This document shows, one piece after another, positions 1-64,000 of a stretch of 64,000 nt of DNA (its first letter is position 1; each line of letters starts with the position of its first letter). The notes beneath the pieces were generated by a model that saw nothing but the letters and a program-made list of their open reading frames with translations, did not search any database and had not been told where the DNA came from. A program made the position numbers and the translations under genes. Source of the stretch: a virus. The DNA is taken from IMG/VR virus record IMGVR_UViG_3300027969_000060, positions 32,001 to 96,000 of that record; one strand, 5' to 3'.

Positions 1-2
1 AG

Positions 3-1043
3 ACAACAATTGCTCCATTGCCAAATAGAAATATAATTATTCCTACTTACCCTAATGGCGCGGTAGTTAACATTGGATTATATGATGCTCTTAAAGATTA
101 CGGTGATGGCGGTGATGTAACACTACTACAAAATCGTAGAGATTTAGCATATGCTTGCCAAACTCAAACCCAAGCTCAAGTTGTAAAGTTAATTCGTAAA
201 GCAGTTGCAATGACTGGACAAAAGAATGTTGTTATTAGCGGTGGCTATGGTTTAAATTGTGTTGCTAACTATCATTATTTAGAAGCATTAAAGGATGACG
301 GTATTAACATTTATGTCGAGCCAATTAGTAACGATGCTGGCACTGCTATCGGCGCCGCTATTATGATGTATAAGAATTTAGTTCCAGCAGGTGACATTGA
401 TTATACTAAAAATAGACTATATTTAGGATTTCAATATAATTATACCGATGCATATTTACAAAAATATGTTGAGTCGCACGGTGTTGAGATCACAGATGCA
501 ACACACGAAGACGTAGTTGAATTATTATTGAATAAAAACATTGTTAGTATGTTCCAAGGTCGTAGTGAAAACGGGCCACGTGCATTAGGTAATCGTAGTA
601 TATTGTTTAATCCCACGTATATTGACGGCAAGGATTTTGTAAACCAAGTTAAAAATAGAGAATATTTCCGACCGTTTGCAGGTTCTATTATGCAGGATCA
701 TGTGCATGAATGGTTTGATTTACGAGGTATGGAAGATAGTCCTTATATGATGTATGCTGTTAACTGCCAACCTGGCATCGAAGAAAAGATTCCTGCTATT
801 ATTCACATAGATGGAACTTGTCGTATTCAAACAGTTACAGAAGAACAGAACAAACACTATTATGATTTGATCAAAGTATTCCATAGTCGTACAGGAGTAC
901 CTATCTTGTTTAATACCAGCTTTAACCTAGGTGGTGATCCGTTAGTAGAAACATTAGATGATGCAATTGATACATTATCTAGATGTAACATTGAATATTT
1001 GTATTTGCCAGAATACAGTAAATTAATTAAAGTAGCTAACTAA
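3..1043 (+). CDS. Carbamoyltransferase, NodU/CmcH family (5'-truncated by the window edge)
   Basis: Motifs SGGYGLNCVAN, NDAGTAIGAA, GRSENGPRALGNRSIL, VKNREYFRPFAGS, PAIIHIDGTCRIQTV, NTSFNLGGDPLV. The frame is open back to position 3, so the TTG at 18 is not the true start. Confidence 0.93.
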   Translation, partial: TTIAPLPNRNIIIPTYPNGAVVNIGLYDALKDYGDGGDVTLLQNRRDLAYACQTQTQAQVVKLIRKAVAMTGQKNVVISGGYGLNCVANYHYLEALKDDGINIYVEPISNDAGTAIGAAIMMYKNLVPAGDIDYTKNRLYLGFQYNYTDAYLQKYVESHGVEITDATHEDVVELLLNKNIVSMFQGRSENGPRALGNRSILFNPTYIDGKDFVNQVKNREYFRPFAGSIMQDHVHEWFDLRGMEDSPYMMYAVNCQPGIEEKIPAIIHIDGTCRIQTVTEEQNKHYYDLIKVFHSRTGVPILFNTSFNLGGDPLVETLDDAIDTLSRCNIEYLYLPEYSKLIKVAN

Positions 1044-1044
1044 C

Positions 1045-1070
1045 AAAAAAGCACCCTAGGGTGCTTTTTT
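1045..1070. terminator. Bidirectional rho-independent terminator
   Basis: Perfect 26-bp palindrome AAAAAAGCACC-CTAG-GGTGCTTTTTT between convergent genes, giving a U-tract on both strands. Confidence 0.9.
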
Positions 1071-1077
1071 ATTGTAC

Positions 1078-2082
1078 TTAGAATACATTTCCATCAATGT
1101 GGGCTAATGGATTTCCCAACGGCTTAGTAGGATCTGCTGGATCAAAGTCTGGGTGACCGTTTGTACCATCTACTCCGCCTGTACCGTCTGGTGCTGTATA
1201 TGCCCCAATCTTGTGTGGTTCGGTTCCCGGACACGGACTAAATGCCACTTCATCGTTGTAACCTGCTGTAGGTGCTAATACTAACGGCTTATCTAATTCA
1301 ACAACTTTATTAACTGGGTCTACACTAACTACACGAGTATGATCACTGAAAATATCAGTAGTAGGCCAACCACGAACACCAATATCGTCACCAATATTAA
1401 TACTAGCAGTGCTAACTACTTTAATTGAAGTTTGCCCTGGAGTATTAAGCGGTGCGGATGCAGACAAATCTAAAAAAGTATGCACATTAGATGCGCCGTG
1501 AATTTGCGGCATATCACGTAACAGTTGACGATGCTCTTCCCAAGGCTCTCTAACCCTAGCAGGTACGTATTCGTGTACTTTATCATCAGATATCATTAAC
1601 AAATTATTACGCCACAATCTTAGACGATCCCAATCTGAGTGATTACCCTTCCACGGAAAAGTAGATACACTTGGAGGAACACCGTCTGGTGTAAACTCAA
1701 TGTCCTGAATATCGTGGGTGTGATCTGGTGGTGGATGCAACGGACGTTTGTATGTTAATCCGTCTGGTAATAATTCCTCATGCTGATCTAAATCTGCATA
1801 ATCTGGTTTTTCAATTTCGCAATGTGCTAAAGCGCATAGCAATGGATTTTCTTCGCAATTGACATGTACGTGATACTCATCAAGTGCAACCGGAATGTTA
1901 TCCTTATCATGATCGTGTGTTAAAAATTTACCAGCATACTTGTTTGTCTCTGATTTTACAACTAGACACACTTCGTCTGGACCAATATAAGTCCATTCTG
2001 CTGTCTTACCTAATGTTCTTTCTTGACTTAGATAATCATCGGGTAAGTTATATGTAAAAACTTTAGTAATAATATTTGCCAT
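1078..2082 (-). CDS. Tail fibre assembly chaperone-like protein with C-terminal extension
   Basis: Chaperone-like motif WDRLRLWRNNLL..SD...W.EHRQLLRDMPQ; paralogue of 3607..4290 (shared YxLPDxYL and PDHTxxxxxI). Confidence 0.65.
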   Translation of the reverse strand: MANIITKVFTYNLPDDYLSQERTLGKTAEWTYIGPDEVCLVVKSETNKYAGKFLTHDHDKDNIPVALDEYHVHVNCEENPLLCALAHCEIEKPDYADLDQHEELLPDGLTYKRPLHPPPDHTHDIQDIEFTPDGVPPSVSTFPWKGNHSDWDRLRLWRNNLLMISDDKVHEYVPARVREPWEEHRQLLRDMPQIHGASNVHTFLDLSASAPLNTPGQTSIKVVSTASINIGDDIGVRGWPTTDIFSDHTRVVSVDPVNKVVELDKPLVLAPTAGYNDEVAFSPCPGTEPHKIGAYTAPDGTGGVDGTNGHPDFDPADPTKPLGNPLAHIDGNVF

Positions 2083-2088
2083 TTTAAA

Positions 2089-2841
2089 TTATCCGTATGT
2101 TACTGAAACAAATCCGTTTGCGCCAATTGCACTATAACAGCAAACGTTTGCCGATGCAACTGCACTTGGGCCGCCGCCGCCCGGAATCATAGTACAACCC
2201 CAACTTTGTCCGCCACCCCACTGGCAACCATGTCCTGTGACACTAGGGCCTGAAGCAGTTGCTGGGGCATATGGCGCTTGGCCTGCCGCATGCATTCCGC
2301 AGTATTGTGTTAGTTTAGCAGATCCTTGATATCCGGGAATATTTAAATCTCCACCGTTAGCACAAGAACAACAATATTGAATTCTACAACCAGTATAGCA
2401 ACTCCAATATCTCCAGCAATCTGTACAACCCTGGCCGCCGCCTGCGGCACAGAAGTTACTTAATCCGTAACCATTTACATATGATGTAAATCCACTACAA
2501 CCAGCAGTTGATTGTGAACAACCGCTTGAACTACCGGCACAGATTGTATATTGACATCCCGCTAGAGTGCCGGTAGTAGCATAAACTGTTTTTATTGAGT
2601 ATGCGCCTGCACCACCACCAAAGCCCGTAGTACAACAACAGCTATTACCACCTGATCCGCCGCCACCCCACATTTCAAATGTAACAAAAGTTGTTCCTGC
2701 TGGAACAGTCCATAGACAGCATTTTCCGCCATTTAATGCGTTAATACTGGCGCATTCATTATAAACAATAAATTCTTGAGGGAAATTTGTACTAGTTACC
2801 GTAGCAGTTACCGTATACAGTAGTGATCTTAAATTTGACAT
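2089..2841 (-). CDS. Cys/Gly-rich putative tail-fibre tip/adhesin protein (paralogue 1)
   Basis: GGKCCLWTVP...FEMWGGGGSGG..CCC and C-terminal GxGxxGxVxVTY; 23 Cys in 250 aa. Confidence 0.6.
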   Translation of the reverse strand: MSNLRSLLYTVTATVTSTNFPQEFIVYNECASINALNGGKCCLWTVPAGTTFVTFEMWGGGGSGGNSCCCTTGFGGGAGAYSIKTVYATTGTLAGCQYTICAGSSSGCSQSTAGCSGFTSYVNGYGLSNFCAAGGGQGCTDCWRYWSCYTGCRIQYCCSCANGGDLNIPGYQGSAKLTQYCGMHAAGQAPYAPATASGPSVTGHGCQWGGGQSWGCTMIPGGGGPSAVASANVCCYSAIGANGFVSVTYG

Positions 2842-2850
2842 TCTTTATCC

Positions 2851-3603
2851 TTATTTGTATGTGATAATTACAAGTCCGCCAGCACCAAGACTGCCATACT
2901 GGCATGATCCGTCGTGGGTGTTAGCTGTTCCGCCACCACCACCTGGGAACGATCCGCAACCGTTCATAAATGTTCCGCAAGCAATACGACAATGATCTTG
3001 TGATACACGTAGTCCGCCACCAATATATGTTGGTTCAGGAGTATAATGGAACGCTGAAAAACCACAACTTGTGTTATGTGCGGCACCGGTAGGGCCGCAA
3101 AGAGCAAAATCATGCCCGCAAGCACAGCCGCAAATACAACTGATACAGTGATAACATCCGTTGTTTGCTACAAAACACTGTGTAAATCCACCAGAGCCGC
3201 CTTGCGCACACAAGCATAGTGGATATGTTGCACTTGGGTTACACGCATATGAATCAAAACCTTTGGCTCCTCGACAATCAGGAGTACAATTTGTAGTACC
3301 CGCGGCACATATAGTATATGATTGTCCAGGTACTACTCGAATAGTTTTACGAGCATATGTTCCGGCACCACCACCCATTTGTGCATGTTGGCAACAACAT
3401 GCACCACCACCACCACCACCACCACCCCAGAGTTCAAATTTTGCCCAAGTAGCGTTTGCTGGAACTACCCATAGGCAACATTTGCCGCCGTTTGACGGCG
3501 TTGCATTGTCAGCAGGATAGACATAAACAACGTTATACGGATTGTTGACTGTTACGCTTTGTAGAAATCTTGAGTCAGGAAATAAATCTCTTAAATTTGA
3601 CAT
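2851..3603 (-). CDS. Cys/Gly-rich putative tail-fibre tip/adhesin protein (paralogue 2)
   Basis: GGKCCLWVVP...FELWGGGGGGGGACCC...GAGGLVIITYK; 24 Cys in 250 aa. Confidence 0.6.
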   Translation of the reverse strand: MSNLRDLFPDSRFLQSVTVNNPYNVVYVYPADNATPSNGGKCCLWVVPANATWAKFELWGGGGGGGGACCCQHAQMGGGAGTYARKTIRVVPGQSYTICAAGTTNCTPDCRGAKGFDSYACNPSATYPLCLCAQGGSGGFTQCFVANNGCYHCISCICGCACGHDFALCGPTGAAHNTSCGFSAFHYTPEPTYIGGGLRVSQDHCRIACGTFMNGCGSFPGGGGGTANTHDGSCQYGSLGAGGLVIITYK

Positions 3604-3606
3604 CGA

Positions 3607-4290
3607 TTATACCCCCGGTTGATTAATCGGTGGATCAGTTGGAGGTAATTCTTCTCTTTCAGGATCTGACGGAAACGGAACCTTCCACGGATCAACGCCG
3701 GCAAATACAGCAGGGATATCTCTTAATATTTGACGATATTCTTCCCACATTGCAATTTTATCGGGCATGGCTTTTTGAATTCTAGTATCAGTAGTTGATA
3801 GCAATTGATTACGCCACTTAATTAAATCATCCCACGTAGTATGCGGTTTTTTCCAGCAATCTGGATATGTAAATTCAAATTCTGCTGTTTCTTCGTTCCA
3901 CTTAATTTCGTTGAGTTCATAAGTATGATCAGGTGCTTGTGGATCAGGAGTACTGTATGTGCTACCGTCTGGTAATATATCTACTTTCTGTGGAAGAGTA
4001 GCATAATTATGTTCGTTATGTATCATAGCTGAGATAAGTGGATTAACCTCTGCATCTACTAACACTTTAATTTGGCCAGCTGGTGTTGGTACATCTGCAC
4101 CATTGTCGCGTTCTGTATAGTGAAAGCGGCTGATAATTTTTTTAGTAGTTGCATCTGCAAATATCCACAAGTAACGCGGGCCTGAATAAGACCAAGTGCC
4201 CTTGCGTTGTAAATCATTTGTTAAATGTAAGTATTCATCTGGTAAATCGTACTCAAATGTTTTGTTTTCAATTCTTGTAATTTCTGGCAT
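3607..4290 (-). CDS. Tail fibre assembly chaperone-like protein
   Basis: WDDLIKWRNQLLSTTD...WEEYRQILRDIP...FP motif; paralogue of 1078..2082. Confidence 0.7.
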   Translation of the reverse strand: MPEITRIENKTFEYDLPDEYLHLTNDLQRKGTWSYSGPRYLWIFADATTKKIISRFHYTERDNGADVPTPAGQIKVLVDAEVNPLISAMIHNEHNYATLPQKVDILPDGSTYSTPDPQAPDHTYELNEIKWNEETAEFEFTYPDCWKKPHTTWDDLIKWRNQLLSTTDTRIQKAMPDKIAMWEEYRQILRDIPAVFAGVDPWKVPFPSDPEREELPPTDPPINQPGV

Positions 4291-4303
4291 TTTTTTTACC
4301 CTT

Positions 4304-5074
4304 TTAACCGTATGTTATTAAAACTAATCCGCCGGTGCCCCAGCCGCCCCAACAGCAAGGACCACCGCAGGCTTGGCCTGATGCGCCCGGGCCGCCTGGC
4401 CATGTTGTCATTTGTCCATGATAATAGTAACATCCTGATACTGTCATACCAACTCCACAAGAGTCAGCTCCGTGACGCATATTTGGAGTATATTTTAAAC
4501 CTGTTTGTGTATATGGAAGTGCCGCACTTGTACAGAAGTTGTTCTGCATGTCACCGTTGGATACACTTGGCAGTGCTAGGTCGTAGCCACCACCCTGACA
4601 TCCTTGCCAGCAACCTGGTACGCAAATACCTGTACATGCCTGACCGCCCATTCGATGACATACTGTACATCCGCCTGAGCCGCCACCGGCGCAAGACGAT
4701 GTTGCTAATGTACAGCAAAGTACAAAACTTGGGAATCCGCAACCACCGCAACACTGCTGACTACAGCATCCTGATCCAGCGGCACAAATAATAAAAAATG
4801 AATTAGCTGAATTTACTGCCAACGTTTTTTTAGCATATTGGCCTGTTCCAGGATTACGATACGGCCCCATACAGCAACATGCTCCGCCACCATCACCACC
4901 TGCTCCCCACATTTCAAACGTGGCCCAAGTGGTTCCTGAAGGAATTAACCAGCAACAGCATCTTCCGCCATCCTGCGCACTAGTACCTTCTCGTCCGTTA
5001 AACACAGCAAGTTGCTGTTGTTTATAACTAGAGCTAATTGGCGTAGTAAGTATTAAATCTCGTAATGTTGACAT
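4304..5074 (-). CDS. Cys/Gly-rich putative tail-fibre tip/adhesin protein (paralogue 3)
   Basis: GGRCCCWLIP...FEMWGAGGDGGGACCC...GTGGLVLITYG; 27 Cys in 256 aa. Confidence 0.6.
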   Translation of the reverse strand: MSTLRDLILTTPISSSYKQQQLAVFNGREGTSAQDGGRCCCWLIPSGTTWATFEMWGAGGDGGGACCCMGPYRNPGTGQYAKKTLAVNSANSFFIICAAGSGCCSQQCCGGCGFPSFVLCCTLATSSCAGGGSGGCTVCHRMGGQACTGICVPGCWQGCQGGGYDLALPSVSNGDMQNNFCTSAALPYTQTGLKYTPNMRHGADSCGVGMTVSGCYYYHGQMTTWPGGPGASGQACGGPCCWGGWGTGGLVLITYG

Positions 5075-5087
5075 TGTAACTCTCTTA

Positions 5088-5414
5088 TTATTTAATAATT
5101 AACCAACCCAATGCTGTTGAATACACTAATGTAGTTGTAGAGTTATTAACGTTGATTGTTAAATTCTCTGCTAATAGTTGAATATTAGCTGGCCCGTTCC
5201 TTGCAATAGTTATGTTGCTACCAGACGAATTGCCAAATGCGTCAATAACTTGCACCGTGTCGCCGTCGATACAGCTTGTACTAACGGGCAATGTAATTGT
5301 TTGGCCGCCAGCAGTGCATAGTATACGATCATTAACTATTGCTGTGTAAGCAGTACCAGCATTAATTCTAGTTACTGTGCCAGCAGTTCCTGTTGTTGTA
5401 ATATATCTTCCCAT
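5088..5414 (-). CDS. Small tail-fibre-associated protein (single domain of the type repeated in T4-like proximal fibres)
   Basis: Pattern ITLP...GDTVQVID..G.....NITIARNG...I......L......LVY.....GW. Confidence 0.55.
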   Translation of the reverse strand: MGRYITTTGTAGTVTRINAGTAYTAIVNDRILCTAGGQTITLPVSTSCIDGDTVQVIDAFGNSSGSNITIARNGPANIQLLAENLTINVNNSTTTLVYSTALGWLIIK

Positions 5415-5438
5415 TTCAATGTTCCTTTATCAGTGTAT

Positions 5439-5759
5439 TTATGCTGTTGGGGTCTCAATACCCATTGCTACTGCTGAACAGTTGGCTGTGCTGGTTTGCA
5501 CAACTATGTTTTTACCAGCATCTACTACTATACCTGTTCTTTCAAGTACACCTTTTGGTAGAATTTCAGTGTCGTATTCTAAATATTCGTCGTTAGCTGG
5601 AGTTGTTGTTGTAGATAGTGATACCCTACAAGTAACTGCCGAGTTAGATCTATTACAAATAGACACTGTTACCACTGCAAACGTTGTTGCAGGGCATGTG
5701 TATAGTGTAGCGTTTGTTGCTGCCGAAAGGTTTGCAGTACCTAATCTTCCTGTTGCCAT
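5439..5759 (-). CDS. Small beta-rich virion/fibre-associated protein (106 aa; paralogue of 20837..21166 and 30281..30601)
   Basis: TLYTCP...VSICNRS...LERTGIVV pattern; GGAG RBS upstream; directly follows the 2894-aa fibre gene. Confidence 0.55.
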   Translation of the reverse strand: MATGRLGTANLSAATNATLYTCPATTFAVVTVSICNRSNSAVTCRVSLSTTTTPANDEYLEYDTEILPKGVLERTGIVVDAGKNIVVQTSTANCSAVAMGIETPTA

Positions 5760-5773
5760 AATTTATTTCTCCG

Positions 5774-8700
5774 TTATCCTAAAAGTAAGAAGTCCATTGC
5801 TACTGGCAACCCGTTAATTCCGCCAGTGAAGTTCATTGTTGCTGTTACGTTAATCTGCACACCAGTAGTAGTACTAATACTATTACCAGCAATGTAGATA
5901 ACACCAGCCGTTAGTGTATTTACGTTCAATGCACTTGATCCGCCACCAATTTGGCTACTAATATATGATTTAATAGCTTTTTGCGTTGGAACAATGTTGT
6001 CACTGTTGGCTGTAAAATACTGGTCTGTTGAGAAACTAGTAATAGTTGCTCCAGATCCGCCTAGTGCCACAGAACCCAGTGTTAGTGAGTTCAAACCTGC
6101 TAGATTAAATGCGTCAGCATTAATACTTGCTACACCCGTTGCTTGCTGAACACTAAACAAAGTACCAACGCGGAAGTTACCGTCTTGGTCTGTACTTGTG
6201 TAGAACACGCGACCACCACCGTTACCTACTGTTTCATTAGCTGGAATAGCTGGCTGTGTCGGGGTTCCTGGATAGTTAGTAGTAGTGGTGTTACCCGTTC
6301 CAATACTTAAAAAGTCATGTCCAGTTAAACGAACTTGACTGTATTTTAATCTCAAGGTAATCAATGTACCGTGAGTAGGATTATTAGAAGCTGTTAATGC
6401 TGGACTTATTTGGAAACGAGCACTATATGGAGTTGAGCCGCCTGCCGCAGTCCATCCCTGATAACTATTTCTATCGGTACCTAAGAAGTTATTTACTGCA
6501 ACTAGTTTATAATAAGTTCCATTAAGTGCAAATTGTACATTTGATCCAGGTGTTGGTGAACTTGGTAAATTATATACGTTGACATAATATCCTGTTTGAT
6601 ATATGTCTGCGTACCCGTTACCAGTTACTGTTGCTGTAGCAGTAGCATACTGGCTACCTCTGTTTGTAAACGTTGGGCTAGCCAATGCTCCGTTACCAAT
6701 ACGAATCTGCCAAGTTGCTGCCGAAGTATAGTTAGGATCAATTAAAGTCATAGTTGGCGTTACAGCATAACCACTGCCTGGCTCTATAATTCTAACTTCA
6801 CTAATTGCACCGTTAGATACCTTAACGCGAGCTTGTGTTGTCGCGCCCATTACTACACTATTAGCGACTAATGATGTAGTACGTACAAACGCCCACTGCG
6901 GTGTTCGTGTTGGATTACCGTAGGCAAGCGCAGTCCAAGTAGCGGCTGTGCTTAGAGCTTGTTGATACCATGTATATCCATTGTCAGAAGTTACAATAGT
7001 AGCAGTTGATGTTGTTCCTGCAATAGCAACAAATAATCCAGCACCGTATCTAACTTTAGACCAGTTACTAGCTTGGATTGTTCCTTGTGCAGATTGTACC
7101 CATGTTATACCGTCTTTACTGTATGCAGAAATTGTGCTACCTGATGCAACTGCAACAAATGTGCCATCGCCAAATGCAACACTAGACCAAGTTGCTGATG
7201 TTGGTAGTGAACGAGTGGTCCATGATAGTCCATCTGAACTTGAAGCAGCCTGTGTGCCGCCGCTGGCAATTGCTACATAAACGCCGTTACCATAAGCAAC
7301 GCCGGTCCATGTTGTATTTGCAGGCAATGCCGCAGTATTTGACCAACTTGTACCGTTAGTACTATAGGCCGCTGTTGCTGTTCCACTAGCAACCGCCATA
7401 AACTGTCCGTTACCGTAGGTAATTGCTGACCAGTTAGCGTTTGTAAGAAGTCCGCCAGTTGTCCATGCTACTGTTGGGTCGGTTGTGTTTGCTGTAGCTG
7501 TACCATTAGATACTGCTACCCACCGTCCTGCACCATAAGCAATTGCAGTCCATGATGCACTTGCAATGGCTCCGCCTGCTATAAATGTGGTTCCATTAGC
7601 ACTAATTTGTGTGCCTGTGCCACTTGTCGGAATTGCAACAAAGTATCCACCAGATCCTACGCCATCATATGTAAAGTTTTGGATAGCTCCTGCAGGTGAA
7701 CTAACATTATTAACTGTAAGTACAACATTATTTGCACTTGTTCCGCCTAGGTTAGTACCTAAGATTGTTAATGTGTCACCTACAGTATATCCTGTTCCTG
7801 CACCACTTACTGATACAGTATAAGCAAGTCCAGATTTTACTACGTTAAATGTAGCACTAGATCCTGTGCCGCCACTAACAGTAATACTGCTGAAGGTAGT
7901 AATCCAATCGCCGTAGGCCATATCGGCCCATGTGCCACTTGTTGAAGTAGTAGCAGTAGCAGTATATGTTGGACTGGTAAATACCACTCTTGGTTCAATG
8001 ATATATGCTGTGGTTAAATCTAATGAAGATGAAATGGTTGTACCTGGTACTATATGATCCCATCCCGGTTGATGAATTAACACACTTTGGCCTGTTGTAG
8101 CCGACACTGTTTGAGCAGTTGTTGAACTTGATAGTGTACCTACGCTGATAGTTGTGCCGCCAGGAATAACGCCTATAGCATAATATGTTGTAAATGCTAA
8201 TAACCCGCCAATTGCCGAGCTTAATATAACTGGCATAGTATTGTACGCAGGAGTTGCTCTAGACAAGGTTAGCGTATTTTGTGTACCAGTAGTTGCACCA
8301 CTAGTTGTTTGGCTAATACTAACTTGCCAAGTACTTGCAGTTGTTCCTGTACCTGTTAAGTTAGCAACAATATATGTACCAGCTGTGGTTGTTCCACCTG
8401 TAACAAACATACCTGGAACAATTGTTCCTACGCTGACAGCAGATACTGTTAATGTTGTGCCACTAATTCCCGAACTTACAAATGTCGTAGACGATGTTGT
8501 TGTCGCTGTTACAGTAGTGTAAGGGAAGCTTTCTTTGGCAACTGAGCCAAACTTAGTACCTGAGTTATAATTTATAAAGTAACCTTGTTGGCCAACACCT
8601 GAACCACCAGTGACCATTACTCGCATACCAACATAGGCTGCACTAATTGCCGAATCAGTTGCTGCCAGTGTAATTCCTAGCGCCGTTCCGCCCTGTGCCA

Positions 8701-11700
8701 CGTTAGTAATAGATGCATAATTAGCACCGTTACTTAACAATCTTCCTTCAAATACTGCGCCGTCACGGAATTCATCACCTACTGCTGTGGCTCCAAAACC
8801 TGTTCCACCAATATTTCCCACATAACTAGCAGTTGAATAATTTGTTCCTGCATTAGTAAACTCAAGTCGATAGATTTGATTAACGCTGTCAGTTAATGCA
8901 AGACCAATTTGTGCATGTGTGTAACGATTGTTTACCGATGCATAAATTGGAGTTTCGTAAGTATCAACACCTTCAGCTAACGAACCATATGTGCCATATG
9001 AGTTATTACCGTTAGTAGCTCGCATTTTGCCGCCAAGCTCTGCTAAGTAGCCTGCATATGAATAGTAGGCAAACACAGAAACAAGTTCTGTTAATGCATT
9101 TGAACCAGTACACCATACTCCAATACCATCGCTGATAATAGTAGTATAGTCGTTAGCAACAATAGATTTATTTCCGCCTGCATGTAGTGATGAATCAATT
9201 TTCATTCCTATACAACCAGTACCAAATAATGTTAAGTTTTGAGTATAGGGTGAGCGAGTTGAAATCCAAGCATTATAATCTGTTGGGCCATATCCTGGAT
9301 CTAAGCTAGAATAGGCACCTGCTGTTGGTCTACGGGTTCCATATATATTAGGTGCGCCTATAGTACCGGTTAATCCGGTAACTGTCATGTTACGTAACCC
9401 CGTTGAATTACGTAGATAGAACATGTCAGACTGAATAGAGCCGCTAACTGCATTTTTATAGCTAACAATAGATCGTAAAGACTTATAATTACCAAGATAA
9501 TTTATGTCATATATCCAGCCGTTGACATATTCTGTCATATCGCGTTGGCATGCTGCCTGACTAAACTGGTATCGAACAGTCATTGATCCTGATCCGTTAT
9601 TAATAATTAACGGACTTGTGCCGACCGATGTGCTAGCTACAGTAAATTCTGTTCCCGACGGCACTGTTAATACATAGTAAGTACTGCCTAATATTACACC
9701 TCCGAGCAACGAACCGCCTGTAAATGTTACAGGATCACCTATAGTGAAATTGTGTGCAGAACTTGTTGTAAATCTGCCGGTTGATTGAGTTGTAGTTGTT
9801 ACTGTGCCGCCGTAACTTTGAGTTACCCAAGCCGTTGCTTCGTTAGCTAAGAATGCTGTATTAGCTCTTAAAATTTCAACACCCTTAATAGTACTTAACA
9901 CATTATTATATGTGTTTGTACCAGCGTATTCAAATCCACCACCTGCGGTAGCAGTTAATAAACTAGAAGTATTTGTTAAAGTAATTGGAGTTGCACTGCC
10001 AAAGGTCGATGTTACTTGAATTGTAGTTGCGTCAACAATAGAAATAATCCAATAAGTCTGATTAACACTGATGCCGCCTGTTGAGCCGTTAAACACAATT
10101 GGCATTCCTACCACCATACCTGCAGTCGATCCAACTGTAATATTTCCACCAACAGCGGTAGCTGAAGCAGTTGTTGTTATAGTACCAGCAATTGATAGAA
10201 TCATATCGTCAATAATTGTACCGATCTGTGTGGCACTGCCGTAGGCTGCAATTTGTCTAGCTTTTTGTGCAATAAAATTAACAGCACCAATTTCTGCTGT
10301 TAACTGATTATTAATAACATACTGAGCACTAGTTGTTGCTCTGTAATATGCCATACCGGCTTTAACAGAGTTAAAGTTTGTACCAAACACTAGGTCGTAA
10401 CTTAATGCGTCAACAATATATCCTGTATCTCGTGAACACGTTGCCGAGTTAAAGTTCATTGATTGATAGAACTTCTGGACCCATGCTACTGTATCAGCTT
10501 GAATTTCTGATCGTGCCGCTTGCAATGCATTGTATCCGTTTTGTAATGCGGTTGAAGACAACGCAATGGCCGCTGTTGGTGCGACAGTTGCAGGTGCTGT
10601 ACCATTAGTAATCCAGTCAATTATATCTTGGATACGAGCTTGTGCAAATGTTGCCGCACCTGCTGAACCTGCTGTGCCAGCTGTGGTTTGTGTTGGGTTA
10701 GCACCACTTACTGCAACCGGGCTTCCGCTCGAACCAACTGTTTGGCTGGCACTAACTGTCCATGTTGAACCGGAACCAGCGCCGCCAGCAATGTAACCAG
10801 TAATATAAGTACCGGCTGTAGATCCAACCATAGTTAGAACATGTCCAACCATGATAGTTCCAGTAACTGCTGAACTGATAGTTAATGTAGTTCCACTGAT
10901 GTAACCAGTTGTACTAAATGTAGTGTTAGGACTGTTAACTGTAGGTGTAGTCTTTAAAACAATGTTTGAAATCATTGTTTTTAAAGTTGTGTATGCGGCT
11001 AATGTTGCTGTCTTTTCTGTTGACGCAATATTTAACGCAGAACTTGTAAAATATGAACTACCAGCAATTAATGTCTGGGTATTGCCGCCATAGGTCATAT
11101 CATATTGTAATGCATCTAACAAGTAACCAATATCACGTTGGCAGGTTGCTACGTTAATTGCATTGTATACTGATAGATAATTGTTAAACAAATACTGGCT
11201 GATATAAGTTTTAATATATTGATAGTTTTGAACAACCTGTGCCTTACCATCACCGTATCCTGTTAAGAATCCAACGTTATATCCTGTTGGATTTGTAAAT
11301 GTAAATGCTGGCGCCGCTGTGATTGTATTTTGTAAAATATTTCTAATAGTTGCGCCGTTAGTTAATACTGACGAAACTGCCGCAGTACTACCAACATCAC
11401 CCACGGGCAATGTAGTAACTTGAGCGGTTGTGTTTCCTGTAGTAGGAGTAACTGTACCGTTAGCAACAAGCGTTGGAATGATCGCTTTCATGCGAGTCAA
11501 TACTGAAATCGTTTTTGGTTTGTCGTTTACTAAGTTTGTAACTGCACCTGCTGGCTGTATTACACTTGAACGAAGTTCATCACCAACTACCGCAGTATTT
11601 CTTGGAACAACTATAGGTAAAATTTCTAAATATGTTCCTGTCTTAACACTAATTGTTGTTCCTGGATTAATTACAGATGGAATTGCCGATGTTGTTCCTG

Positions 11701-14458
11701 CGCTTAGTCCTGTTGTAATAATTGACACTAAGGTTGTCAGTGTAGTCGTAGTACCTGACTCAGAAGTTAGGCTAGTATCTATAATTTGCTCTGCTTGGTT
11801 AGCCAGTAATACTCCGTTTAGTGTTTGATAATTTGCTACAGGTGCAGAATTAACTAGTACCTTATTTGAAACAGTTACTAGATAATTTAGTGCGCCAACA
11901 AACGCAGTAATATCATATGCATAAACACCGCTAATATAAGCATTACCTGCACTGGTAAAATATGCTAATGCCGCAGATGTTGTTTTAAATGTTCCGCTAT
12001 GACTTATATCAAAAATCAATGCATCAAGAATAATACCTGCATCGCGTTCTGTCTTAGATGAACTATACACATACGAACCAGTCATTGAGCCTGAACCAGC
12101 AGTTAATGTTCTACGAGTTACATCTGCATAATTATTTTTAATACCAAATGTTGTAGTGTTAGGAATATCAAATATGTAGTAGGTTACGCCGGCAGTTACA
12201 CCGCCAGTTGTTCCCGTAAAGCTAATTGGCATGCCAACATATAAACCTGCAGTTGAATTACATGTGAATACTGTTGTTGATGCAGATGCTACTGTTGTAG
12301 TATTTGTATACTGAACAAAATTATTAACCTCTTTAGTTATAAATTGTTTATTTTTAGCTAGTAATGCGGCAGCATTGGGATTCAAATAGCCGTCCTCAAC
12401 TTGTTTTGCCGCATAGCGAACAGTTCTCCAGGGTTTATCCATAGTTAACCCTTGGCCGTTTCCAAGAACGTCAACACCGTTCAATGCAACATACACTACA
12501 TTATTAATAACACCAAAATAAGACCATGCCGGAGTATTGTTGTTTACACGTAGTACTTGTCCATCAGTGCCGATTGGTAGGCGAGTTGGGCCAGCACCGC
12601 CATAATAAATTGTATCACCTTGGGTTGTCAATATAGAAGTAATCGAACCAACTGACATTACGTTCCAGTAAGTACCTGTTGTGTCGTTATCAGGGCGGTT
12701 GCCGTTTGATCCGGTATGAGCTAATATACAAATATAAGTGTTAACACCCATCAGTACTGCATCACCTAATACATAATCAACACCAGTTTTCCATGATACT
12801 GCAACCCCAGCAACTGACACTGCGGTTATAGCCCCACTAGGTGCAGTGACTGTGATAATAATATCATTAGCTGGAGTAATACCGCCAACTTGAGTACCTA
12901 ATATTTTAATAGTGTTACTAGTTGCATATCCAGATCCTGTAGCATTGACTGTAACTGTATATTTTGTGTTAGACAACGCAACATCGAATGTTGCGCTAGT
13001 GCCTGTACCGACAATGTTTGTGCCACTTAGGCCTGTAAATGTTTGGCCCGTTGCCGCCCATTTAACACCACTATTTAAGCGTGACCAGTAGGTTAGGTTT
13101 GGTGGGGTATTGCCGGTGTGGTCAAGGATTGCTACATAGGTGTAACCGTTTAGTCTTACTACCTGGCCAACTTTATATGCAGTTGCATTTGACCAGTCGC
13201 CCTGGAAACTAAATCCAGTAGTAAATAAATCCCAATCAGAAATATAAGCAGTAGGAGTTTTATTAGTATTATTTGTTTTAGCTACGTATGCATATCCACC
13301 ATAGGATACTATGTCACCTGGTTGGTAAACTTCTGAGCTTGACCAACTATTTTCAAATTCTAATCCGCCAACAAATATAACCCAGTTTGCTTCTGCAAAT
13401 GTACCGGAAGATGTATGGTCAGTTGTACAAATCCAAAGGTCTGCTCCAAATTTTACAATATCGTTTTTGCGATAGCGAACAGCGGCACCTGTGATTGTAA
13501 TTTGTGCTCCAACACTGCCTGTTGTTTGTGAAAAGTTTACAGTATATGTTCCGGTAGTTCCTGGGAATGTACCAGTTAACAATTCAGTAATAGTAGTTCC
13601 AGAGGTTACTCCAGCACCAGATAATACTTGACCAATAGATAAATGTCCAGATGATACTGCACTAACAGTTAATGTTGTTCCAGAAATATATCCAGTAACG
13701 CTGGCGCCTGATGACCAGTAACCTAAATATTTAATACCTTTATGGAACGGATCCCATAGCCCCTGATCTGCTTCTAAACCTGATGCAAGAGTGGCGGCAG
13801 ATTGATGGCCTGTATTACATACGTAAGTGATGCCACCGTATAAAATAACATCGTTTTGTTTGTAACGTGTATTAATAGTCCACTGGCCAATCCAATCAAA
13901 TCCTTTGGCGTAAATATCCCATTTACTTAGGTCTTGTTCGAGACCATCAGAGTCAGTATTGTTAGTAGCTGAACTTGTATGCCCAGTATTACAGATATAA
14001 CTGATACCACCGTATCTAACAACGTCATCTGTTTTGTATCGAGTACCGGTAGTCCAGTCGTTCTTCCAGTCTAAACTTGCGGCAAATAAATCCCATTTAT
14101 TTTGATCTGCTTCCAAGCCCGCAGTTACTTCTGGGCTAGTACCAGATGTTGCTAGTACATTGCTTTGATGTCCGGTGTTACATAAGTAAACTCTGCCGCC
14201 AAATCGTACTAGGTCGTTAATCTTGTAATATGTATCAGTATCCCAATCGCCCTTCCAGCTTGTGCCGTCAGCAATTTGGTTCCAACGTGTCGGACCATGG
14301 TTTAGGTCGACGTAGAAATCTGCATTGGCAGTATGTCCTGCTACGCAAACAAACGTCTTACCACCGTATCTTACAACATCGTCTTTTACGTATGTTGTAG
14401 ATGCACTCCAGTTGTTTTTCCAAACAAAGCGGATTCTACCTAGTTTAAATTCAGCCAT
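5774..14458 (-). CDS. Giant tail fibre / virion appendage protein (2894 aa)
   Basis: N-terminal CBM5/12-like repeats (WxxxTxYxxxDVVxYGGxxYxC), pectin-lyase-like segment (YVALNG.D...G....PWRTV..A; [13 protein letters not shown]; RSPY.QN), T/G/S-rich beta repeats, beta-propeller-like WxxxAYGxGxFVA repeats, C-terminal [13 protein letters not shown]. Confidence 0.8.
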
Positions 14459-14512
14459 TCAATGCTCCGATTTTCATTATATTGTATTTATTCATTTGTT
14501 AATATTGCTTTT

Positions 14513-17500
14513 TTACTTTCCTGCATCGCTGCCGCCAACGGAAAATCCGTGTGCAAAGAAGCTTTTAGCTAACATAGTTCCGTTAATACCTTTTGTCATT
14601 CTCATAGAGTTTCTAACAAATAGTTGTTGCTGGGTTGACGAGTAAATCCTATTAGGACCACCAACACCAAATGTACCTGCAACAATTGCGCCTGCTTGTG
14701 CATTTGCACCACCACCTGCAATGTTTCTAGCAATATAGGCTTTGATTGCTCTCTGAGTCGGGACAATACTATCACTATTTGCTGTAAAATAACTATCAGT
14801 ACTAAACTGTGTAATTACTACAGAGTTTGTTCCTAACTGGAATCCGCCAAGTGACAGTGTTTGTAGACCTGTTAAACTCAACTGATCTGCTGAAATTGTA
14901 ACAATACCAGATGCTTGTTGTACCGCAAACAAGTTACCAACTTTAAAGTTGCCGTCTTGGTCTGTTGAAGTTTGGAATACTCGTCCTCCGTTATTTTCAG
15001 CAATTTGCTGGTATGGAAGTGCTGTATTAACATCAACATTTGGATAATTCGTCGTTTCTTTATTTCCAGTACCAATTAACAAGAAGTCATGTCCTGTAAT
15101 ACGGCACTGGCTATATTTTTGTCGAATATTGATACTTGTATTATGCTCAGGTGCTAATAAAATAGTCAACGGAGGACTTATTTGGAATTGCGCTTTATTT
15201 GCACCTAAGTCGGTAATAAGAACAATTCGATACTGATTAGGGTTACCGTTGATTGTTAAAGCGGCGCCTGGAGTTGGTAAAAATCCTAAGTTAGAAACTG
15301 TTAAGAATTTGCTAGGTTGATATATATCAGCATAGCCGTCTCCTGATTGAACTGTTATAACTGTTGTCGATGTCCTGTATCCTGTACCTCGATTAACAAA
15401 AGTTGGATTTCCCAAGACCTTGTTACCTATTCGCGCTAGTGTTGTAACAAATGATGTTGGATTAGGATCAGTAACCCCTAGTGTAGCTGAAATATATCCA
15501 CTGCCGGGCTCTAACAGTTTAATAGCACTAATTTTATTAGAAGCTACAGTAGCTCGACCAAACGCCTGAGCTCCGCATGCCACGGCTAATCCGCTAGCCG
15601 ACGAAGATACTACGGAAAATAGTGGAGTTGAGTTAGTATTACCAAATGCAACGCTTGCCCACGATCCAGACGATGATAAGGTACGTTGAGTCCATACAAT
15701 ACCGTCAGGACTAGATAGCGCGGTCGAAGTCCCGTTGCCGACTACTATAAAAGTTCCTTGGCCGTATGTAATTTGTTGCCAGGATGCTGTTACAGGCATT
15801 GTGCTAGCTGTCCAAAGTTTGCCATCGAATGAGTATGCGGCTGCACTTCCTCCAGTGGAAATTGCAACAAATCTACCATTTCCCCATATAACAGAAATCC
15901 AGTTTGACGAAGTTGGTAGCTGAACGTTAGTCTGCGTTATGCCGCCGTCTGTAGAATATGTTGTAAGCCACGTTGTTCCGTTGTCTAATGAGTATGTGGC
16001 AATATTACTACTTCCTGCAATAGCAACCCACACACCAATGTTACTGTATGCAATAGATTTCCAACTAGCAGTAGTAGGTAATGTTACTGCGCTCCATGTT
16101 GATCCATTAATAGAGCTTGAAGCAACTGCACTACTTGTAGTTTGTAAAGCAATATAATTATTATTACCCCATGCAATATCAGCGTGGCCGCCACCTAATG
16201 TAGTGTTACCCGAAGTCCAAGATGTACCATCAATAGAATATGCTATACTGCTACTATTAGAAGTTATTGCATAGAAAAATCCGCCGACAAATTTTAGTTT
16301 TGCATACGTTCCGGTGGGCAAGGCAGTACCTGTAGTCCAAGCTGTTCCATTTAATGAATTTGCAGTTGCTCCTGTTGAGGTCATTGCAATATATTTTCCG
16401 TTGCCGTATGTAACTGATACCCAGCCAGTAGTAGGTAATGTTACCGCGCTTGAAGAATAGCTTGGTTGGCTAAATCTAACACATGGCTCAATTGAATATA
16501 CGCTGGTTGAATCTAATAAGGCAACCGCCGGGGTGCCGCTAACAATATTTTGCCATCCTACTGCATGTACATCCATCTTTGTTCCATAAGTTTGTGTAGT
16601 TACTGATTGAATTGTTCCGCCAAAACTTGTAGATATTGAAAACTTTGTTGCTGAATAGTTTGTTGCAATTACATAATAAATTTGTCCTGCTGTTAAGCCG
16701 CCTAACATTCCGCCAGCTACTGTGGCCATTTGTCCCGAACCGTTAGTTAATGTTTTTACTGGACCTTGATAGGTATCACTAATAGTAATTTGATTTCCTA
16801 TAATTGCATTAATAATATAATACGTTGCTCCACTTACAATTCCGCCAAATGTTGTTCCGGAAAACACAATTTGTTCTCCAATAACCATTCCTGCAGAGGA
16901 GGTTAGGGTTATTAAATTATTAGTTCCAGTAATTGTAATTGGTACTGCTTGACTACCAACTACTTGTGCTACACTAATTTGCCAAGTACTTCCGCTACCG
17001 GTTCCGGCATTATTAGCTGTGATGTATGTGCCGCTAGTTACCCCAGCCCCAGTCAAGGTCATACCAACTGCAACGGCTCCGGCACCCATTGAAACAACAT
17101 ATAATGTGTTGCCTGCAATATAAGCAGTAGTCATTGTAGCAATAGTACGAATAGTCTGGAAAGCAGTAGTATTTTGTTGAGTAGGAACAAAAACAATTGC
17201 ACTGCCGGGAGTAAATCCAGCGGTTGTTGGTACATTAATTGTATTATCTATAGCGGAGGTAGACGACGATGTTTGTTGTGTAACACTTTCATTGGCAATG
17301 GTTGCAATTTTACCAACAGCATCGTAGCCTGCAATGTATCCGTATTGTCCAACACCAGTACCAGATGTAACTATTAATCTCATACCATAGTAAGTAGCAA
17401 ACGTATTTTGATCGTTACTTGCAATGGTAATTGTTTGAGTATTTCCAGCCTGTGCTTGGTTAACTGCGGTGATATATCCTAATCCACCTGCGGCAAAATC

Positions 17501-20434
17501 GCTACCTAAAATTCTAACTTCATATACTCCACCATCGCGGAACTCGTCACCGACTGCAATTGCGCCGGTTCCTGATCCGCCAAACGCATAAGTTACACCA
17601 GTATATTCTTGCCCAGCATTAGAATATTCAAATTTTAAAATTTTGTTAGTTGCTTCACCAATAAACGCGGCAGCAATCTGAGCTTGTTGATTTCTGTTAT
17701 TTACAGTTGCAGTGATTGGACTTTCTGTTGTATCATATCCTTCGGCAACGCAACCAAAATTTCCATAAGATGTGTTACCGTTAGTAGCACGAATACGTCC
17801 GCCGTCTTCTGCTAGGTAACCGCAATGGCCGTAATATGAGAACACTGATACTAATTCTGTTAATGATCCTGTTCCAGTACACCAAGCACCAATTCCAGCA
17901 GATAAAATTGTTGTAAAGTCGTTAGCAACAATAGATTTATTACCACCGTTGTGTAATGTTCCATCAATCTTTACGCCAACACATCCTTGTCCAAACATTG
18001 ATACGTTTTGGGCATAAGGAGATTTTGTAGTAATTTGCACTGATGTATCATTTGGGCCAGTGCCTGGATCCAGTGATACGTAAGCTCCCGCTGTTGGGCG
18101 TCTTGTTCCGTAACTATTAGGGCTACCTAATCCGCCAAGTAAACCAGTTAAGGTCATGTTTCGAATACCAGTTGCATTTGCAACTAAGAACATATTTTTA
18201 ATTGCATCTCCGCCATACACATTAACTGTTTGACTAGTTGACTCAGATAAACTAACTGCGGCTGTACCGCCGTTAATGTTAGAAATTTTAAAACTTGTTG
18301 GAGTTATAGTTGAACCAATAACATAGTATGTTTGGCCAATTGTTAGTCCAGCAAATCCACCTGCTATAACAGCCATTGCTCCTTGAGCATCGGTTACTGC
18401 AAACGTCGGGCCGTTATAACTTGCACTAATTGTAATAGTTTGTGTTGCCGAGTCGTATGTTTTAATATAATATACTTGGCCTGAAACCAGCCCACCAAGA
18501 CTTGCACCGTTAAACACAATAGTTTCATTTACATATAAATTAGCAACATACGCTAACGTAATTTTATTAGTTGAGGCAACTGTGGCAAGAGCTGTAGTAA
18601 TTAATGTTTCAACTACAAACTGAATAGGATCGTTTGCTGATATACCAACAGTAGTGTTTAATGTAATTATTCCTGTTGCGCTACTTGATGCAGTAGCAAT
18701 ACAGTTAATAATTTTTGCTGGTTGGATTACTGTTCCGCGAAGTTCATCGCCTACTAGAGCAACACCTGCTGGTACCCTGATTGGCAATGTTTCACCGTAT
18801 GTACCAGTTTTAATAAAAATTGTGGCAGGTCCAGCAACTTGACTACACGCATATTTTACAGTTTTCCACGGAGTAGATATTGTTGTACCGTATGATGCAG
18901 TGTCAACTCCGGTAGGTGACACGTAATAGACCTTTCCAATAATTCCCCAATTATCCCATGACGGGATCGGCAGGTAATTGTTAGTACTGAGTGTTCTAGT
19001 CTTTAATAAATTTCCTTCACCACCAATAGGAGTTGCGGTCCACTGACTGTTGTTATAGGTTTGAATATCACCTTGATATTGTAATGTTTCAAACTGATCA
19101 CCTCGAACATATATAACCCAATATATGTTTGTGGTATCTTGTGCTGGAGCTAATATTGCACCAGAAGTATGTTTAACAAGACAAATATAAGAAGTTGAAT
19201 AATAAGTAACAACGTCGCCGACTACATATACTTGATCTGCGGCCCAGCCGCCGCGCCAGTACATACCTGGATTTACTAATTCCCATTTACTAGTATCTGT
19301 AGGTTCAATACTTACGCTATCCATGATCGCAACATACAAATATCCATCTCTTCGAATAAGGTCGCCAGTGCGATAATTACCAACCGAGGTCCAATCGCCC
19401 ATTATGTTGTAATTTTTAACTACTAGTGTCCAACTGATTAGGTCGGTTGACGGAATATTATTAATATTATTTTGAACATTGCTTGTATACTGATATCCAC
19501 CATATGTAACAACATCGCCTTTATCGTAAGCTATTGAATTTAACCATGCATTTGCAAATTCTAAGCCTGGAACCCAAATTTTAAAACTTGCTGTATCAAA
19601 AGTACTAGTCGATTGGTGTGCAACAATACAGATATATAAATCTGGTCCTTGTTTTACTACATCGTTCAACTTGTATCGTGTCAGTGCCTGCCACGTAAAT
19701 TTGTAATCTATTCCAGTGTGTACAATTTCCCATTTTAAAATGTCAGGATCTATACCAACAGTTGCAGTTGCTCCGCTAATGTGTGCATCAGTACACTTAT
19801 AAATAATCCCGCCGTATCGAACTACATCACTTAGTTTGTAACGAGTCAAAGGAGCCCAGTCAGTCTTCCAATCATTGGCATACAGGACTGCATCCCAGTA
19901 TGCTTGATGAGATTCAAGGCCGCCTGGGAACGATGTAGTAGATGAACTAGTATGACCAAAATTACATCTATAAATTGTTCCGCCGTATCGAACTAGATCG
20001 TTTAATCGATAACGAGTATTAATGGTCCATGCTTTGAGCCAGTCGTCTGTGACTGCATAACGTGCCCACTTGCTTTGGTCTACTTCAAGTCCGCTGGCAA
20101 TAGTTGTTGCTGAGGTATGGCTAGTAATACAAATATAGACAATGCTGTTATATCGAATATAATCACCAAGGTTATATAGTGTATTAGTTGACCAAGTGTT
20201 CCTCCACTCGTAGCCGTCTAACCATAATTGCCATTTTGGCGCGGCCTCGTCTGGCGTTGTAGAAACATCAATATAATTTAAATCGGTATTAAAATCTGCA
20301 GACGAAGTATGCCCAACTAGACATACGTATGATTTACCACGGTAACGAACAATATCGTCTTTGGTATATGCCGTGTTGGTTACCCATGTATCTTTCCATG
20401 TAAATCTAATTCGGTTTATCTTAAAATCTGCCAT
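14513..20434 (-). CDS. Giant tail fibre / virion appendage protein (1973 aa), paralogue of 5774..14458
   Basis: Same N-terminus (MA[DE]FK[IL]xRIRFxWK), CBM-like repeats, GNKSIVAND(F/Y)TT, propeller repeats and [13 protein letters not shown]-terminal block. Confidence 0.8.
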   Translation of the reverse strand: MADFKINRIRFTWKDTWVTNTAYTKDDIVRYRGKSYVCLVGHTSSADFNTDLNYIDVSTTPDEAAPKWQLWLDGYEWRNTWSTNTLYNLGDYIRYNSIVYICITSHTSATTIASGLEVDQSKWARYAVTDDWLKAWTINTRYRLNDLVRYGGTIYRCNFGHTSSSTTSFPGGLESHQAYWDAVLYANDWKTDWAPLTRYKLSDVVRYGGIIYKCTDAHISGATATVGIDPDILKWEIVHTGIDYKFTWQALTRYKLNDVVKQGPDLYICIVAHQSTSTFDTASFKIWVPGLEFANAWLNSIAYDKGDVVTYGGYQYTSNVQNNINNIPSTDLISWTLVVKNYNIMGDWTSVGNYRTGDLIRRDGYLYVAIMDSVSIEPTDTSKWELVNPGMYWRGGWAADQVYVVGDVVTYYSTSYICLVKHTSGAILAPAQDTTNIYWVIYVRGDQFETLQYQGDIQTYNNSQWTATPIGGEGNLLKTRTLSTNNYLPIPSWDNWGIIGKVYYVSPTGVDTASYGTTISTPWKTVKYACSQVAGPATIFIKTGTYGETLPIRVPAGVALVGDELRGTVIQPAKIINCIATASSSATGIITLNTTVGISANDPIQFVVETLITTALATVASTNKITLAYVANLYVNETIVFNGASLGGLVSGQVYYIKTYDSATQTITISASYNGPTFAVTDAQGAMAVIAGGFAGLTIGQTYYVIGSTITPTSFKISNINGGTAAVSLSESTSQTVNVYGGDAIKNMFLVANATGIRNMTLTGLLGGLGSPNSYGTRRPTAGAYVSLDPGTGPNDTSVQITTKSPYAQNVSMFGQGCVGVKIDGTLHNGGNKSIVANDFTTILSAGIGAWCTGTGSLTELVSVFSYYGHCGYLAEDGGRIRATNGNTSYGNFGCVAEGYDTTESPITATVNNRNQQAQIAAAFIGEATNKILKFEYSNAGQEYTGVTYAFGGSGTGAIAVGDEFRDGGVYEVRILGSDFAAGGLGYITAVNQAQAGNTQTITIASNDQNTFATYYGMRLIVTSGTGVGQYGYIAGYDAVGKIATIANESVTQQTSSSTSAIDNTINVPTTAGFTPGSAIVFVPTQQNTTAFQTIRTIATMTTAYIAGNTLYVVSMGAGAVAVGMTLTGAGVTSGTYITANNAGTGSGSTWQISVAQVVGSQAVPITITGTNNLITLTSSAGMVIGEQIVFSGTTFGGIVSGATYYIINAIIGNQITISDTYQGPVKTLTNGSGQMATVAGGMLGGLTAGQIYYVIATNYSATKFSISTSFGGTIQSVTTQTYGTKMDVHAVGWQNIVSGTPAVALLDSTSVYSIEPCVRFSQPSYSSSAVTLPTTGWVSVTYGNGKYIAMTSTGATANSLNGTAWTTGTALPTGTYAKLKFVGGFFYAITSNSSSIAYSIDGTSWTSGNTTLGGGHADIAWGNNNYIALQTTSSAVASSSINGSTWSAVTLPTTASWKSIAYSNIGVWVAIAGSSNIATYSLDNGTTWLTTYSTDGGITQTNVQLPTSSNWISVIWGNGRFVAISTGGSAAAYSFDGKLWTASTMPVTASWQQITYGQGTFIVVGNGTSTALSSPDGIVWTQRTLSSSGSWASVAFGNTNSTPLFSVVSSSASGLAVACGAQAFGRATVASNKISAIKLLEPGSGYISATLGVTDPNPTSFVTTLARIGNKVLGNPTFVNRGTGYRTSTTVITVQSGDGYADIYQPSKFLTVSNLGFLPTPGAALTINGNPNQYRIVLITDLGANKAQFQISPPLTILLAPEHNTSINIRQKYSQCRITGHDFLLIGTGNKETTNYPNVDVNTALPYQQIAENNGGRVFQTSTDQDGNFKVGNLFAVQQASGIVTISADQLSLTGLQTLSLGGFQLGTNSVVITQFSTDSYFTANSDSIVPTQRAIKAYIARNIAGGGANAQAGAIVAGTFGVGGPNRIYSSTQQQLFVRNSMRMTKGINGTMLAKSFFAHGFSVGGSDAGK

Positions 20435-20462
20435 TATCTACCTCAATATTTTTAATTTTGTA

Positions 20463-20470
20463 TATTTATA
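20463..20470 (-). promoter_or_regulatory. T4-type late promoter TATAAATA (representative of a recurring ATAAATA box)
   Basis: Same box, on the strand of the downstream gene, at 5436-5442, 14485-14491, 26261-26267, 29502-29508, 32959-32965, 37605-37611, 41750-41756, 43827-43833 (all -) and 41731-41738, 49183-49189, 54635-54641 (+). A gp55-like sigma gene is present in the window. Confidence 0.8.
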
Positions 20471-20825
20471 CGCCGCTTGGGTACTGGTATTTTGTATCTA
20501 CTCTTACAACTAGTTGTCCGTCATCATCAATATAATAATACAAATTTCTGTTGTCCCAACGCATTTGTTCAAAATTTAAATTTTCAAAAACTAGCTCGTG
20601 TATTGCATCGCGGCCCTCAAAGAAATCTACACCTACTTCAAAATCTGGATAGTTGCCGTCTGCTGTTCCGTCGTTGTTAATCTGAATACTGTCTTCTCTA
20701 CTAAGTTGATTAACTCGTGTAAAATACAATACTCCGTCATCTGTTCTGCGTAGGGCATAAAAGTACTTGGGAGTATCTCCCAATACATCTTCTTGTGACC
20801 TGCCAAATTGATAATTGCTTGCCAT
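20466..20825 (-). CDS. Hypothetical virion-associated protein (119 aa)
   Basis: GGAG RBS; tightly packed in the fibre operon; YFYALRRTDDG.LYF motif. Confidence 0.5.
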   Translation of the reverse strand: MASNYQFGRSQEDVLGDTPKYFYALRRTDDGVLYFTRVNQLSREDSIQINNDGTADGNYPDFEVGVDFFEGRDAIHELVFENLNFEQMRWDNRNLYYYIDDDGQLVVRVDTKYQYPSGV

Positions 20826-20836
20826 AATAAATCTCC

Positions 20837-21166
20837 TTAAACAATCTCGGCGTAACTAGCAATTAGATCAATGCTATTTGCCGTATCGCTTACTATTGTC
20901 ATTGTTGTACTTTCTGCTAGAATAATCTTTTCACCATTTGTTACTATCTTTGCACTAGTATACGGATCTATTACTAGTCCTTTGATATAGTACCCGGTTA
21001 CTGCGGTTGAATCAGTTATAGTGATGTCAACTATCACAACTTCGTCTGTAGTGTTTGCTAGATTGCAACCGATCAATGTAAATCTGTTGCCGGGACTAGT
21101 TTCTAATACATCAACAGGTGTTGTACCGATGTTCTTTGCTACTTTTGTTCTAAAGAATGATGCCAT
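20837..21166 (-). CDS. Small beta-rich virion/fibre-associated protein (109 aa)
   Basis: LIGCNLANTT...GEKIILA pattern shared with 30281..30601 and 5439..5759; follows the 1650-aa gene. Confidence 0.55.
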   Translation of the reverse strand: MASFFRTKVAKNIGTTPVDVLETSPGNRFTLIGCNLANTTDEVVIVDITITDSTAVTGYYIKGLVIDPYTSAKIVTNGEKIILAESTTMTIVSDTANSIDLIASYAEIV

Positions 21167-21172
21167 AATTTT

Positions 21173-24100
21173 TTATCCAAATATGAGCGCGGAAGCAATA
21201 CCAATCTCTGTTGCTTCTAAACTCGTTACGCCGCCGGATGCACCTGCAACACTTGACCAAGTTACTCCGTTAAATACTTCTACTAAGTTGTCGTATGTAT
21301 TAAATCGAATCATTCCAATTTCAGGAACTGCAGGCCGATCATTTAATACATCACCGCTTGGAATAACTACACCATTAGAGCCCGCAATCCGTACATACCC
21401 TGTTCCTGTTTCGGAAAATTCTGTAATTGCTCCGCTTACAATATTAGTAATTGTATTGTTAAAAATCTTTAAGTTACCTAAGCGAACCCCGCCGGTACCT
21501 GTTGTTGTTAAATTAAGATTGCTATCTGCTAATACAGGTGTAATAGTATTGCTATATAAATCTAAATTAACTGTTTGAAAACGCTGGGTAAACAATTTTG
21601 TACTGTCTATTGTTGCTGTTAAGTTACCGTCAGCATAAAAATAAAGTGTATTGTCGTTTGCGCCAGGGGTTGCTTCTGCAATAATCTTGGTATTACCATC
21701 AACGTCTTGCAGGCCGCCTAATTTTACCCAATAACCATTATTATATCCTTCATACCTAGTTAGGTCTGAGTTATAACGAATCATACCGTTTGACGGAGTT
21801 CCTGGTTGTTGAGCAGTTGTTCCAACTGGAACTTGAATACTTTGATTACTATTAATTATTACACCGCCGGTGCCTTGTGGTACTAATGTAATATTTGAGT
21901 CTGTAACAATGCTTTGTATATTGTTGTCGCTAAACTTAATGCCTTCTAATACAACATTGCCGATGCCATTGGCCCTTAATTCTAAATCTAAATCTGTCAC
22001 AGTTGTAGAAATTACATTATTCTCAAGTCTAATTTGCGATAATTGCAAATATGTTGAGCCGGTAATATTACCAGTAACTTGCGTATTACCGCTAGTAACA
22101 AAATTACCAGTTTGATTAATGTTACCAGTCTGCGTAATGTTGCCTGTAACTGTTGTATTTTTTAGATATGTAGTACCGCTAGTTACTGTAAGATTTTGAG
22201 TTACTGTTAAGTTTTGATCAATTTGTACATTGTTGCTTGGAATATAAATTCTTCCTGCACCTGCGGCAGTTAGTGTTAAATCATCATTTCCAATAGATGT
22301 ACTAATTTGATTAGAATCAATAATTACGCCGTCAATTTCAGCACGACTTAAGAACGCTGTATTCCACCGTAATAAACTTGTGCCTAAATCATAGAACGCT
22401 GTCAGTGACGGAATTAAACTACTGTCAATGCTAGCAACAAAATTAATAGTGTCAGTACTTTGATCACCAATAGTAATATTTCCGCCAATGGTAATATCGC
22501 CTGTAACATCTAAGTTACCTGTAACAAACGTATTGTTTTGTAAATTAATTACACCGTTGGCAGCAGTAACATCAATTTGCCCTGTGGTAGAATCAATGTT
22601 ATTATCGTGTATTCTGATATTACCAGTAGTAATATCAGTTGAAGTAATAGTTGTAGTATGTGTACCGTCAGTGAATGTAACACCGGTTAAACTAGTAACA
22701 GTTAAGTTTTGATTGTTAAATAAAACTTCGCCAGTTTTTTGATTAATATAAAAATTGTCACCAACTTTGAAGTTTCCTTCATTGTCAACACTAGTATAAT
22801 AAATCTTTGCATCGTTTAATTCTACTACTTCATTAGCGGCAATACGATCGTTAGGATCGTTTGTTGATAGTTTTCCAGCACCTATGTATGCAAAGTTTTG
22901 TGAAATTAAGTAAGCAATAACACCGGGGCCGTCCCCGTACACCCCATAATTACCATAGACACTGGCTGATGCAATTGAACGAATCTCAGCACCGAAGTCT
23001 GAGTAGTCGGCAAAGTCAATTAATGTTGCGGTGCCACCGGCACTAGTTCTTAAGTCTTGGAATGTAATGCCATCGTCTAAAATAGTTGTAGAATTATTGT
23101 TACCGTTAAAATGTAATAATAATACTGTTCCTAAATCGCCTGTCAATGCTGTAGTGGGCGCAGTAAACGTTGTCGTATATCTTGCTACACCTTTACTAAT
23201 TTTTACATCGTCAATATAACCAGTGAATCCGTATGCTCCGCTGTAGTCAGCACCAATGCGTAATGGTTTGGTTGTTCCGTAGTCAGTTATGTCGGCCCAA
23301 GAAGAACCCGACTGTGTGCCATTTAAATATATTTTTGTTGAGGCGTTTCTTCTAACTAATGCTACGTGTGTCCAGGTTGACAACGATACTGTTGCGGCTG
23401 TGGTGATAGTTATAACGCCGTTTACATACAAGTACAGTTGATTGCTAGTATTGATAGCTAGATAAATTGATTTTTCAATAGCGGCTGATCTAAAATCAAA
23501 TAGTGTTCGATATGTTCCGGCTGCTGTAGGATAAATCCACCCCTCAATAGTAAAGTCAGTTGCTGTTCCGTAGGAAGCGTCGTCAACAATGGTTGAATTT
23601 CCGTTGACTAATAATTTAGTATTAAAGTCGTCAACAAATGCTGTAGTAGTAGGAGTAAATGTTGCGGTATATCTTGCGGTATTGCTTACTCTAAAGTCAT
23701 CAATATAACCATTAAATGCTGTTGTTCCGTTGTATTGAGCACCGACTACTAAGGGCTTTGTAGTTCCATAGTTAGTTGTATCAGTATAGGTAGCGGTAGA
23801 TACCACACCATTTATAAAGAATCTTGTCACTCCACTAGCACGAGAGATAGCAACGTGATTCCAAGCATTATTAGTATGAGCATTACTACTTGTTAATACA
23901 AATGCGCCATTTACAAATAATCTTAAAGAGCCTGAACCGTTAGACTGAACAACAACGGAGTTTTCAGTTAGGGTTGTTCTTGTATCAAACAAATATTGTG
24001 TAGATACTGCTGTTTTATAGAACCAGCCTTCAATAGTAAAGTCCCCAGTTCCAAATCCATAATCTGTATCTGTAGCAAGACTAAGATAGTCACCTGTACC

Positions 24101-26125
24101 GTCAAACGCAATACTACTGCCGCCAAACTTGCTTTGTGTTGCGCTGACTGCGGCGTTGCCGTTGACTGTAATTGTCTTAGGTAGTCTTGATATAGTTGAC
24201 GGAAAAGCAAAGTCTGGTTGGGTTGCTATACTAGCATAATCGCCTGTGCCGTCTAGTGCCAAACTTGCCGTGCCAAATTTCTTAACTGCTGTGGAAAGTT
24301 TAGCGTTGCCTTGAGCGTATACTGTTTTTCCTGCACGGTCTGTAATTGTTTCAAATCCTAGTTGTCTGCCAGTAAGATTTACATAATTCCCGTCAATACT
24401 TGAAATAACACCGCTAGCTAACAGTGTTGAGCCGTTAGTATCATAGTAACTTACAGTATTTCCTACTGCCCAAGTACCCACTCTTGTATTAATTCTTAAG
24501 TGTGTTTTACCTTGTTGTGCAAAACCATAATTATTTGATGATGCATACATACCGCGAGTTGCAAAGTATGTAAACGAGTTTAACCACTCAACTCGAACGC
24601 CGTTAGTTGCGGTGATAGTATCAACACCCGGAGTAATAAACGTTGCGTTATGAAACAGCATACTTGCTTCTTTGCTTAGTACATTTGCGTATGCCCCGTC
24701 AATATATGCGCCTTTACCTGCGTTACCTGCGTTAAATCCCAATGGGTCACTTAGGCTAGTTACTGAACCTTTTGTAATAACCGATACGTTTCGAATATAT
24801 GGACTACGACTACTTACAGTTAATCCGCTAGCAAAACGGAAAGCGTATCCGTTATCTGGAAATACTCGTGTGCTACCATTACAACTAAATGTTAAGTTTG
24901 ATAAGAAGATAGTACCGGTAGCTGTGCCGCCAGCATGAGTAACAGTTGTTATTCCTGTTAAGTAATTATAAGTTGCTGTAATAACAGCATAGTCAGTGCC
25001 GTTAACGTTAACTGTGCCGCCACTAGTATAAGTATGTGCAAACGGTGATGTTCCAGCATTAAATGTTACGGATCCGCTAGATGCACTAGTAACTGTAAAA
25101 TAATTTCCGTTGCTAAAGAAATCAGCAACAGTTAAATCTTCAATTGTAGTTTCGCCGTTTAATACAAATGCATCATTGTATTGAGTTGCAACCGTTGGGA
25201 CAATTTTAACTGCTCGAATACCAGCGCCTCGAACAGATATACCTACATTAACTATTAGAGGAAATTCTTCAGTATAAATTCCTGGATAGATGTAAACTAC
25301 ATCACCGGAAGAAGCTAATGATAAAGCATGTTTAATTGTGAGTACAGGGTTATTTTCATGTAGTCCTGCATTGCTATCATTTCCTGCCTCTGCAACATAA
25401 ATGATATTTCCTTGAGGTAATGCTAAATCAATACCATTAACAGTAATGCTATTTGAATTAAAATTAGTTGCTTGTATGTCGTGTATGTAGGCTGTTTTCC
25501 ATGCTTGGGTAACACTACCTAAATCCCATTTAGGATCACCAATTGCATGACTTCCCGGGACTCCGGGATCACCAGCTTGCCATACTTCTGGAATTACATT
25601 ACTATTAATATCTGCATTAAAAATAACGTTGTCGTTATTAGCACTTCCAATAGTAATATCGCCATCGGCTGTAATATTTCCAGTAGCGTGTAAATTTCCG
25701 TTAACAAGCATATCGCTGTTAACATTAACTTGTCCGGTACCTGAAGTATTAAATTCTAAGTCAGCGTCAGCATCAGTAGTTGATATTGCGTTAGTAGTAA
25801 CTTGTAAATTGTCATTAACAAGTAATTTACCTTGATAAACTACTGGATTAGAACCACTAGGTTCTAAATTAATTGTTCCGTTAGAACTAGCAATTGTATC
25901 GCCGCTAATTGTAAATGTAGCAATGTCTGCTTGATTGTCTACTATTAAATTTGTAGTACGAGTTGTTCCGTTAACTTCTAGGTCGTGCCCGGGTGTTGCA
26001 GTATTAATACCAATACGGCCATTAACAACATCTAGATAAAGTAAGTTCGTCTCAAAAGCAAGATTCACACCTTCTCGAAGAAGGTTTGCCTTTAAGAGCG
26101 GACCCGTAATGCGACCAACAGCCAT
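21173..26125 (-). CDS. Tail fibre-like structural protein with pectin-lyase-like and two LamG/concanavalin-A-like domains (1650 aa)
   Basis: IYVAEAGND...TIKHAL..A..GD..YIYPGIYTE; LamG signatures FDGTGDY, DFTIEGW, WxHVA.xR, F.GYIDD.RVS..ARY; G-N-I-T shaft repeats; GMIRYN-type C-terminal motifs. Confidence 0.8.
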   Translation of the reverse strand: MAVGRITGPLLKANLLREGVNLAFETNLLYLDVVNGRIGINTATPGHDLEVNGTTRTTNLIVDNQADIATFTISGDTIASSNGTINLEPSGSNPVVYQGKLLVNDNLQVTTNAISTTDADADLEFNTSGTGQVNVNSDMLVNGNLHATGNITADGDITIGSANNDNVIFNADINSNVIPEVWQAGDPGVPGSHAIGDPKWDLGSVTQAWKTAYIHDIQATNFNSNSITVNGIDLALPQGNIIYVAEAGNDSNAGLHENNPVLTIKHALSLASSGDVVYIYPGIYTEEFPLIVNVGISVRGAGIRAVKIVPTVATQYNDAFVLNGETTIEDLTVADFFSNGNYFTVTSASSGSVTFNAGTSPFAHTYTSGGTVNVNGTDYAVITATYNYLTGITTVTHAGGTATGTIFLSNLTFSCNGSTRVFPDNGYAFRFASGLTVSSRSPYIRNVSVITKGSVTSLSDPLGFNAGNAGKGAYIDGAYANVLSKEASMLFHNATFITPGVDTITATNGVRVEWLNSFTYFATRGMYASSNNYGFAQQGKTHLRINTRVGTWAVGNTVSYYDTNGSTLLASGVISSIDGNYVNLTGRQLGFETITDRAGKTVYAQGNAKLSTAVKKFGTASLALDGTGDYASIATQPDFAFPSTISRLPKTITVNGNAAVSATQSKFGGSSIAFDGTGDYLSLATDTDYGFGTGDFTIEGWFYKTAVSTQYLFDTRTTLTENSVVVQSNGSGSLRLFVNGAFVLTSSNAHTNNAWNHVAISRASGVTRFFINGVVSTATYTDTTNYGTTKPLVVGAQYNGTTAFNGYIDDFRVSNTARYTATFTPTTTAFVDDFNTKLLVNGNSTIVDDASYGTATDFTIEGWIYPTAAGTYRTLFDFRSAAIEKSIYLAINTSNQLYLYVNGVITITTAATVSLSTWTHVALVRRNASTKIYLNGTQSGSSWADITDYGTTKPLRIGADYSGAYGFTGYIDDVKISKGVARYTTTFTAPTTALTGDLGTVLLLHFNGNNNSTTILDDGITFQDLRTSAGGTATLIDFADYSDFGAEIRSIASASVYGNYGVYGDGPGVIAYLISQNFAYIGAGKLSTNDPNDRIAANEVVELNDAKIYYTSVDNEGNFKVGDNFYINQKTGEVLFNNQNLTVTSLTGVTFTDGTHTTTITSTDITTGNIRIHDNNIDSTTGQIDVTAANGVINLQNNTFVTGNLDVTGDITIGGNITIGDQSTDTINFVASIDSSLIPSLTAFYDLGTSLLRWNTAFLSRAEIDGVIIDSNQISTSIGNDDLTLTAAGAGRIYIPSNNVQIDQNLTVTQNLTVTSGTTYLKNTTVTGNITQTGNINQTGNFVTSGNTQVTGNITGSTYLQLSQIRLENNVISTTVTDLDLELRANGIGNVVLEGIKFSDNNIQSIVTDSNITLVPQGTGGVIINSNQSIQVPVGTTAQQPGTPSNGMIRYNSDLTRYEGYNNGYWVKLGGLQDVDGNTKIIAEATPGANDNTLYFYADGNLTATIDSTKLFTQRFQTVNLDLYSNTITPVLADSNLNLTTTGTGGVRLGNLKIFNNTITNIVSGAITEFSETGTGYVRIAGSNGVVIPSGDVLNDRPAVPEIGMIRFNTYDNLVEVFNGVTWSSVAGASGGVTSLEATEIGIASALIFG

Positions 26126-26260
26126 GAGCTCTCCTCGTACCCCGTGTTACACGGTTAACCACCTTTGAGCTTGCGCTCGCATCCTAAATTTTACTTAGGC
26201 TCTTTGCGGGTTTACCACAGTCGAATATCGTAAAAACTTGGTCAGTTCTTACAGTAATAG
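26126..26260 (-). ncRNA. Candidate structured 5' leader (cis-regulatory RNA)
   Basis: 135 nt between the ATAAATA box (26261-26267) and the start codon, including the GAGGAG RBS (26131-26136). Stems GUAAGAACU/AGUUUUUAC, CCUAAG/UUUAGG inside CGCA/UGCG, GAGC-GCAA-GCUC, CCGUG-UAA-CACGG. Confidence 0.5.
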
Positions 26261-26280
26261 TATTTATCGGATTGGGCTTT

Positions 26281-29200
26281 TTAGCCTAGGACAAGGCCCC
26301 ATAAGTCCATAATATCAAGGACTTCGGAGAGAGGTGCGGCCCCTAAAGTACCAACGGCTGGGATCCAATTAGTACCGTCAAAAACTTCCATATAGTTTAT
26401 TTGGCTGTTATATCTAACTTCGCCAAGAGCTGGAGTTAGTCTGCGTTGACTAGTATCACCATATGGAAATACTACTCCGGCGGTTCCTGTAAACTTTACA
26501 TACCCTGTGCCTGTACTTTGAAGTGTTACTGCTCCTGCGGCAGTATTTGTAATACTGTCGTCTTTAAATAATAACCCGTTAACATTTATAGAGCCTGTAC
26601 CTGTAGGTTGAAATACTGTATCAGAATTTGTAACAGGGTTGTTAATAGTATTTCCAGATAGTATAAAATTACCAACTTGCAGTACAGCATCTGACATCAT
26701 AGTTGATGTAATAGTTGCTTTAAGAGCGTTATTAACAACAAATCTTAATGTGTTATCATTAGTGCCGATGGTTAATTCTGGAGTAATATATGTATTTTTA
26801 TCAGTGCTGTAGACGTTTACAAAACTTTCAGTTCCGGTAGACAAATAACCTTCGTATGCTTGAGTTGTGCTATTTTGTCTAATTTCGCCAGGTGCAGAAA
26901 GTACCTTTGTTGAGTCATTACTATAGGGTATTTTTAAATATTTTGTTGAGTTAACTACTACATTGCCTGTTCCATTAGGAGTAAAATATATACTTTTTTG
27001 ACTGTTTGTAGTTGCACCAGTCCAGTTATTTGTAATAACATTATCTTTAATCTTTAACTTTTGGTCAACAATAATGCTACCGTTGTTATTAGCTACAACT
27101 TCTAAATCAGTTGCAGGCGCTATTGTAGTAATAATATTATTTTGTATTTTAATGCTAGGAACTTGGAAATATGATCCTGCTCCTAAAATATTAATATCAG
27201 CATTACCAAACAATCCAGTAATATAAGTATCGCCAGTTTGTCCAATATCGCCAGTAAGTGTTAGTGTTTTTGGAGATAATATTGTTCCAATTTCTACATA
27301 TTGTAGACTGGTTGTACCGTTAACAGTTGCCGTTGTTCCGCCTACTGTTAAACTTTGATCTGCTTGTACATCTGTAGATGTTACTTTAACTGTACCTGTG
27401 CCCGCGGCAACAAATCTTAAATCTGTTCCGCTAGTTAACGTAGAAATTGTATTGTTAGTTACTTGTGTAACACCGTCAATGTCTAGTGTAGTTAAAAAAG
27501 CAGTGCGCCATATTCTAGGATCAATAAGATCGTTATTGCCTAATGAGTATGTTCTATCAAGTTTAGGATTGATATTTTGTGTTAGTTTTGGAAATACAGT
27601 AACTAAATCGTATTTTGTATCACCTAAGTATACATTGCCGTCAACATACGTATTGCCGGTTACTCCAATGTTTCCAGTTACAAATACGTTTGTGTTAAGA
27701 TTAGTTGTACCGTTAGCGGCAAAAAAGTTTACTGGGCCTATTAACGACTGAATTTCATTATCGTGAATCCTGATATTTCCAGTTTGTATCTTTGTTGCAT
27801 CAATAATAGTTTGGCCGTTAGGGCTATCAAACGTAATATTTCCGCCAGCTGTAAAACTAATTGACTGTGCATTAAATGTTACATTACCAGTTTGTTGGTC
27901 AACATAAAATACATCACCGACTCGAAAATTACCCTTATGGTCCATGCTGTCATAGTACAGCTGGCCGCCATTAATTGCTATGATTTCATTGGCTTGTAAG
28001 GTTAACTGATCGTCATTTTGACTGTCAGTGCCCGACCCAATATAACCAAAGTTATGTCCAATTAAGTATCCTAACGTGTCTGCGCCATCAGCTCTTGCGC
28101 CATATGTACCATATACGTTAGCTGATCCAATACTGCGCATCTCTGCGCCAAATTTTAATCCTAAACTAGCAAAACCCAGTGTACCTTGTGTTAAATTTAT
28201 ACCTATGTTGGCAAAGTATGTAAACGAGTTTAACCACTCGACCCGGGCACCGTTTGTTGCTGTTATGCCGTCGGCACCTGGAACAATAAAGGTCACGGCA
28301 CTGAATAACATAGTTGCGGTGTTTGATGATGGGTCTGCTACACTGCCGTCTACTAATGCGCCTCTTCCTGCGTTAGGCGCCGTGTTAATAACTGTTATGT
28401 TTAGAACATAGGGACTACGAGTAGTAGTTGTAAATCCTTGTGCTAATCTAAATCCGTAACCGGTATCATTAACGCTATCGTACTTAACTCCACTAACTGC
28501 TAGATTGCTAACAGTTGTTTCTCCATTAAGCAAAAATGCATCTTTATCACTAGTTCCAACGGTTGGACTAATGGTAACTGCTCTAATGCCAGCACCACTT
28601 ACACTAACACCTTGTGGTATAGTTAGCGGAAATTCTTCAACATACGTACCTGGAAATATTACAATGTTATCTCCGGCAACGGCTTGACTTAGAGCATATT
28701 TTATTGTTCTATAAGTTGCGTGTAAATGGTCTCCGTAATAAAGATCGTCACCATTAATGCTAACATAGATAGTATTACCTTGTGTCAACAACATATCAAT
28801 GTTGTTAACGGTCAACGTGTCTAAGGTTGTAGTATCAACTTCAATTGTATCAACGTATAACTTTTTCCACTGCTGACTAAGTTTACCTAAATCCCAAAAG
28901 TTATCATCGTTGGGTATAAAATCACTGTTAATGTCGGCTTCAAATACTACATTGTCAGTGTTACTATCACCAATTGTAATAGTACCGTCCCAGGTAATGT
29001 TACCTGTTGCGTGTAAGTTACCATTGACATTTACCCTGTCGGTATTAAAAACTACTCGGCCAGTGCCATCGGCAGTTAATTCGATATGTGTATCAACACT
29101 ACGAGTAGTAATTGCACGATCAAACAGGGTTAACTGACTAGTACGTACTTCGTTAGCAGTTATTGTTGGGTTGCTGAGTTGGTCAGGTACAATGTAAATC

Positions 29201-29484
29201 CTGCCAAGATCGTTTTGAATTTTGTAAGATACAAATCTTACATTGTCAAATTCGGCTTGAGTATCAACAAATAGTTCAGCATCACCGTTAATGTACGGAT
29301 TTGTACTGGTACGAGTAGTACCTACTACCTCTAATCGTTGAGAAGGACCTGCGGTGTTAACGCCAATACGGCCGTTACTAACATCAAGATAGAGTAGATC
29401 AGTTTCAAATGCAAGATCTGCGCCTTGGCGAAGTAAGTTCTTCGCCAACAGCGGGCCGCTAATTCTACCTAATTCTGCTCCCAT
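26281..29484 (-). CDS. Tail fibre-like structural protein (1067 aa), paralogue of 21173..26125 lacking LamG domains
   Basis: Shared GRI[ST]GPLL..NLLR.G..LAFET.LLYLDV.NGRIG N-terminus, pectin-lyase-like core and GEVRYN C-terminal motif. Confidence 0.78.
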   Translation of the reverse strand: MGAELGRISGPLLAKNLLRQGADLAFETDLLYLDVSNGRIGVNTAGPSQRLEVVGTTRTSTNPYINGDAELFVDTQAEFDNVRFVSYKIQNDLGRIYIVPDQLSNPTITANEVRTSQLTLFDRAITTRSVDTHIELTADGTGRVVFNTDRVNVNGNLHATGNITWDGTITIGDSNTDNVVFEADINSDFIPNDDNFWDLGKLSQQWKKLYVDTIEVDTTTLDTLTVNNIDMLLTQGNTIYVSINGDDLYYGDHLHATYRTIKYALSQAVAGDNIVIFPGTYVEEFPLTIPQGVSVSGAGIRAVTISPTVGTSDKDAFLLNGETTVSNLAVSGVKYDSVNDTGYGFRLAQGFTTTTRSPYVLNITVINTAPNAGRGALVDGSVADPSSNTATMLFSAVTFIVPGADGITATNGARVEWLNSFTYFANIGINLTQGTLGFASLGLKFGAEMRSIGSANVYGTYGARADGADTLGYLIGHNFGYIGSGTDSQNDDQLTLQANEIIAINGGQLYYDSMDHKGNFRVGDVFYVDQQTGNVTFNAQSISFTAGGNITFDSPNGQTIIDATKIQTGNIRIHDNEIQSLIGPVNFFAANGTTNLNTNVFVTGNIGVTGNTYVDGNVYLGDTKYDLVTVFPKLTQNINPKLDRTYSLGNNDLIDPRIWRTAFLTTLDIDGVTQVTNNTISTLTSGTDLRFVAAGTGTVKVTSTDVQADQSLTVGGTTATVNGTTSLQYVEIGTILSPKTLTLTGDIGQTGDTYITGLFGNADINILGAGSYFQVPSIKIQNNIITTIAPATDLEVVANNNGSIIVDQKLKIKDNVITNNWTGATTNSQKSIYFTPNGTGNVVVNSTKYLKIPYSNDSTKVLSAPGEIRQNSTTQAYEGYLSTGTESFVNVYSTDKNTYITPELTIGTNDNTLRFVVNNALKATITSTMMSDAVLQVGNFILSGNTINNPVTNSDTVFQPTGTGSINVNGLLFKDDSITNTAAGAVTLQSTGTGYVKFTGTAGVVFPYGDTSQRRLTPALGEVRYNSQINYMEVFDGTNWIPAVGTLGAAPLSEVLDIMDLWGLVLG

Positions 29485-29517
29485 AATTTACCCCTATAGT
29501 GTATTTATGGGGAAATA

Positions 29518-30276
29518 TTATTTGTCAAAGCCTATCAATACAGTTATAGGTTTACCAATCATACTTAGATATTCTGGGTCTGATGTGAAATTTAAATAAT
29601 AACCAGTTGGCGCTGTAAATGTTATAGCATGTCCAGTAAGAATATTTCCACCAGTCACAGGATTGTTTAGTGTAACAGTAGTTCCGTTAGTTACAGTTGC
29701 AGTTGTATTTGGAAGCAAATACGGAGATCCAGTTACAGTTGACCCGTTAGGAATAGCCGCTGTACTTGTAAATGTTAAAGTGGTTGCGCCAGCATTTGAA
29801 TCTGCGGTAGTAACTAGCCCTGCTGTTGGATTTTGATCTACAACATAGTTAGTGTTATAAATTTGAAATACGTTTTCAATAAACACTAAAATATTTTGGC
29901 CGCCAAACTGTCCAGCACCCTGCCCACCTGTAGGCGGCACATTGCTTGATATGTTTGTTGGATCGTACATTGAATTTAACGGTCCATAAAAGTAACTATA
30001 TCCATCTAACTGCCCTAGACTCTGCTGGATAATTTTGCTTGCTTCTTTAAATTTTATTGCTCGCCAAGTTGCCGAGCTTCCTTGATAAACTTCAACTTCG
30101 TCTGTGCCGGTATTGTATCTTATATTTCCAGAAATAGGTGAAGTAATAGTGCCAGTGCTTTTTGGCAATGTCATTACTGTGCTGTCTGCTAGTGTAAAAT
30201 TGTTACTAGTGTCTAGCGCCACACGACTATCGTAAATTGCTCTACGGTTAAGTGTTAACGTTTTTAAAAATCTCAT
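29518..30276 (-). CDS. Virion structural protein (fibre-related)
   Basis: GNIRYNTGTDEVEVY and QNILVFIENVFQ motifs; located in the structural operon. Confidence 0.55.
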   Translation of the reverse strand: MRFLKTLTLNRRAIYDSRVALDTSNNFTLADSTVMTLPKSTGTITSPISGNIRYNTGTDEVEVYQGSSATWRAIKFKEASKIIQQSLGQLDGYSYFYGPLNSMYDPTNISSNVPPTGGQGAGQFGGQNILVFIENVFQIYNTNYVVDQNPTAGLVTTADSNAGATTLTFTSTAAIPNGSTVTGSPYLLPNTTATVTNGTTVTLNNPVTGGNILTGHAITFTAPTGYYLNFTSDPEYLSMIGKPITVLIGFDK

Positions 30277-30280
30277 TGTT

Positions 30281-30601
30281 TTATACCGCCAATGTACTTA
30301 CTGTTGCTGTTAACCCACTTGCTGAACAAATGGCTCTAACCTCATCTCCGGTTGCCAATACTAATTTTTCTTGGTCAAAACTAACAGTATCGCCCGCTGG
30401 AACTATCAGCGCATTAACAATCATATTTGATGAACTTGCAGTTGTTCCTGGACTTGGGACAGCGTATAATGTTAAAGTTCTATCAGCTACACCTGTATTA
30501 CAAACAATGATAGTAGTAACAGCTCGAGCGCCGGTACCTGAATCTAATTTGTCTGAGCTGCCTGCTGATGTTGCTGTAATTACTTTGTTATAAATTGCCA
30601 T
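30281..30601 (-). CDS. Small beta-rich virion/fibre-associated protein (106 aa)
   Basis: AVTTIIVCNT...VPAGDTVSFDQEKLVLATGD; follows the 341-aa gene ending ALLFSILF. Confidence 0.55.
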   Translation of the reverse strand: MAIYNKVITATSAGSSDKLDSGTGARAVTTIIVCNTGVADRTLTLYAVPSPGTTASSSNMIVNALIVPAGDTVSFDQEKLVLATGDEVRAICSASGLTATVSTLAV

Positions 30602-30610
30602 GTTCTTTCC

Positions 30611-31636
30611 TTAAAATAGTATACTAAACAATAGTGCTCTATTCTTAGCTACTAGTTCGTCTGAGTTTCCGTAATTGGTAAAATATATACCTGTTTTACC
30701 TGGTGCTGGTGTTGTATCTGAATCTTTTGTATAAATTTTTGTTGAACCATATATTGCAGTCGGGCTTAACCCTTTATCGTCTAGTTGTAATACTGCATCA
30801 ACTTCGAGAGTATCGGTAAGCGCACTTAGAATTAAATTATTTCCTATACTAACATTAGTGATAGTATCTTCAAATATGTTTATATTACTGACAGTTACAC
30901 CAGTAGCTGTTACAGAGGCTATTAAAGTGTGTGCAATTTCAAAATCAATGTGATTTCCGTATGCCCTAATTGATGATGTGGCCGCTGTAATACTACCACT
31001 AATAGGATAATAAAGTCGGTCAACGGTAGCAATACCGCCAGATGCCGCCACATAATCGTTAACATATTGTTTATTAGGTATATCGTTTGGATCAATTATA
31101 CGATCTTCGTAATTGCTTAGACCAACTGTAGAGTTAACAATTCTTAACTTAGTAAGACTGTTACCCATATCAAATACCATATCGTAAGAATCTGGGGGGC
31201 TAATACTAGCTAGTCGGAGGCCGCTTAGGGCAGTATCAGTTGTTTGTAGTACAAAAGTTCCGTCTACCTGATCATTTAAAATTGGATCATAGTGGCTAAT
31301 ATTTTCGTCAAATAATAATTCAGCATCATATATTGTGCCAGAAGAGTGTGTGCGCTGTCCTCGATCAATCCTAATACCAGAGGTGCTACCGTTTAAGGTA
31401 ACACCTACGTTTGGTTCGCCATTATTAAGGATAATGATGTTGTCAGCAATACTAGCGTTAGTTGATTCAATAGTAGTAGTAGTTCCTAAAACGTCAAGAT
31501 TACCGGTGATAACTACAGTACCACGAGGATTATACGGATCATCTAAATCAGCCGTACCAACATCTAGCCAGATTTTCCCCCCGGACTTTACCTGTAATCT
31601 ATAATTACTATCACTAACTTTTAGTATTCTTGACAT
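30611..31636 (-). CDS. Virion structural protein (fibre/neck-appendage related, 341 aa)
   Basis: VVITGNLDVLGTTTTIES....IADNIIILN.GE...G..IDRG and DIPNKQYVNDYV motifs typical of phage fibre proteins. Confidence 0.6.
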   Translation of the reverse strand: MSRILKVSDSNYRLQVKSGGKIWLDVGTADLDDPYNPRGTVVITGNLDVLGTTTTIESTNASIADNIIILNNGEPNVGVTLNGSTSGIRIDRGQRTHSSGTIYDAELLFDENISHYDPILNDQVDGTFVLQTTDTALSGLRLASISPPDSYDMVFDMGNSLTKLRIVNSTVGLSNYEDRIIDPNDIPNKQYVNDYVAASGGIATVDRLYYPISGSITAATSSIRAYGNHIDFEIAHTLIASVTATGVTVSNINIFEDTITNVSIGNNLILSALTDTLEVDAVLQLDDKGLSPTAIYGSTKIYTKDSDTTPAPGKTGIYFTNYGNSDELVAKNRALLFSILF

Positions 31637-31651
31637 TTATTATCCTTAAGT

Positions 31652-31669
31652 TGGGGACCTAAGTCCCCA
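31652..31669. other. Intergenic GC hairpin without U-tract (possible mRNA stability/processing element)
   Basis: TGGGGAC-CTAA-GTCCCCA between 31677..32870 and 30611..31636. Confidence 0.5.
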
Positions 31670-31676
31670 TGCCTAA

Positions 31677-32870
31677 TTAAGCGTTTTCAATCTGTACACG
31701 GTTACCAGATGCGGCTGCAAATGACCACTGAGCTGTTGTGCCATTGGCCACCAACCAGGTTGATTCATTATTTGTCCACTGTGTTAACAATGCTTTGTGC
31801 GCTGTTAGTTTAGTTACAAAATATGTGTTGCCATTGGCGTCAGTTGCTTTGATATAAGCTTCAAACGTTGCTGGAGTATCGTCGGCTACTAATTTACAAA
31901 CTGCTGTACCGTCAGTTGTTTTAACTTTGTAACGACGACCTGAAGTTTGTTTAATAATATCACCAACACGAACTGTAGCTTCAGCATCAATTTTAGCACG
32001 GATGATAATTGCATTTTCTTGATTAGTTGCTGAACCAACGTTGCCGCTGTCAGTTGTTAGAACTGCTGTAGCAACTGCGCCAGTGCCGCCACTGAATGTT
32101 ACTTGAGCGTCTACTGGACTAGTATAACCAGAACCTTTTTCTGTTACTGTAACACTTAGTAGACCCATTGTAATATCAGCTTTAGCACCTGTACCAGTTG
32201 CTGGGCTAATTGATGTTAGTGTACCTGCGGCACCTGTGCTTGGAAATGCTGTGTATGAACCAGCCACTGTTACTGTACCAAAAGAGTAAACACCCCATGT
32301 TAAGTTAAACGTGGCGCCGCTGCCGTCTGCGTCAATACCTGTGCCTTGAGCGGTTGTACCGCTGACCGGATTCGCTGGAACAGCGGCGTCTCTACGACCG
32401 TTTTGAGTAACTGTAAATGTTAAAATAGCGCCAGAACCGTCAACTGAGTCAACAGTAATGATTAACGACAATGGCCAACCTGCACCTTGCATTGTAATAG
32501 TGTTGCCAGCTTCATAATCAACACCGCCGGCAACTTTAGCTACGGTTACTGTGACAACTGACGCAACTGGAGCACGAGCTTTAGTTGTTTGTGTACCTGT
32601 GTATACTTCTAAGATATTGCCTACGTCATATCCTGTGCCGTTCGCTGTTGTGGCAAACGATAATGCTTTATATCGTGTAGTACCTGTAACTTGAACACCG
32701 CCTGGAATATCCGGTGCGGCAAGTGTAACTGTTGGCGCCGTAGTCCAACCTGATCCTGCGTTAGATACTGTGTAACTTGCTACACCTTCGCCGCCAATCT
32801 TATTGTCTGATGTGCCTGTGGTACCGATGTTGCGGTTACCAAAATATTTTTTATTCAAACTACGAGCCAT
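31677..32870 (-). CDS. Virion structural protein (possible head fibre/decoration; T/G/A-rich, 397 aa)
   Basis: Strong AAGGAG RBS, own late-promoter box, GSGY/GTGY beta repeats, C-terminal IIKQTSGRRYKV domain; near the capsid gene. Confidence 0.55.
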   Translation of the reverse strand: MARSLNKKYFGNRNIGTTGTSDNKIGGEGVASYTVSNAGSGWTTAPTVTLAAPDIPGGVQVTGTTRYKALSFATTANGTGYDVGNILEVYTGTQTTKARAPVASVVTVTVAKVAGGVDYEAGNTITMQGAGWPLSLIITVDSVDGSGAILTFTVTQNGRRDAAVPANPVSGTTAQGTGIDADGSGATFNLTWGVYSFGTVTVAGSYTAFPSTGAAGTLTSISPATGTGAKADITMGLLSVTVTEKGSGYTSPVDAQVTFSGGTGAVATAVLTTDSGNVGSATNQENAIIIRAKIDAEATVRVGDIIKQTSGRRYKVKTTDGTAVCKLVADDTPATFEAYIKATDANGNTYFVTKLTAHKALLTQWTNNESTWLVANGTTAQWSFAAASGNRVQIENA

Positions 32871-32958
32871 TTTATTTTCTCCTTAAGAAATCACGGCGTT
32901 CTAGGCCGTACGCGGTTGCTGTTCCGCATAAAACTTACCCTGTGTAAGTCATACAATG
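32871..32958 (-). ncRNA. Candidate structured 5' leader with three tandem hairpins
   Basis: GACUUAC/GUAAGUU (32932-32950), UGCGG/CCGCG (32911-32928) and ACGGC-CUAGAAC-GCCGU (32893-32909), between the ATAAATA box (32959-32965) and the RBS. Confidence 0.45.
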
Positions 32959-32966
32959 TATTTATG

Positions 32967-33434
32967 CTAGGTATCAAAGTTAAAAGCCATGCTTATTCTG
33001 TCTTCATCAGAGTTGTTAGCTAGTACCCGATGTTCTATTCCAGCTGGGGCAATTAAAAGTAAACCTTCGTACGGAGTAATAGATATTACTTTATCGTTGT
33101 GTTTAAATTCTATATTTCCGCTACTCTCAGGAATCTGTATATAAAATACACCTATACTACTTGCCCCACCATGACTGTGCCATCTGTGATGAGCATTTTT
33201 AGGACTTATATTAAACCAAACAGCGGTAGGCGTACTAGTTGCATTTGCTGTTGAACAACAATTTTTTAAAAAATTATCAATCCATTGTATTTCTTTGGTG
33301 TTTGAATATTGCTTAGATTGCCATCCTAAAATGTTACTTCTTAAACGAGGAGTACTTTTATTTTTTAATTCGTAGATGTTTTCAAGTAGTTCTTTAGGAA
33401 ATACAAGGTCATATTGTTTAATTTGATCTAGCAT
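32967..33434 (-). CDS. 2OG-Fe(II) oxygenase superfamily protein (HxH type)
   Basis: RSNILGWQS, WFNISPKNAHHRWHSH, GVFYI, HRVLAN.SDEDRISMAFN. Confidence 0.85.
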   Translation of the reverse strand: MLDQIKQYDLVFPKELLENIYELKNKSTPRLRSNILGWQSKQYSNTKEIQWIDNFLKNCCSTANATSTPTAVWFNISPKNAHHRWHSHGGASSIGVFYIQIPESSGNIEFKHNDKVISITPYEGLLLIAPAGIEHRVLANNSDEDRISMAFNFDT

Positions 33435-33453
33435 ACAATATTTAACTCAAGAG

Positions 33454-33475
33454 AAAGGGCTCCGAAGAGCCCTTT
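33454..33475 (-). terminator. Rho-independent terminator after the major capsid gene
   Basis: AAAGGGCUC-UUCG-GAGCCCUUU (C-UUCG-G loop) 21 nt after the gp23 stop. Confidence 0.85.
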
Positions 33476-33496
33476 AATTGCTTGGATAAGTTTAGA

Positions 33497-34666
33497 TTAA
33501 CTGAACTTAACTGCGCCTGAGGTAATATCAACTTTACCTAAGTAGTCAGCCGCGTTACCTAAAGATGACGCAGTGTTTGACAACTCAACATAACCATAAC
33601 GTGTCATGAATGATACGACTGGTTCAAATGTTGATGGATCTAACACAACACCAGAACTCATTAGAGGAATGTATGGGCAATAGAACGCTGCCGCATCAGA
33701 CTCTGATGAACCTTTGTAACCGATCAACACTGCTGTTGCATCGTTTGCGTATGTGTTAACATAGATCTTCATTGCTGAATTCAATGTACCAACAAACTTA
33801 GTGTTTGTAGGTGCTTCGAATGTACCTTCTGTTGTACGAGCAAATGCGCTTGTAGTAGCAGATTGTAGAATTGTTAAAGCAAATGGACTTACTACTGCCC
33901 AGTTACCAGCACCGCGACGTGTACGTTGTGCGATCAAGTTGCTTACGCGATTGATCTGAACAGCTAATGCGGCATGCTCATCACCAACGAATGTTGCTGT
34001 ACCAGATACTTGTGACTGGTCATAAGTTTCTGATGCTGAACCAGCTAAAGAAGCTAGGGAACCTAGAATCTCTTGGTCGATTTCAGCAGTGATTTCTTGT
34101 GCTAAAGCAGCCATAACTTCTGCTTCGATGTCAATACCTTGTTGGGCTTGTGCATCTTGAGCAGCCTCGAATGTCCAACGTGCAGACAACTTACGAGTTT
34201 TAGCTTCAACTGTTTGCTTCAAGATTTGAATGCTCATACGCTTACCAGCCGCACCTTCTAGAGTTGCTGTGCTTGTAGCTTTTGAACCTGGATCTTGATC
34301 GTTACCAGAATAACCAGCGGCGATCTTGAATGGGCTTAGTGCCTCTTCACCAGCTACTACGCCGTTACCGTTATCTGCATAACGTACACGTAATGTATGG
34401 ATTTGACCAACTGGGCCAGTCATTGGTTGTACACCAACTAACTCGTTAGCAATAACGGTTGGCATAACGCGACGGATCACTGGAAGGATCACGCGATTTA
34501 GTGTTGCGACGTTGCCGGCAGAAGTGGCACCAGCTGTAGGTGATTCCATCAAATACTTGCGAGTATTTTCTAGTGTAACACCCATTACTGATTTTTTAGT
34601 GCCTTGTAAGCCTTCTAATAGGGCTTCTTTAGTTTCTGCCCAACGGCCATTAAGTAGTTCTGACAT
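33497..34666 (-). CDS. gp23: Major capsid protein, T4 gp23-like
   Basis: LPVIRRVMPTVIANELVGVQPMTGPVGQIHTLR, VEAKTRKLSARWTFEAAQD, EITAEIDQE, AAFYCPYIPL, FMTRYG. Confidence 0.97.
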   Translation of the reverse strand: MSELLNGRWAETKEALLEGLQGTKKSVMGVTLENTRKYLMESPTAGATSAGNVATLNRVILPVIRRVMPTVIANELVGVQPMTGPVGQIHTLRVRYADNGNGVVAGEEALSPFKIAAGYSGNDQDPGSKATSTATLEGAAGKRMSIQILKQTVEAKTRKLSARWTFEAAQDAQAQQGIDIEAEVMAALAQEITAEIDQEILGSLASLAGSASETYDQSQVSGTATFVGDEHAALAVQINRVSNLIAQRTRRGAGNWAVVSPFALTILQSATTSAFARTTEGTFEAPTNTKFVGTLNSAMKIYVNTYANDATAVLIGYKGSSESDAAAFYCPYIPLMSSGVVLDPSTFEPVVSFMTRYGYVELSNTASSLGNAADYLGKVDITSGAVKFS

Positions 34667-34677
34667 TTAATTTCTCC

Positions 34678-35775
34678 TTAAAATTTTAGTCCAGCAAGGC
34701 GACGGATATCAACGATATTGCTATCACTCTCGCTGCTACGATTGCTGTTGGAAACTTTGTTTCCGGTAATTTCTTTAGCCTCTACTAGTGCCTGTTTCTT
34801 CTGCGGAGCTTTACCACCAGAAATAACTGATGGAAGATACTTGTCAAAACTTTCGTTTAGTCGAGTAGTTTTTACACTCTCCATTAATTCGCTCATGATT
34901 TCACGTTGCTCACTGTTAAGTGGAGCAAGCAATTCATTCATGATTTGTTTACGCTCTTGCGACTCTTTTAGTTTCGCAATTTCTGCTTGTTTACTTTCTA
35001 CTAGAGACAATGCTTGCGCGGCAGCGTGGGTAGCTTCAGCGATTGCTAGCTCTTTTACGTCTATGACTTTGAGTAATTTTGCAGTTTCTGATTTCTCAGA
35101 TAGGTAACTAGTTTGATATTCTGAAGCAAAAGCTTCGAATAACTTACGACCGAAGTCGTTACGACGAGCTGCCTCAATGTCTTCTTTCAAGCTGTTTAGT
35201 TCGGAATTTAATCCTTCACTAACAACGCGATCGACTAGACCAGCGGCACGTTCAATAAACTGTTGCTTAACTTTTTTAAGCTCTTCACGTCCTTCACGGA
35301 CTAGACGAACTTTAGTTTCAGCTAAGTCTTGTTTATCTTTGTAAAACTCTGTAATTTCTTGAGCAAGGGCTTCTACAACAAAATGTTCTAATGCGCCAAA
35401 CTTAGTAACCATTTCCATTTGATTTTCATGTAGCTCGGATACTTCTGATGCTAGTTGGCGAGTAACGAATTGCTTCAATACTGCGCTTTCTGTTTGCATC
35501 TTTTGAGCATACTTGACTTTCATTTTGGATAATTGTTTACGGTCATCAGCAAATTCAACAAGCTCAGCAGATAAATGATCTGTAACCATACGGTCAACAG
35601 CTTCAATCATTGTGTTCTTGTCGTGCTCATACTTCTGAGCAAACTCTTCGCGTAATTGAACTGCGACTTCCTCACGAGCTTCGCTAATGCGACTCTCAAA
35701 AGCCTGTTCAATGGATTCCTTGATCTCTTCAGAAATCACATTGTTTTCAAATAAACTTTTTAGTGCATCCAACAT
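34678..35775 (-). CDS. gp22: Prohead core/scaffold protein, gp22-like
   Basis: Coiled-coil, E/K-rich; lies between protease and capsid genes; GRKLFEAFASE motif. Confidence 0.8.
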   Translation of the reverse strand: MLDALKSLFENNVISEEIKESIEQAFESRISEAREEVAVQLREEFAQKYEHDKNTMIEAVDRMVTDHLSAELVEFADDRKQLSKMKVKYAQKMQTESAVLKQFVTRQLASEVSELHENQMEMVTKFGALEHFVVEALAQEITEFYKDKQDLAETKVRLVREGREELKKVKQQFIERAAGLVDRVVSEGLNSELNSLKEDIEAARRNDFGRKLFEAFASEYQTSYLSEKSETAKLLKVIDVKELAIAEATHAAAQALSLVESKQAEIAKLKESQERKQIMNELLAPLNSEQREIMSELMESVKTTRLNESFDKYLPSVISGGKAPQKKQALVEAKEITGNKVSNSNRSSESDSNIVDIRRLAGLKF

Positions 35776-35788
35776 GTGATTCTCCTTA

Positions 35789-36415
35789 TTATTGGAGTTT
35801 GCTTATTATACCTAATAAGCTCTCTTTGAGATATTTTTGTGCTTTAGGATCACCTTTGACCTCTTGCGCTATGCGTAAGGCACTTAATCCCCCTCGACTA
35901 TTCATCAAGTGTTCATAAATTGGTGTAGGATATGCTCCTGGAGCACTAGGTTGAGCCACCATATCTACTGTGATGATCTCAAAATCTGATACTTCACCGG
36001 AGCCGTCATCTTTGACGTTACCGGATCCGCGACTGCTAACTCCTAATTTCACTCCGCTTTCCAGCATTGTGCGAATCAGTTGTCCCATTGGTGTAGGTAA
36101 AATTTTAAGTTTACCGTAACCGTTAGGACCGTCCATCCACATATTTGTTATCATGTGTGATACACGGTCCAGGTTAATTTTTAAATCGTCTGGATGATCT
36201 ACTTCTCCGAGAACACTATAACCATTTTGAATCTGATCGTTTAGGGTTTTGACAGCCTTGCCAATCTCATTCACAGGGTAAACACGCTGGTTAGCGTTGC
36301 GTATACCGCCCTGGATGCAAATCCCGGACATGTATAAATTTTTACCATCTTTATCATCAGATTCAACGATCATGTTTGCTTCGTTGAAGCTTAGATTCTC
36401 TCGGAGGTATTTCAT
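35789..36415 (-). CDS. gp21: Prohead protease, gp21-like
   Basis: NANQRVYP, GEVDHP, LDRVSH, KILPTPMG, GVSSRGSG, D.VAQPSAPGAY. Confidence 0.95.
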   Translation of the reverse strand: MKYLRENLSFNEANMIVESDDKDGKNLYMSGICIQGGIRNANQRVYPVNEIGKAVKTLNDQIQNGYSVLGEVDHPDDLKINLDRVSHMITNMWMDGPNGYGKLKILPTPMGQLIRTMLESGVKLGVSSRGSGNVKDDGSGEVSDFEIITVDMVAQPSAPGAYPTPIYEHLMNSRGGLSALRIAQEVKGDPKAQKYLKESLLGIISKLQ

Positions 36416-36418
36416 AGA

Positions 36419-37249
36419 TTACTTACGTGATCCAATTAGACTCTTTCTATCTGGAGCTGTGTCAGCGGAACCTTTACGTTCTGCACCGTGACCTGGCTCT
36501 TTCTTTTTAAATGCTGTTTTACCAGCATTTGCACCTGGCTTATTAATGTTACCACCATCTTGAATAGATGTTGTTGGCTTTAATAGTCCGCCTTGTGTGC
36601 CGCCTTTCTCTGTTGAGAAACTCTTAGCAATATTAGCAGTTGTACCGCCCATATCGTTCTTACCAGCTACAGCTGAACGTGTATTAACACCATTGTCGCC
36701 GTGCTTTGGAGGGCTAATTTTGTTAACATATTCCATCATGTTATCTAATTCATCTGCACCACCAAACTCGTCGCCGCCCATTTCTGGTTCTGCGCCAAAC
36801 TCGTCACCGCCCATATCGTGCTCTTCGCCTTCTTCGCCAGCCATTAGCTGTTCAAATTCAGCTTTTAATTCGTCTAGTGCGTCTTCTAGGTCCATAACAC
36901 GATCTTCCATGTCACCACCTTCTTCACCTTCTTCACCGTCTTCTTCGTCACCTAGGTCGCCGATCATGTCGTCTGTAGCATCGCCACCAACATCATCTTC
37001 GCCGTCGTCTTCGCTATCATCTGCGGCATCGTCGGTTCCGGTATCATCTTCTTCGTCATCCGCTGACTCTTCGTATTCGTTTTCGCCGTCTATGGATTCT
37101 TCTTTTTCTTCGTCTTCGCTATCTAAAAGACTTTCATAAATTTCGCGGCTTTTTGCAACTACGATATTATGGAAAATCTCTTTTGCTGTTTCTTGATCTT
37201 CATTGATCAACGCCTCTAGCATGGCTTCAAATTGGGTACGATCAGTCAT
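36419..37249 (-). CDS. Highly acidic prohead core/internal protein (gp67/gp68 position)
   Basis: D/E-rich low-complexity middle and basic C-terminus; lies between portal and protease. Confidence 0.6.
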   Translation of the reverse strand: MTDRTQFEAMLEALINEDQETAKEIFHNIVVAKSREIYESLLDSEDEEKEESIDGENEYEESADDEEDDTGTDDAADDSEDDGEDDVGGDATDDMIGDLGDEEDGEEGEEGGDMEDRVMDLEDALDELKAEFEQLMAGEEGEEHDMGGDEFGAEPEMGGDEFGGADELDNMMEYVNKISPPKHGDNGVNTRSAVAGKNDMGGTTANIAKSFSTEKGGTQGGLLKPTTSIQDGGNINKPGANAGKTAFKKKEPGHGAERKGSADTAPDRKSLIGSRK

Positions 37250-37359
37250 TGTTTATCTCCTGTGATTGATGGTTACAAGGCTGTATTATATTTACACTTT
37301 ACTTTAAAAAGTGGTATAATATAGCCGCAAAACGACTCGTTTTTAAAAATGCGTGTTAT

Positions 37360-37599
37360 TTATGCCGGCGGCGCCGCTGGGGCCGCGTACATACTATGTA
37401 TAAAACCTAATTCTCTTTCTTGATCTAGTATATGAGCTTCACTGCTCTTTCTTAATTCGTTAATTTGGCGAAGTGTTAATCGTGTCTTACGAGTATCTTT
37501 GCGATGCATTGTGGTAGAGTCGCGGTCAGGCGAATAACGTAAGTCATTTGCTGTCCGTCTTGTATCAGGATCAATATAAAACAATTCGCGAAGTATCAT
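37360..37599 (-). CDS. Small head-module protein (79 aa)
   Basis: RKTRLTLRQINELRK motif; ATAAATA box 5 nt upstream of the ATG. Confidence 0.6.
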   Translation of the reverse strand: MILRELFYIDPDTRRTANDLRYSPDRDSTTMHRKDTRKTRLTLRQINELRKSSEAHILDQERELGFIHSMYAAPAAPPA

Positions 37600-37607
37600 A
37601 CGTGTAT

Positions 37608-39332
37608 TTATGCAGTTGGTACTGTTGCAGGGGCCCCGCCAACTGGAGGTGGTGCGGCGCCTTCTGTGCCTGGAGGTAAGTCACCTTCAATGTCTTCCGG
37701 AGCACTCATATCGCCTGCGGCTCCGAGGTCGCCTTCGATACCTGCGGCACTTAGACCTGCTGAACGTAATTCTCCGGCGGCATCAGTATAAGTAGGCTCA
37801 CCTTTTCCGTTCTCTTCAGCCCACATGCGTTCGTTTTCTGCTACTTCTTCGTCATTTAGACCTAAGAAACGCTTAAGAGCAAAGCGTTTTGACATAAACG
37901 GAACTGCTTGAATGGTGTTAAATGTGTTAATACGTTCTGCGTCAAGCGCACTTTGACGTGTTGATGCAAAGTTTAAAGGCGGATTAAACTTTAATTCAAA
38001 CAAGTTTGCATCAAGATTTAAACCTTTACTGTACATAAACATCTTAAACTCTTCATCAAACATATGTGATACTAGAGCTTGCAAGCGTTCGCAGTACTTG
38101 TTAAAACGTAATTCTTGAATGTATGCTGTACCAACACGGCCGTCATTATAACTTGCTTGACTATCGTCTGCGCCTGTTGGCAGATAGCTCGATGGTATAC
38201 GTAAACCGCGGAATAATTTGTTAGTAAAGTACTTTAAGTCATCAATCTCACCTAGGTTAGTACCGCCTGGTAGTGTTTCAACTTTTGATCCACGACCTTC
38301 AGCAGTTTGCGGAAAGAAGTAGTCTTCGTTGATGCTTAAAGGATTGTAAGCGGAGTCTATGACATTTTGTCCACCACCCGTTTGACTTGGTATGCGGCGT
38401 TGGTGAATTTCATTTTTGACACGCTCAACGAATGCCATAGCCATGTGACTTGGCATATTGCCCACGTCAATATGAAATACTCTACGCTCTGGAGCACGTT
38501 GTATACGATAAATTAGAATCGCATCTTCTAGTAGTTCTTTTTGCTTGTAAACTTTAAAGATATTTTCTAATAAACTGTTACCGAATGGGTAGTTGTTGTC
38601 TAATCCTTCACTTAAACTTAAATGAATAACATGTTCTGCATTAATAGCATATTCAGTTTCTGTTGTTCCAAACCTACTACTGCTAGAAGGAATGCTTGAT
38701 CCCTTTTGAGCACCACCTGCACCAAACGGACTTGCGCCACCAATGCCACCACCTTGCCTAGTATTGATGTTAGGAGTTATTTGTGTAGCAACTAAATCCA
38801 TAAAGTTGGGTGCTAGATCTTTAACAACATATTGTTCAGGCTTCTTGCCTTCACTTTCGTTAACAATAACCTTAACTAATTTACTTGGATCTACATAAGT
38901 CCACTTTTGATTTTCAGGGTCGCGAATAAAAAATGCATCACCGTACTTGAACGTGTTACGCATAATACGGAAAATACGTGTGTCAAACTTTTGCAGTTTG
39001 CACCATTGTTGCATGTATTCGCCTAGAATTTTAATTTCTGAGTTAGTGGCTTTGTGGCGCCACTGTACTGTAAATGGAGTTTTGCCGTCTTTTAGTTTTT
39101 GTGTACAAAATTCAGCAAGAATATCTAGTGCCGCGTTAACTTCTGGATCAGCATCCATAGTTTCATATTGCTGATAACGTTCAATTCTATTAGGACTGCC
39201 AGAATATACATCGGGGAGATAGCTACTATAGTTAGATTTAGCTGGACCTGCTTTAGCTAAAGAGTTTGAACTAGAAAGAGGACTTAAAGAAGTGCCAGTT
39301 GGTACTGGTGTAAAGAATTTTTTCCAGCTCAT
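37608..39332 (-). CDS. gp20: Portal protein, gp20-like
   Basis: LLEDAILIYRIQRAPERRVFHIDVGNMP, EDYFFP...GRGSKVETLPGG.NLGEIDD..YF..KL.RGLRIP.S. Confidence 0.96.
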   Translation of the reverse strand: MSWKKFFTPVPTGTSLSPLSSSNSLAKAGPAKSNYSSYLPDVYSGSPNRIERYQQYETMDADPEVNAALDILAEFCTQKLKDGKTPFTVQWRHKATNSEIKILGEYMQQWCKLQKFDTRIFRIMRNTFKYGDAFFIRDPENQKWTYVDPSKLVKVIVNESEGKKPEQYVVKDLAPNFMDLVATQITPNINTRQGGGIGGASPFGAGGAQKGSSIPSSSSRFGTTETEYAINAEHVIHLSLSEGLDNNYPFGNSLLENIFKVYKQKELLEDAILIYRIQRAPERRVFHIDVGNMPSHMAMAFVERVKNEIHQRRIPSQTGGGQNVIDSAYNPLSINEDYFFPQTAEGRGSKVETLPGGTNLGEIDDLKYFTNKLFRGLRIPSSYLPTGADDSQASYNDGRVGTAYIQELRFNKYCERLQALVSHMFDEEFKMFMYSKGLNLDANLFELKFNPPLNFASTRQSALDAERINTFNTIQAVPFMSKRFALKRFLGLNDEEVAENERMWAEENGKGEPTYTDAAGELRSAGLSAAGIEGDLGAAGDMSAPEDIEGDLPPGTEGAAPPPVGGAPATVPTA

Positions 39333-39335
39333 TGT

Positions 39336-41705
39336 TTATCCTATAGTAAATCTATTATCAGCGGCTGATGCTAATTGATTATTTCCGCTCTGTGCAATTT
39401 GGTTTCCTTCTTGCAATAGTCCACCCATTCCTGCCACGCTAGTATTTAACTTTTCTAGTAGCCCTGCAAGCATATCTTGATTCGGTAAACCTGTTGGAAC
39501 AGCCGCTTCTTGTGTTGCCGGCGCTGGGCCTGTTTCTGTCTGGGCGGCCTTAGTACCTAATTCCGATGAAAGACCAGCAGTCATACCTTTAAGGCCGCCA
39601 AATAAACCGTCTGTGCTTGGCATTGACATGTTAGACAGCGGTTTAAACATATCTGTCATTCCGGAAGTAAGTGGTTTAAACATGTCCGGGCCAAACTTAC
39701 CAGCAACTCCTTCTAGAGTTTTACTAACATCGGGCATCTTAATATCACCCATCATCTTAGTAATATCTGGCATTTTACTAAAATCAGGCATCTTAATATC
39801 ACCCATCATCTTAGTAATATCTGGCATTTTACTAAAATCAGGCATCTTAATATCGCCAGTTTTGTTAATTCCAGTTTCACCAGGCATTCCGTCAATTAAT
39901 TTACCAACAACTGTATCTAGTTGATTTTGCATTCCGCCTGCGGCATCTTTTGGAGCTGTTGATTCTTTCTTTTTGCTAGAAGCACCGGACATTTTTGATT
40001 GTAGTGCTTCACCAATAGCAGTCCATTGCTTTTTATTAGAAACTACTTCTTCCCCGTCTAATTGCACCATCTCCCCATTAGGATCAAATTTTTCTAGGGC
40101 TTCCATCCAACCTTTAGGTACACCTTGTGTTTCTTGTTTTACATTTCCAAGTAAATCATCTAAACCTGGACTACCTCCTAAACGTACACGAGGCGTTGGT
40201 TTTTCTACCGGTGTTCTAACTTCTGTTGGAGTTGCTTCTTGTCCTGTTTTTGCGGCTTTGGCGCCTGGCATCATTAATACTGCTTTACTAAAGTTGTCTA
40301 CTGCACCTGAAAATTTCTCATAGCCTGCGGCCTGCAGTTTGTTAAAATTATTTCTAGCGGCAATATCAGCAGCCACAATATTTTGAAATGCTTCAGTTCC
40401 TGGTGCTTTTGCTCCGTCTGGTGTTCGACCTGAAGCATTTGCAGCCATTTGGCTTGCTTGAAAGTCTCTAACTGTTTGTACTGAGCCTGCTGTAGTAGGG
40501 CCTCGTTGTCCTAATTGCTGTGCGCCTGTTGATTGCAACTGTAAACGTGACAGTTCTTGTCCTGCAATTCTACGCATTGATTGGCCAACCGCATCATCAG
40601 TGTATTTTTGAGACTGTGCTTGCGCGGCAAATCCGCCTGGACCTTGCTGACGCATGTAAGCATCCATATTATTTTTAGCCAGTTGAAGTCGTTGTTCTCC
40701 TTCTTTTCTCTGTTCTTCTGTTTTAGCGTTTCTTAATGCTAATGCGGCTTCACCTAATGCAGTACCTGCAGGCCCAATAGCACTTAAATTATTGCCGGCT
40801 TTTTCAGTCACTACACCCATGGCAAATATTTCGTCAATAGAACCTTGAAGTTCACTTCCTAAATCCCCGGTGACATTTTTTAATGCTCTATACGAGTCAT
40901 TCAGTTCTTTGCCGCCGGACAACAATGCCAAATTCACATCCAAGTCTTCTGATCGAACTGCATTTTCTCTCATCAGCTGGTCTGTAGTTTTATTGGTAAC
41001 GGCAGCATTGTTTAACATTGCCATTGAAAATTCACCAACACTCTTAATAGCTTCTTTTCTTGATTTCTCATCTTGCAATCCAAGATTTTGACTTCTTATA
41101 AGAGCATTAGTAGCTATCTCATTGATCTGTTCAGGAACCATTCCCATACTTTCAAACATCTTGCCAGGTTTAGACTCTCTAAAATCTTTCTGGAATGCTA
41201 AAAGCTCTTTGGCTGCATCTACGTTATTAGATGCTAAACCAGTCATTGATCCCTGTACTTTTGCTAACTGCGTCTGGAAGTGTTGGACATTTCCTCCGCT
41301 TTCAGCTAGTTTCTTACCCCAGTCGGCAGTTTGACCTGCAGATAACATACCAGACCCAATCATCGCCTTTTGCATGTCTACGGTGCCCATGAAACTATTT
41401 TTCATGGCATCAAAACCAGACTGGACTCCTAGTACATTACCAGTCATCTTGCCTAATCCTGCGCTAACCCCTTCTAGTACTGATCCAACTGCACTACCAC
41501 CTTTTCCGGCACGTTCAAATCCTTTCACTACACTGTCAACAGCCCCGTTAACATCTTTGGCATTTGCTCCGGTTATGCTGGCGCCGCCACTACCCCCCGG
41601 ACTGCTGCCGCCAGGAGTGTTCCGTAGAGCGGAGGCAAATGTACTTGCTTGACCAGTAAGCAAATCTTTCATTTGATCGTAGGTAATTGGGTTGGCACCT
41701 GACAT
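39336..41705 (-). CDS. Probable tape measure protein (789 aa)
   Basis: Long A/G/Q/M-rich, apparently helical protein with internal tandem repeats; divergent from a gp26/gp51-like chaperone pair carrying a frameshift signal. Confidence 0.55.
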   Translation of the reverse strand: MSGANPITYDQMKDLLTGQASTFASALRNTPGGSSPGGSGGASITGANAKDVNGAVDSVVKGFERAGKGGSAVGSVLEGVSAGLGKMTGNVLGVQSGFDAMKNSFMGTVDMQKAMIGSGMLSAGQTADWGKKLAESGGNVQHFQTQLAKVQGSMTGLASNNVDAAKELLAFQKDFRESKPGKMFESMGMVPEQINEIATNALIRSQNLGLQDEKSRKEAIKSVGEFSMAMLNNAAVTNKTTDQLMRENAVRSEDLDVNLALLSGGKELNDSYRALKNVTGDLGSELQGSIDEIFAMGVVTEKAGNNLSAIGPAGTALGEAALALRNAKTEEQRKEGEQRLQLAKNNMDAYMRQQGPGGFAAQAQSQKYTDDAVGQSMRRIAGQELSRLQLQSTGAQQLGQRGPTTAGSVQTVRDFQASQMAANASGRTPDGAKAPGTEAFQNIVAADIAARNNFNKLQAAGYEKFSGAVDNFSKAVLMMPGAKAAKTGQEATPTEVRTPVEKPTPRVRLGGSPGLDDLLGNVKQETQGVPKGWMEALEKFDPNGEMVQLDGEEVVSNKKQWTAIGEALQSKMSGASSKKKESTAPKDAAGGMQNQLDTVVGKLIDGMPGETGINKTGDIKMPDFSKMPDITKMMGDIKMPDFSKMPDITKMMGDIKMPDVSKTLEGVAGKFGPDMFKPLTSGMTDMFKPLSNMSMPSTDGLFGGLKGMTAGLSSELGTKAAQTETGPAPATQEAAVPTGLPNQDMLAGLLEKLNTSVAGMGGLLQEGNQIAQSGNNQLASAADNRFTIG
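39733..39854. repeat. Perfect 54-bp tandem repeat (~2.3 copies) in the putative tape measure gene
   Basis: Unit GGCATCTTAATATCACCCATCATCTTAGTAATATCTGGCATTTTACTAAAATCA at 39733 and 39787, partial at 39841; encodes GDIKMPDFSKMPDITKMM. Confidence 0.95.
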
Positions 41706-41730
41706 AAATTAAATCCTGAAAAAGTACGTA

Positions 41731-41756
41731 TATAAATAAGCGTATGTTATATTTAT
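41731..41756. promoter_or_regulatory. Pair of opposed late promoters
   Basis: TATAAATA on + (41731-41738) towards the gp26-like gene; ATAAATA on - (41750-41756) towards the tape-measure-like gene. Confidence 0.7.
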
Positions 41757-41768
41757 CCGGAGTTTAAA

Positions 41769-42596
41769 ATGGCCCAAAATCCACTACAGCAATTCTTTCG
41801 TCAACCAAAAATTTATATTAAGTTTCCTTCTGAGGGTGCTTATACTAAACCAGGTGTACTACAAGGTAATACATCAAATGCACCCGTGTACGGCATGACT
41901 GGCATGGACGAAATTTTAATTAAAACACCCGATGCGTTAATCAGTGGTGAAAGCACAGTTAAGGTTATAGAAAGCTGTTGCCCTATTGTTAAAAACGCAT
42001 GGGAAATAAACAATCTTGATGTTGAAGTATTGCTAACTGCAATTCGTATTGCAACCTACGGTGATGTTATTACAATTACACATGTATGCAATCATTGTAA
42101 AGAAGAAAGCGATTACGAATTAGGACTATCTAAACTAATTGAACATTTTGGTGATATCAAATACGACAATCAAGTTGTATTAAAAGATGTAGTAGTTAGA
42201 TTGCAACCGTTAACGTATCGTCAAGTTACAGACTACGGGCTTAAGAATTTTCAATTACAACAAAAGTTAAAACAAATTGCGACGGTTGAAGACGATGAAG
42301 ATCGACAAAAACAAATATCAGCAATATATGTTGAATTTGCTCTATTGCAAAATGAAATTTATAGTGCTAGTATTGAAGCAGTTGAAGCAAATGGACAAGT
42401 AGTTAGCGAAAAAGCATTTATTAACGAATGGTTAGTTAATACAGATAAAGTTTCTATCGACAAAGTCCGTGCTAAAGTCGATGAAAACAGAGATCGGTGG
42501 AAAAATCCACCGCAGACGGTTACTTGTCCTGAATGTAGTGGAGAAAACACAATATCTATTGAATTGGACCATTCAGATTTTTTCGCCAACGCCTAA
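41769..42596 (+). CDS. gp26: Baseplate hub assembly protein, gp26-like
   Basis: NPLQQFFRQPKIYIKFPS, MTGMDEILIKTPDAL, LLTAIRIATYG, CNHC and CPEC pairs. Confidence 0.8.
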   Translation: MAQNPLQQFFRQPKIYIKFPSEGAYTKPGVLQGNTSNAPVYGMTGMDEILIKTPDALISGESTVKVIESCCPIVKNAWEINNLDVEVLLTAIRIATYGDVITITHVCNHCKEESDYELGLSKLIEHFGDIKYDNQVVLKDVVVRLQPLTYRQVTDYGLKNFQLQQKLKQIATVEDDEDRQKQISAIYVEFALLQNEIYSASIEAVEANGQVVSEKAFINEWLVNTDKVSIDKVRAKVDENRDRWKNPPQTVTCPECSGENTISIELDHSDFFANA

Positions 42597-42817
42597 TTAG
42601 GTTATCGGTTGAAGATACGATAGAGTACTTGATTAGGCTTGACAAGCAGGTTAAACAATTCAAAGAAGAGCTGTTTAGAGTAAGTTGGTATATGAGGGGT
42701 GGTGTATCTGCTGTCGATCTCATGTACTTGTGGAGTTACGAAGATCGACAGTTGATGTATGCAACTATTGAAAGCAATATAGAGCTTGCTAAATCAACTG
42801 GCAAGCCGTTTATCTAA
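42584..42817 (+). CDS. gp51-like baseplate hub assembly chaperone; probably expressed as a -1 frameshift extension of the gp26-like ORF
   Basis: SWYMRGGVS....Y..SYEDR motif. No ATG upstream of the listed TTG start; the -1 frame is open from the T TTT TTC site at 42578-42584. Confidence 0.65.
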   Translation, partial: RQRLIRLSVEDTIEYLIRLDKQVKQFKEELFRVSWYMRGGVSAVDLMYLWSYEDRQLMYATIESNIELAKSTGKPFI

Positions 42818-43807
42818 TTACTTTGCCTTCTGTCTTTCTTTTTCCATATCCGCTAGCGTTCTTCCTGCTTGCGGTACGTTAGCAAATCGTGGATCAATTT
42901 TAAATTCAGCACGACCAGTAGGAGAAGTTACAATCTCAGGTCTTGCTGATATTGGTAGTTGTTTGTTAGCAGGCCCTTGACCAGCTGTTGGATTTGTTCC
43001 TTGGCTAGTTGAATCTTTAGCAGTTTGTCCTTGTGTGTCCGCGGCGGAGTCAGCATCTGCTTTTGCTGAATTATCTGGAGTTGCTGGGCTGTTATCTTTG
43101 ATGCCAAATATTTTCTTAAACTTATCTACAACTGCAATACCTGCATCACCTAATGTTTGGTCAATCATACAAGCGCCAATGATTTCTGCAACAGTATTTT
43201 TACCAGATTCTGTATTTAAATAGGCCATTAATCCAACGGTAGCGGCGCTGTCTAAGTTGCTTAATAGTTTACCTAGGTTAGCAACTGGTGCATATGGGAC
43301 TAGTCGCATACCTACAGTTAATTGTGTCCAACCTGTGGCTAACTTTAGTGTACCAAATAAAACTGTTGAGGCTGCAATCTGCCCAACGAGTGTTGCCATA
43401 CGCTGTTGACGGTACTGCTGATATTTCTCTGGGGTCCACTCGCCTTTTTCAACCATTGCAACAGCATCTTCCATGTCGTCCCAATAGTCATAGGCCATCT
43501 TACCTAGTCCTAAACCTTTTAACACTAATAGCAATCGACCAGTGGCCTTATTAAAGGTAGCAAATCCGTCCTTAGTTACTTTTCCACCTACATCTGCAAT
43601 CTTTCCTTTAGGAATTTTACCACCTTTACTTGCTGTAGCTACGGCATCATCTGCACGACCACTAGCACGTTGAGCTAATTTTAAAATACCTTTACCAACA
43701 GGTTCTAGTACTTTACCACCCGTTCTTCCAATTATATTCATAGCAGCCGGGATAATTCCCCCAAACTCTTTTAATTCACGTTCTGTTAGTAGGTCGTTAA
43801 TTCTCAT
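42818..43807 (-). CDS. Hypothetical late protein (329 aa), possibly an internal head/ejected protein
   Basis: GAGG RBS, ATAAATA box at 43827-43833, N-terminus MRINDLLTE, amphipathic/hydrophobic helices. Confidence 0.5.
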   Translation of the reverse strand: MRINDLLTERELKEFGGIIPAAMNIIGRTGGKVLEPVGKGILKLAQRASGRADDAVATASKGGKIPKGKIADVGGKVTKDGFATFNKATGRLLLVLKGLGLGKMAYDYWDDMEDAVAMVEKGEWTPEKYQQYRQQRMATLVGQIAASTVLFGTLKLATGWTQLTVGMRLVPYAPVANLGKLLSNLDSAATVGLMAYLNTESGKNTVAEIIGACMIDQTLGDAGIAVVDKFKKIFGIKDNSPATPDNSAKADADSAADTQGQTAKDSTSQGTNPTAGQGPANKQLPISARPEIVTSPTGRAEFKIDPRFANVPQAGRTLADMEKERQKAK

Positions 43808-43844
43808 TTGTATTTCCTCAGTAAGATATTTATCTACTACTTTA

Positions 43845-44307
43845 AGAAGAACTTGCGTTCTTCTGTTCTTCGCTAACGCTCGAACTTACTGTCTTTCTTT
43901 TAATTATATTATTAAACGCGAAGCGTTAAGATATTATCTAGATTGTTCAGTCACACTTAGCCCTTGCGGGCTAAAATTGAACATTATCTGAGTTGAGCAG
44001 TTCACTTAGTGTTTGCACTACAAGCATATTGCTAGCTTAGGCGGTCATCCGGTACCTAATCGTGCTGTCTTATATGACGGCGGGCCTCTACACATACACT
44101 AACACATGCAGAGCCGTGGGCTGTTAACCCTCTTTTAGCCTTGGAAATACACACTTACAAATCAAACCGGTTATAATTTAGGCATATCCGATCAACGTCC
44201 TGTAAAGGATAGTGATTTGCTACTCTACGCCAATTAGAGTTCCTTGCCGCCACACATCAGAGCGGATTTAGGGCACTATACTATCGCCGGTGCGGGCTTA
44301 TTTGGCG
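43845..44307 (-). ncRNA. Candidate large structured ncRNA (~460-480 nt), family not recognised
   Basis: Only long ORF-free stretch in the window; GC-richer than the flanks; more than 12 stems including two GCAA tetraloops and G-U pairs that favour the minus strand. Confidence 0.6.
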
Positions 44308-44751
44308 TTATTTTGCCTGGTTTTCTTGGAGTCGTTTAATATGCGAACCGTGTACACGTACTTGAATATGACCGTTATAATATTCATTTGATTCTAATAC
44401 TCTACGTGAAAATTGTTCGCGAGCCTCTATGTAACTACATTCTGCCTTGGATTTGCAGTAAAACAGTATTTCTCTTGTGAAGTTTTCTTTGCCTAGTGCG
44501 TCTATGTCTGTTTGAAGATTAGGACTGCTACCATAGTATTCCTGCCAGTCGCTGTCAATTTTACTTCTAATCTTCTTTTTTTTCTTAGTGCCGTTTTTAA
44601 GTTTTACAGTTTTATATGAGGTTTTAGAGAATTTAGCAAGTTTTTTGCCTATGTACATGCGCCCGTTAGTTATATTGGTGATGATATACACGAATCCTAT
44701 ACAGTCTTCGGGTAAAATTTCTACGGTTTGGGATTGATATAACCACGTCAT
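44308..44751 (-). CDS. GIY-YIG-like nuclease-family protein (147 aa)
   Basis: GFVYIITNITNGRMYIGKK...W.EYYGSS...F.REIL..C..K.E..Y.E...YYN. Confidence 0.8.
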   Translation of the reverse strand: MTWLYQSQTVEILPEDCIGFVYIITNITNGRMYIGKKLAKFSKTSYKTVKLKNGTKKKKKIRSKIDSDWQEYYGSSPNLQTDIDALGKENFTREILFYCKSKAECSYIEAREQFSRRVLESNEYYNGHIQVRVHGSHIKRLQENQAK

Positions 44752-44756
44752 GCAAG

Positions 44757-45020
44757 TTAGTTATCACTATCAGTTCCCTCCCGAGCTTCCTTTTGAGCCT
44801 TACGTTTTGCCTTTTGTTTTTCCCAGTCTACGTCTTTCCACTTGCGCCACTCTTGCACATGTATACGTCGAGCAGAGCATATCCTACGAATTTCACTCAT
44901 CCAGAACCGAACGTCCATCCCTGCACGTTTGGTACCTTCTGCTAGCCAACGTTGATTTGCCTTAAAGTATTCCTTAAAAGCATCCATTAGTTGTGAGTGT
45001 AATTCCTCGTCCTGGTGCAT
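44757..45020 (-). CDS. Hypothetical basic helical protein (87 aa)
   Basis: Start overlaps the upstream stop (TAATG); coherent ORF in the gp55-47-46 operon. Confidence 0.55.
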   Translation of the reverse strand: MHQDEELHSQLMDAFKEYFKANQRWLAEGTKRAGMDVRFWMSEIRRICSARRIHVQEWRKWKDVDWEKQKAKRKAQKEAREGTDSDN

Positions 45021-45520
45021 TATCCTACCTTATAGTACGCAACGCCATCTGTTGCATGTATTTTAATTGATTCTCTATGTCTAGGGAGCTCACTCATTCC
45101 TATGTTCAGTGGTAACATTAGATCAGTTTTATCTAATGAAAAATAAACTTTCTTACAGCCAAACGCCTGTGTTGATTCATGTACTACACGATGATGCGGA
45201 TGACCGTATTCACCTTCTTCATTGTGTGTTAATATTAAATCGTAGCCTATTGTTGCTCTACGCAGAGCCCTGATAGCATCAAACTTATCCCATGTGAGCA
45301 AACTATCCGTACCTAAATCCCTGCCGTGATCTTTGAATCCTAAAAACTCAGTATTAACACCACGCTGCCGCCAGTACCTAGCAATTTCACGACCACGCTT
45401 GTGCCAGCGCCAACAGGTTAGATACACAATGTTCCATTCGTATTCTGGATGTGCATCCATAAACGCACTGGCAAATATAACACAATCATCCGGATGAGCT
45501 ACTAAGGCAATTGCTTTCAC
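45020..45520 (-). CDS. PIG-L/LmbE-family deacetylase-like protein
   Basis: VAHPDD metal motif, VYLT, THNEEGEYGHPHH. Confidence 0.85.
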   Translation of the reverse strand: MKAIALVAHPDDCVIFASAFMDAHPEYEWNIVYLTCWRWHKRGREIARYWRQRGVNTEFLGFKDHGRDLGTDSLLTWDKFDAIRALRRATIGYDLILTHNEEGEYGHPHHRVVHESTQAFGCKKVYFSLDKTDLMLPLNIGMSELPRHRESIKIHATDGVAYYKVG

Positions 45521-47295
45521 TCTGTGACCTCAAGATCAGTAGCGTATGATGTAAAGCCATTTTCTTTAATAACTCTAAGTACATTGTTAACACGACCAAT
45601 TAGCTCGTCTTTGTGGCTGATTAAGAAAATATTTTTCTTACGTTCACGTCCCATCTTTTTAAGTACACTGAGCGCACTTTCAACACCGCTGGCATCTAAT
45701 CCGTTATCAATAAGCTCGTCAACAAATAACAAGTTAATGCTTTGATATAGGCTTTCCCATACATCGCGGAATGCCCATGATAATCCAAGAATAAGTCTAT
45801 TTCGTTCCCCTCGACTTAGATTATCAAAATCTAAATCTTGTCCTAGTTGGGTAATTTCAACAGTGAGATCGTTTTGGAATACAACAGTATGCGGTAGTCC
45901 CATGCGATCAAGATAATAGGTTAACCTATTATTAAGGTATGCTAGGTTTTGATCTATGATCTTCTTACGAATAAACGAGTCTTTTGAAGTTAGTAGCTTC
46001 AATAGAAACTCTTGGTGGTCTTTTAAGCTAGAAAGTTCATTAACACGATCCCATGTAATTTCTTGCATGGCGGTGTCTGTTAATTCATCGATCTGCTCTT
46101 GATACGGATCTGTTTCACCTGCCTTGATAGTCAGATTTGTTTCTAATGTTTTAAGATTATTTTGATGTTTAAGTGCTTGTTCAACAGTGTCATAATATGT
46201 TTCGGGCCGTCCACTAAGCTCACCGATAGCAATAATTTCTGTTGTAATTTTAGCTAGGTCAGCAACAACTTTATTGTGATACTGTTGTGATTCTGCAAGA
46301 TGCTTAGTAGCTTCGGCAGTCATTTCTTCATGTTTATGATCGTGAAGTTCTTGTTCACAAGCGTGACATTTTTTGTCCTGCAATTTAGCAAGCTCGCTAG
46401 AGTACTTTTTTACGCTTCGCTCCGCTTGTGCTGTCGCGCTATCTAACGTAGCTCTCTCCTTATTCAGGCTCTTTAGCTTGGCTGTCTTTTCATCAAACTC
46501 TTTAAGTTTAGCATGTTTAGCAAGCTCTGTATCAATGTCTACATTTTCTAATTCAATAATAGCACGACCAATTTTTTCAAGATCTTGATCGTGTTGATGG
46601 TTCCATGCATTTTGTCTTGTTAACAATGCATCAATACTTTGTTGTATTTTTTCATTAGCTTTTTTTGACGCTTCGATATTTGCACTTTCTTGTATAATAC
46701 TATCTTTAGTTTGTCGGATTAGTTCTTTAAGTGTTTCTGCTTTCTCACTGAGCAAGGTAATACCTAACAACTGTTCAATGATAGCACGTTGGTCCGCAGC
46801 CTTCATAGACAAAAACGGCTCAGTATAAGTGTTAAGTGCAACCACGTGCTTGAACATGTCGTGACTCATACCTAGCAAGTCATCTAAGTCCTTTTGTGTC
46901 TCACGCATATCGCCCTGAGCATCGTCGGTTTCTTCTGTTTCTTGTTCCTGATCGTTTACATAAAACTTCATAAGAGTAGGCTTGCGCCCACGCTCAACAC
47001 GATAGACAACGCCGTCTTTTTCAAAAGCTAGTGTAACCAACATATTTTTATTATTAATTTTGTTGATTAAATTATCTTTCTTAATATTAGTAAGTGCATT
47101 ACCAAACAGGGCAAAACTTAATGCATTTACAATGGTTGTTTTTCCCGTGCCATTTCTACTTCCGCTATCATCTCCGCCTTGGTCTAAGTTTTCCCCTAGC
47201 ACAAGTGTTAAGTTCTCTTTTGTAAAATCTACAGCTTGGGTTTGATTACCCACGCTCATAAAATTCTTAACAGTTAAATTTTTAATTTTAATCAT
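45517..47295 (-). CDS. gp46: Recombination endonuclease ATPase subunit (Rad50/SbcC-like)
   Basis: KNFMSVGN, Walker A NGTGKTT, zinc hook CHAC, signature LSRGE, Walker B LLFVDE, ISH. Confidence 0.95.
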   Translation of the reverse strand: MIKIKNLTVKNFMSVGNQTQAVDFTKENLTLVLGENLDQGGDDSGSRNGTGKTTIVNALSFALFGNALTNIKKDNLINKINNKNMLVTLAFEKDGVVYRVERGRKPTLMKFYVNDQEQETEETDDAQGDMRETQKDLDDLLGMSHDMFKHVVALNTYTEPFLSMKAADQRAIIEQLLGITLLSEKAETLKELIRQTKDSIIQESANIEASKKANEKIQQSIDALLTRQNAWNHQHDQDLEKIGRAIIELENVDIDTELAKHAKLKEFDEKTAKLKSLNKERATLDSATAQAERSVKKYSSELAKLQDKKCHACEQELHDHKHEEMTAEATKHLAESQQYHNKVVADLAKITTEIIAIGELSGRPETYYDTVEQALKHQNNLKTLETNLTIKAGETDPYQEQIDELTDTAMQEITWDRVNELSSLKDHQEFLLKLLTSKDSFIRKKIIDQNLAYLNNRLTYYLDRMGLPHTVVFQNDLTVEITQLGQDLDFDNLSRGERNRLILGLSWAFRDVWESLYQSINLLFVDELIDNGLDASGVESALSVLKKMGRERKKNIFLISHKDELIGRVNNVLRVIKENGFTSYATDLEVTE

Positions 47296-48305
47296 AGGCT
47301 ATTGTAAATTGCTAAAAGCGTATTCTTATCAAACTGGTCAGAGTCAATATTAATAAGCTGACTAGACACAATTTGATCTACTGATTCAAATGCTTGAATA
47401 TCAATACTTGTATTGATTTCTGCATCTTTCTTTTCAGCAATCAATGTAAGTTCACGTATTTCATAATCTGAAATAAATTTTTCTTTAATAAAACTAGCTT
47501 CTTCATACGTGATATCAATATCTAGTGTAACACGTAAATGTTGTTTAGGTTTAATAATTGTACCGGCTTCGTCAATAAGCTGGCTTAGTTTAACTGTACG
47601 GAATGTAGGCTGTGCAGGCCAGCTATGATATTCTGGTTCACCACCCCATTCCATAGTCATCATACCGCGGTCATCATCCCATGCATCTGCATAATTGTGC
47701 GGAAACGCATTACCAATATAAATCATGTTACGTTGTTGTTGGCGTTTATGAAAATGTCCGCTAAATCCTAGCTCATAACCTTTAAAACTATCTAGTTGGA
47801 TCTCTCCGTGATCTGGCATTTGTACCATTGCGTTCATAAAAAAGCTAGGCAATTCAAAGTGCCCAAATATATACTTGCCACCTTTCTTGCCTATTGATCG
47901 CCATTCGTCCCCAACGAGCCAAGGACATAGAGTAACGTCACCAATAGTAGTGGGCTCGTGTACCACAATGATGCCAGGAATATACTTTCCGAATTCAACG
48001 CTGTGGATGTCCCGCTTATCTTTGTAGTAAAGATCATGATTACCAGGAAAGAAATAAAACTTATCGAAAGCCTGTCCCAGTTTCTCAAGGGCTCTAAGGC
48101 TATAGTCCATAGTAGTAATATTAAGACTGTTACGATTGTGATGCCAATCGCCCATAAAAATTCCAACATCACATCCTTCCTCCTTGGCTTTTGCAATGTA
48201 CCAATCTACAAAGTCTTCGCAGTCTTGATTATGTGTCGAACTATTGGATTTTAATCCAAAGTGAATATCTGTAAAACACGCTACTTTTTTAAATAAATTA
48301 CTCAT
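47292..48305 (-). CDS. gp47: Recombination endonuclease nuclease subunit (Mre11/SbcD-like)
   Basis: DIHFG, GDWHH, GNHD, GHFE, SGHFH metallophosphoesterase motifs. Likely start is the ATG at 48305 overlapping the gp55 stop. Confidence 0.95.
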   Translation of the reverse strand: MSNLFKKVACFTDIHFGLKSNSSTHNQDCEDFVDWYIAKAKEEGCDVGIFMGDWHHNRNSLNITTMDYSLRALEKLGQAFDKFYFFPGNHDLYYKDKRDIHSVEFGKYIPGIIVVHEPTTIGDVTLCPWLVGDEWRSIGKKGGKYIFGHFELPSFFMNAMVQMPDHGEIQLDSFKGYELGFSGHFHKRQQQRNMIYIGNAFPHNYADAWDDDRGMMTMEWGGEPEYHSWPAQPTFRTVKLSQLIDEAGTIIKPKQHLRVTLDIDITYEEASFIKEKFISDYEIRELTLIAEKKDAEINTSIDIQAFESVDQIVSSQLINIDSDQFDKNTLLAIYNSL

Positions 48306-49131
48306 CAGTGCCTTCTGCATTATGACGTTTCAATGCCGCTTCGTGTTCTCCTGCACCCGTCCTTGAGTAACTAGGATTCATGCCATTCATTTCAAGGATG
48401 TCATCACGAATATTTTGATTACGCTTTTCAATATTGATAACACGAACAAAACTATTAGTCACAGCCGCAGTAAAATAAGCAAATGGATTATCCGATTTAC
48501 TTTCATCAAATTGTAAACCAATCTGTGTCAACTGTAAAATAGCTTGCCCCTTCATTTCGTCATTATAAGTGTAGCCACGAACGTTACCGCGAGTAGCATA
48601 CCTCTCACATAATTTTAACATCATTCGTGCTAAAGTTGGAGTAATTTGGCCTGCATCTTTATCAAAATGACCTTTATCTAAAGTACCCTTCCAATGACTC
48701 TTGCCTACGCAGATTAGCTCATCTTCATCGTTGTATTTCCAATGCTGAAATGGTGGAAAGTTAACTTTATCTCGTCCGTCTGCAACTGTTTTAGGATTTT
48801 TTTTACGTATAGTATTCAATGGAATGTGGTCAAACGTCATAATTCTAAAGACTACATCAGTCTTTTGTATTTTTTTATAATCAACCTCGCAGTCAGCTTG
48901 TTTTACTTTTTCGCCTGCTTTTTTACGAGTACTGTATTCTAAATCACCTATTCTCTTTGCCTGATTTCTTTTAGCTTCGGCTATCGTACGTATGTTTATT
49001 TTGTCTATATTTGGTAAAATAATGTCGTATTGATGATATTTTGGATCAGTAAAACTGCAATATGAACTCTTTGATCTGTGTATTTCTAATAACATATCCT
49101 TGTTATTTAGGTAATTAACTTTTGCTGTCAT
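48298..49131 (-). CDS. gp55: Late-transcription sigma factor, gp55-like
   Basis: NYLNNKD.L, N..GYTYNDEM, FD..KS.NPFAYFT.....SF.R.I..EK; canonical 55-47-46 gene order. Confidence 0.85.
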   Translation of the reverse strand: MTAKVNYLNNKDMLLEIHRSKSSYCSFTDPKYHQYDIILPNIDKINIRTIAEAKRNQAKRIGDLEYSTRKKAGEKVKQADCEVDYKKIQKTDVVFRIMTFDHIPLNTIRKKNPKTVADGRDKVNFPPFQHWKYNDEDELICVGKSHWKGTLDKGHFDKDAGQITPTLARMMLKLCERYATRGNVRGYTYNDEMKGQAILQLTQIGLQFDESKSDNPFAYFTAAVTNSFVRVINIEKRNQNIRDDILEMNGMNPSYSRTGAGEHEAALKRHNAEGTDE

Positions 49132-49153
49132 TAATGATTTCTCCGGATGTACT

Positions 49154-49182
49154 ATTATAAACTACGCGGTTAATAAAGTCAA
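49154..49182 (-). promoter_or_regulatory. Host sigma70-type promoter for the gp55-47-46 operon
   Basis: TTGACT (49177-49182), 17-bp spacer, TATAAT (49154-49159); GGAG RBS downstream. Confidence 0.85.
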
Positions 49183-49189
49183 ATAAATA
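49183..49189 (+). promoter_or_regulatory. Late promoter (ATAAATA) for the baseplate operon
   Basis: Same box as upstream of other late genes; 20 nt before the ATG at 49210. Confidence 0.7.
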
Positions 49190-49209
49190 CTTGCCAAAGG
49201 GACATAATT

Positions 49210-50190
49210 ATGGCATTGAATGTACAAAATTTATCAAGCACTATTTCGGCAACAACTGCTACATTTGGGGCAGTTTCAAGCGCCGTTAATACGGTTAAGA
49301 ATTTAGGAGTTGGTAGCCTACAAGACAATCTACTAAGCGGTACAGGGCTAGCGGCAGGAGCAGAAGCGATCGGTGATGTCATGGGTGCCCTCTCAAGTTT
49401 TGGTGGTGGCGATGCCGGCGCAAATGATTGGCGTGTAAGACTAAGCCTGCCTAACTGGGTTAGTTTTAAAAGTAGTGCAGTTTTAAAACCATTGAAAGAA
49501 GCGGGCGGGTTAATATTTCCTTATACCCCTCAAATTAGCATGAGCACAAGTGCCAAATATACTGCCATTCCAACTATACACAGTAATTATACATTCCAAG
49601 CATATCAAAATAGTGATCCTGGAGAAATTAAAATTACCGGAGCATTTAACGTAGAGGATAGTTCGCAAGCGTTATATTGGATTGCTGTAGTACACTATCT
49701 ACGTAGCGTTTCAAAAATGTTTAGCGGAAACGATCCAAAAGCAGGTAACCCTCCTCCTATAGTAAATCTTAATGGTTATGGTGCGTATGTTTTTAAAAAT
49801 GTTCCTGTGATTATTAAATCTATGAGTCTTGATCTTCCACAAGAGTGTGACTATATTAGTTGTGATGTAGTTGGTAGTGCCGCTGGAGAAATTGCAGGTA
49901 TTGCAGATAGTATTGGCGGCCTTGCAGATACACTTGGCGGAGCCTTACCGTCACTGGGCCCTATCACAAGCACGATAAGTAGTATAGCAGGCGGCGTGGG
50001 GCAAGTAGCAAGCCTATTAGGTAGTTTTGGAGTAGGTGGAAGCACTAGTGGCGGAGTTGCCCACGTTCCGACGAAGAGTTCAATTACAGTGACACTAATG
50101 CCTGCTTACAGTAGAAACTCAGCACGTAACTTTAGTCTTGATAGATTTGTTCAAGGCGGTTATATGAATAACGCAACAGGATACGTATAA
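49210..50190 (+). CDS. Baseplate/tail-tube initiator-like protein (tube fold)
   Basis: GLIFPYTPQI, HSNY, HYLRSVSKM, GNPPPIV.LNGYG.YVFKNVPV; first gene of the baseplate operon. Confidence 0.55.
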   Translation: MALNVQNLSSTISATTATFGAVSSAVNTVKNLGVGSLQDNLLSGTGLAAGAEAIGDVMGALSSFGGGDAGANDWRVRLSLPNWVSFKSSAVLKPLKEAGGLIFPYTPQISMSTSAKYTAIPTIHSNYTFQAYQNSDPGEIKITGAFNVEDSSQALYWIAVVHYLRSVSKMFSGNDPKAGNPPPIVNLNGYGAYVFKNVPVIIKSMSLDLPQECDYISCDVVGSAAGEIAGIADSIGGLADTLGGALPSLGPITSTISSIAGGVGQVASLLGSFGVGGSTSGGVAHVPTKSSITVTLMPAYSRNSARNFSLDRFVQGGYMNNATGYV

Positions 50191-50191
50191 T

Positions 50192-50494
50192 ATGTCTACA
50201 ATTTACTCAAGTGTTAGTCCTTGGTATACAACTTCTATTAAACAAAATTATCTAGACGTATTAAAAATTCGACCAGTAGCAGCCGCCACCGATGATATTT
50301 TGTACACTATAGATGCTAAGTTTAATAATAGACCAGATTTACTTGCTTATGCATTATATGGTGATGCCGCACTATGGTGGGTTTTTATCCAACGAAATTT
50401 GGATGTACTACAAGATCCAATTTTTGATTTTGTCGCCGGAAAGAAAATATATCTTCCTAAAGAAAGTAATTTACGATCAGTGTTAGGATTATAA
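50192..50494 (+). CDS. gp53: Baseplate wedge protein, gp53-like (LysM-like)
   Basis: RPDLLAYALYGDAALWWVF..RN....DPIFDF..G..IYLP. Confidence 0.8.
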   Translation: MSTIYSSVSPWYTTSIKQNYLDVLKIRPVAAATDDILYTIDAKFNNRPDLLAYALYGDAALWWVFIQRNLDVLQDPIFDFVAGKKIYLPKESNLRSVLGL

Positions 50495-50495
50495 T

Positions 50496-52718
50496 ATGGG
50501 AATACTTGATTCAGTAACATCAGCTACAACTGCTGTCAGCGGAGCAGTTAATAGTGTAACAAATTTAATAGACACAGGTCCTGCATCTGCGCTGTCAAGT
50601 ATAGGAAGCAGTATTAGCGGAGCATTGGGATCAGTTACTGGTTTATTAAACAGCCTTGGCGGTAGTAAGCTACCGTTGCCCAATATATTATCAAAATATA
50701 CTACTTACAACTATATTATAAGTCTAGGAGTATTAACTGAAAAAGATATAAATTTTCCTGATACAAATTATATGGCTGGAAAATCATTCCCATTAATTTG
50801 TAAAAGTGCAAATGCAGACCCGTACAATCGTGTACAAACTGCGTATGGAAAATTCGACTTCTTTATAGATAATATAATCTTACAACACCAAATGGGTTGG
50901 GACAAAAATAATAACAGCAATGTTACAAATATAAAATTTGATTTGACCGAACCATTTAGCATGGGTATGTTTTTAATTGCCTGCCAAACAGCCGCCTATC
51001 AATGCGGATGGAAAAACTACAGAGATGCACCTTACGTTATTAAAATTGAGTTTCGAGGAAACAACCCGGGGTCGATGGTTACAGTTCCAAATACAACAAG
51101 ATATATTCCTTTAAAATTAACAAACACCGCAATGACTGTTAGTGAAAAAGGTGCAAAATATGCTTGTAGTGGTATTGCATGGAACGCTAGTGCGTTTAGT
51201 ACAAGAACTGCAAATCTTTCAACAGACACCTCAATCAAAGGAGCAACAGTACAAGAAGTTTTGCAAACTGGACCAAAAAGTTTACAATCAGTATTAAATG
51301 CAAGAGAATTAGAGTTAAAAAAAGATGGTACTGTAGAAGAACCTGACGAGTATATTATTTTATTTCCAACAGATCCTGCAAGCTCTGCAACTCCTGCAGG
51401 CGCCGGCGATAGTGCTGAATCAACAGATTCAGCTACCACATCAACATCAACAACATCAACTGGCGGTAGCGGAAGTTTAGAAGAAAAACTTGGAGTTTCT
51501 AAAAGTAAAATTAATAACACACTAGTACAACCAGACGGCGTATGTAATGCGTTAGGTAAAGCAAGCATGGGATACGGATTAGATAAACAAGGCGACCCTG
51601 CATTTGGCTCAGAGCAAAAAGTATGGGATCCTACCAATAAAGTGTGGATACGGGCAAATGCCAAATCTGCTATAACTGAAGGTGAATTTCGATTTGCACA
51701 AGACTCAGATATTCCTAATGCTATTAACCAAGTATTATTAAAAAGCGATTATCCAACCCAAGCACTTGATGTAGCACAAGTAAATGCAGAAGGATTAAGA
51801 CAGTGGTGGCACATTGATACTCAAATTTATACTAAAGGCGGCTCAGAAAATTTGAATACTGGTACAAAGGCACGATTAATTGTTTATAGGGTATTGCCTT
51901 ACGAAGTTAGCGTTGCATCAACTAATCCTCCAAATACAGCCCCACCGGGTGTTGATAATCTTAAAAAGCAATCAGTAAAAGAATATAATTACATTTTTAC
52001 TGGAAAGAATACAGAAGTTTTAAGATTTGATATTAAATTTAATGCGGCGTTTCAATCATCGCTTGCATCTGATAACTTTAAAAGAGGTCAGGGCGTACAA
52101 ACTGCAGAAACTGATAGCACATCTACATCTGAAAAAGACACAGACATTGAGTTGCCAAAAGGAAATTTACCTTCTGATAAACTAGGCGTTATACCAACTA
52201 CTAGTAACCGTAAGAAAAATATAACCTCTACAGACGGGCAGGGCGGAGGTGGAGAGGAAAATGAAGTTACTCGTGCTGCCAGGATATTTCATGATGCAAT
52301 AACTAGGGGTAATGATATGTTAAGTTTGAATATGGATATATGGGGAGATCCTTATTATATTGCACAAAGCGGCCAGGGTAATTACACATCTAAAGCTACA
52401 TCATTTAAAAATTTAAATTCCGACGGAACAGTAAACTATCAAAACGGTGAAGTATATGTTACTGTTAATTTTAGAACTCCCATTGATATTAACCAAGCAA
52501 CTGGCCTTTATAAATTTTCTAATAACTCAGCACCAGTTGTAGCATTTAGCGGATTATATAGAGTTACAAATGTTACAAGTACTTTCCTAGGCGGGTCTTT
52601 TAAACAGACGTTAAAAGGCCAGCGCATGCCACAACAAGAGAATCCAAATGTTGGCACAAAAGAGCAAACGTATTCTATCAGCAATAAGAAACCTTCGCCT
52701 CCAGATCCAAATGAATAA
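50496..52718 (+). CDS. Baseplate hub protein (gp27/VgrG N-terminal-like)
   Basis: Between the gp53-like and spike genes; C-terminal MDIWGDPYY...FSGLYRVTNVTSTF.GG.FKQTL. Confidence 0.6.
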   Translation: MGILDSVTSATTAVSGAVNSVTNLIDTGPASALSSIGSSISGALGSVTGLLNSLGGSKLPLPNILSKYTTYNYIISLGVLTEKDINFPDTNYMAGKSFPLICKSANADPYNRVQTAYGKFDFFIDNIILQHQMGWDKNNNSNVTNIKFDLTEPFSMGMFLIACQTAAYQCGWKNYRDAPYVIKIEFRGNNPGSMVTVPNTTRYIPLKLTNTAMTVSEKGAKYACSGIAWNASAFSTRTANLSTDTSIKGATVQEVLQTGPKSLQSVLNARELELKKDGTVEEPDEYIILFPTDPASSATPAGAGDSAESTDSATTSTSTTSTGGSGSLEEKLGVSKSKINNTLVQPDGVCNALGKASMGYGLDKQGDPAFGSEQKVWDPTNKVWIRANAKSAITEGEFRFAQDSDIPNAINQVLLKSDYPTQALDVAQVNAEGLRQWWHIDTQIYTKGGSENLNTGTKARLIVYRVLPYEVSVASTNPPNTAPPGVDNLKKQSVKEYNYIFTGKNTEVLRFDIKFNAAFQSSLASDNFKRGQGVQTAETDSTSTSEKDTDIELPKGNLPSDKLGVIPTTSNRKKNITSTDGQGGGGEENEVTRAARIFHDAITRGNDMLSLNMDIWGDPYYIAQSGQGNYTSKATSFKNLNSDGTVNYQNGEVYVTVNFRTPIDINQATGLYKFSNNSAPVVAFSGLYRVTNVTSTFLGGSFKQTLKGQRMPQQENPNVGTKEQTYSISNKKPSPPDPNE

Positions 52719-52727
52719 AGGCCTTAC

Positions 52728-54167
52728 ATGAGTGATCAAACAAAAAATTCAGAATATGCAGGGTCGGCGAAACCAACCCCAAATGCAGGCCCGTACCTTG
52801 CTAGGGTAATCGGCCACTTAGATGACAAATATATGGGGTCTCTTGAAGTTGAAATATTACGAGATATTAGTCCCGGAGCTACTGCCGAAGGTAAACCTAT
52901 TAGGGCAAAAATGTTAACTCCATTTTTTGGAACAACCTTCTCTGGAACCCCACAAACAGAAAATAACACCTATGACGAAACACAAAAGTCGTACGGCATG
53001 TGGTTTGTGCCACCTGATGTAGGTAGCCTAGTTATGGTAATTTATGTAAGGGGAAACTCTGCTGATCCTTACTGGTTTGGATGTATTCCTAGTGAAGGCA
53101 TGAATTTTAGCGTTCCTGGTCTTGCGGCAACTGAGTACGTGGTAGAGGGCGGTGGAAGAATACCGGTAGCTGAATTTAATAAAAAAGCAAATTCGCAAGT
53201 ACAAGATGCCACAAAAATTAAAAAACCTCGCCATCGTATTGCTGATGTTTTAGAAACACAAGGATTGTTAAAAGATGATACTAGAGGTATTACTACTAGT
53301 TCTGCTCGCCGAGAATTTCCTAGCGCAGTATTTGGAATTAGCACTCCTGGCCCAGTAGATAAAAAAGGTCCTAGTGCAAAACAAGGAAAAGTAGGAGAAC
53401 AAGCAAACGTTCCTAAAAGTAGGTTAGGCGGAACAACGCTGGTAATGGATGACGGCGATGATAAGTTTATTCGTAAGACATCTGCAGAAACTGGACCGCC
53501 AGAATATATAGGTAAAGAGTTAGGTAACTCTGGTGGTGATCCTGGAATTCCTCATAACGAATTATTCCGTATCCGTACTAGAACCGGACATCAGATTTTA
53601 CTTCACAATTCAGAAGATTTAATCTACATTGGTAATGCCAAAGGCACTACTTGGATTGAAATGACAAGTAATGGAAAGATTGATATCTATGCTAAAGACA
53701 GTGTAAGTGTCCATACAGAAAATGATATAAATTTTACTGCTGATAGAGATATCAACATGACAGCTAAAGGTAATATTAATTTTAATTCTACCGGTTTAAC
53801 AAACTTGTCATCAACTGGTAATTTTAATATCAACTCAGCAGGCGCGGCAAATATAACAGCCGCAGGTGCAAGCAACATTAATGCCGGCACTCACACTGAA
53901 ACCGCTGGTACTATTAATATGAATGGCCCGGTTGCCGCCAAAGCAGTTAAGGCTCCTAAAGCAGTTCGAATACCGACTGCAGAACCATGGAAGGGACACG
54001 AAAACTTAGATCCGGCGCTATTTACGCCAGCAAAAACAAAAGCAGTTGTTCCAGCAGCCGGCGCAAATCCAGTAGAGGCAAAAATTCCAACTCCTGAAAA
54101 ATTTGGAAAGTATACAACTGAAACAGATACCTTTGCTAATGTAAAAGGCCCAGAACCACAGGAATAA
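52728..54167 (+). CDS. gp5: Baseplate central spike, gp5-like (OB-fold plus beta-helix; no lysozyme domain seen)
   Basis: GPYLARVIGHLD..YMG.LEV, SYGMWFVPPDVGS.V.V, RIRTRTGHQILL, short-period beta repeats (DINFTADRDINMTA), EPWKGHE. Confidence 0.75.
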   Translation: MSDQTKNSEYAGSAKPTPNAGPYLARVIGHLDDKYMGSLEVEILRDISPGATAEGKPIRAKMLTPFFGTTFSGTPQTENNTYDETQKSYGMWFVPPDVGSLVMVIYVRGNSADPYWFGCIPSEGMNFSVPGLAATEYVVEGGGRIPVAEFNKKANSQVQDATKIKKPRHRIADVLETQGLLKDDTRGITTSSARREFPSAVFGISTPGPVDKKGPSAKQGKVGEQANVPKSRLGGTTLVMDDGDDKFIRKTSAETGPPEYIGKELGNSGGDPGIPHNELFRIRTRTGHQILLHNSEDLIYIGNAKGTTWIEMTSNGKIDIYAKDSVSVHTENDINFTADRDINMTAKGNINFNSTGLTNLSSTGNFNINSAGAANITAAGASNINAGTHTETAGTINMNGPVAAKAVKAPKAVRIPTAEPWKGHENLDPALFTPAKTKAVVPAAGANPVEAKIPTPEKFGKYTTETDTFANVKGPEPQE

Positions 54168-54171
54168 CACT

Positions 54172-54612
54172 ATGTCAAATTCATCATTATATAACAAAAT
54201 TGTATTACCAGCCGCTAATAGAAACGAGGACATTACTTCGCAGATGTATAGAGGTTTCAGTACTATCAGCGCCGACGCCGAAAACTTTAGTCTTTATGAT
54301 CTTAGTTTGATCAAACAAGATTTATTGAACCATTTTCATGTGCGCCAAACTGAACGGTTAATGAATCCTGAATTTGGCACTATTATTTGGGACTTATTGT
54401 TTGAGCCACTAACAGAAGAATTGAAAATGTTGATAACTGAAAATGTTAATGATATTATCAACTATGACCCACGAATTAGGGCAGAACAAGTGACAGTAAC
54501 GGCATACGAAAGCGGCATTCAAATTGAGTGTTTACTAACCTACTTACCTTATAATATTAGTCAAGCAATGCAACTACGCTTCGACCAAGCAAATGGTTTA
54601 TTAGCACTATAA
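54172..54612 (+). CDS. gp25: Baseplate wedge protein, gp25-like
   Basis: LIKQDLLNHF.VR..ER.MNPEFGTIIWDLLFEPL...I..YDPRI. Confidence 0.9.
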   Translation: MSNSSLYNKIVLPAANRNEDITSQMYRGFSTISADAENFSLYDLSLIKQDLLNHFHVRQTERLMNPEFGTIIWDLLFEPLTEELKMLITENVNDIINYDPRIRAEQVTVTAYESGIQIECLLTYLPYNISQAMQLRFDQANGLLAL

Positions 54613-54659
54613 TGTATGCACATAATTTTATTCGATAAATATTAATATTAGGATACCCC

Positions 54660-57600
54660 ATGAGCGCAACTGATAGACAAAACAGATTACTTGTAGCAGA
54701 AGATTGGAAAAAAGTCTACCAATCATTCCGTAACGCAGATTTCCAAAGCTATGATTTTGAAAATTTGCGTCGCACTATGATCGATTATATCCGTCAGAAT
54801 TATCCTGAAGACTATAACGATTATATTGAATCTAGCGAATATCTTGCGCTTATTGATTTAATTGCGTTCCTTGGGCAAAGTATTGCCTTCCGTGTAGACT
54901 TAAATGCTCGTGAAAATTTCTTAGAATTAGCAGAACGCCGCGAATCAGTATTGCGTTTAGCAAGGATGCTTAGTTATAATGCAAAGCGTAATATTCCAGC
55001 TCAGGGATTGTTAAAGTTTGCTACTGTTCAAACATCACAAAACGTGATTGATAGCAACGGTCGTAATTTATCTAATCAAGTAATTACATGGAATGACCCA
55101 AGTAATGATAATTGGTACGATCAGTTTATTAAAGTAATGAACTCTGCATTTATACAAACTCAACAGTTTGGTAATCCTGCTGACAAAGCAACTATCTATA
55201 ATATTCCCACAGAACAATACAGATTTAATGGATCAAACACTGATGTTCCAGTGTATAGTTTTACAAAAACTGTATCGGGTCGATCAATGAATTTTGAAAT
55301 CACTAGCACTACGTTTGCTGGAGAAAATTATATCTACGAAGAAGCTCCAAAGATCGGTAATCGTTTAGCATGTGTTTATAAAGATGACGGCCGCGGCCCC
55401 GGCAGTCGATCATCTGGATTCTTTTTAAATTTCACACAAGGTACATTAAACACTGGATCGTTTACTGTTAACCAACCAAACTCTAACGAGTCGATTGATA
55501 TTGAGTCAACTAATATTAATAATAATGATGTTTGGTTATATCGACTAGACCAGAATGGCCTTGAAGCAGAAAAATGGACTAAAGTTCCTGACTTTGAAGG
55601 AAATAATGTCATCTACAATAGTGTTAATAAAAATATTAGAAATATTTATGGTGTAGTTACACGAGCCGGCGATGCAGTTAGTTTAGCGTTCAGTGACGGG
55701 ACATTCGGCAACAAACCATTAGGCACATTTAGAGTATACTATAGAATTAGTAACGGATTGTCATATACTGTTAATGTTCCGGATATACGTAGCGTCTCTA
55801 TATCAATTCCCTATTACAGCGCATCTAATCAATTAGAAACATTGACAGTTTCTTTAGCGTTGGCATCAAGTGTTGCTAATGCAGATGTATCTGAACCCAG
55901 CGACAGTATTAAAGCCAATGCACCCGCAACATATTATACACAAAATCGTATGATTACAGGCGAAGATTATAATATTAGTCCGTTATCTGCAACAACTCAA
56001 GTAGCAAAAATTAAATCAGTTAACAGAACAAGTAGTGGTATTAGTCGATACTTTGATCTTGTTGATCCAACAGGCAAATACAGTTCAACAAATTTGTTTG
56101 CCGATGACGGAGTAGTTTATAAAGAAGAATTTAATAGTCAAACTAGATTCTCATACGCTAATAAAACAGACATTGAAGGTATTATATACAACACAGTATT
56201 TGATATTTTAGATAGTGCAAATTTAAGAAACTTTTATTATTCAAAGTTCATGGTGTATATTACATCTAGTCTTAATATTATTTGGAATAAAATTACAACT
56301 GATACCGGAATGTCCACAGGCCATATCGGAGATGCTAATGACGGCACAATTTATAAAGTTGGATCTTACACTTCAACAGATTTAAAATACTTAATGCCCG
56401 GTGCATTGGTAAAATTCATAGCACCGACTGGATATTATTTTGATACAACAAACAATAATGCATTAGTTACAATAACTATTCCGGCAGCGCCTGAAACAAG
56501 TTCTTATATATGGGCTGAAGTAATATCTGTTGCCGACGACGGTACAGCCGCAGGTAAGGGAGTGCTTACTAGTGGGTTTGGGCCAGTTAAATTAAATAGG
56601 ATAGTTCCGTCAACATCAGTAATAACACAAATTATACCTAAATGGAGAACAGTTGTTGAAAGTACAACAATTACTTCGATGATTGATTTAATATTTGCAA
56701 ACAAGCCGTTTGGTATTCGATACGATCCAACGCCATCTCCTACTCCAGGCTGGAAGATAGTGTTTGAATCAAATTTAAATATAATTTCAAAATTTAGTTT
56801 AGGTAAACAAGGCGACATTTCCAACCAGCAACAAGATGCCAGTTGGATGTTATTGTTTACAACAGATAACGAATACTACACTATTACTAGTAGAGAGCAA
56901 CGCTACCTATTTGAAAGCGATGCCCAAGTACGATTTTACTTTGACAGCAACAACAAAATTTATGATAGTAGATCTAATTCAGTTGTTAAAGATAACATCA
57001 ATATATTGAGTATTAATACTAAACCTAGAAATACACTTTCTTTTACTAATAATTTAGTATGGGATGTTGTTTCAGAATATATTGGTATAGACGGATATGT
57101 TGATACTAAAAAATTAATAGTATCGTTTGCTGATAGTGATGATAATAGTGTTGTTGACGATCCAGAATTATTTTTAAATATTGTTGATCCACCTTCTGTG
57201 GCAGAAACAGACCTAACTATTTTAAAAAGAACATATATTTTACAACAGAAATATCTAATTAGCCAAGGGCAAGAAGATTACAAGTATGTTAATAATTCTA
57301 ATGATAAAGTTAAAATACTACCTACTGAAAATGATGCATATACATTTACTGGCGGGTTAACATACTGGGCTGATAGCCAGTATTTTTATTTTGTAGATAC
57401 TGGCGTTGTTAAACAATTAAATTTAACACTTGGAAAATTAATTCCAAGTTTAGATTATAAAGTGTTTGTTGGTAGAGATAATTTAAAATTCCAATACACC
57501 CATAGTGCAGATTATGAATCAAGAGTTGATCCGGGCGCAAGTAATATCATTGACATATATGTTTTAACAAAACGATACGACACACAATTTAGGCAGTGGC

Positions 57601-58169
57601 TATCTGGTGCAATTACTTCTAAGCCACTACCACCGAGCTCGGATGAATTATCAGATATTATTTCTCCTACGTTAGATCCTATTAAATCTATCAGCGATGA
57701 AATAGTGTATCATCCAGTAAGTTATAAAATTTTATTTGGGCCACTTGCAGATGCAGATGTGAGAGTATCTTTTAAAATTGTAAAAAATTCAGGACAAGTA
57801 ATTTCAGATAACGATATTAAGTCAAGAGCAATTACAGCTATTAATCAATTTTTTGCTTTAGAAAATTGGGAGTTTGGCGATACGTTTTATTTTACAGAAT
57901 TATCAACCTATGTGGTAAATCAATTAGCCCCATATGTTTCTAATTTTGTTATAGTACCTAGACAGTCTGGTCTTAATTTTGGTAGTTTATTTGAAATTAA
58001 ATCAGCAAATGACCAGTTGTTTGTTAACGGAGCATCAGTAAACGATATTGATATTATCACAGGAATTACATCTAGTGCAATCAAATCAGTTAGCGGAACA
58101 CTGATTAACTCAACAGCAAGCGGACAACAAACAGTAACAAGCTCAACCTACGGATCAACAAATGGCTGA
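54660..58169 (+). CDS. gp6: Baseplate wedge protein, gp6-like
   Basis: SYDFENLR..M..YI, N.RENFLELAERRESVLRLA.ML.Y, FSDGTFGNKP, IKANAPATYYTQNRMITGEDY. Confidence 0.85.
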   Translation: MSATDRQNRLLVAEDWKKVYQSFRNADFQSYDFENLRRTMIDYIRQNYPEDYNDYIESSEYLALIDLIAFLGQSIAFRVDLNARENFLELAERRESVLRLARMLSYNAKRNIPAQGLLKFATVQTSQNVIDSNGRNLSNQVITWNDPSNDNWYDQFIKVMNSAFIQTQQFGNPADKATIYNIPTEQYRFNGSNTDVPVYSFTKTVSGRSMNFEITSTTFAGENYIYEEAPKIGNRLACVYKDDGRGPGSRSSGFFLNFTQGTLNTGSFTVNQPNSNESIDIESTNINNNDVWLYRLDQNGLEAEKWTKVPDFEGNNVIYNSVNKNIRNIYGVVTRAGDAVSLAFSDGTFGNKPLGTFRVYYRISNGLSYTVNVPDIRSVSISIPYYSASNQLETLTVSLALASSVANADVSEPSDSIKANAPATYYTQNRMITGEDYNISPLSATTQVAKIKSVNRTSSGISRYFDLVDPTGKYSSTNLFADDGVVYKEEFNSQTRFSYANKTDIEGIIYNTVFDILDSANLRNFYYSKFMVYITSSLNIIWNKITTDTGMSTGHIGDANDGTIYKVGSYTSTDLKYLMPGALVKFIAPTGYYFDTTNNNALVTITIPAAPETSSYIWAEVISVADDGTAAGKGVLTSGFGPVKLNRIVPSTSVITQIIPKWRTVVESTTITSMIDLIFANKPFGIRYDPTPSPTPGWKIVFESNLNIISKFSLGKQGDISNQQQDASWMLLFTTDNEYYTITSREQRYLFESDAQVRFYFDSNNKIYDSRSNSVVKDNINILSINTKPRNTLSFTNNLVWDVVSEYIGIDGYVDTKKLIVSFADSDDNSVVDDPELFLNIVDPPSVAETDLTILKRTYILQQKYLISQGQEDYKYVNNSNDKVKILPTENDAYTFTGGLTYWADSQYFYFVDTGVVKQLNLTLGKLIPSLDYKVFVGRDNLKFQYTHSADYESRVDPGASNIIDIYVLTKRYDTQFRQWLSGAITSKPLPPSSDELSDIISPTLDPIKSISDEIVYHPVSYKILFGPLADADVRVSFKIVKNSGQVISDNDIKSRAITAINQFFALENWEFGDTFYFTELSTYVVNQLAPYVSNFVIVPRQSGLNFGSLFEIKSANDQLFVNGASVNDIDIITGITSSAIKSVSGTLINSTASGQQTVTSSTYGSTNG

Positions 58170-61100
58170 TAGTATTAATCCAAACAATAAAAATCAATCT
58201 GCAAATTTCCTTCCTCGATTTTATAGAACCGATTCGAATAAGAAATTTACGCAAGCTACTGTTGATCAGTTAATACAAAACGGTACAGTTAAAAAGATTA
58301 ATGGATTTATTGGTAGACAGAATGCTAAAGCATCTACTGCTGATGATATTTTTATTAATGCAGTAACTCCTAACAGGCAAAATTATCAATTAGAGCCAGG
58401 GTTAGTTGTAAAAGATACATTAGACAATGTAACGTTTTTTAAAGATTATCAAGACTATATTAACCAACTCACTGTTTTTGGTAGTAATACAAAGAATCAC
58501 TCAGTTGTAAACGAACAAGAATTTTATTCTTGGGATCCACACATCGACTGGGATAAATTTGTTAACTTTCAAAATTACTACTGGTTACCGTTTGGTCCTG
58601 ATGTTATTAACGTTGCAGGACAACAACAGGCCATCACTAGTACATACACAGTAACTCTTGAGTCTGAAGGTGATAGTTATGAATACATATTCACACCTAA
58701 TGGAATAACCCGTAATCCAACACTAACATTATTTAAGGGACAAACATATACGTTTGACATTGCAAGCCCCGGAAATCCTTTTAGTATTAAAACACAGCGA
58801 ACCGCCGGCACGTTAGATAGATACCAACCGTACGGAATAACTAATTTTGCAGTCGAGCAAGGCACAATTACTTTTACAATGCCTCATGACGCTCCGTCTG
58901 TTTTATACTATGTTAGCGAAAGCGACATTAATCTAGGTGGAGTTATTCATGTTAAGACAATTGACGAAAACACTAGAATTAATGTAGACACTGAAATTTC
59001 AGGAAAGAAATCATATACACTTCCTAACGGCACGCCACTTAGTAACGGCATGAAAGTTAAATTTATTGGAAACGTTAGCCCTGAAAAATATGCGTCCGGA
59101 GAATTTTATGTTGAGGGTGTTGGCGCAGAAATTAATTTAATTAAGGAATCCGATTTAGAATTAATTAGTGCATATACTACATCTGAATCGGTGTTGTTTG
59201 ATACAACACCATTTGATAATTTACCGTTTAGTGATGCAACTGCATTTGCTGGAACCCGCGATTATATTATAATTAATAGAGCAAGCCCTGACAGAAATCC
59301 ATGGACACGTTACAATCGTTGGTTCCATAAAGATGTTATAAATGCAAGTTCTACTTATAACAACAAAGTACCAAATTTAGACCAGACTGCTAGAGCAGTC
59401 CGACCTATCATTGAATTTGAAGCAGGATTGAAATTATTTAATTTTGGATTAACTGCAACTATAGATGTTGATTTAATTGATAATTATACTACAGATGTGT
59501 TTTCTACAATTGAAGGTGCATTTGGTTACAATGTTGACGGCACCCCATTAGTTAACGGCCACCGAATTTTATTTACGGCTGATACTGACGAGTTTGTAAA
59601 AAATAAAATTTACCGTGTTGAGTTTATTGACGTCCAGCGTTTAAATTCTGGTAGTAGACAAATCCATTTGGTTCTAGAAGAAGAACCAATTGAGTATCAA
59701 GTTGCAATTATTAAACAAGGTGTTATTAATCAAGGACAATCGTATTGGTTTAACGGATCAACATGGATTAAAGGACAACAAAAAACTAGTTTAAATCAAG
59801 CCCCTCTCTTTGATATTGTAGATAACAATAAAGTTAGCTACGGAGATACTAGTATATATGAAGGGTCAACATTTGTAGGAACTAAATTATTTTCTTATAA
59901 AGTTGGTTCAGGAACTAGCGATACTAATTTAGGATTTGCACTTTCTTATAAAAATATTAACAATATTGGTGACATTGTTTTTAATTTTAATATACTAACT
60001 GACACTTTTCGATACAAACAATTAGTAGATGTTATTACGGTTAATACCGACATTGGATTTTTAACACGTATCTCTCCAGAAACACGTATTATAAGTTATA
60101 CTAACGGATGGAAAAAATCAGAAGTCACTGAATACCAAGCTGGCGTTAGAATTTATAAAAATACATACAAGACAATAAGTGGCAAACAAGTACAAATTTT
60201 AAATAATTTTGATATTGACACATTTGACAATAAAGATGATTTAGGTGATTTAGTAGTTAAGGTATACATTAACGGTATTCGTTTAGATAAAGAATTCTGG
60301 GATGTTGTTTCCGGCCCTGTTTATAAGAAAGTAGTATTGACTACTAATATTAAGCCAGCAGATGTATTAACAATTAAAACTTTTGCAAGACAACCAATTA
60401 ATCAAAATGGTTATTATGAAGTTCCGTTAAACTTACAAAATAACCCAATGAATAATCAGATAACTGAATTTACATTAGGTGAAGTAATTGACCACGTTGG
60501 ATCAATTGTTGATAATCTAAATAACTTTAACGGTAGTTATCCTGGCGCAGGTAACTTAAGAGACTTAGGTAATACTACTGCTTACGGTACAAAATTTGTA
60601 CAACATAGCGGACCTCTAGGCTTATCATTGTATCACATTACAAGCCAAGAAAATAACATTATTAAAGCACTAGATGAATCTAAAGAAGATTATAATAAAT
60701 TTAAAAGAAACTTTATATCAATCATTGATACAATTGGGATACACGATACAAACCCCATAACCCAAGTTAATTTAATTTTAAAAGAAATTAACAAAGATGT
60801 TCCAAAGACATCGGCTTATTATTTTAGTGATATGGTTGGTTCAGGCGCCAACATATATAATTCTTATACAGTAATTGATTATAGGATAAAAACATATCCA
60901 TTAAGTGCAGTATTTAATTTAGATGAATTATCAAATAAAGCAGTATATGTTTATTTAAATGGTACTCAGATGTTATTTGATAAGGACTATACATTTAACG
61001 ATCAAGGGTATATTGAAATTACAGATGGCGTTAATTTACAAAATGACGATACTATTACTGTTTACGAATATGAAAATACCGACGGATGCTTTATTCCACA

Positions 61101-64000
61101 AACGCCTACTAAATTAGGAATATGGCCAAAGTATGAACCAAAGATTTTTGTTGATACAAGTCTTATAACACCGAGAACAATGATACAAGGCCACGATGGC
61201 AGTTTAGTGTTATCATATGGCGATTACCGTGACGATTTAATTTTAGAATTAGAAAAGCGTATCTTTAATAATGTCAAAGTAAAATACGATACAACTATAT
61301 TTAACATACACGATTTTGATCCTAGTTATGTTAGAACAACTAATTACAGTTTAGCAGATTTTAACGAAACATTAGCCCCACAATTTTTTAAATGGACGGG
61401 ATTAGTTAACAAAGATTTTACTAAGCCGTTGTCGTATGATAAAATTAATCCATTAACTTATAATCACAAGGGGTATGCGGCACCAGATGGTAGGCAAATT
61501 CCTGGCTACTGGAGAGGAGTATATCGATGGATGCTAGACACTGACCGCCCTAATAATGCACCATGGGAGATGTTAGGGTTTACCTTAGAGCCAGTGTGGT
61601 GGACATCAGTGTATGGCCCAGCCCCATATACAAGTGATAACAAGATTTTATGGCAAGACCTTAGTGAGGGATTGGTAAAAGAACCAGGCAAGCCGGTTGT
61701 TCAATTAACAAAATATGTTAGACCTTTTTTACTAGATCATATTCCTGTTGACGAAAACGGGAATATAATTAGTCCTATTGATGCAGGCATTGCTAATGGT
61801 AGTGGAATTGAAAACAATGCTGATTATGTATTTGGTGATGTAAGCCCGGTTGAATCAGCATGGCGCAGAAGCAGTTATTATCCTTTTGGATTTTTATCTA
61901 CTATACTACTATTGTCCCCAGCTAAAGTGATAGGACTAATATTAGATAGATCAAGAATTATTAGAAACTTAACAGGCCAGTTAGTTTATAAAGATACTGG
62001 ATTAAGGATCTCTCCAGCATCTGTAGTATTACCGAGCATTTATTCTAGTACAAGTAGAGTGCAAACTGCCGGTTTAATTAATTATATTGTAGACTATATA
62101 CTCAGTGATAATTTAAGATCATATAATGCATTTCAGTATAATTTAAAAAATATTAACCCCCAACTAAGTTATCGACTAGGTGCGTTTACTAGTAAAGAAA
62201 AATTTAATTTCTTACTGGATAGTAAATCAGCAACAAGCACCGGCGGAATTTTTATACCGCAAGAAGATTTTGATGTAATTTTAAATATAAGTAGTCCTGT
62301 TAAAAAAATTACTTATAGCGGTGTAATTATTACGCGGTTACCAAACGGATACGACATAAAAGGTTACAGCAAAACACAACCGTATTTTAAATATTATCCA
62401 TATCTTAAAGATGGCCCAACAATTAATGTTGGTGGTATTTCTGAAGAATTTTCATCTTGGACAGCTAACCAGCAATATGCATCCGGTAAAATTGTAAAGT
62501 ATAACAATCGCTATTATAGAGCAAATTCAACTCACCTAACTATTGATGTATTTGAACCTAAATTTTACCAGGCGCTAGCAAGTCTTCCTGTTGTCGGCGG
62601 TCGAGAAGCAACCCTTAGAACAGTATGGGATCGAACAACGGTAATAACAATTCCATATAGTACTAAATTTAGAACTGTACAAGAAGTTGTTGACTTTTTG
62701 TTAGGCTACGGCGAATGTTTAAAAGACCAAGGATTTATATTTGATAATTTTAACACAACATTAGAAGCTGTAACTAATTGGGAAACTAGCGCAAAAGAAT
62801 TCCTATTCTGGACAACTCAAAATTGGGCTAGCAGTCAAGACAAGTGGCAAGATTGGCTTCCAAATGTAGAAACTAAGTATCAAGAAATTATAAAATACAA
62901 TGGAGAATACTATCAAGCTATTCGACTTAGTCCTGGATCTTCAATCTTTATAGATGATGATTTTGAAAAGTTAGATGGGTTATCTACTGTTGGTAGTAGT
63001 GTTATTAGTTTAAGTCCGGCGGCATATAGTGTTAATTTCTCAGTGCCATATACAGTAGTTGATGATATTAAAAGTGCTTTTAACGGTTACGAAATTTTTA
63101 AAGTTGACGGATCACCAATTGCCCCTACCTTTTTAAATTCTTACAGATCTGATAATGCGGTAAGTTATACCCCAGACGGTTCAGACGGTATATTTGGTGT
63201 ATCATTTTACCTTGTGCAAAAAGAACAAGTTATTCTTCTTAAGAATACTACAATGTTTAACGATACAATCTACAATCCAGAAAGCGGATATAGACAAGAG
63301 CGCATAACAGTTTCTAGTTATGTAAGTACTGGCTGGTACGGTTCTTTTGATGCTCCTGGATTTATATTTGACCAAGCTAAGGTACAAGAGTGGGCACAGT
63401 GGACTGACTATGCATTGGGTGATATTGTTAAGTATAAAGAATTTTATTATAGTGCTAAGTCTCAAGTTCCGGGAACTGCAGAATTTAATGATGTTAGTTG
63501 GATTAAACTAGCAGGCAAACCTAAACCTGCCTTGTTGCCTAACTGGAGCTATAAAGCAGAACAGTTTAACGATTTTTATAGTCTAGATAGTGACAATTTT
63601 GATGTAGGCCAGCAAAAAATGGCTCAGCATTTAATTGGATACCAAAAACGTCAATACCTTGAAAACATTATTAAAGATGATGTTAGTGAATTTAAATTCT
63701 ACCAAGGTATGATTATTGAAAAGGGTACACAAAACGTTTTAAATAAATTGTTTGATGTACTGAGTGTTGAAGGCGAAGAAAGTTTAAAATTCCACGAAGA
63801 GTGGGCAATTCGAGTTGGACAGTATGGCGCAAGCTCTGCATTTGAAAATATTGAATTTATTTTAGACGAATCACAATTTAAAAACAATCCTCAAGGTTTT
63901 GAACTAGTAACCTCAATCGATCCTGAATTATCTGATTTTATTATCCGCCAGACTTTTAATGATGTTTATTTAAAGCCAGTAGGATATAACAATAATCCAT
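58162..64000 (+). CDS. Very large baseplate/virion structural protein (gp7 position), 3'-truncated, at least 1946 codons; absent from the ORF track
   Basis: ATG at 58162 overlaps the gp6 stop; reads MADSINPNNKNQSANFLPRFYRTDSNKKF...RQNYQLEP...IDWDKFVNFQNYYWLP.GP. The frame was open wherever checked up to the window end, and the track lists no closed + ORF here. Confidence 0.85.
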   Translation, partial: MADSINPNNKNQSANFLPRFYRTDSNKKFTQATVDQLIQNGTVKKINGFIGRQNAKASTADDIFINAVTPNRQNYQLEPGLVVKDTLDNVTFFKDYQDYINQLTVFGSNTKNHSVVNEQEFYSWDPHIDWDKFVNFQNYYWLPFGPDVINVAGQQQAITSTYTVTLESEGDSYEYIFTPNGITRNPTLTLFKGQTYTFDIASPGNPFSIKTQRTAGTLDRYQPYGITNFAVEQGTITFTMPHDAPSVLYYVSESDINLGGVIHVKTIDENTRINVDTEISGKKSYTLPNGTPLSNGMKVKFIGNVSPEKYASGEFYVEGVGAEINLIKESDLELISAYTTSESVLFDTTPFDNLPFSDATAFAGTRDYIIINRASPDRNPWTRYNRWFHKDVINASSTYNNKVPNLDQTARAVRPIIEFEAGLKLFNFGLTATIDVDLIDNYTTDVFSTIEGAFGYNVDGTPLVNGHRILFTADTDEFVKNKIYRVEFIDVQRLNSGSRQIHLVLEEEPIEYQVAIIKQGVINQGQSYWFNGSTWIKGQQKTSLNQAPLFDIVDNNKVSYGDTSIYEGSTFVGTKLFSYKVGSGTSDTNLGFALSYKNINNIGDIVFNFNILTDTFRYKQLVDVITVNTDIGFLTRISPETRIISYTNGWKKSEVTEYQAGVRIYKNTYKTISGKQVQILNNFDIDTFDNKDDLGDLVVKVYINGIRLDKEFWDVVSGPVYKKVVLTTNIKPADVLTIKTFARQPINQNGYYEVPLNLQNNPMNNQITEFTLGEVIDHVGSIVDNLNNFNGSYPGAGNLRDLGNTTAYGTKFVQHSGPLGLSLYHITSQENNIIKALDESKEDYNKFKRNFISIIDTIGIHDTNPITQVNLILKEINKDVPKTSAYYFSDMVGSGANIYNSYTVIDYRIKTYPLSAVFNLDELSNKAVYVYLNGTQMLFDKDYTFNDQGYIEITDGVNLQNDDTITVYEYENTDGCFIPQTPTKLGIWPKYEPKIFVDTSLITPRTMIQGHDGSLVLSYGDYRDDLILELEKRIFNNVKVKYDTTIFNIHDFDPSYVRTTNYSLADFNETLAPQFFKWTGLVNKDFTKPLSYDKINPLTYNHKGYAAPDGRQIPGYWRGVYRWMLDTDRPNNAPWEMLGFTLEPVWWTSVYGPAPYTSDNKILWQDLSEGLVKEPGKPVVQLTKYVRPFLLDHIPVDENGNIISPIDAGIANGSGIENNADYVFGDVSPVESAWRRSSYYPFGFLSTILLLSPAKVIGLILDRSRIIRNLTGQLVYKDTGLRISPASVVLPSIYSSTSRVQTAGLINYIVDYILSDNLRSYNAFQYNLKNINPQLSYRLGAFTSKEKFNFLLDSKSATSTGGIFIPQEDFDVILNISSPVKKITYSGVIITRLPNGYDIKGYSKTQPYFKYYPYLKDGPTINVGGISEEFSSWTANQQYASGKIVKYNNRYYRANSTHLTIDVFEPKFYQALASLPVVGGREATLRTVWDRTTVITIPYSTKFRTVQEVVDFLLGYGECLKDQGFIFDNFNTTLEAVTNWETSAKEFLFWTTQNWASSQDKWQDWLPNVETKYQEIIKYNGEYYQAIRLSPGSSIFIDDDFEKLDGLSTVGSSVISLSPAAYSVNFSVPYTVVDDIKSAFNGYEIFKVDGSPIAPTFLNSYRSDNAVSYTPDGSDGIFGVSFYLVQKEQVILLKNTTMFNDTIYNPESGYRQERITVSSYVSTGWYGSFDAPGFIFDQAKVQEWAQWTDYALGDIVKYKEFYYSAKSQVPGTAEFNDVSWIKLAGKPKPALLPNWSYKAEQFNDFYSLDSDNFDVGQQKMAQHLIGYQKRQYLENIIKDDVSEFKFYQGMIIEKGTQNVLNKLFDVLSVEGEESLKFHEEWAIRVGQYGASSAFENIEFILDESQFKNNPQGFELVTSIDPELSDFIIRQTFNDVYLKPVGYNNNP

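What the first reader, a model, noticed from the sequence alone, without database searches (positions are those of the whole stretch)
43845..44751. Candidate ~480-nt ornate ncRNA directly behind a GIY-YIG-like gene: possible unrecognised RNA-protein system
Seen: this is the only long non-coding gap in a tightly packed genome, and it starts at the GIY-YIG-like stop codon. On the minus strand it folds almost end to end: GCAC/GUGC; CCGCU/GGCGG; ACUCUA/UAGAGU; a multi-way junction closed by GCAAAUCA/UGAUUUGU containing UCCU-UUAC-AGGA and GAUCGG/CCGGUU; GGGUU/AGCCC; ACGGC/GCCGU enclosing an 11-bp CUCUGCAUGUG/UAUGUGUAGAG stem with five G-U pairs; UUAGGU/GCCUAA with inner CGG-AUGA-CCG; UAGUG-CAAA-CACUA; UGUUCA/UGAACA enclosing UUAGCCC-GCAA-GGGCUAA (43957-43974); AGAAGAAC-GCAA-GUUCUUCU (43845-43864). 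The G-U pairs and GNRA loops argue for an RNA on the minus strand. Established: large phage-borne ncRNAs (GOLLD, ROOL) and nuclease-coupled RNAs (HEARO, OMEGA RNAs) exist, but I do not see tRNA, tmRNA, RNase P or group I/II intron hallmarks. Inference: the RNA is co-transcribed with the small, very basic (KKKKKIRSK) GIY-YIG-like protein and may form a ribonucleoprotein, or is a stand-alone ribozyme/structural RNA.
Basis: partly seen in the sequence, partly recalled or inferred. Interest (0 to 1): 0.88.

Follow-up and report, generated by a model that had tools for sequence, protein, structure and literature searches.

The report
Full-length Polynucleobacter-1 twin-box phage RNA
The gene-free 500 bases behind a small nuclease gene of this uncultured freshwater T4-like phage encode a real, doubly knotted non-coding RNA of about 455 bases whose first third is the catalogued orphan motif Polynucleobacter-1, and the evidence suggests it does not depend on that nuclease; its job is still unknown.

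Summary
Window 43808-44307 is the only long ORF-free gap, and it encodes a minus-strand structured RNA (about 43845-44298).

It is not wholly new. Rfam RF01718 (Polynucleobacter-1, 68.9 bits against a cut-off of 37) covers 44155-44298. The remaining ~310 nt match no Rfam family. They are conserved end to end in over 130 IMG/VR contigs, with strong covariation, two pseudoknots and two identical 7-nt boxes (AGAUAAU here).

The proposed RNA-protein system is only weakly supported.
- The SegE-type GIY-YIG gene stops within 120 nt upstream in 93 of 116 loci, but these phages share gene order.
- In six loci an unrelated PDDEXK nuclease fills the slot next to an unchanged RNA.
- In ten loci another gene is inserted between the two.
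- Bacterial island copies have no GIY-YIG and sit beside DUF6641 instead.
- Four cultured phages examined that carry the GIY-YIG homologue have no room or match for the RNA.
- Box letters do not co-vary with the protein.

Best reading: an RNA gene in its own right that presents one short word twice to an unknown partner.

This scan has reached the same reading for this family on other genomes. The PDDEXK replacement and the DUF6641 link do not appear in the earlier notes I retrieved.

The parts
43845..44298 (-). Full-length structured RNA (about 455 nt): Polynucleobacter-1 domain plus an uncatalogued 3' two-thirds
   Evidence: nhmmer matches span the whole gap in over 130 viral contigs. An 18-helix model has 85.6% of cells paired against 35-41% in slid controls, and 53 of 90 pairs carry compensatory changes.
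44155..44298 (-). 5' domain, a member of Rfam RF01718 (Polynucleobacter-1 RNA); helices P1-P6
   Evidence: cmscan 68.9 bits (gathering score 37), E 1.6e-12, model positions 1-141 of 141.
44086..44113 (-). P8 long hairpin (CUCUGCAUGU / AUGUGUAGAG); its loop supplies pseudoknot 1
   Evidence: 9 of 10 pairs show changes on both sides.
44097..44101 (-). Pseudoknot 1, 5' strand (UAGUG, in the P8 loop)
   Evidence: Pairs with 44007-44011. 5 of 5 pairs compensatory, 92.7% of cells paired.
44007..44011 (-). Pseudoknot 1, 3' strand (CACUA)
44015..44078 (-). H-type pseudoknot 2: P9 GUCAU(44078-74)/AUGAC(44048-44) crossed by GCAC(44065-62)/GUGC(44018-15) and UUAGG(44059-55)/CCUAA(44041-37)
   Evidence: P9 99.3% paired with 3 compensatory pairs. 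PK2a 97.2% paired with 3 compensatory pairs. The GG/CC of PK2b is invariant.
43983..43989 (-). Box 1 (AGAUAAU), preceded by A-CUC and followed by G
   Evidence: Identical to box 2 in all 79 relatives by a direct word search, with 10 different words among them (the one alignment-based mismatch there, L204, reads as a misalignment). Mutual information with the twin column is 0.9 bit and low with every other column.
43933..43939 (-). Box 2 (AGAUAAU), preceded by A-UCU and followed by A
43957..43974 (-). P10 hairpin UUAGCCC-GCAA-GGGCUAA between the two boxes
   Evidence: Conserved; the CC/GG core is nearly invariant, and the outer pairs shift register between subgroups.
43865..43885 (-). P12 module GUUC-GA-GC-GUUA-GC-GAA-GAAC: covarying outer stem, two G-A steps read by eye as tandem G.A, small GNNA-capped stem
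   Evidence: Outer and inner pairs covary. The GAGCG..GCGAA motif is also kept in bacterial copies and in a related RNA next to DUF6641.
43845..43864 (-). P13 terminal hairpin AGAAGAAC-GCAA-GUUCUUCU; probable 3' end
   Evidence: 6 of 8 pairs compensatory, 98% of cells paired. No canonical U-run terminator was found.
44308..44751 (-). 147-aa stand-alone GIY-YIG domain protein (SegE type) with no extra DNA-binding module
   Evidence: PF19835 E 1.4e-32 over residues 3-129; phrog_447; homologues in 508 cultured-phage records.
44757..45020 (-). 87-aa basic protein of no known family, syntenic upstream of the nuclease slot
   Evidence: No Pfam or PHROG match. Present in many related loci.
43813..43834 (-). 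T4 late-promoter-like GATAAATA (43834-43827) and Shine-Dalgarno GAGGAAA (43819-43813) of the next gene (ORF 42818-43807)
   Evidence: Read from the sequence. The match to the T4 late consensus TATAAATA is from my own knowledge. It implies that the downstream gene has its own start signals.

Best explanation
This is the full-length form of the Polynucleobacter-1 RNA, a non-coding RNA of about 455 nt transcribed from the minus strand.

Shown:
- It has a six-helix 5' domain (the Rfam part).
- A core is locked by two pseudoknots.
- Two short boxes carry the same 7-nt word.
- A conserved G.A-rich module and a closing hairpin end the RNA.

Inferred:
- The RNA is made by read-through from the gp46 / 87-aa / nuclease operon, or from a promoter inside it, and ends at the last hairpin.
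- It acts in trans as a rigid scaffold that presents the same short word twice to two copies, or the two halves, of one partner. That partner is a dimeric protein or a nucleic acid and is still unidentified.
- Its place behind the GIY-YIG gene reflects a conserved slot for a small DNA endonuclease next to the gp46 recombination nuclease. I read that slot as structure-specific or resolvase-like. It does not reflect a nuclease-RNA complex.
For: RNA reality:
- RF01718 hit.
- Conservation across the whole gap in over 130 contigs.
- 85.6% of cells paired against 35-41% in slid controls, covariation 0.318 against 0.10 or less, 0 of 500 shuffles as high.
- Both pseudoknots carry compensatory changes.
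- G-U cells exceed A-C cells 215 to 75.
- No conserved ORF; box spacing is not a multiple of 3.

Twin boxes:
- Identical in 79 of 79 relatives, with 10 different words.
- Mutual information is high only with the twin column.
- The rule also holds exactly in three bacterial copies from the genome searches and a fourth found beside a DUF6641 gene (AGCGAAA, GGCGAAA, AGCGAUG, AGCAAUG); a fifth differs at one letter.
- The flanking pair is C-G at box 1 and U-A at box 2.

Independence from GIY-YIG:
- PDDEXK_15 fills the slot directly upstream of the RNA in 6 loci, and in L013, the only one of them in the full-length alignment, the RNA spans the whole profile and is about 70% identical to RNAs from GIY-YIG loci.
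- Genes of 257-356 aa are inserted in 10 loci.
- Bacterial copies have no GIY-YIG.
- Cyanophage P-HM1, S-SRM01, phiN3 and Melnitz carry the protein but have no room or no match for the RNA.
- Box columns show no unusual coupling to any GIY-YIG column.

Not a leader: in many loci the next gene is on the opposite strand. Here the next gene has its own late-type promoter and Shine-Dalgarno site.
Against: - No transcript ends, strand or abundance were measured. Only contigs from RNA libraries were available, and they may contain DNA.
- No independent promoter or canonical terminator was found.
- 80% adjacency to GIY-YIG, plus replacement by another small nuclease rather than by an arbitrary gene, is also what a nuclease-linked RNA would show.
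- The partner of the boxes was not found. There is no enrichment of complementary sites in the flanks or in two whole phage genomes.
- The two-base-pair mini-stem around each box is too short to count as shown.
Confidence: 0.6

Rival explanations
1. Nuclease-RNA system. The RNA is the 3' part of the nuclease transcript and binds, guides, activates or restrains whichever small nuclease is encoded just upstream (GIY-YIG, or PDDEXK in some phages).
For: - Same strand, with the GIY-YIG stop within 120 nt in 93 of 116 loci.
- The slot is filled by a second, unrelated small nuclease in 6 loci.
- The 147-aa protein has only the catalytic domain and a basic stretch.
- A 1960-nt contig from an RNA library bridges the RNA's 5' part, the GIY-YIG gene, the 87-aa gene and gp46 (weak evidence).
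Against: - Two unrelated folds are unlikely to read the same RNA, and the RNA keeps its full length and typical similarity in the one PDDEXK locus with a complete RNA alignment, L013.
- Genes are inserted between the two in 10 loci.
- Bacterial copies lack any such nuclease directly upstream.
- The protein family occurs in 508 cultured-phage records; the five examined have no RNA match or no room for it.
- No co-variation between box letters and protein columns.
- Adjacency is confounded by shared gene order.
Confidence: 0.13
2. Cis-acting element of a messenger RNA: a 3'-UTR stabiliser or processing platform for the upstream operon, or a leader or riboswitch for the downstream gene (Weinberg 2010 scored the motif as possibly cis-regulatory).
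For: - Begins right after a stop codon.
- No promoter of its own was detected.
- Weinberg's table marks it 'y' for cis-regulatory.
- In the window, CUCAG of box 1 could pair with CUGAG at the next gene's Shine-Dalgarno site (read; not conserved in relatives).
Against: - The downstream gene varies or lies on the opposite strand.
- The upstream gene varies between GIY-YIG, PDDEXK, RNase H and unknown ORFs.
- In bacteria the RNA is transcribed divergently from its neighbour.
- Two pseudoknots and 455 nt are far more than a stabiliser needs.
Confidence: 0.1
3. Catalytic RNA: a self-cleaving or self-processing ribozyme, or a remnant of an intron, with the twin boxes as cleavage or ligation sites.
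For: Size, pseudoknots and invariant single-stranded blocks are in the range of ribozymes. Two identical sites could be processing sites.
Against: No Rfam ribozyme or intron model matches, even at E up to 1. No exons, because flanking genes are intact and end or start outside the RNA. Nothing here tests catalysis.
Confidence: 0.06
4. DNA-level element: a replication origin, or a recombination site whose two direct repeats are kept identical by recombination rather than by RNA function.
For: - Identity (not complementarity) of two direct repeats is typical of DNA sites.
- It lies at the junction of the recombination and structural modules.
- One bacterial copy lies one gene away from a tyrosine integrase.
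Against: - Dozens of compensatory base-pair changes and the G-U over A-C excess point to a folded single strand of one polarity.
- No inverted arms lie around the boxes (read).
- A 50-bp spacing is too short for excision.
Confidence: 0.05

Closest known systems
Polynucleobacter-1 RNA motif (Rfam RF01718; Weinberg et al. 2010, Genome Biol 11:R31, PMC2864571)
   Same: Window 44155-44298(-) matches all 141 model positions at 68.9 bits. The habitat is the same (fresh water, a Polynucleobacter-type bacterium). The RNA again lies downstream of one recurrent gene family, as the 2010 supplement noted.
   Different: - The Rfam model covers only the first third. The 2010 authors noted that its own 3' half was not always detected, and they found no instance in purified phage.
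- Here the conserved RNA runs about 310 nt further, with two pseudoknots, twin boxes and a terminal module that match no Rfam family.
- It is carried by over 130 viral contigs.
GOLLD and ROOL large ornate RNAs
   Same: Large, multi-pseudoknotted orphan RNAs that are often phage- or prophage-borne and have unknown function.
   Different: No Rfam family other than RF01718 matches the gap. This RNA is shorter, and nothing here tests self-assembly. The resemblance is in kind only.
HEARO/OMEGA RNAs of IscB and TnpB, and IS110 bridge RNAs (nuclease- or recombinase-coupled RNAs; my own knowledge)
   Same: A structured RNA next to a small DNA-acting enzyme. Short fast-changing words could in principle be guide-like.
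   Different: - Co-occurrence with one enzyme family is not obligate.
- The enzymes here (GIY-YIG, PDDEXK) are not known RNA-guided folds.
- The variable words are internal, duplicated and only 7 nt long.
- No matching target was found.
Lambda boxB / N-peptide type hairpins (GNRA-like pentaloops; my own knowledge, a lead only)
   Same: Most box words have the form r-GNNRA-n (GAUAA, GAUGA, GCGAA, GUGAA), with a flanking Watson-Crick pair.
   Different: The stem would be only 2 bp. 24% of the closing pairs are purine-purine, and some words break the pattern. No arginine-rich reader was identified. Not tested.

Membership tests
Rfam RF01718 Polynucleobacter-1 | Covariance-model score at or above the curated gathering score (37 bits) over the full model | tested here: met
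   68.9 bits, E 1.6e-12, model positions 1-141 of 141, not truncated.
Rfam RF01718 Polynucleobacter-1 | The model's helices are kept with compensatory changes in relatives | tested here: met
   P1, P2, P4 and P6 show pairs changed on both sides. P6 is 100% paired.
Rfam RF01718 Polynucleobacter-1 | Context noted in 2010: downstream of GOS11034 genes with possible homology to P-SSM2 PSSM2_218 | tested here: inconclusive
   The upstream GIY-YIG protein has homologues in 329 Synechococcus and 22 Prochlorococcus phage records. I did not look at the P-SSM2 locus itself.
   No family other than RF01718 matched the gap at E up to 1 among the 4227 families of Rfam 15. I did not check separately which of these named families that library holds.
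tRNA, tmRNA, RNase P RNA, group I / II introns, known small ribozymes | Detection by ARAGORN or by the Rfam models | tested here: not met
   ARAGORN found 0 genes in the window. cmscan found nothing but RF01718 in the gap.
Nuclease-coupled guide RNA (OMEGA-like) | Obligate co-occurrence of the RNA with one nuclease family | tested here: not met
   10 of 116 loci lack GIY-YIG, 10 have a gene inserted, bacterial copies lack it, and five cultured phages examined that carry the protein show no RNA match or no room for it.
Nuclease-coupled guide RNA (OMEGA-like) | A variable guide segment with matching targets | tested here: inconclusive
   The boxes vary (10 words), but complementary sites are not enriched over control words in the flanks or in two whole genomes. 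A 7-nt word gives little power.
SegE-type GIY-YIG endonuclease (Pfam PF19835), for the neighbouring protein | Full-length match to the domain model above its cut-off | tested here: met
   112.9 bits (cut-off 25), residues 3-129 on profile positions 1-123 of 123. There is no additional domain, and no solved-structure relative by sequence.

The most novel reading that the evidence does not exclude
The RNA is a bivalent, programmable reader. Its two identical loop words recognise a co-evolving nucleic-acid or dimeric partner. It works together with whichever small DNA endonuclease occupies the upstream slot (GIY-YIG or PDDEXK in phages) or with DUF6641 in bacterial islands. That would be an RNA-directed or RNA-gated DNA-processing system unlike CRISPR, OMEGA or bridge RNAs.
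Probability: 0.08. Interest if true: 0.9.

Novelty: new variant of a known kind. Interest (0 to 1): 0.6.

Why it matters
Polynucleobacter-1 has sat in Rfam since 2010 as a 141-nt orphan. This locus and its relatives show it is the front third of a much larger, doubly knotted RNA carried by freshwater T4-like phage contigs, some of them over 300 kb, and by small bacterial islands.

The two boxes stay identical while their letters change. That constraint is not explained by any base pairing found within the RNA, so it points to an undescribed mode of recognition.

Three results here narrow the search for function:
- The RNA keeps its full length and typical similarity where an unrelated nuclease replaces GIY-YIG.
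- The GIY-YIG protein does not track the box letters.
- All five bacterial copies sit beside a DUF6641 gene.

Weinberg et al. 2010 report the motif in the named strain Polynucleobacter sp. QLW-P1DMWA-1. To my knowledge that strain is culturable, so an experimental entry point may exist.

Tried and rejected
- **Single-sequence folding energy** does not separate the strands or stand out from shuffles.
- **BLASTN** of the locus against 50,697 cultured-phage records found no match.
- **Genome-collection pattern scan.** Scanning 185,579 genomes for the D1 core word returned 120 chance matches, and none carried the element.
- **A mini-ORF running from box 1 to box 2** (AUG ... UAA in the window) is rejected. 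Box spacing is 48-59 nt and spread over all three classes modulo 3.
- **A target complementary to the boxes:**
  - In 3-kb flanks, the excess is confined to the AT-rich word and is not convincing.
  - In the phage's own 109-kb record, hit numbers are at chance level.
  - In two whole records (109 kb and 345 kb), the own word lies inside the range of control words. The best perfect 11-13-nt sites fall in unrelated coding genes.
- **A partner column inside the RNA** was not found.
- **Co-variation of box letters with GIY-YIG residues** was not found. Near-identical protein pairs were too few to test directly.
- **Promoter and terminator scan** gave nothing above shuffles.
- **Metatranscriptomes.** Four freshwater RNA-library runs hold small shares. 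Only contigs could be laid, and they cover the RNA, GIY-YIG and gp46 alike. They cannot show strand, ends or level, and may be DNA carry-over.
RF01718 and my narrow model R1 found nothing credible in Atu_ph07, GAP32, 121Q, Melnitz or V45v66. The one weak 121Q hit (15 bits) is an ordinary promoter gap without boxes. R1 was built from one clade, so this is not evidence of absence.
- **DUF6641 in six phage records** was not found.
- **freshwater-2 RNA in the same window** as the box reader: it has no complementary word.
- **PDB sequence search with the GIY-YIG protein** gave no significant relative.
Full report
**Where we are.** The window is bases 32001-96000 of a 108,991-bp IMG/VR virus record that CheckV estimates to be 30% complete. 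It has T4-type genes. On the minus strand these are:
- a gp46-like recombination nuclease subunit (45517-47295);
- a PIG-L family gene;
- an 87-aa basic ORF;
- a 147-aa ORF (44308-44751) that matches Pfam SegE_GIY-YIG over its full length.

Then comes the gap, followed by a 329-aa ORF of no known family. A T4 baseplate-family gene lies on the other strand.

**The observation.** 43808-44307 is the only stretch longer than 155 nt in the 64 kb without an ORF of 60 aa or more in any frame. Folding energy alone says little: z is -1.9 on the minus strand and -2.8 on the plus strand. Comparative data settle the question.

**It is partly known.** Rfam 15 places RF01718, Polynucleobacter-1 RNA, at 44155-44298 on the minus strand. 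The score is 68.9 bits against a gathering score of 37, and all 141 model positions are matched. Nothing else in Rfam matches the gap, even at E up to 1, and ARAGORN finds no tRNA or tmRNA. The only paper in the library that names the motif is Weinberg et al. 2010. Its table lists the motif as a probable RNA, possibly cis-regulatory, from Burkholderiales and fresh water or estuary samples. Its supplement says most examples lie downstream of one gene family with possible homology to a cyanophage P-SSM2 gene. [quoted passage not shown]

**It is much longer than the catalogued motif.**
- A scan of IMG/VR for a conserved word of the 5' domain, followed by nhmmer with the 503-nt gap, gave 57 contigs. 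In many the match runs from position 2 to about 490.
- A second scan with a word from the middle of the RNA gave about 80 more. Around 25 of these match only the 3' half, yet still have about 200 nt between the nuclease stop and that half, which indicates a diverged 5' domain.

**Structure.** I aligned 28 sequences (A1) and 79 non-redundant ones, searched for covarying column stacks, and tested an 18-helix model.

| Measure | Model | Controls |
|---|---|---|
| Cells forming standard pairs | 85.6% | 35-41% when the 3' partners are slid |
| Pairs with changes on both sides | 53 of 90 | 19-26 |
| Covariation score | 0.318 | 0.10 or less |
| Shuffles reaching the observed values | 0 of 500 | |

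Two pseudoknots are well supported.
- The loop of the long hairpin (44101-44097) pairs with 44011-44007, and 5 of 5 pairs are compensatory.
- GUCAU/AUGAC (44078-74 / 44048-44) is crossed by GCAC/GUGC (44065-62 / 44018-15) and UUAGG/CCUAA (44059-55 / 44041-37).

G-U cells outnumber A-C cells 215 to 75, so the folded strand is the minus strand.

**Twin boxes.** (The name comes from earlier notes of this scan.)
- Two segments 50 nt apart in the window, CAACUC-AGAUAAU-G (box 43989-43983) and CAAUCU-AGAUAAU-A (box 43939-43933), carry the same 7-nt word.
- The two words are identical in all 79 relatives by a direct word search, although ten different words occur. The one alignment-based mismatch (L004-series locus L204) reads as a misalignment.
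- Two positions further upstream also change in step.
- Mutual information is about 0.9 bit between twin columns and low with every other column of the RNA. The constraint is therefore identity, not pairing within the RNA.
- The nucleotides flanking each box differ between the two sites in a complementary way: C...G around box 1 (94%) and U...A around box 2 (86%). The first and last box letters can pair in 76% of sequences. A two-base-pair stem capping a GNNRA-like pentaloop is therefore possible, but it is an inference.
- Box spacing is not a multiple of three, so no mini-ORF links the boxes.

**Is it tied to the GIY-YIG gene?**

Upstream context in the 116 loci with at least 700 nt of upstream sequence:

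| Upstream context | Loci |
|---|---|
| GIY-YIG stop within 120 nt, same strand | 93 |
| GIY-YIG stop 120-400 nt away | 3 |
| Gene of 257-356 aa inserted between the two | 10 |
| No GIY-YIG | 10 |

All these contigs share the order gp46 / small ORF / nuclease / RNA / baseplate, so adjacency alone is weak evidence.

- Of the ten loci without GIY-YIG, six have a 168-188-aa PDDEXK_15 endonuclease (PF24608; PHROG label RusA-like resolvase) ending just before the RNA. Two more have that gene followed by RNase H.
- The RNA next to a PDDEXK gene in L013, the only such locus in the full-length alignment, spans the whole profile and is about 70% identical to RNAs from GIY-YIG loci.
- tblastn finds the GIY-YIG protein family in 508 cultured-phage records. 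In Melnitz, Variovorax V45v66 and phiN3 there is no match to the RNA. In phiN3, P-HM1 and S-SRM01 there is no room for it.
- Box letters show no unusual coupling to any GIY-YIG alignment column. Box position 1 ranks 245th of 256 variable RNA columns.

I read the slot as the place of a small DNA endonuclease that belongs with gp46. That it is structure-specific is my inference from the resolvase-like PHROG label and my own knowledge of GIY-YIG enzymes. It is filled by either of two folds, with the RNA as its neighbour.

**Bacterial copies.**
- RF01718 hit 3 of 151 sampled genomes above its cut-off, and one more weakly. All four hits are in small genomes of 1.7-1.9 Mb in the order used for the search. 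It hit only 1 of 33 genomes in that family, so the RNA is sporadic.
- The copies are full length and obey the twin-box rule with other words: AGCGAAA, GGCGAAA, AGCGAUG.
- None has a GIY-YIG gene nearby.
- One lies in an island with an SNF2-Mrr fusion, a 224-aa unknown protein and a tyrosine integrase.
- In all five bacterial loci with context, a DUF6641 gene (PF20346) is transcribed divergently just upstream of the RNA.
- The reverse does not hold. Only about 5-7 of 24 DUF6641 loci show the RNA or a related RNA that shares the GAGCG..GCGAA terminal module.
- Six phage records, one of them 99% complete, have no DUF6641.

**Expression.** Four freshwater metatranscriptome runs hold parts of the stretch. 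Only their contigs could be laid, and these cover the RNA, GIY-YIG and gp46 regions of related phages. One 1960-nt contig bridges the RNA's 5' part and the upstream genes. This is compatible with co-transcription, but it shows neither strand nor ends, and DNA carry-over cannot be excluded. No promoter or terminator beyond chance lies in or around the gap. The next gene has a T4 late-promoter-like GATAAATA and its own Shine-Dalgarno site (the late-promoter consensus is from my own knowledge).

**What reads the boxes?** I found no answer.
- Sites complementary to the boxes are not enriched over control words in 3-kb flanks, in this record, or in the two whole records analysed (this one and a 345-kb, 99%-complete relative).
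- The best perfect sites fall inside unrelated coding genes.

**Literature and earlier notes.** A 2023 survey of structured RNAs in IMG/VR and a 2026 preprint on coevolutionary mining do not mention this RNA. Earlier follow-ups of this scan on other genomes reached the same core reading: extended Polynucleobacter-1, pseudoknots, twin boxes, function unknown. One note said relatives exist in culturable E. coli, Cronobacter and Agrobacterium phages. I could not reproduce this with RF01718 or with a narrow model of the box region, which does not disprove it.

**Verdict.** The RNA is real (about 95%). It is a member of RF01718 at its 5' end and an uncatalogued extension beyond. The most likely mechanism is a stand-alone or operon-derived stable RNA that shows one short word twice to an unknown partner.

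Noticed in passing
window 32868-32949 (-): A second orphan Rfam motif, freshwater-2 RNA (RF02980, 72.4 bits against a cut-off of 49.9). It sits in the 96-nt leader of the 397-aa ORF 31677-32870(-), just after a CATAAATA late-promoter-like word. It contains no word complementary to the twin boxes.
   Followed up: partly
L013:3963-4484(+), L226:8819-9385(+), L158:3893-4423(-), L189:9348-9854(+), L036, L059: In relatives without the GIY-YIG gene, a 168-188-aa PDDEXK_15 endonuclease (PF24608; PHROG label RusA-like resolvase) fills exactly the same slot between the small basic ORF and the RNA. This is a non-homologous replacement of one small nuclease by another.
   Followed up: partly
L356:8873-9340(+), L357:1466-1966(+), L358:8839-9273(+), L381, L378: In bacterial genomes every copy of the RNA (5 of 5) has a DUF6641 gene (PF20346) transcribed divergently just upstream. 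DUF6641 is multi-copy (up to 4 per genome), and most copies lack the RNA. None of the earlier notes I retrieved mention this link.
   Followed up: partly
L369:2400-2790(+), L384:650-1300(-): Next to two other DUF6641 genes lies a different-looking structured region. It shares only the terminal GAGCG..GCGAA module plus closing hairpin with the twin-box RNA, so it may be a sister RNA family.
   Followed up: no
window 45020-45520 (-): A PIG-L / LmbE-type deacetylase gene lies between gp46 and the 87-aa ORF. In many relatives gp46 abuts the small ORF directly, and one RNA-library contig skips exactly this gene (45023 to 45539). It is therefore a variable insertion.
   Followed up: no
window 39336-41705 (-): A 789-aa protein with a run of near-identical short repeats (MPDFSKMPDITKMMGDIK, three copies) near its C-terminal third. 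It may be a tape-measure-like or other structural protein. No search was run on it.
   Followed up: no
L146:749-1168(-), L148:11144-11554(-): In L146 an RNase H gene (PF00075, E 2e-44) lies between the PDDEXK gene and the RNA. L148 has a 136-aa ORF in the matching position that I did not scan.
   Followed up: no
L204:6354-8303(+) and L204:8380-8879(+): One viral contig carries a full-length copy of the RNA (box word AGUUGAA) outside the usual gene order, directly behind a 649-aa protein with an amidoligase-like domain. No gp46, GIY-YIG or baseplate gene lies nearby.
   Followed up: no
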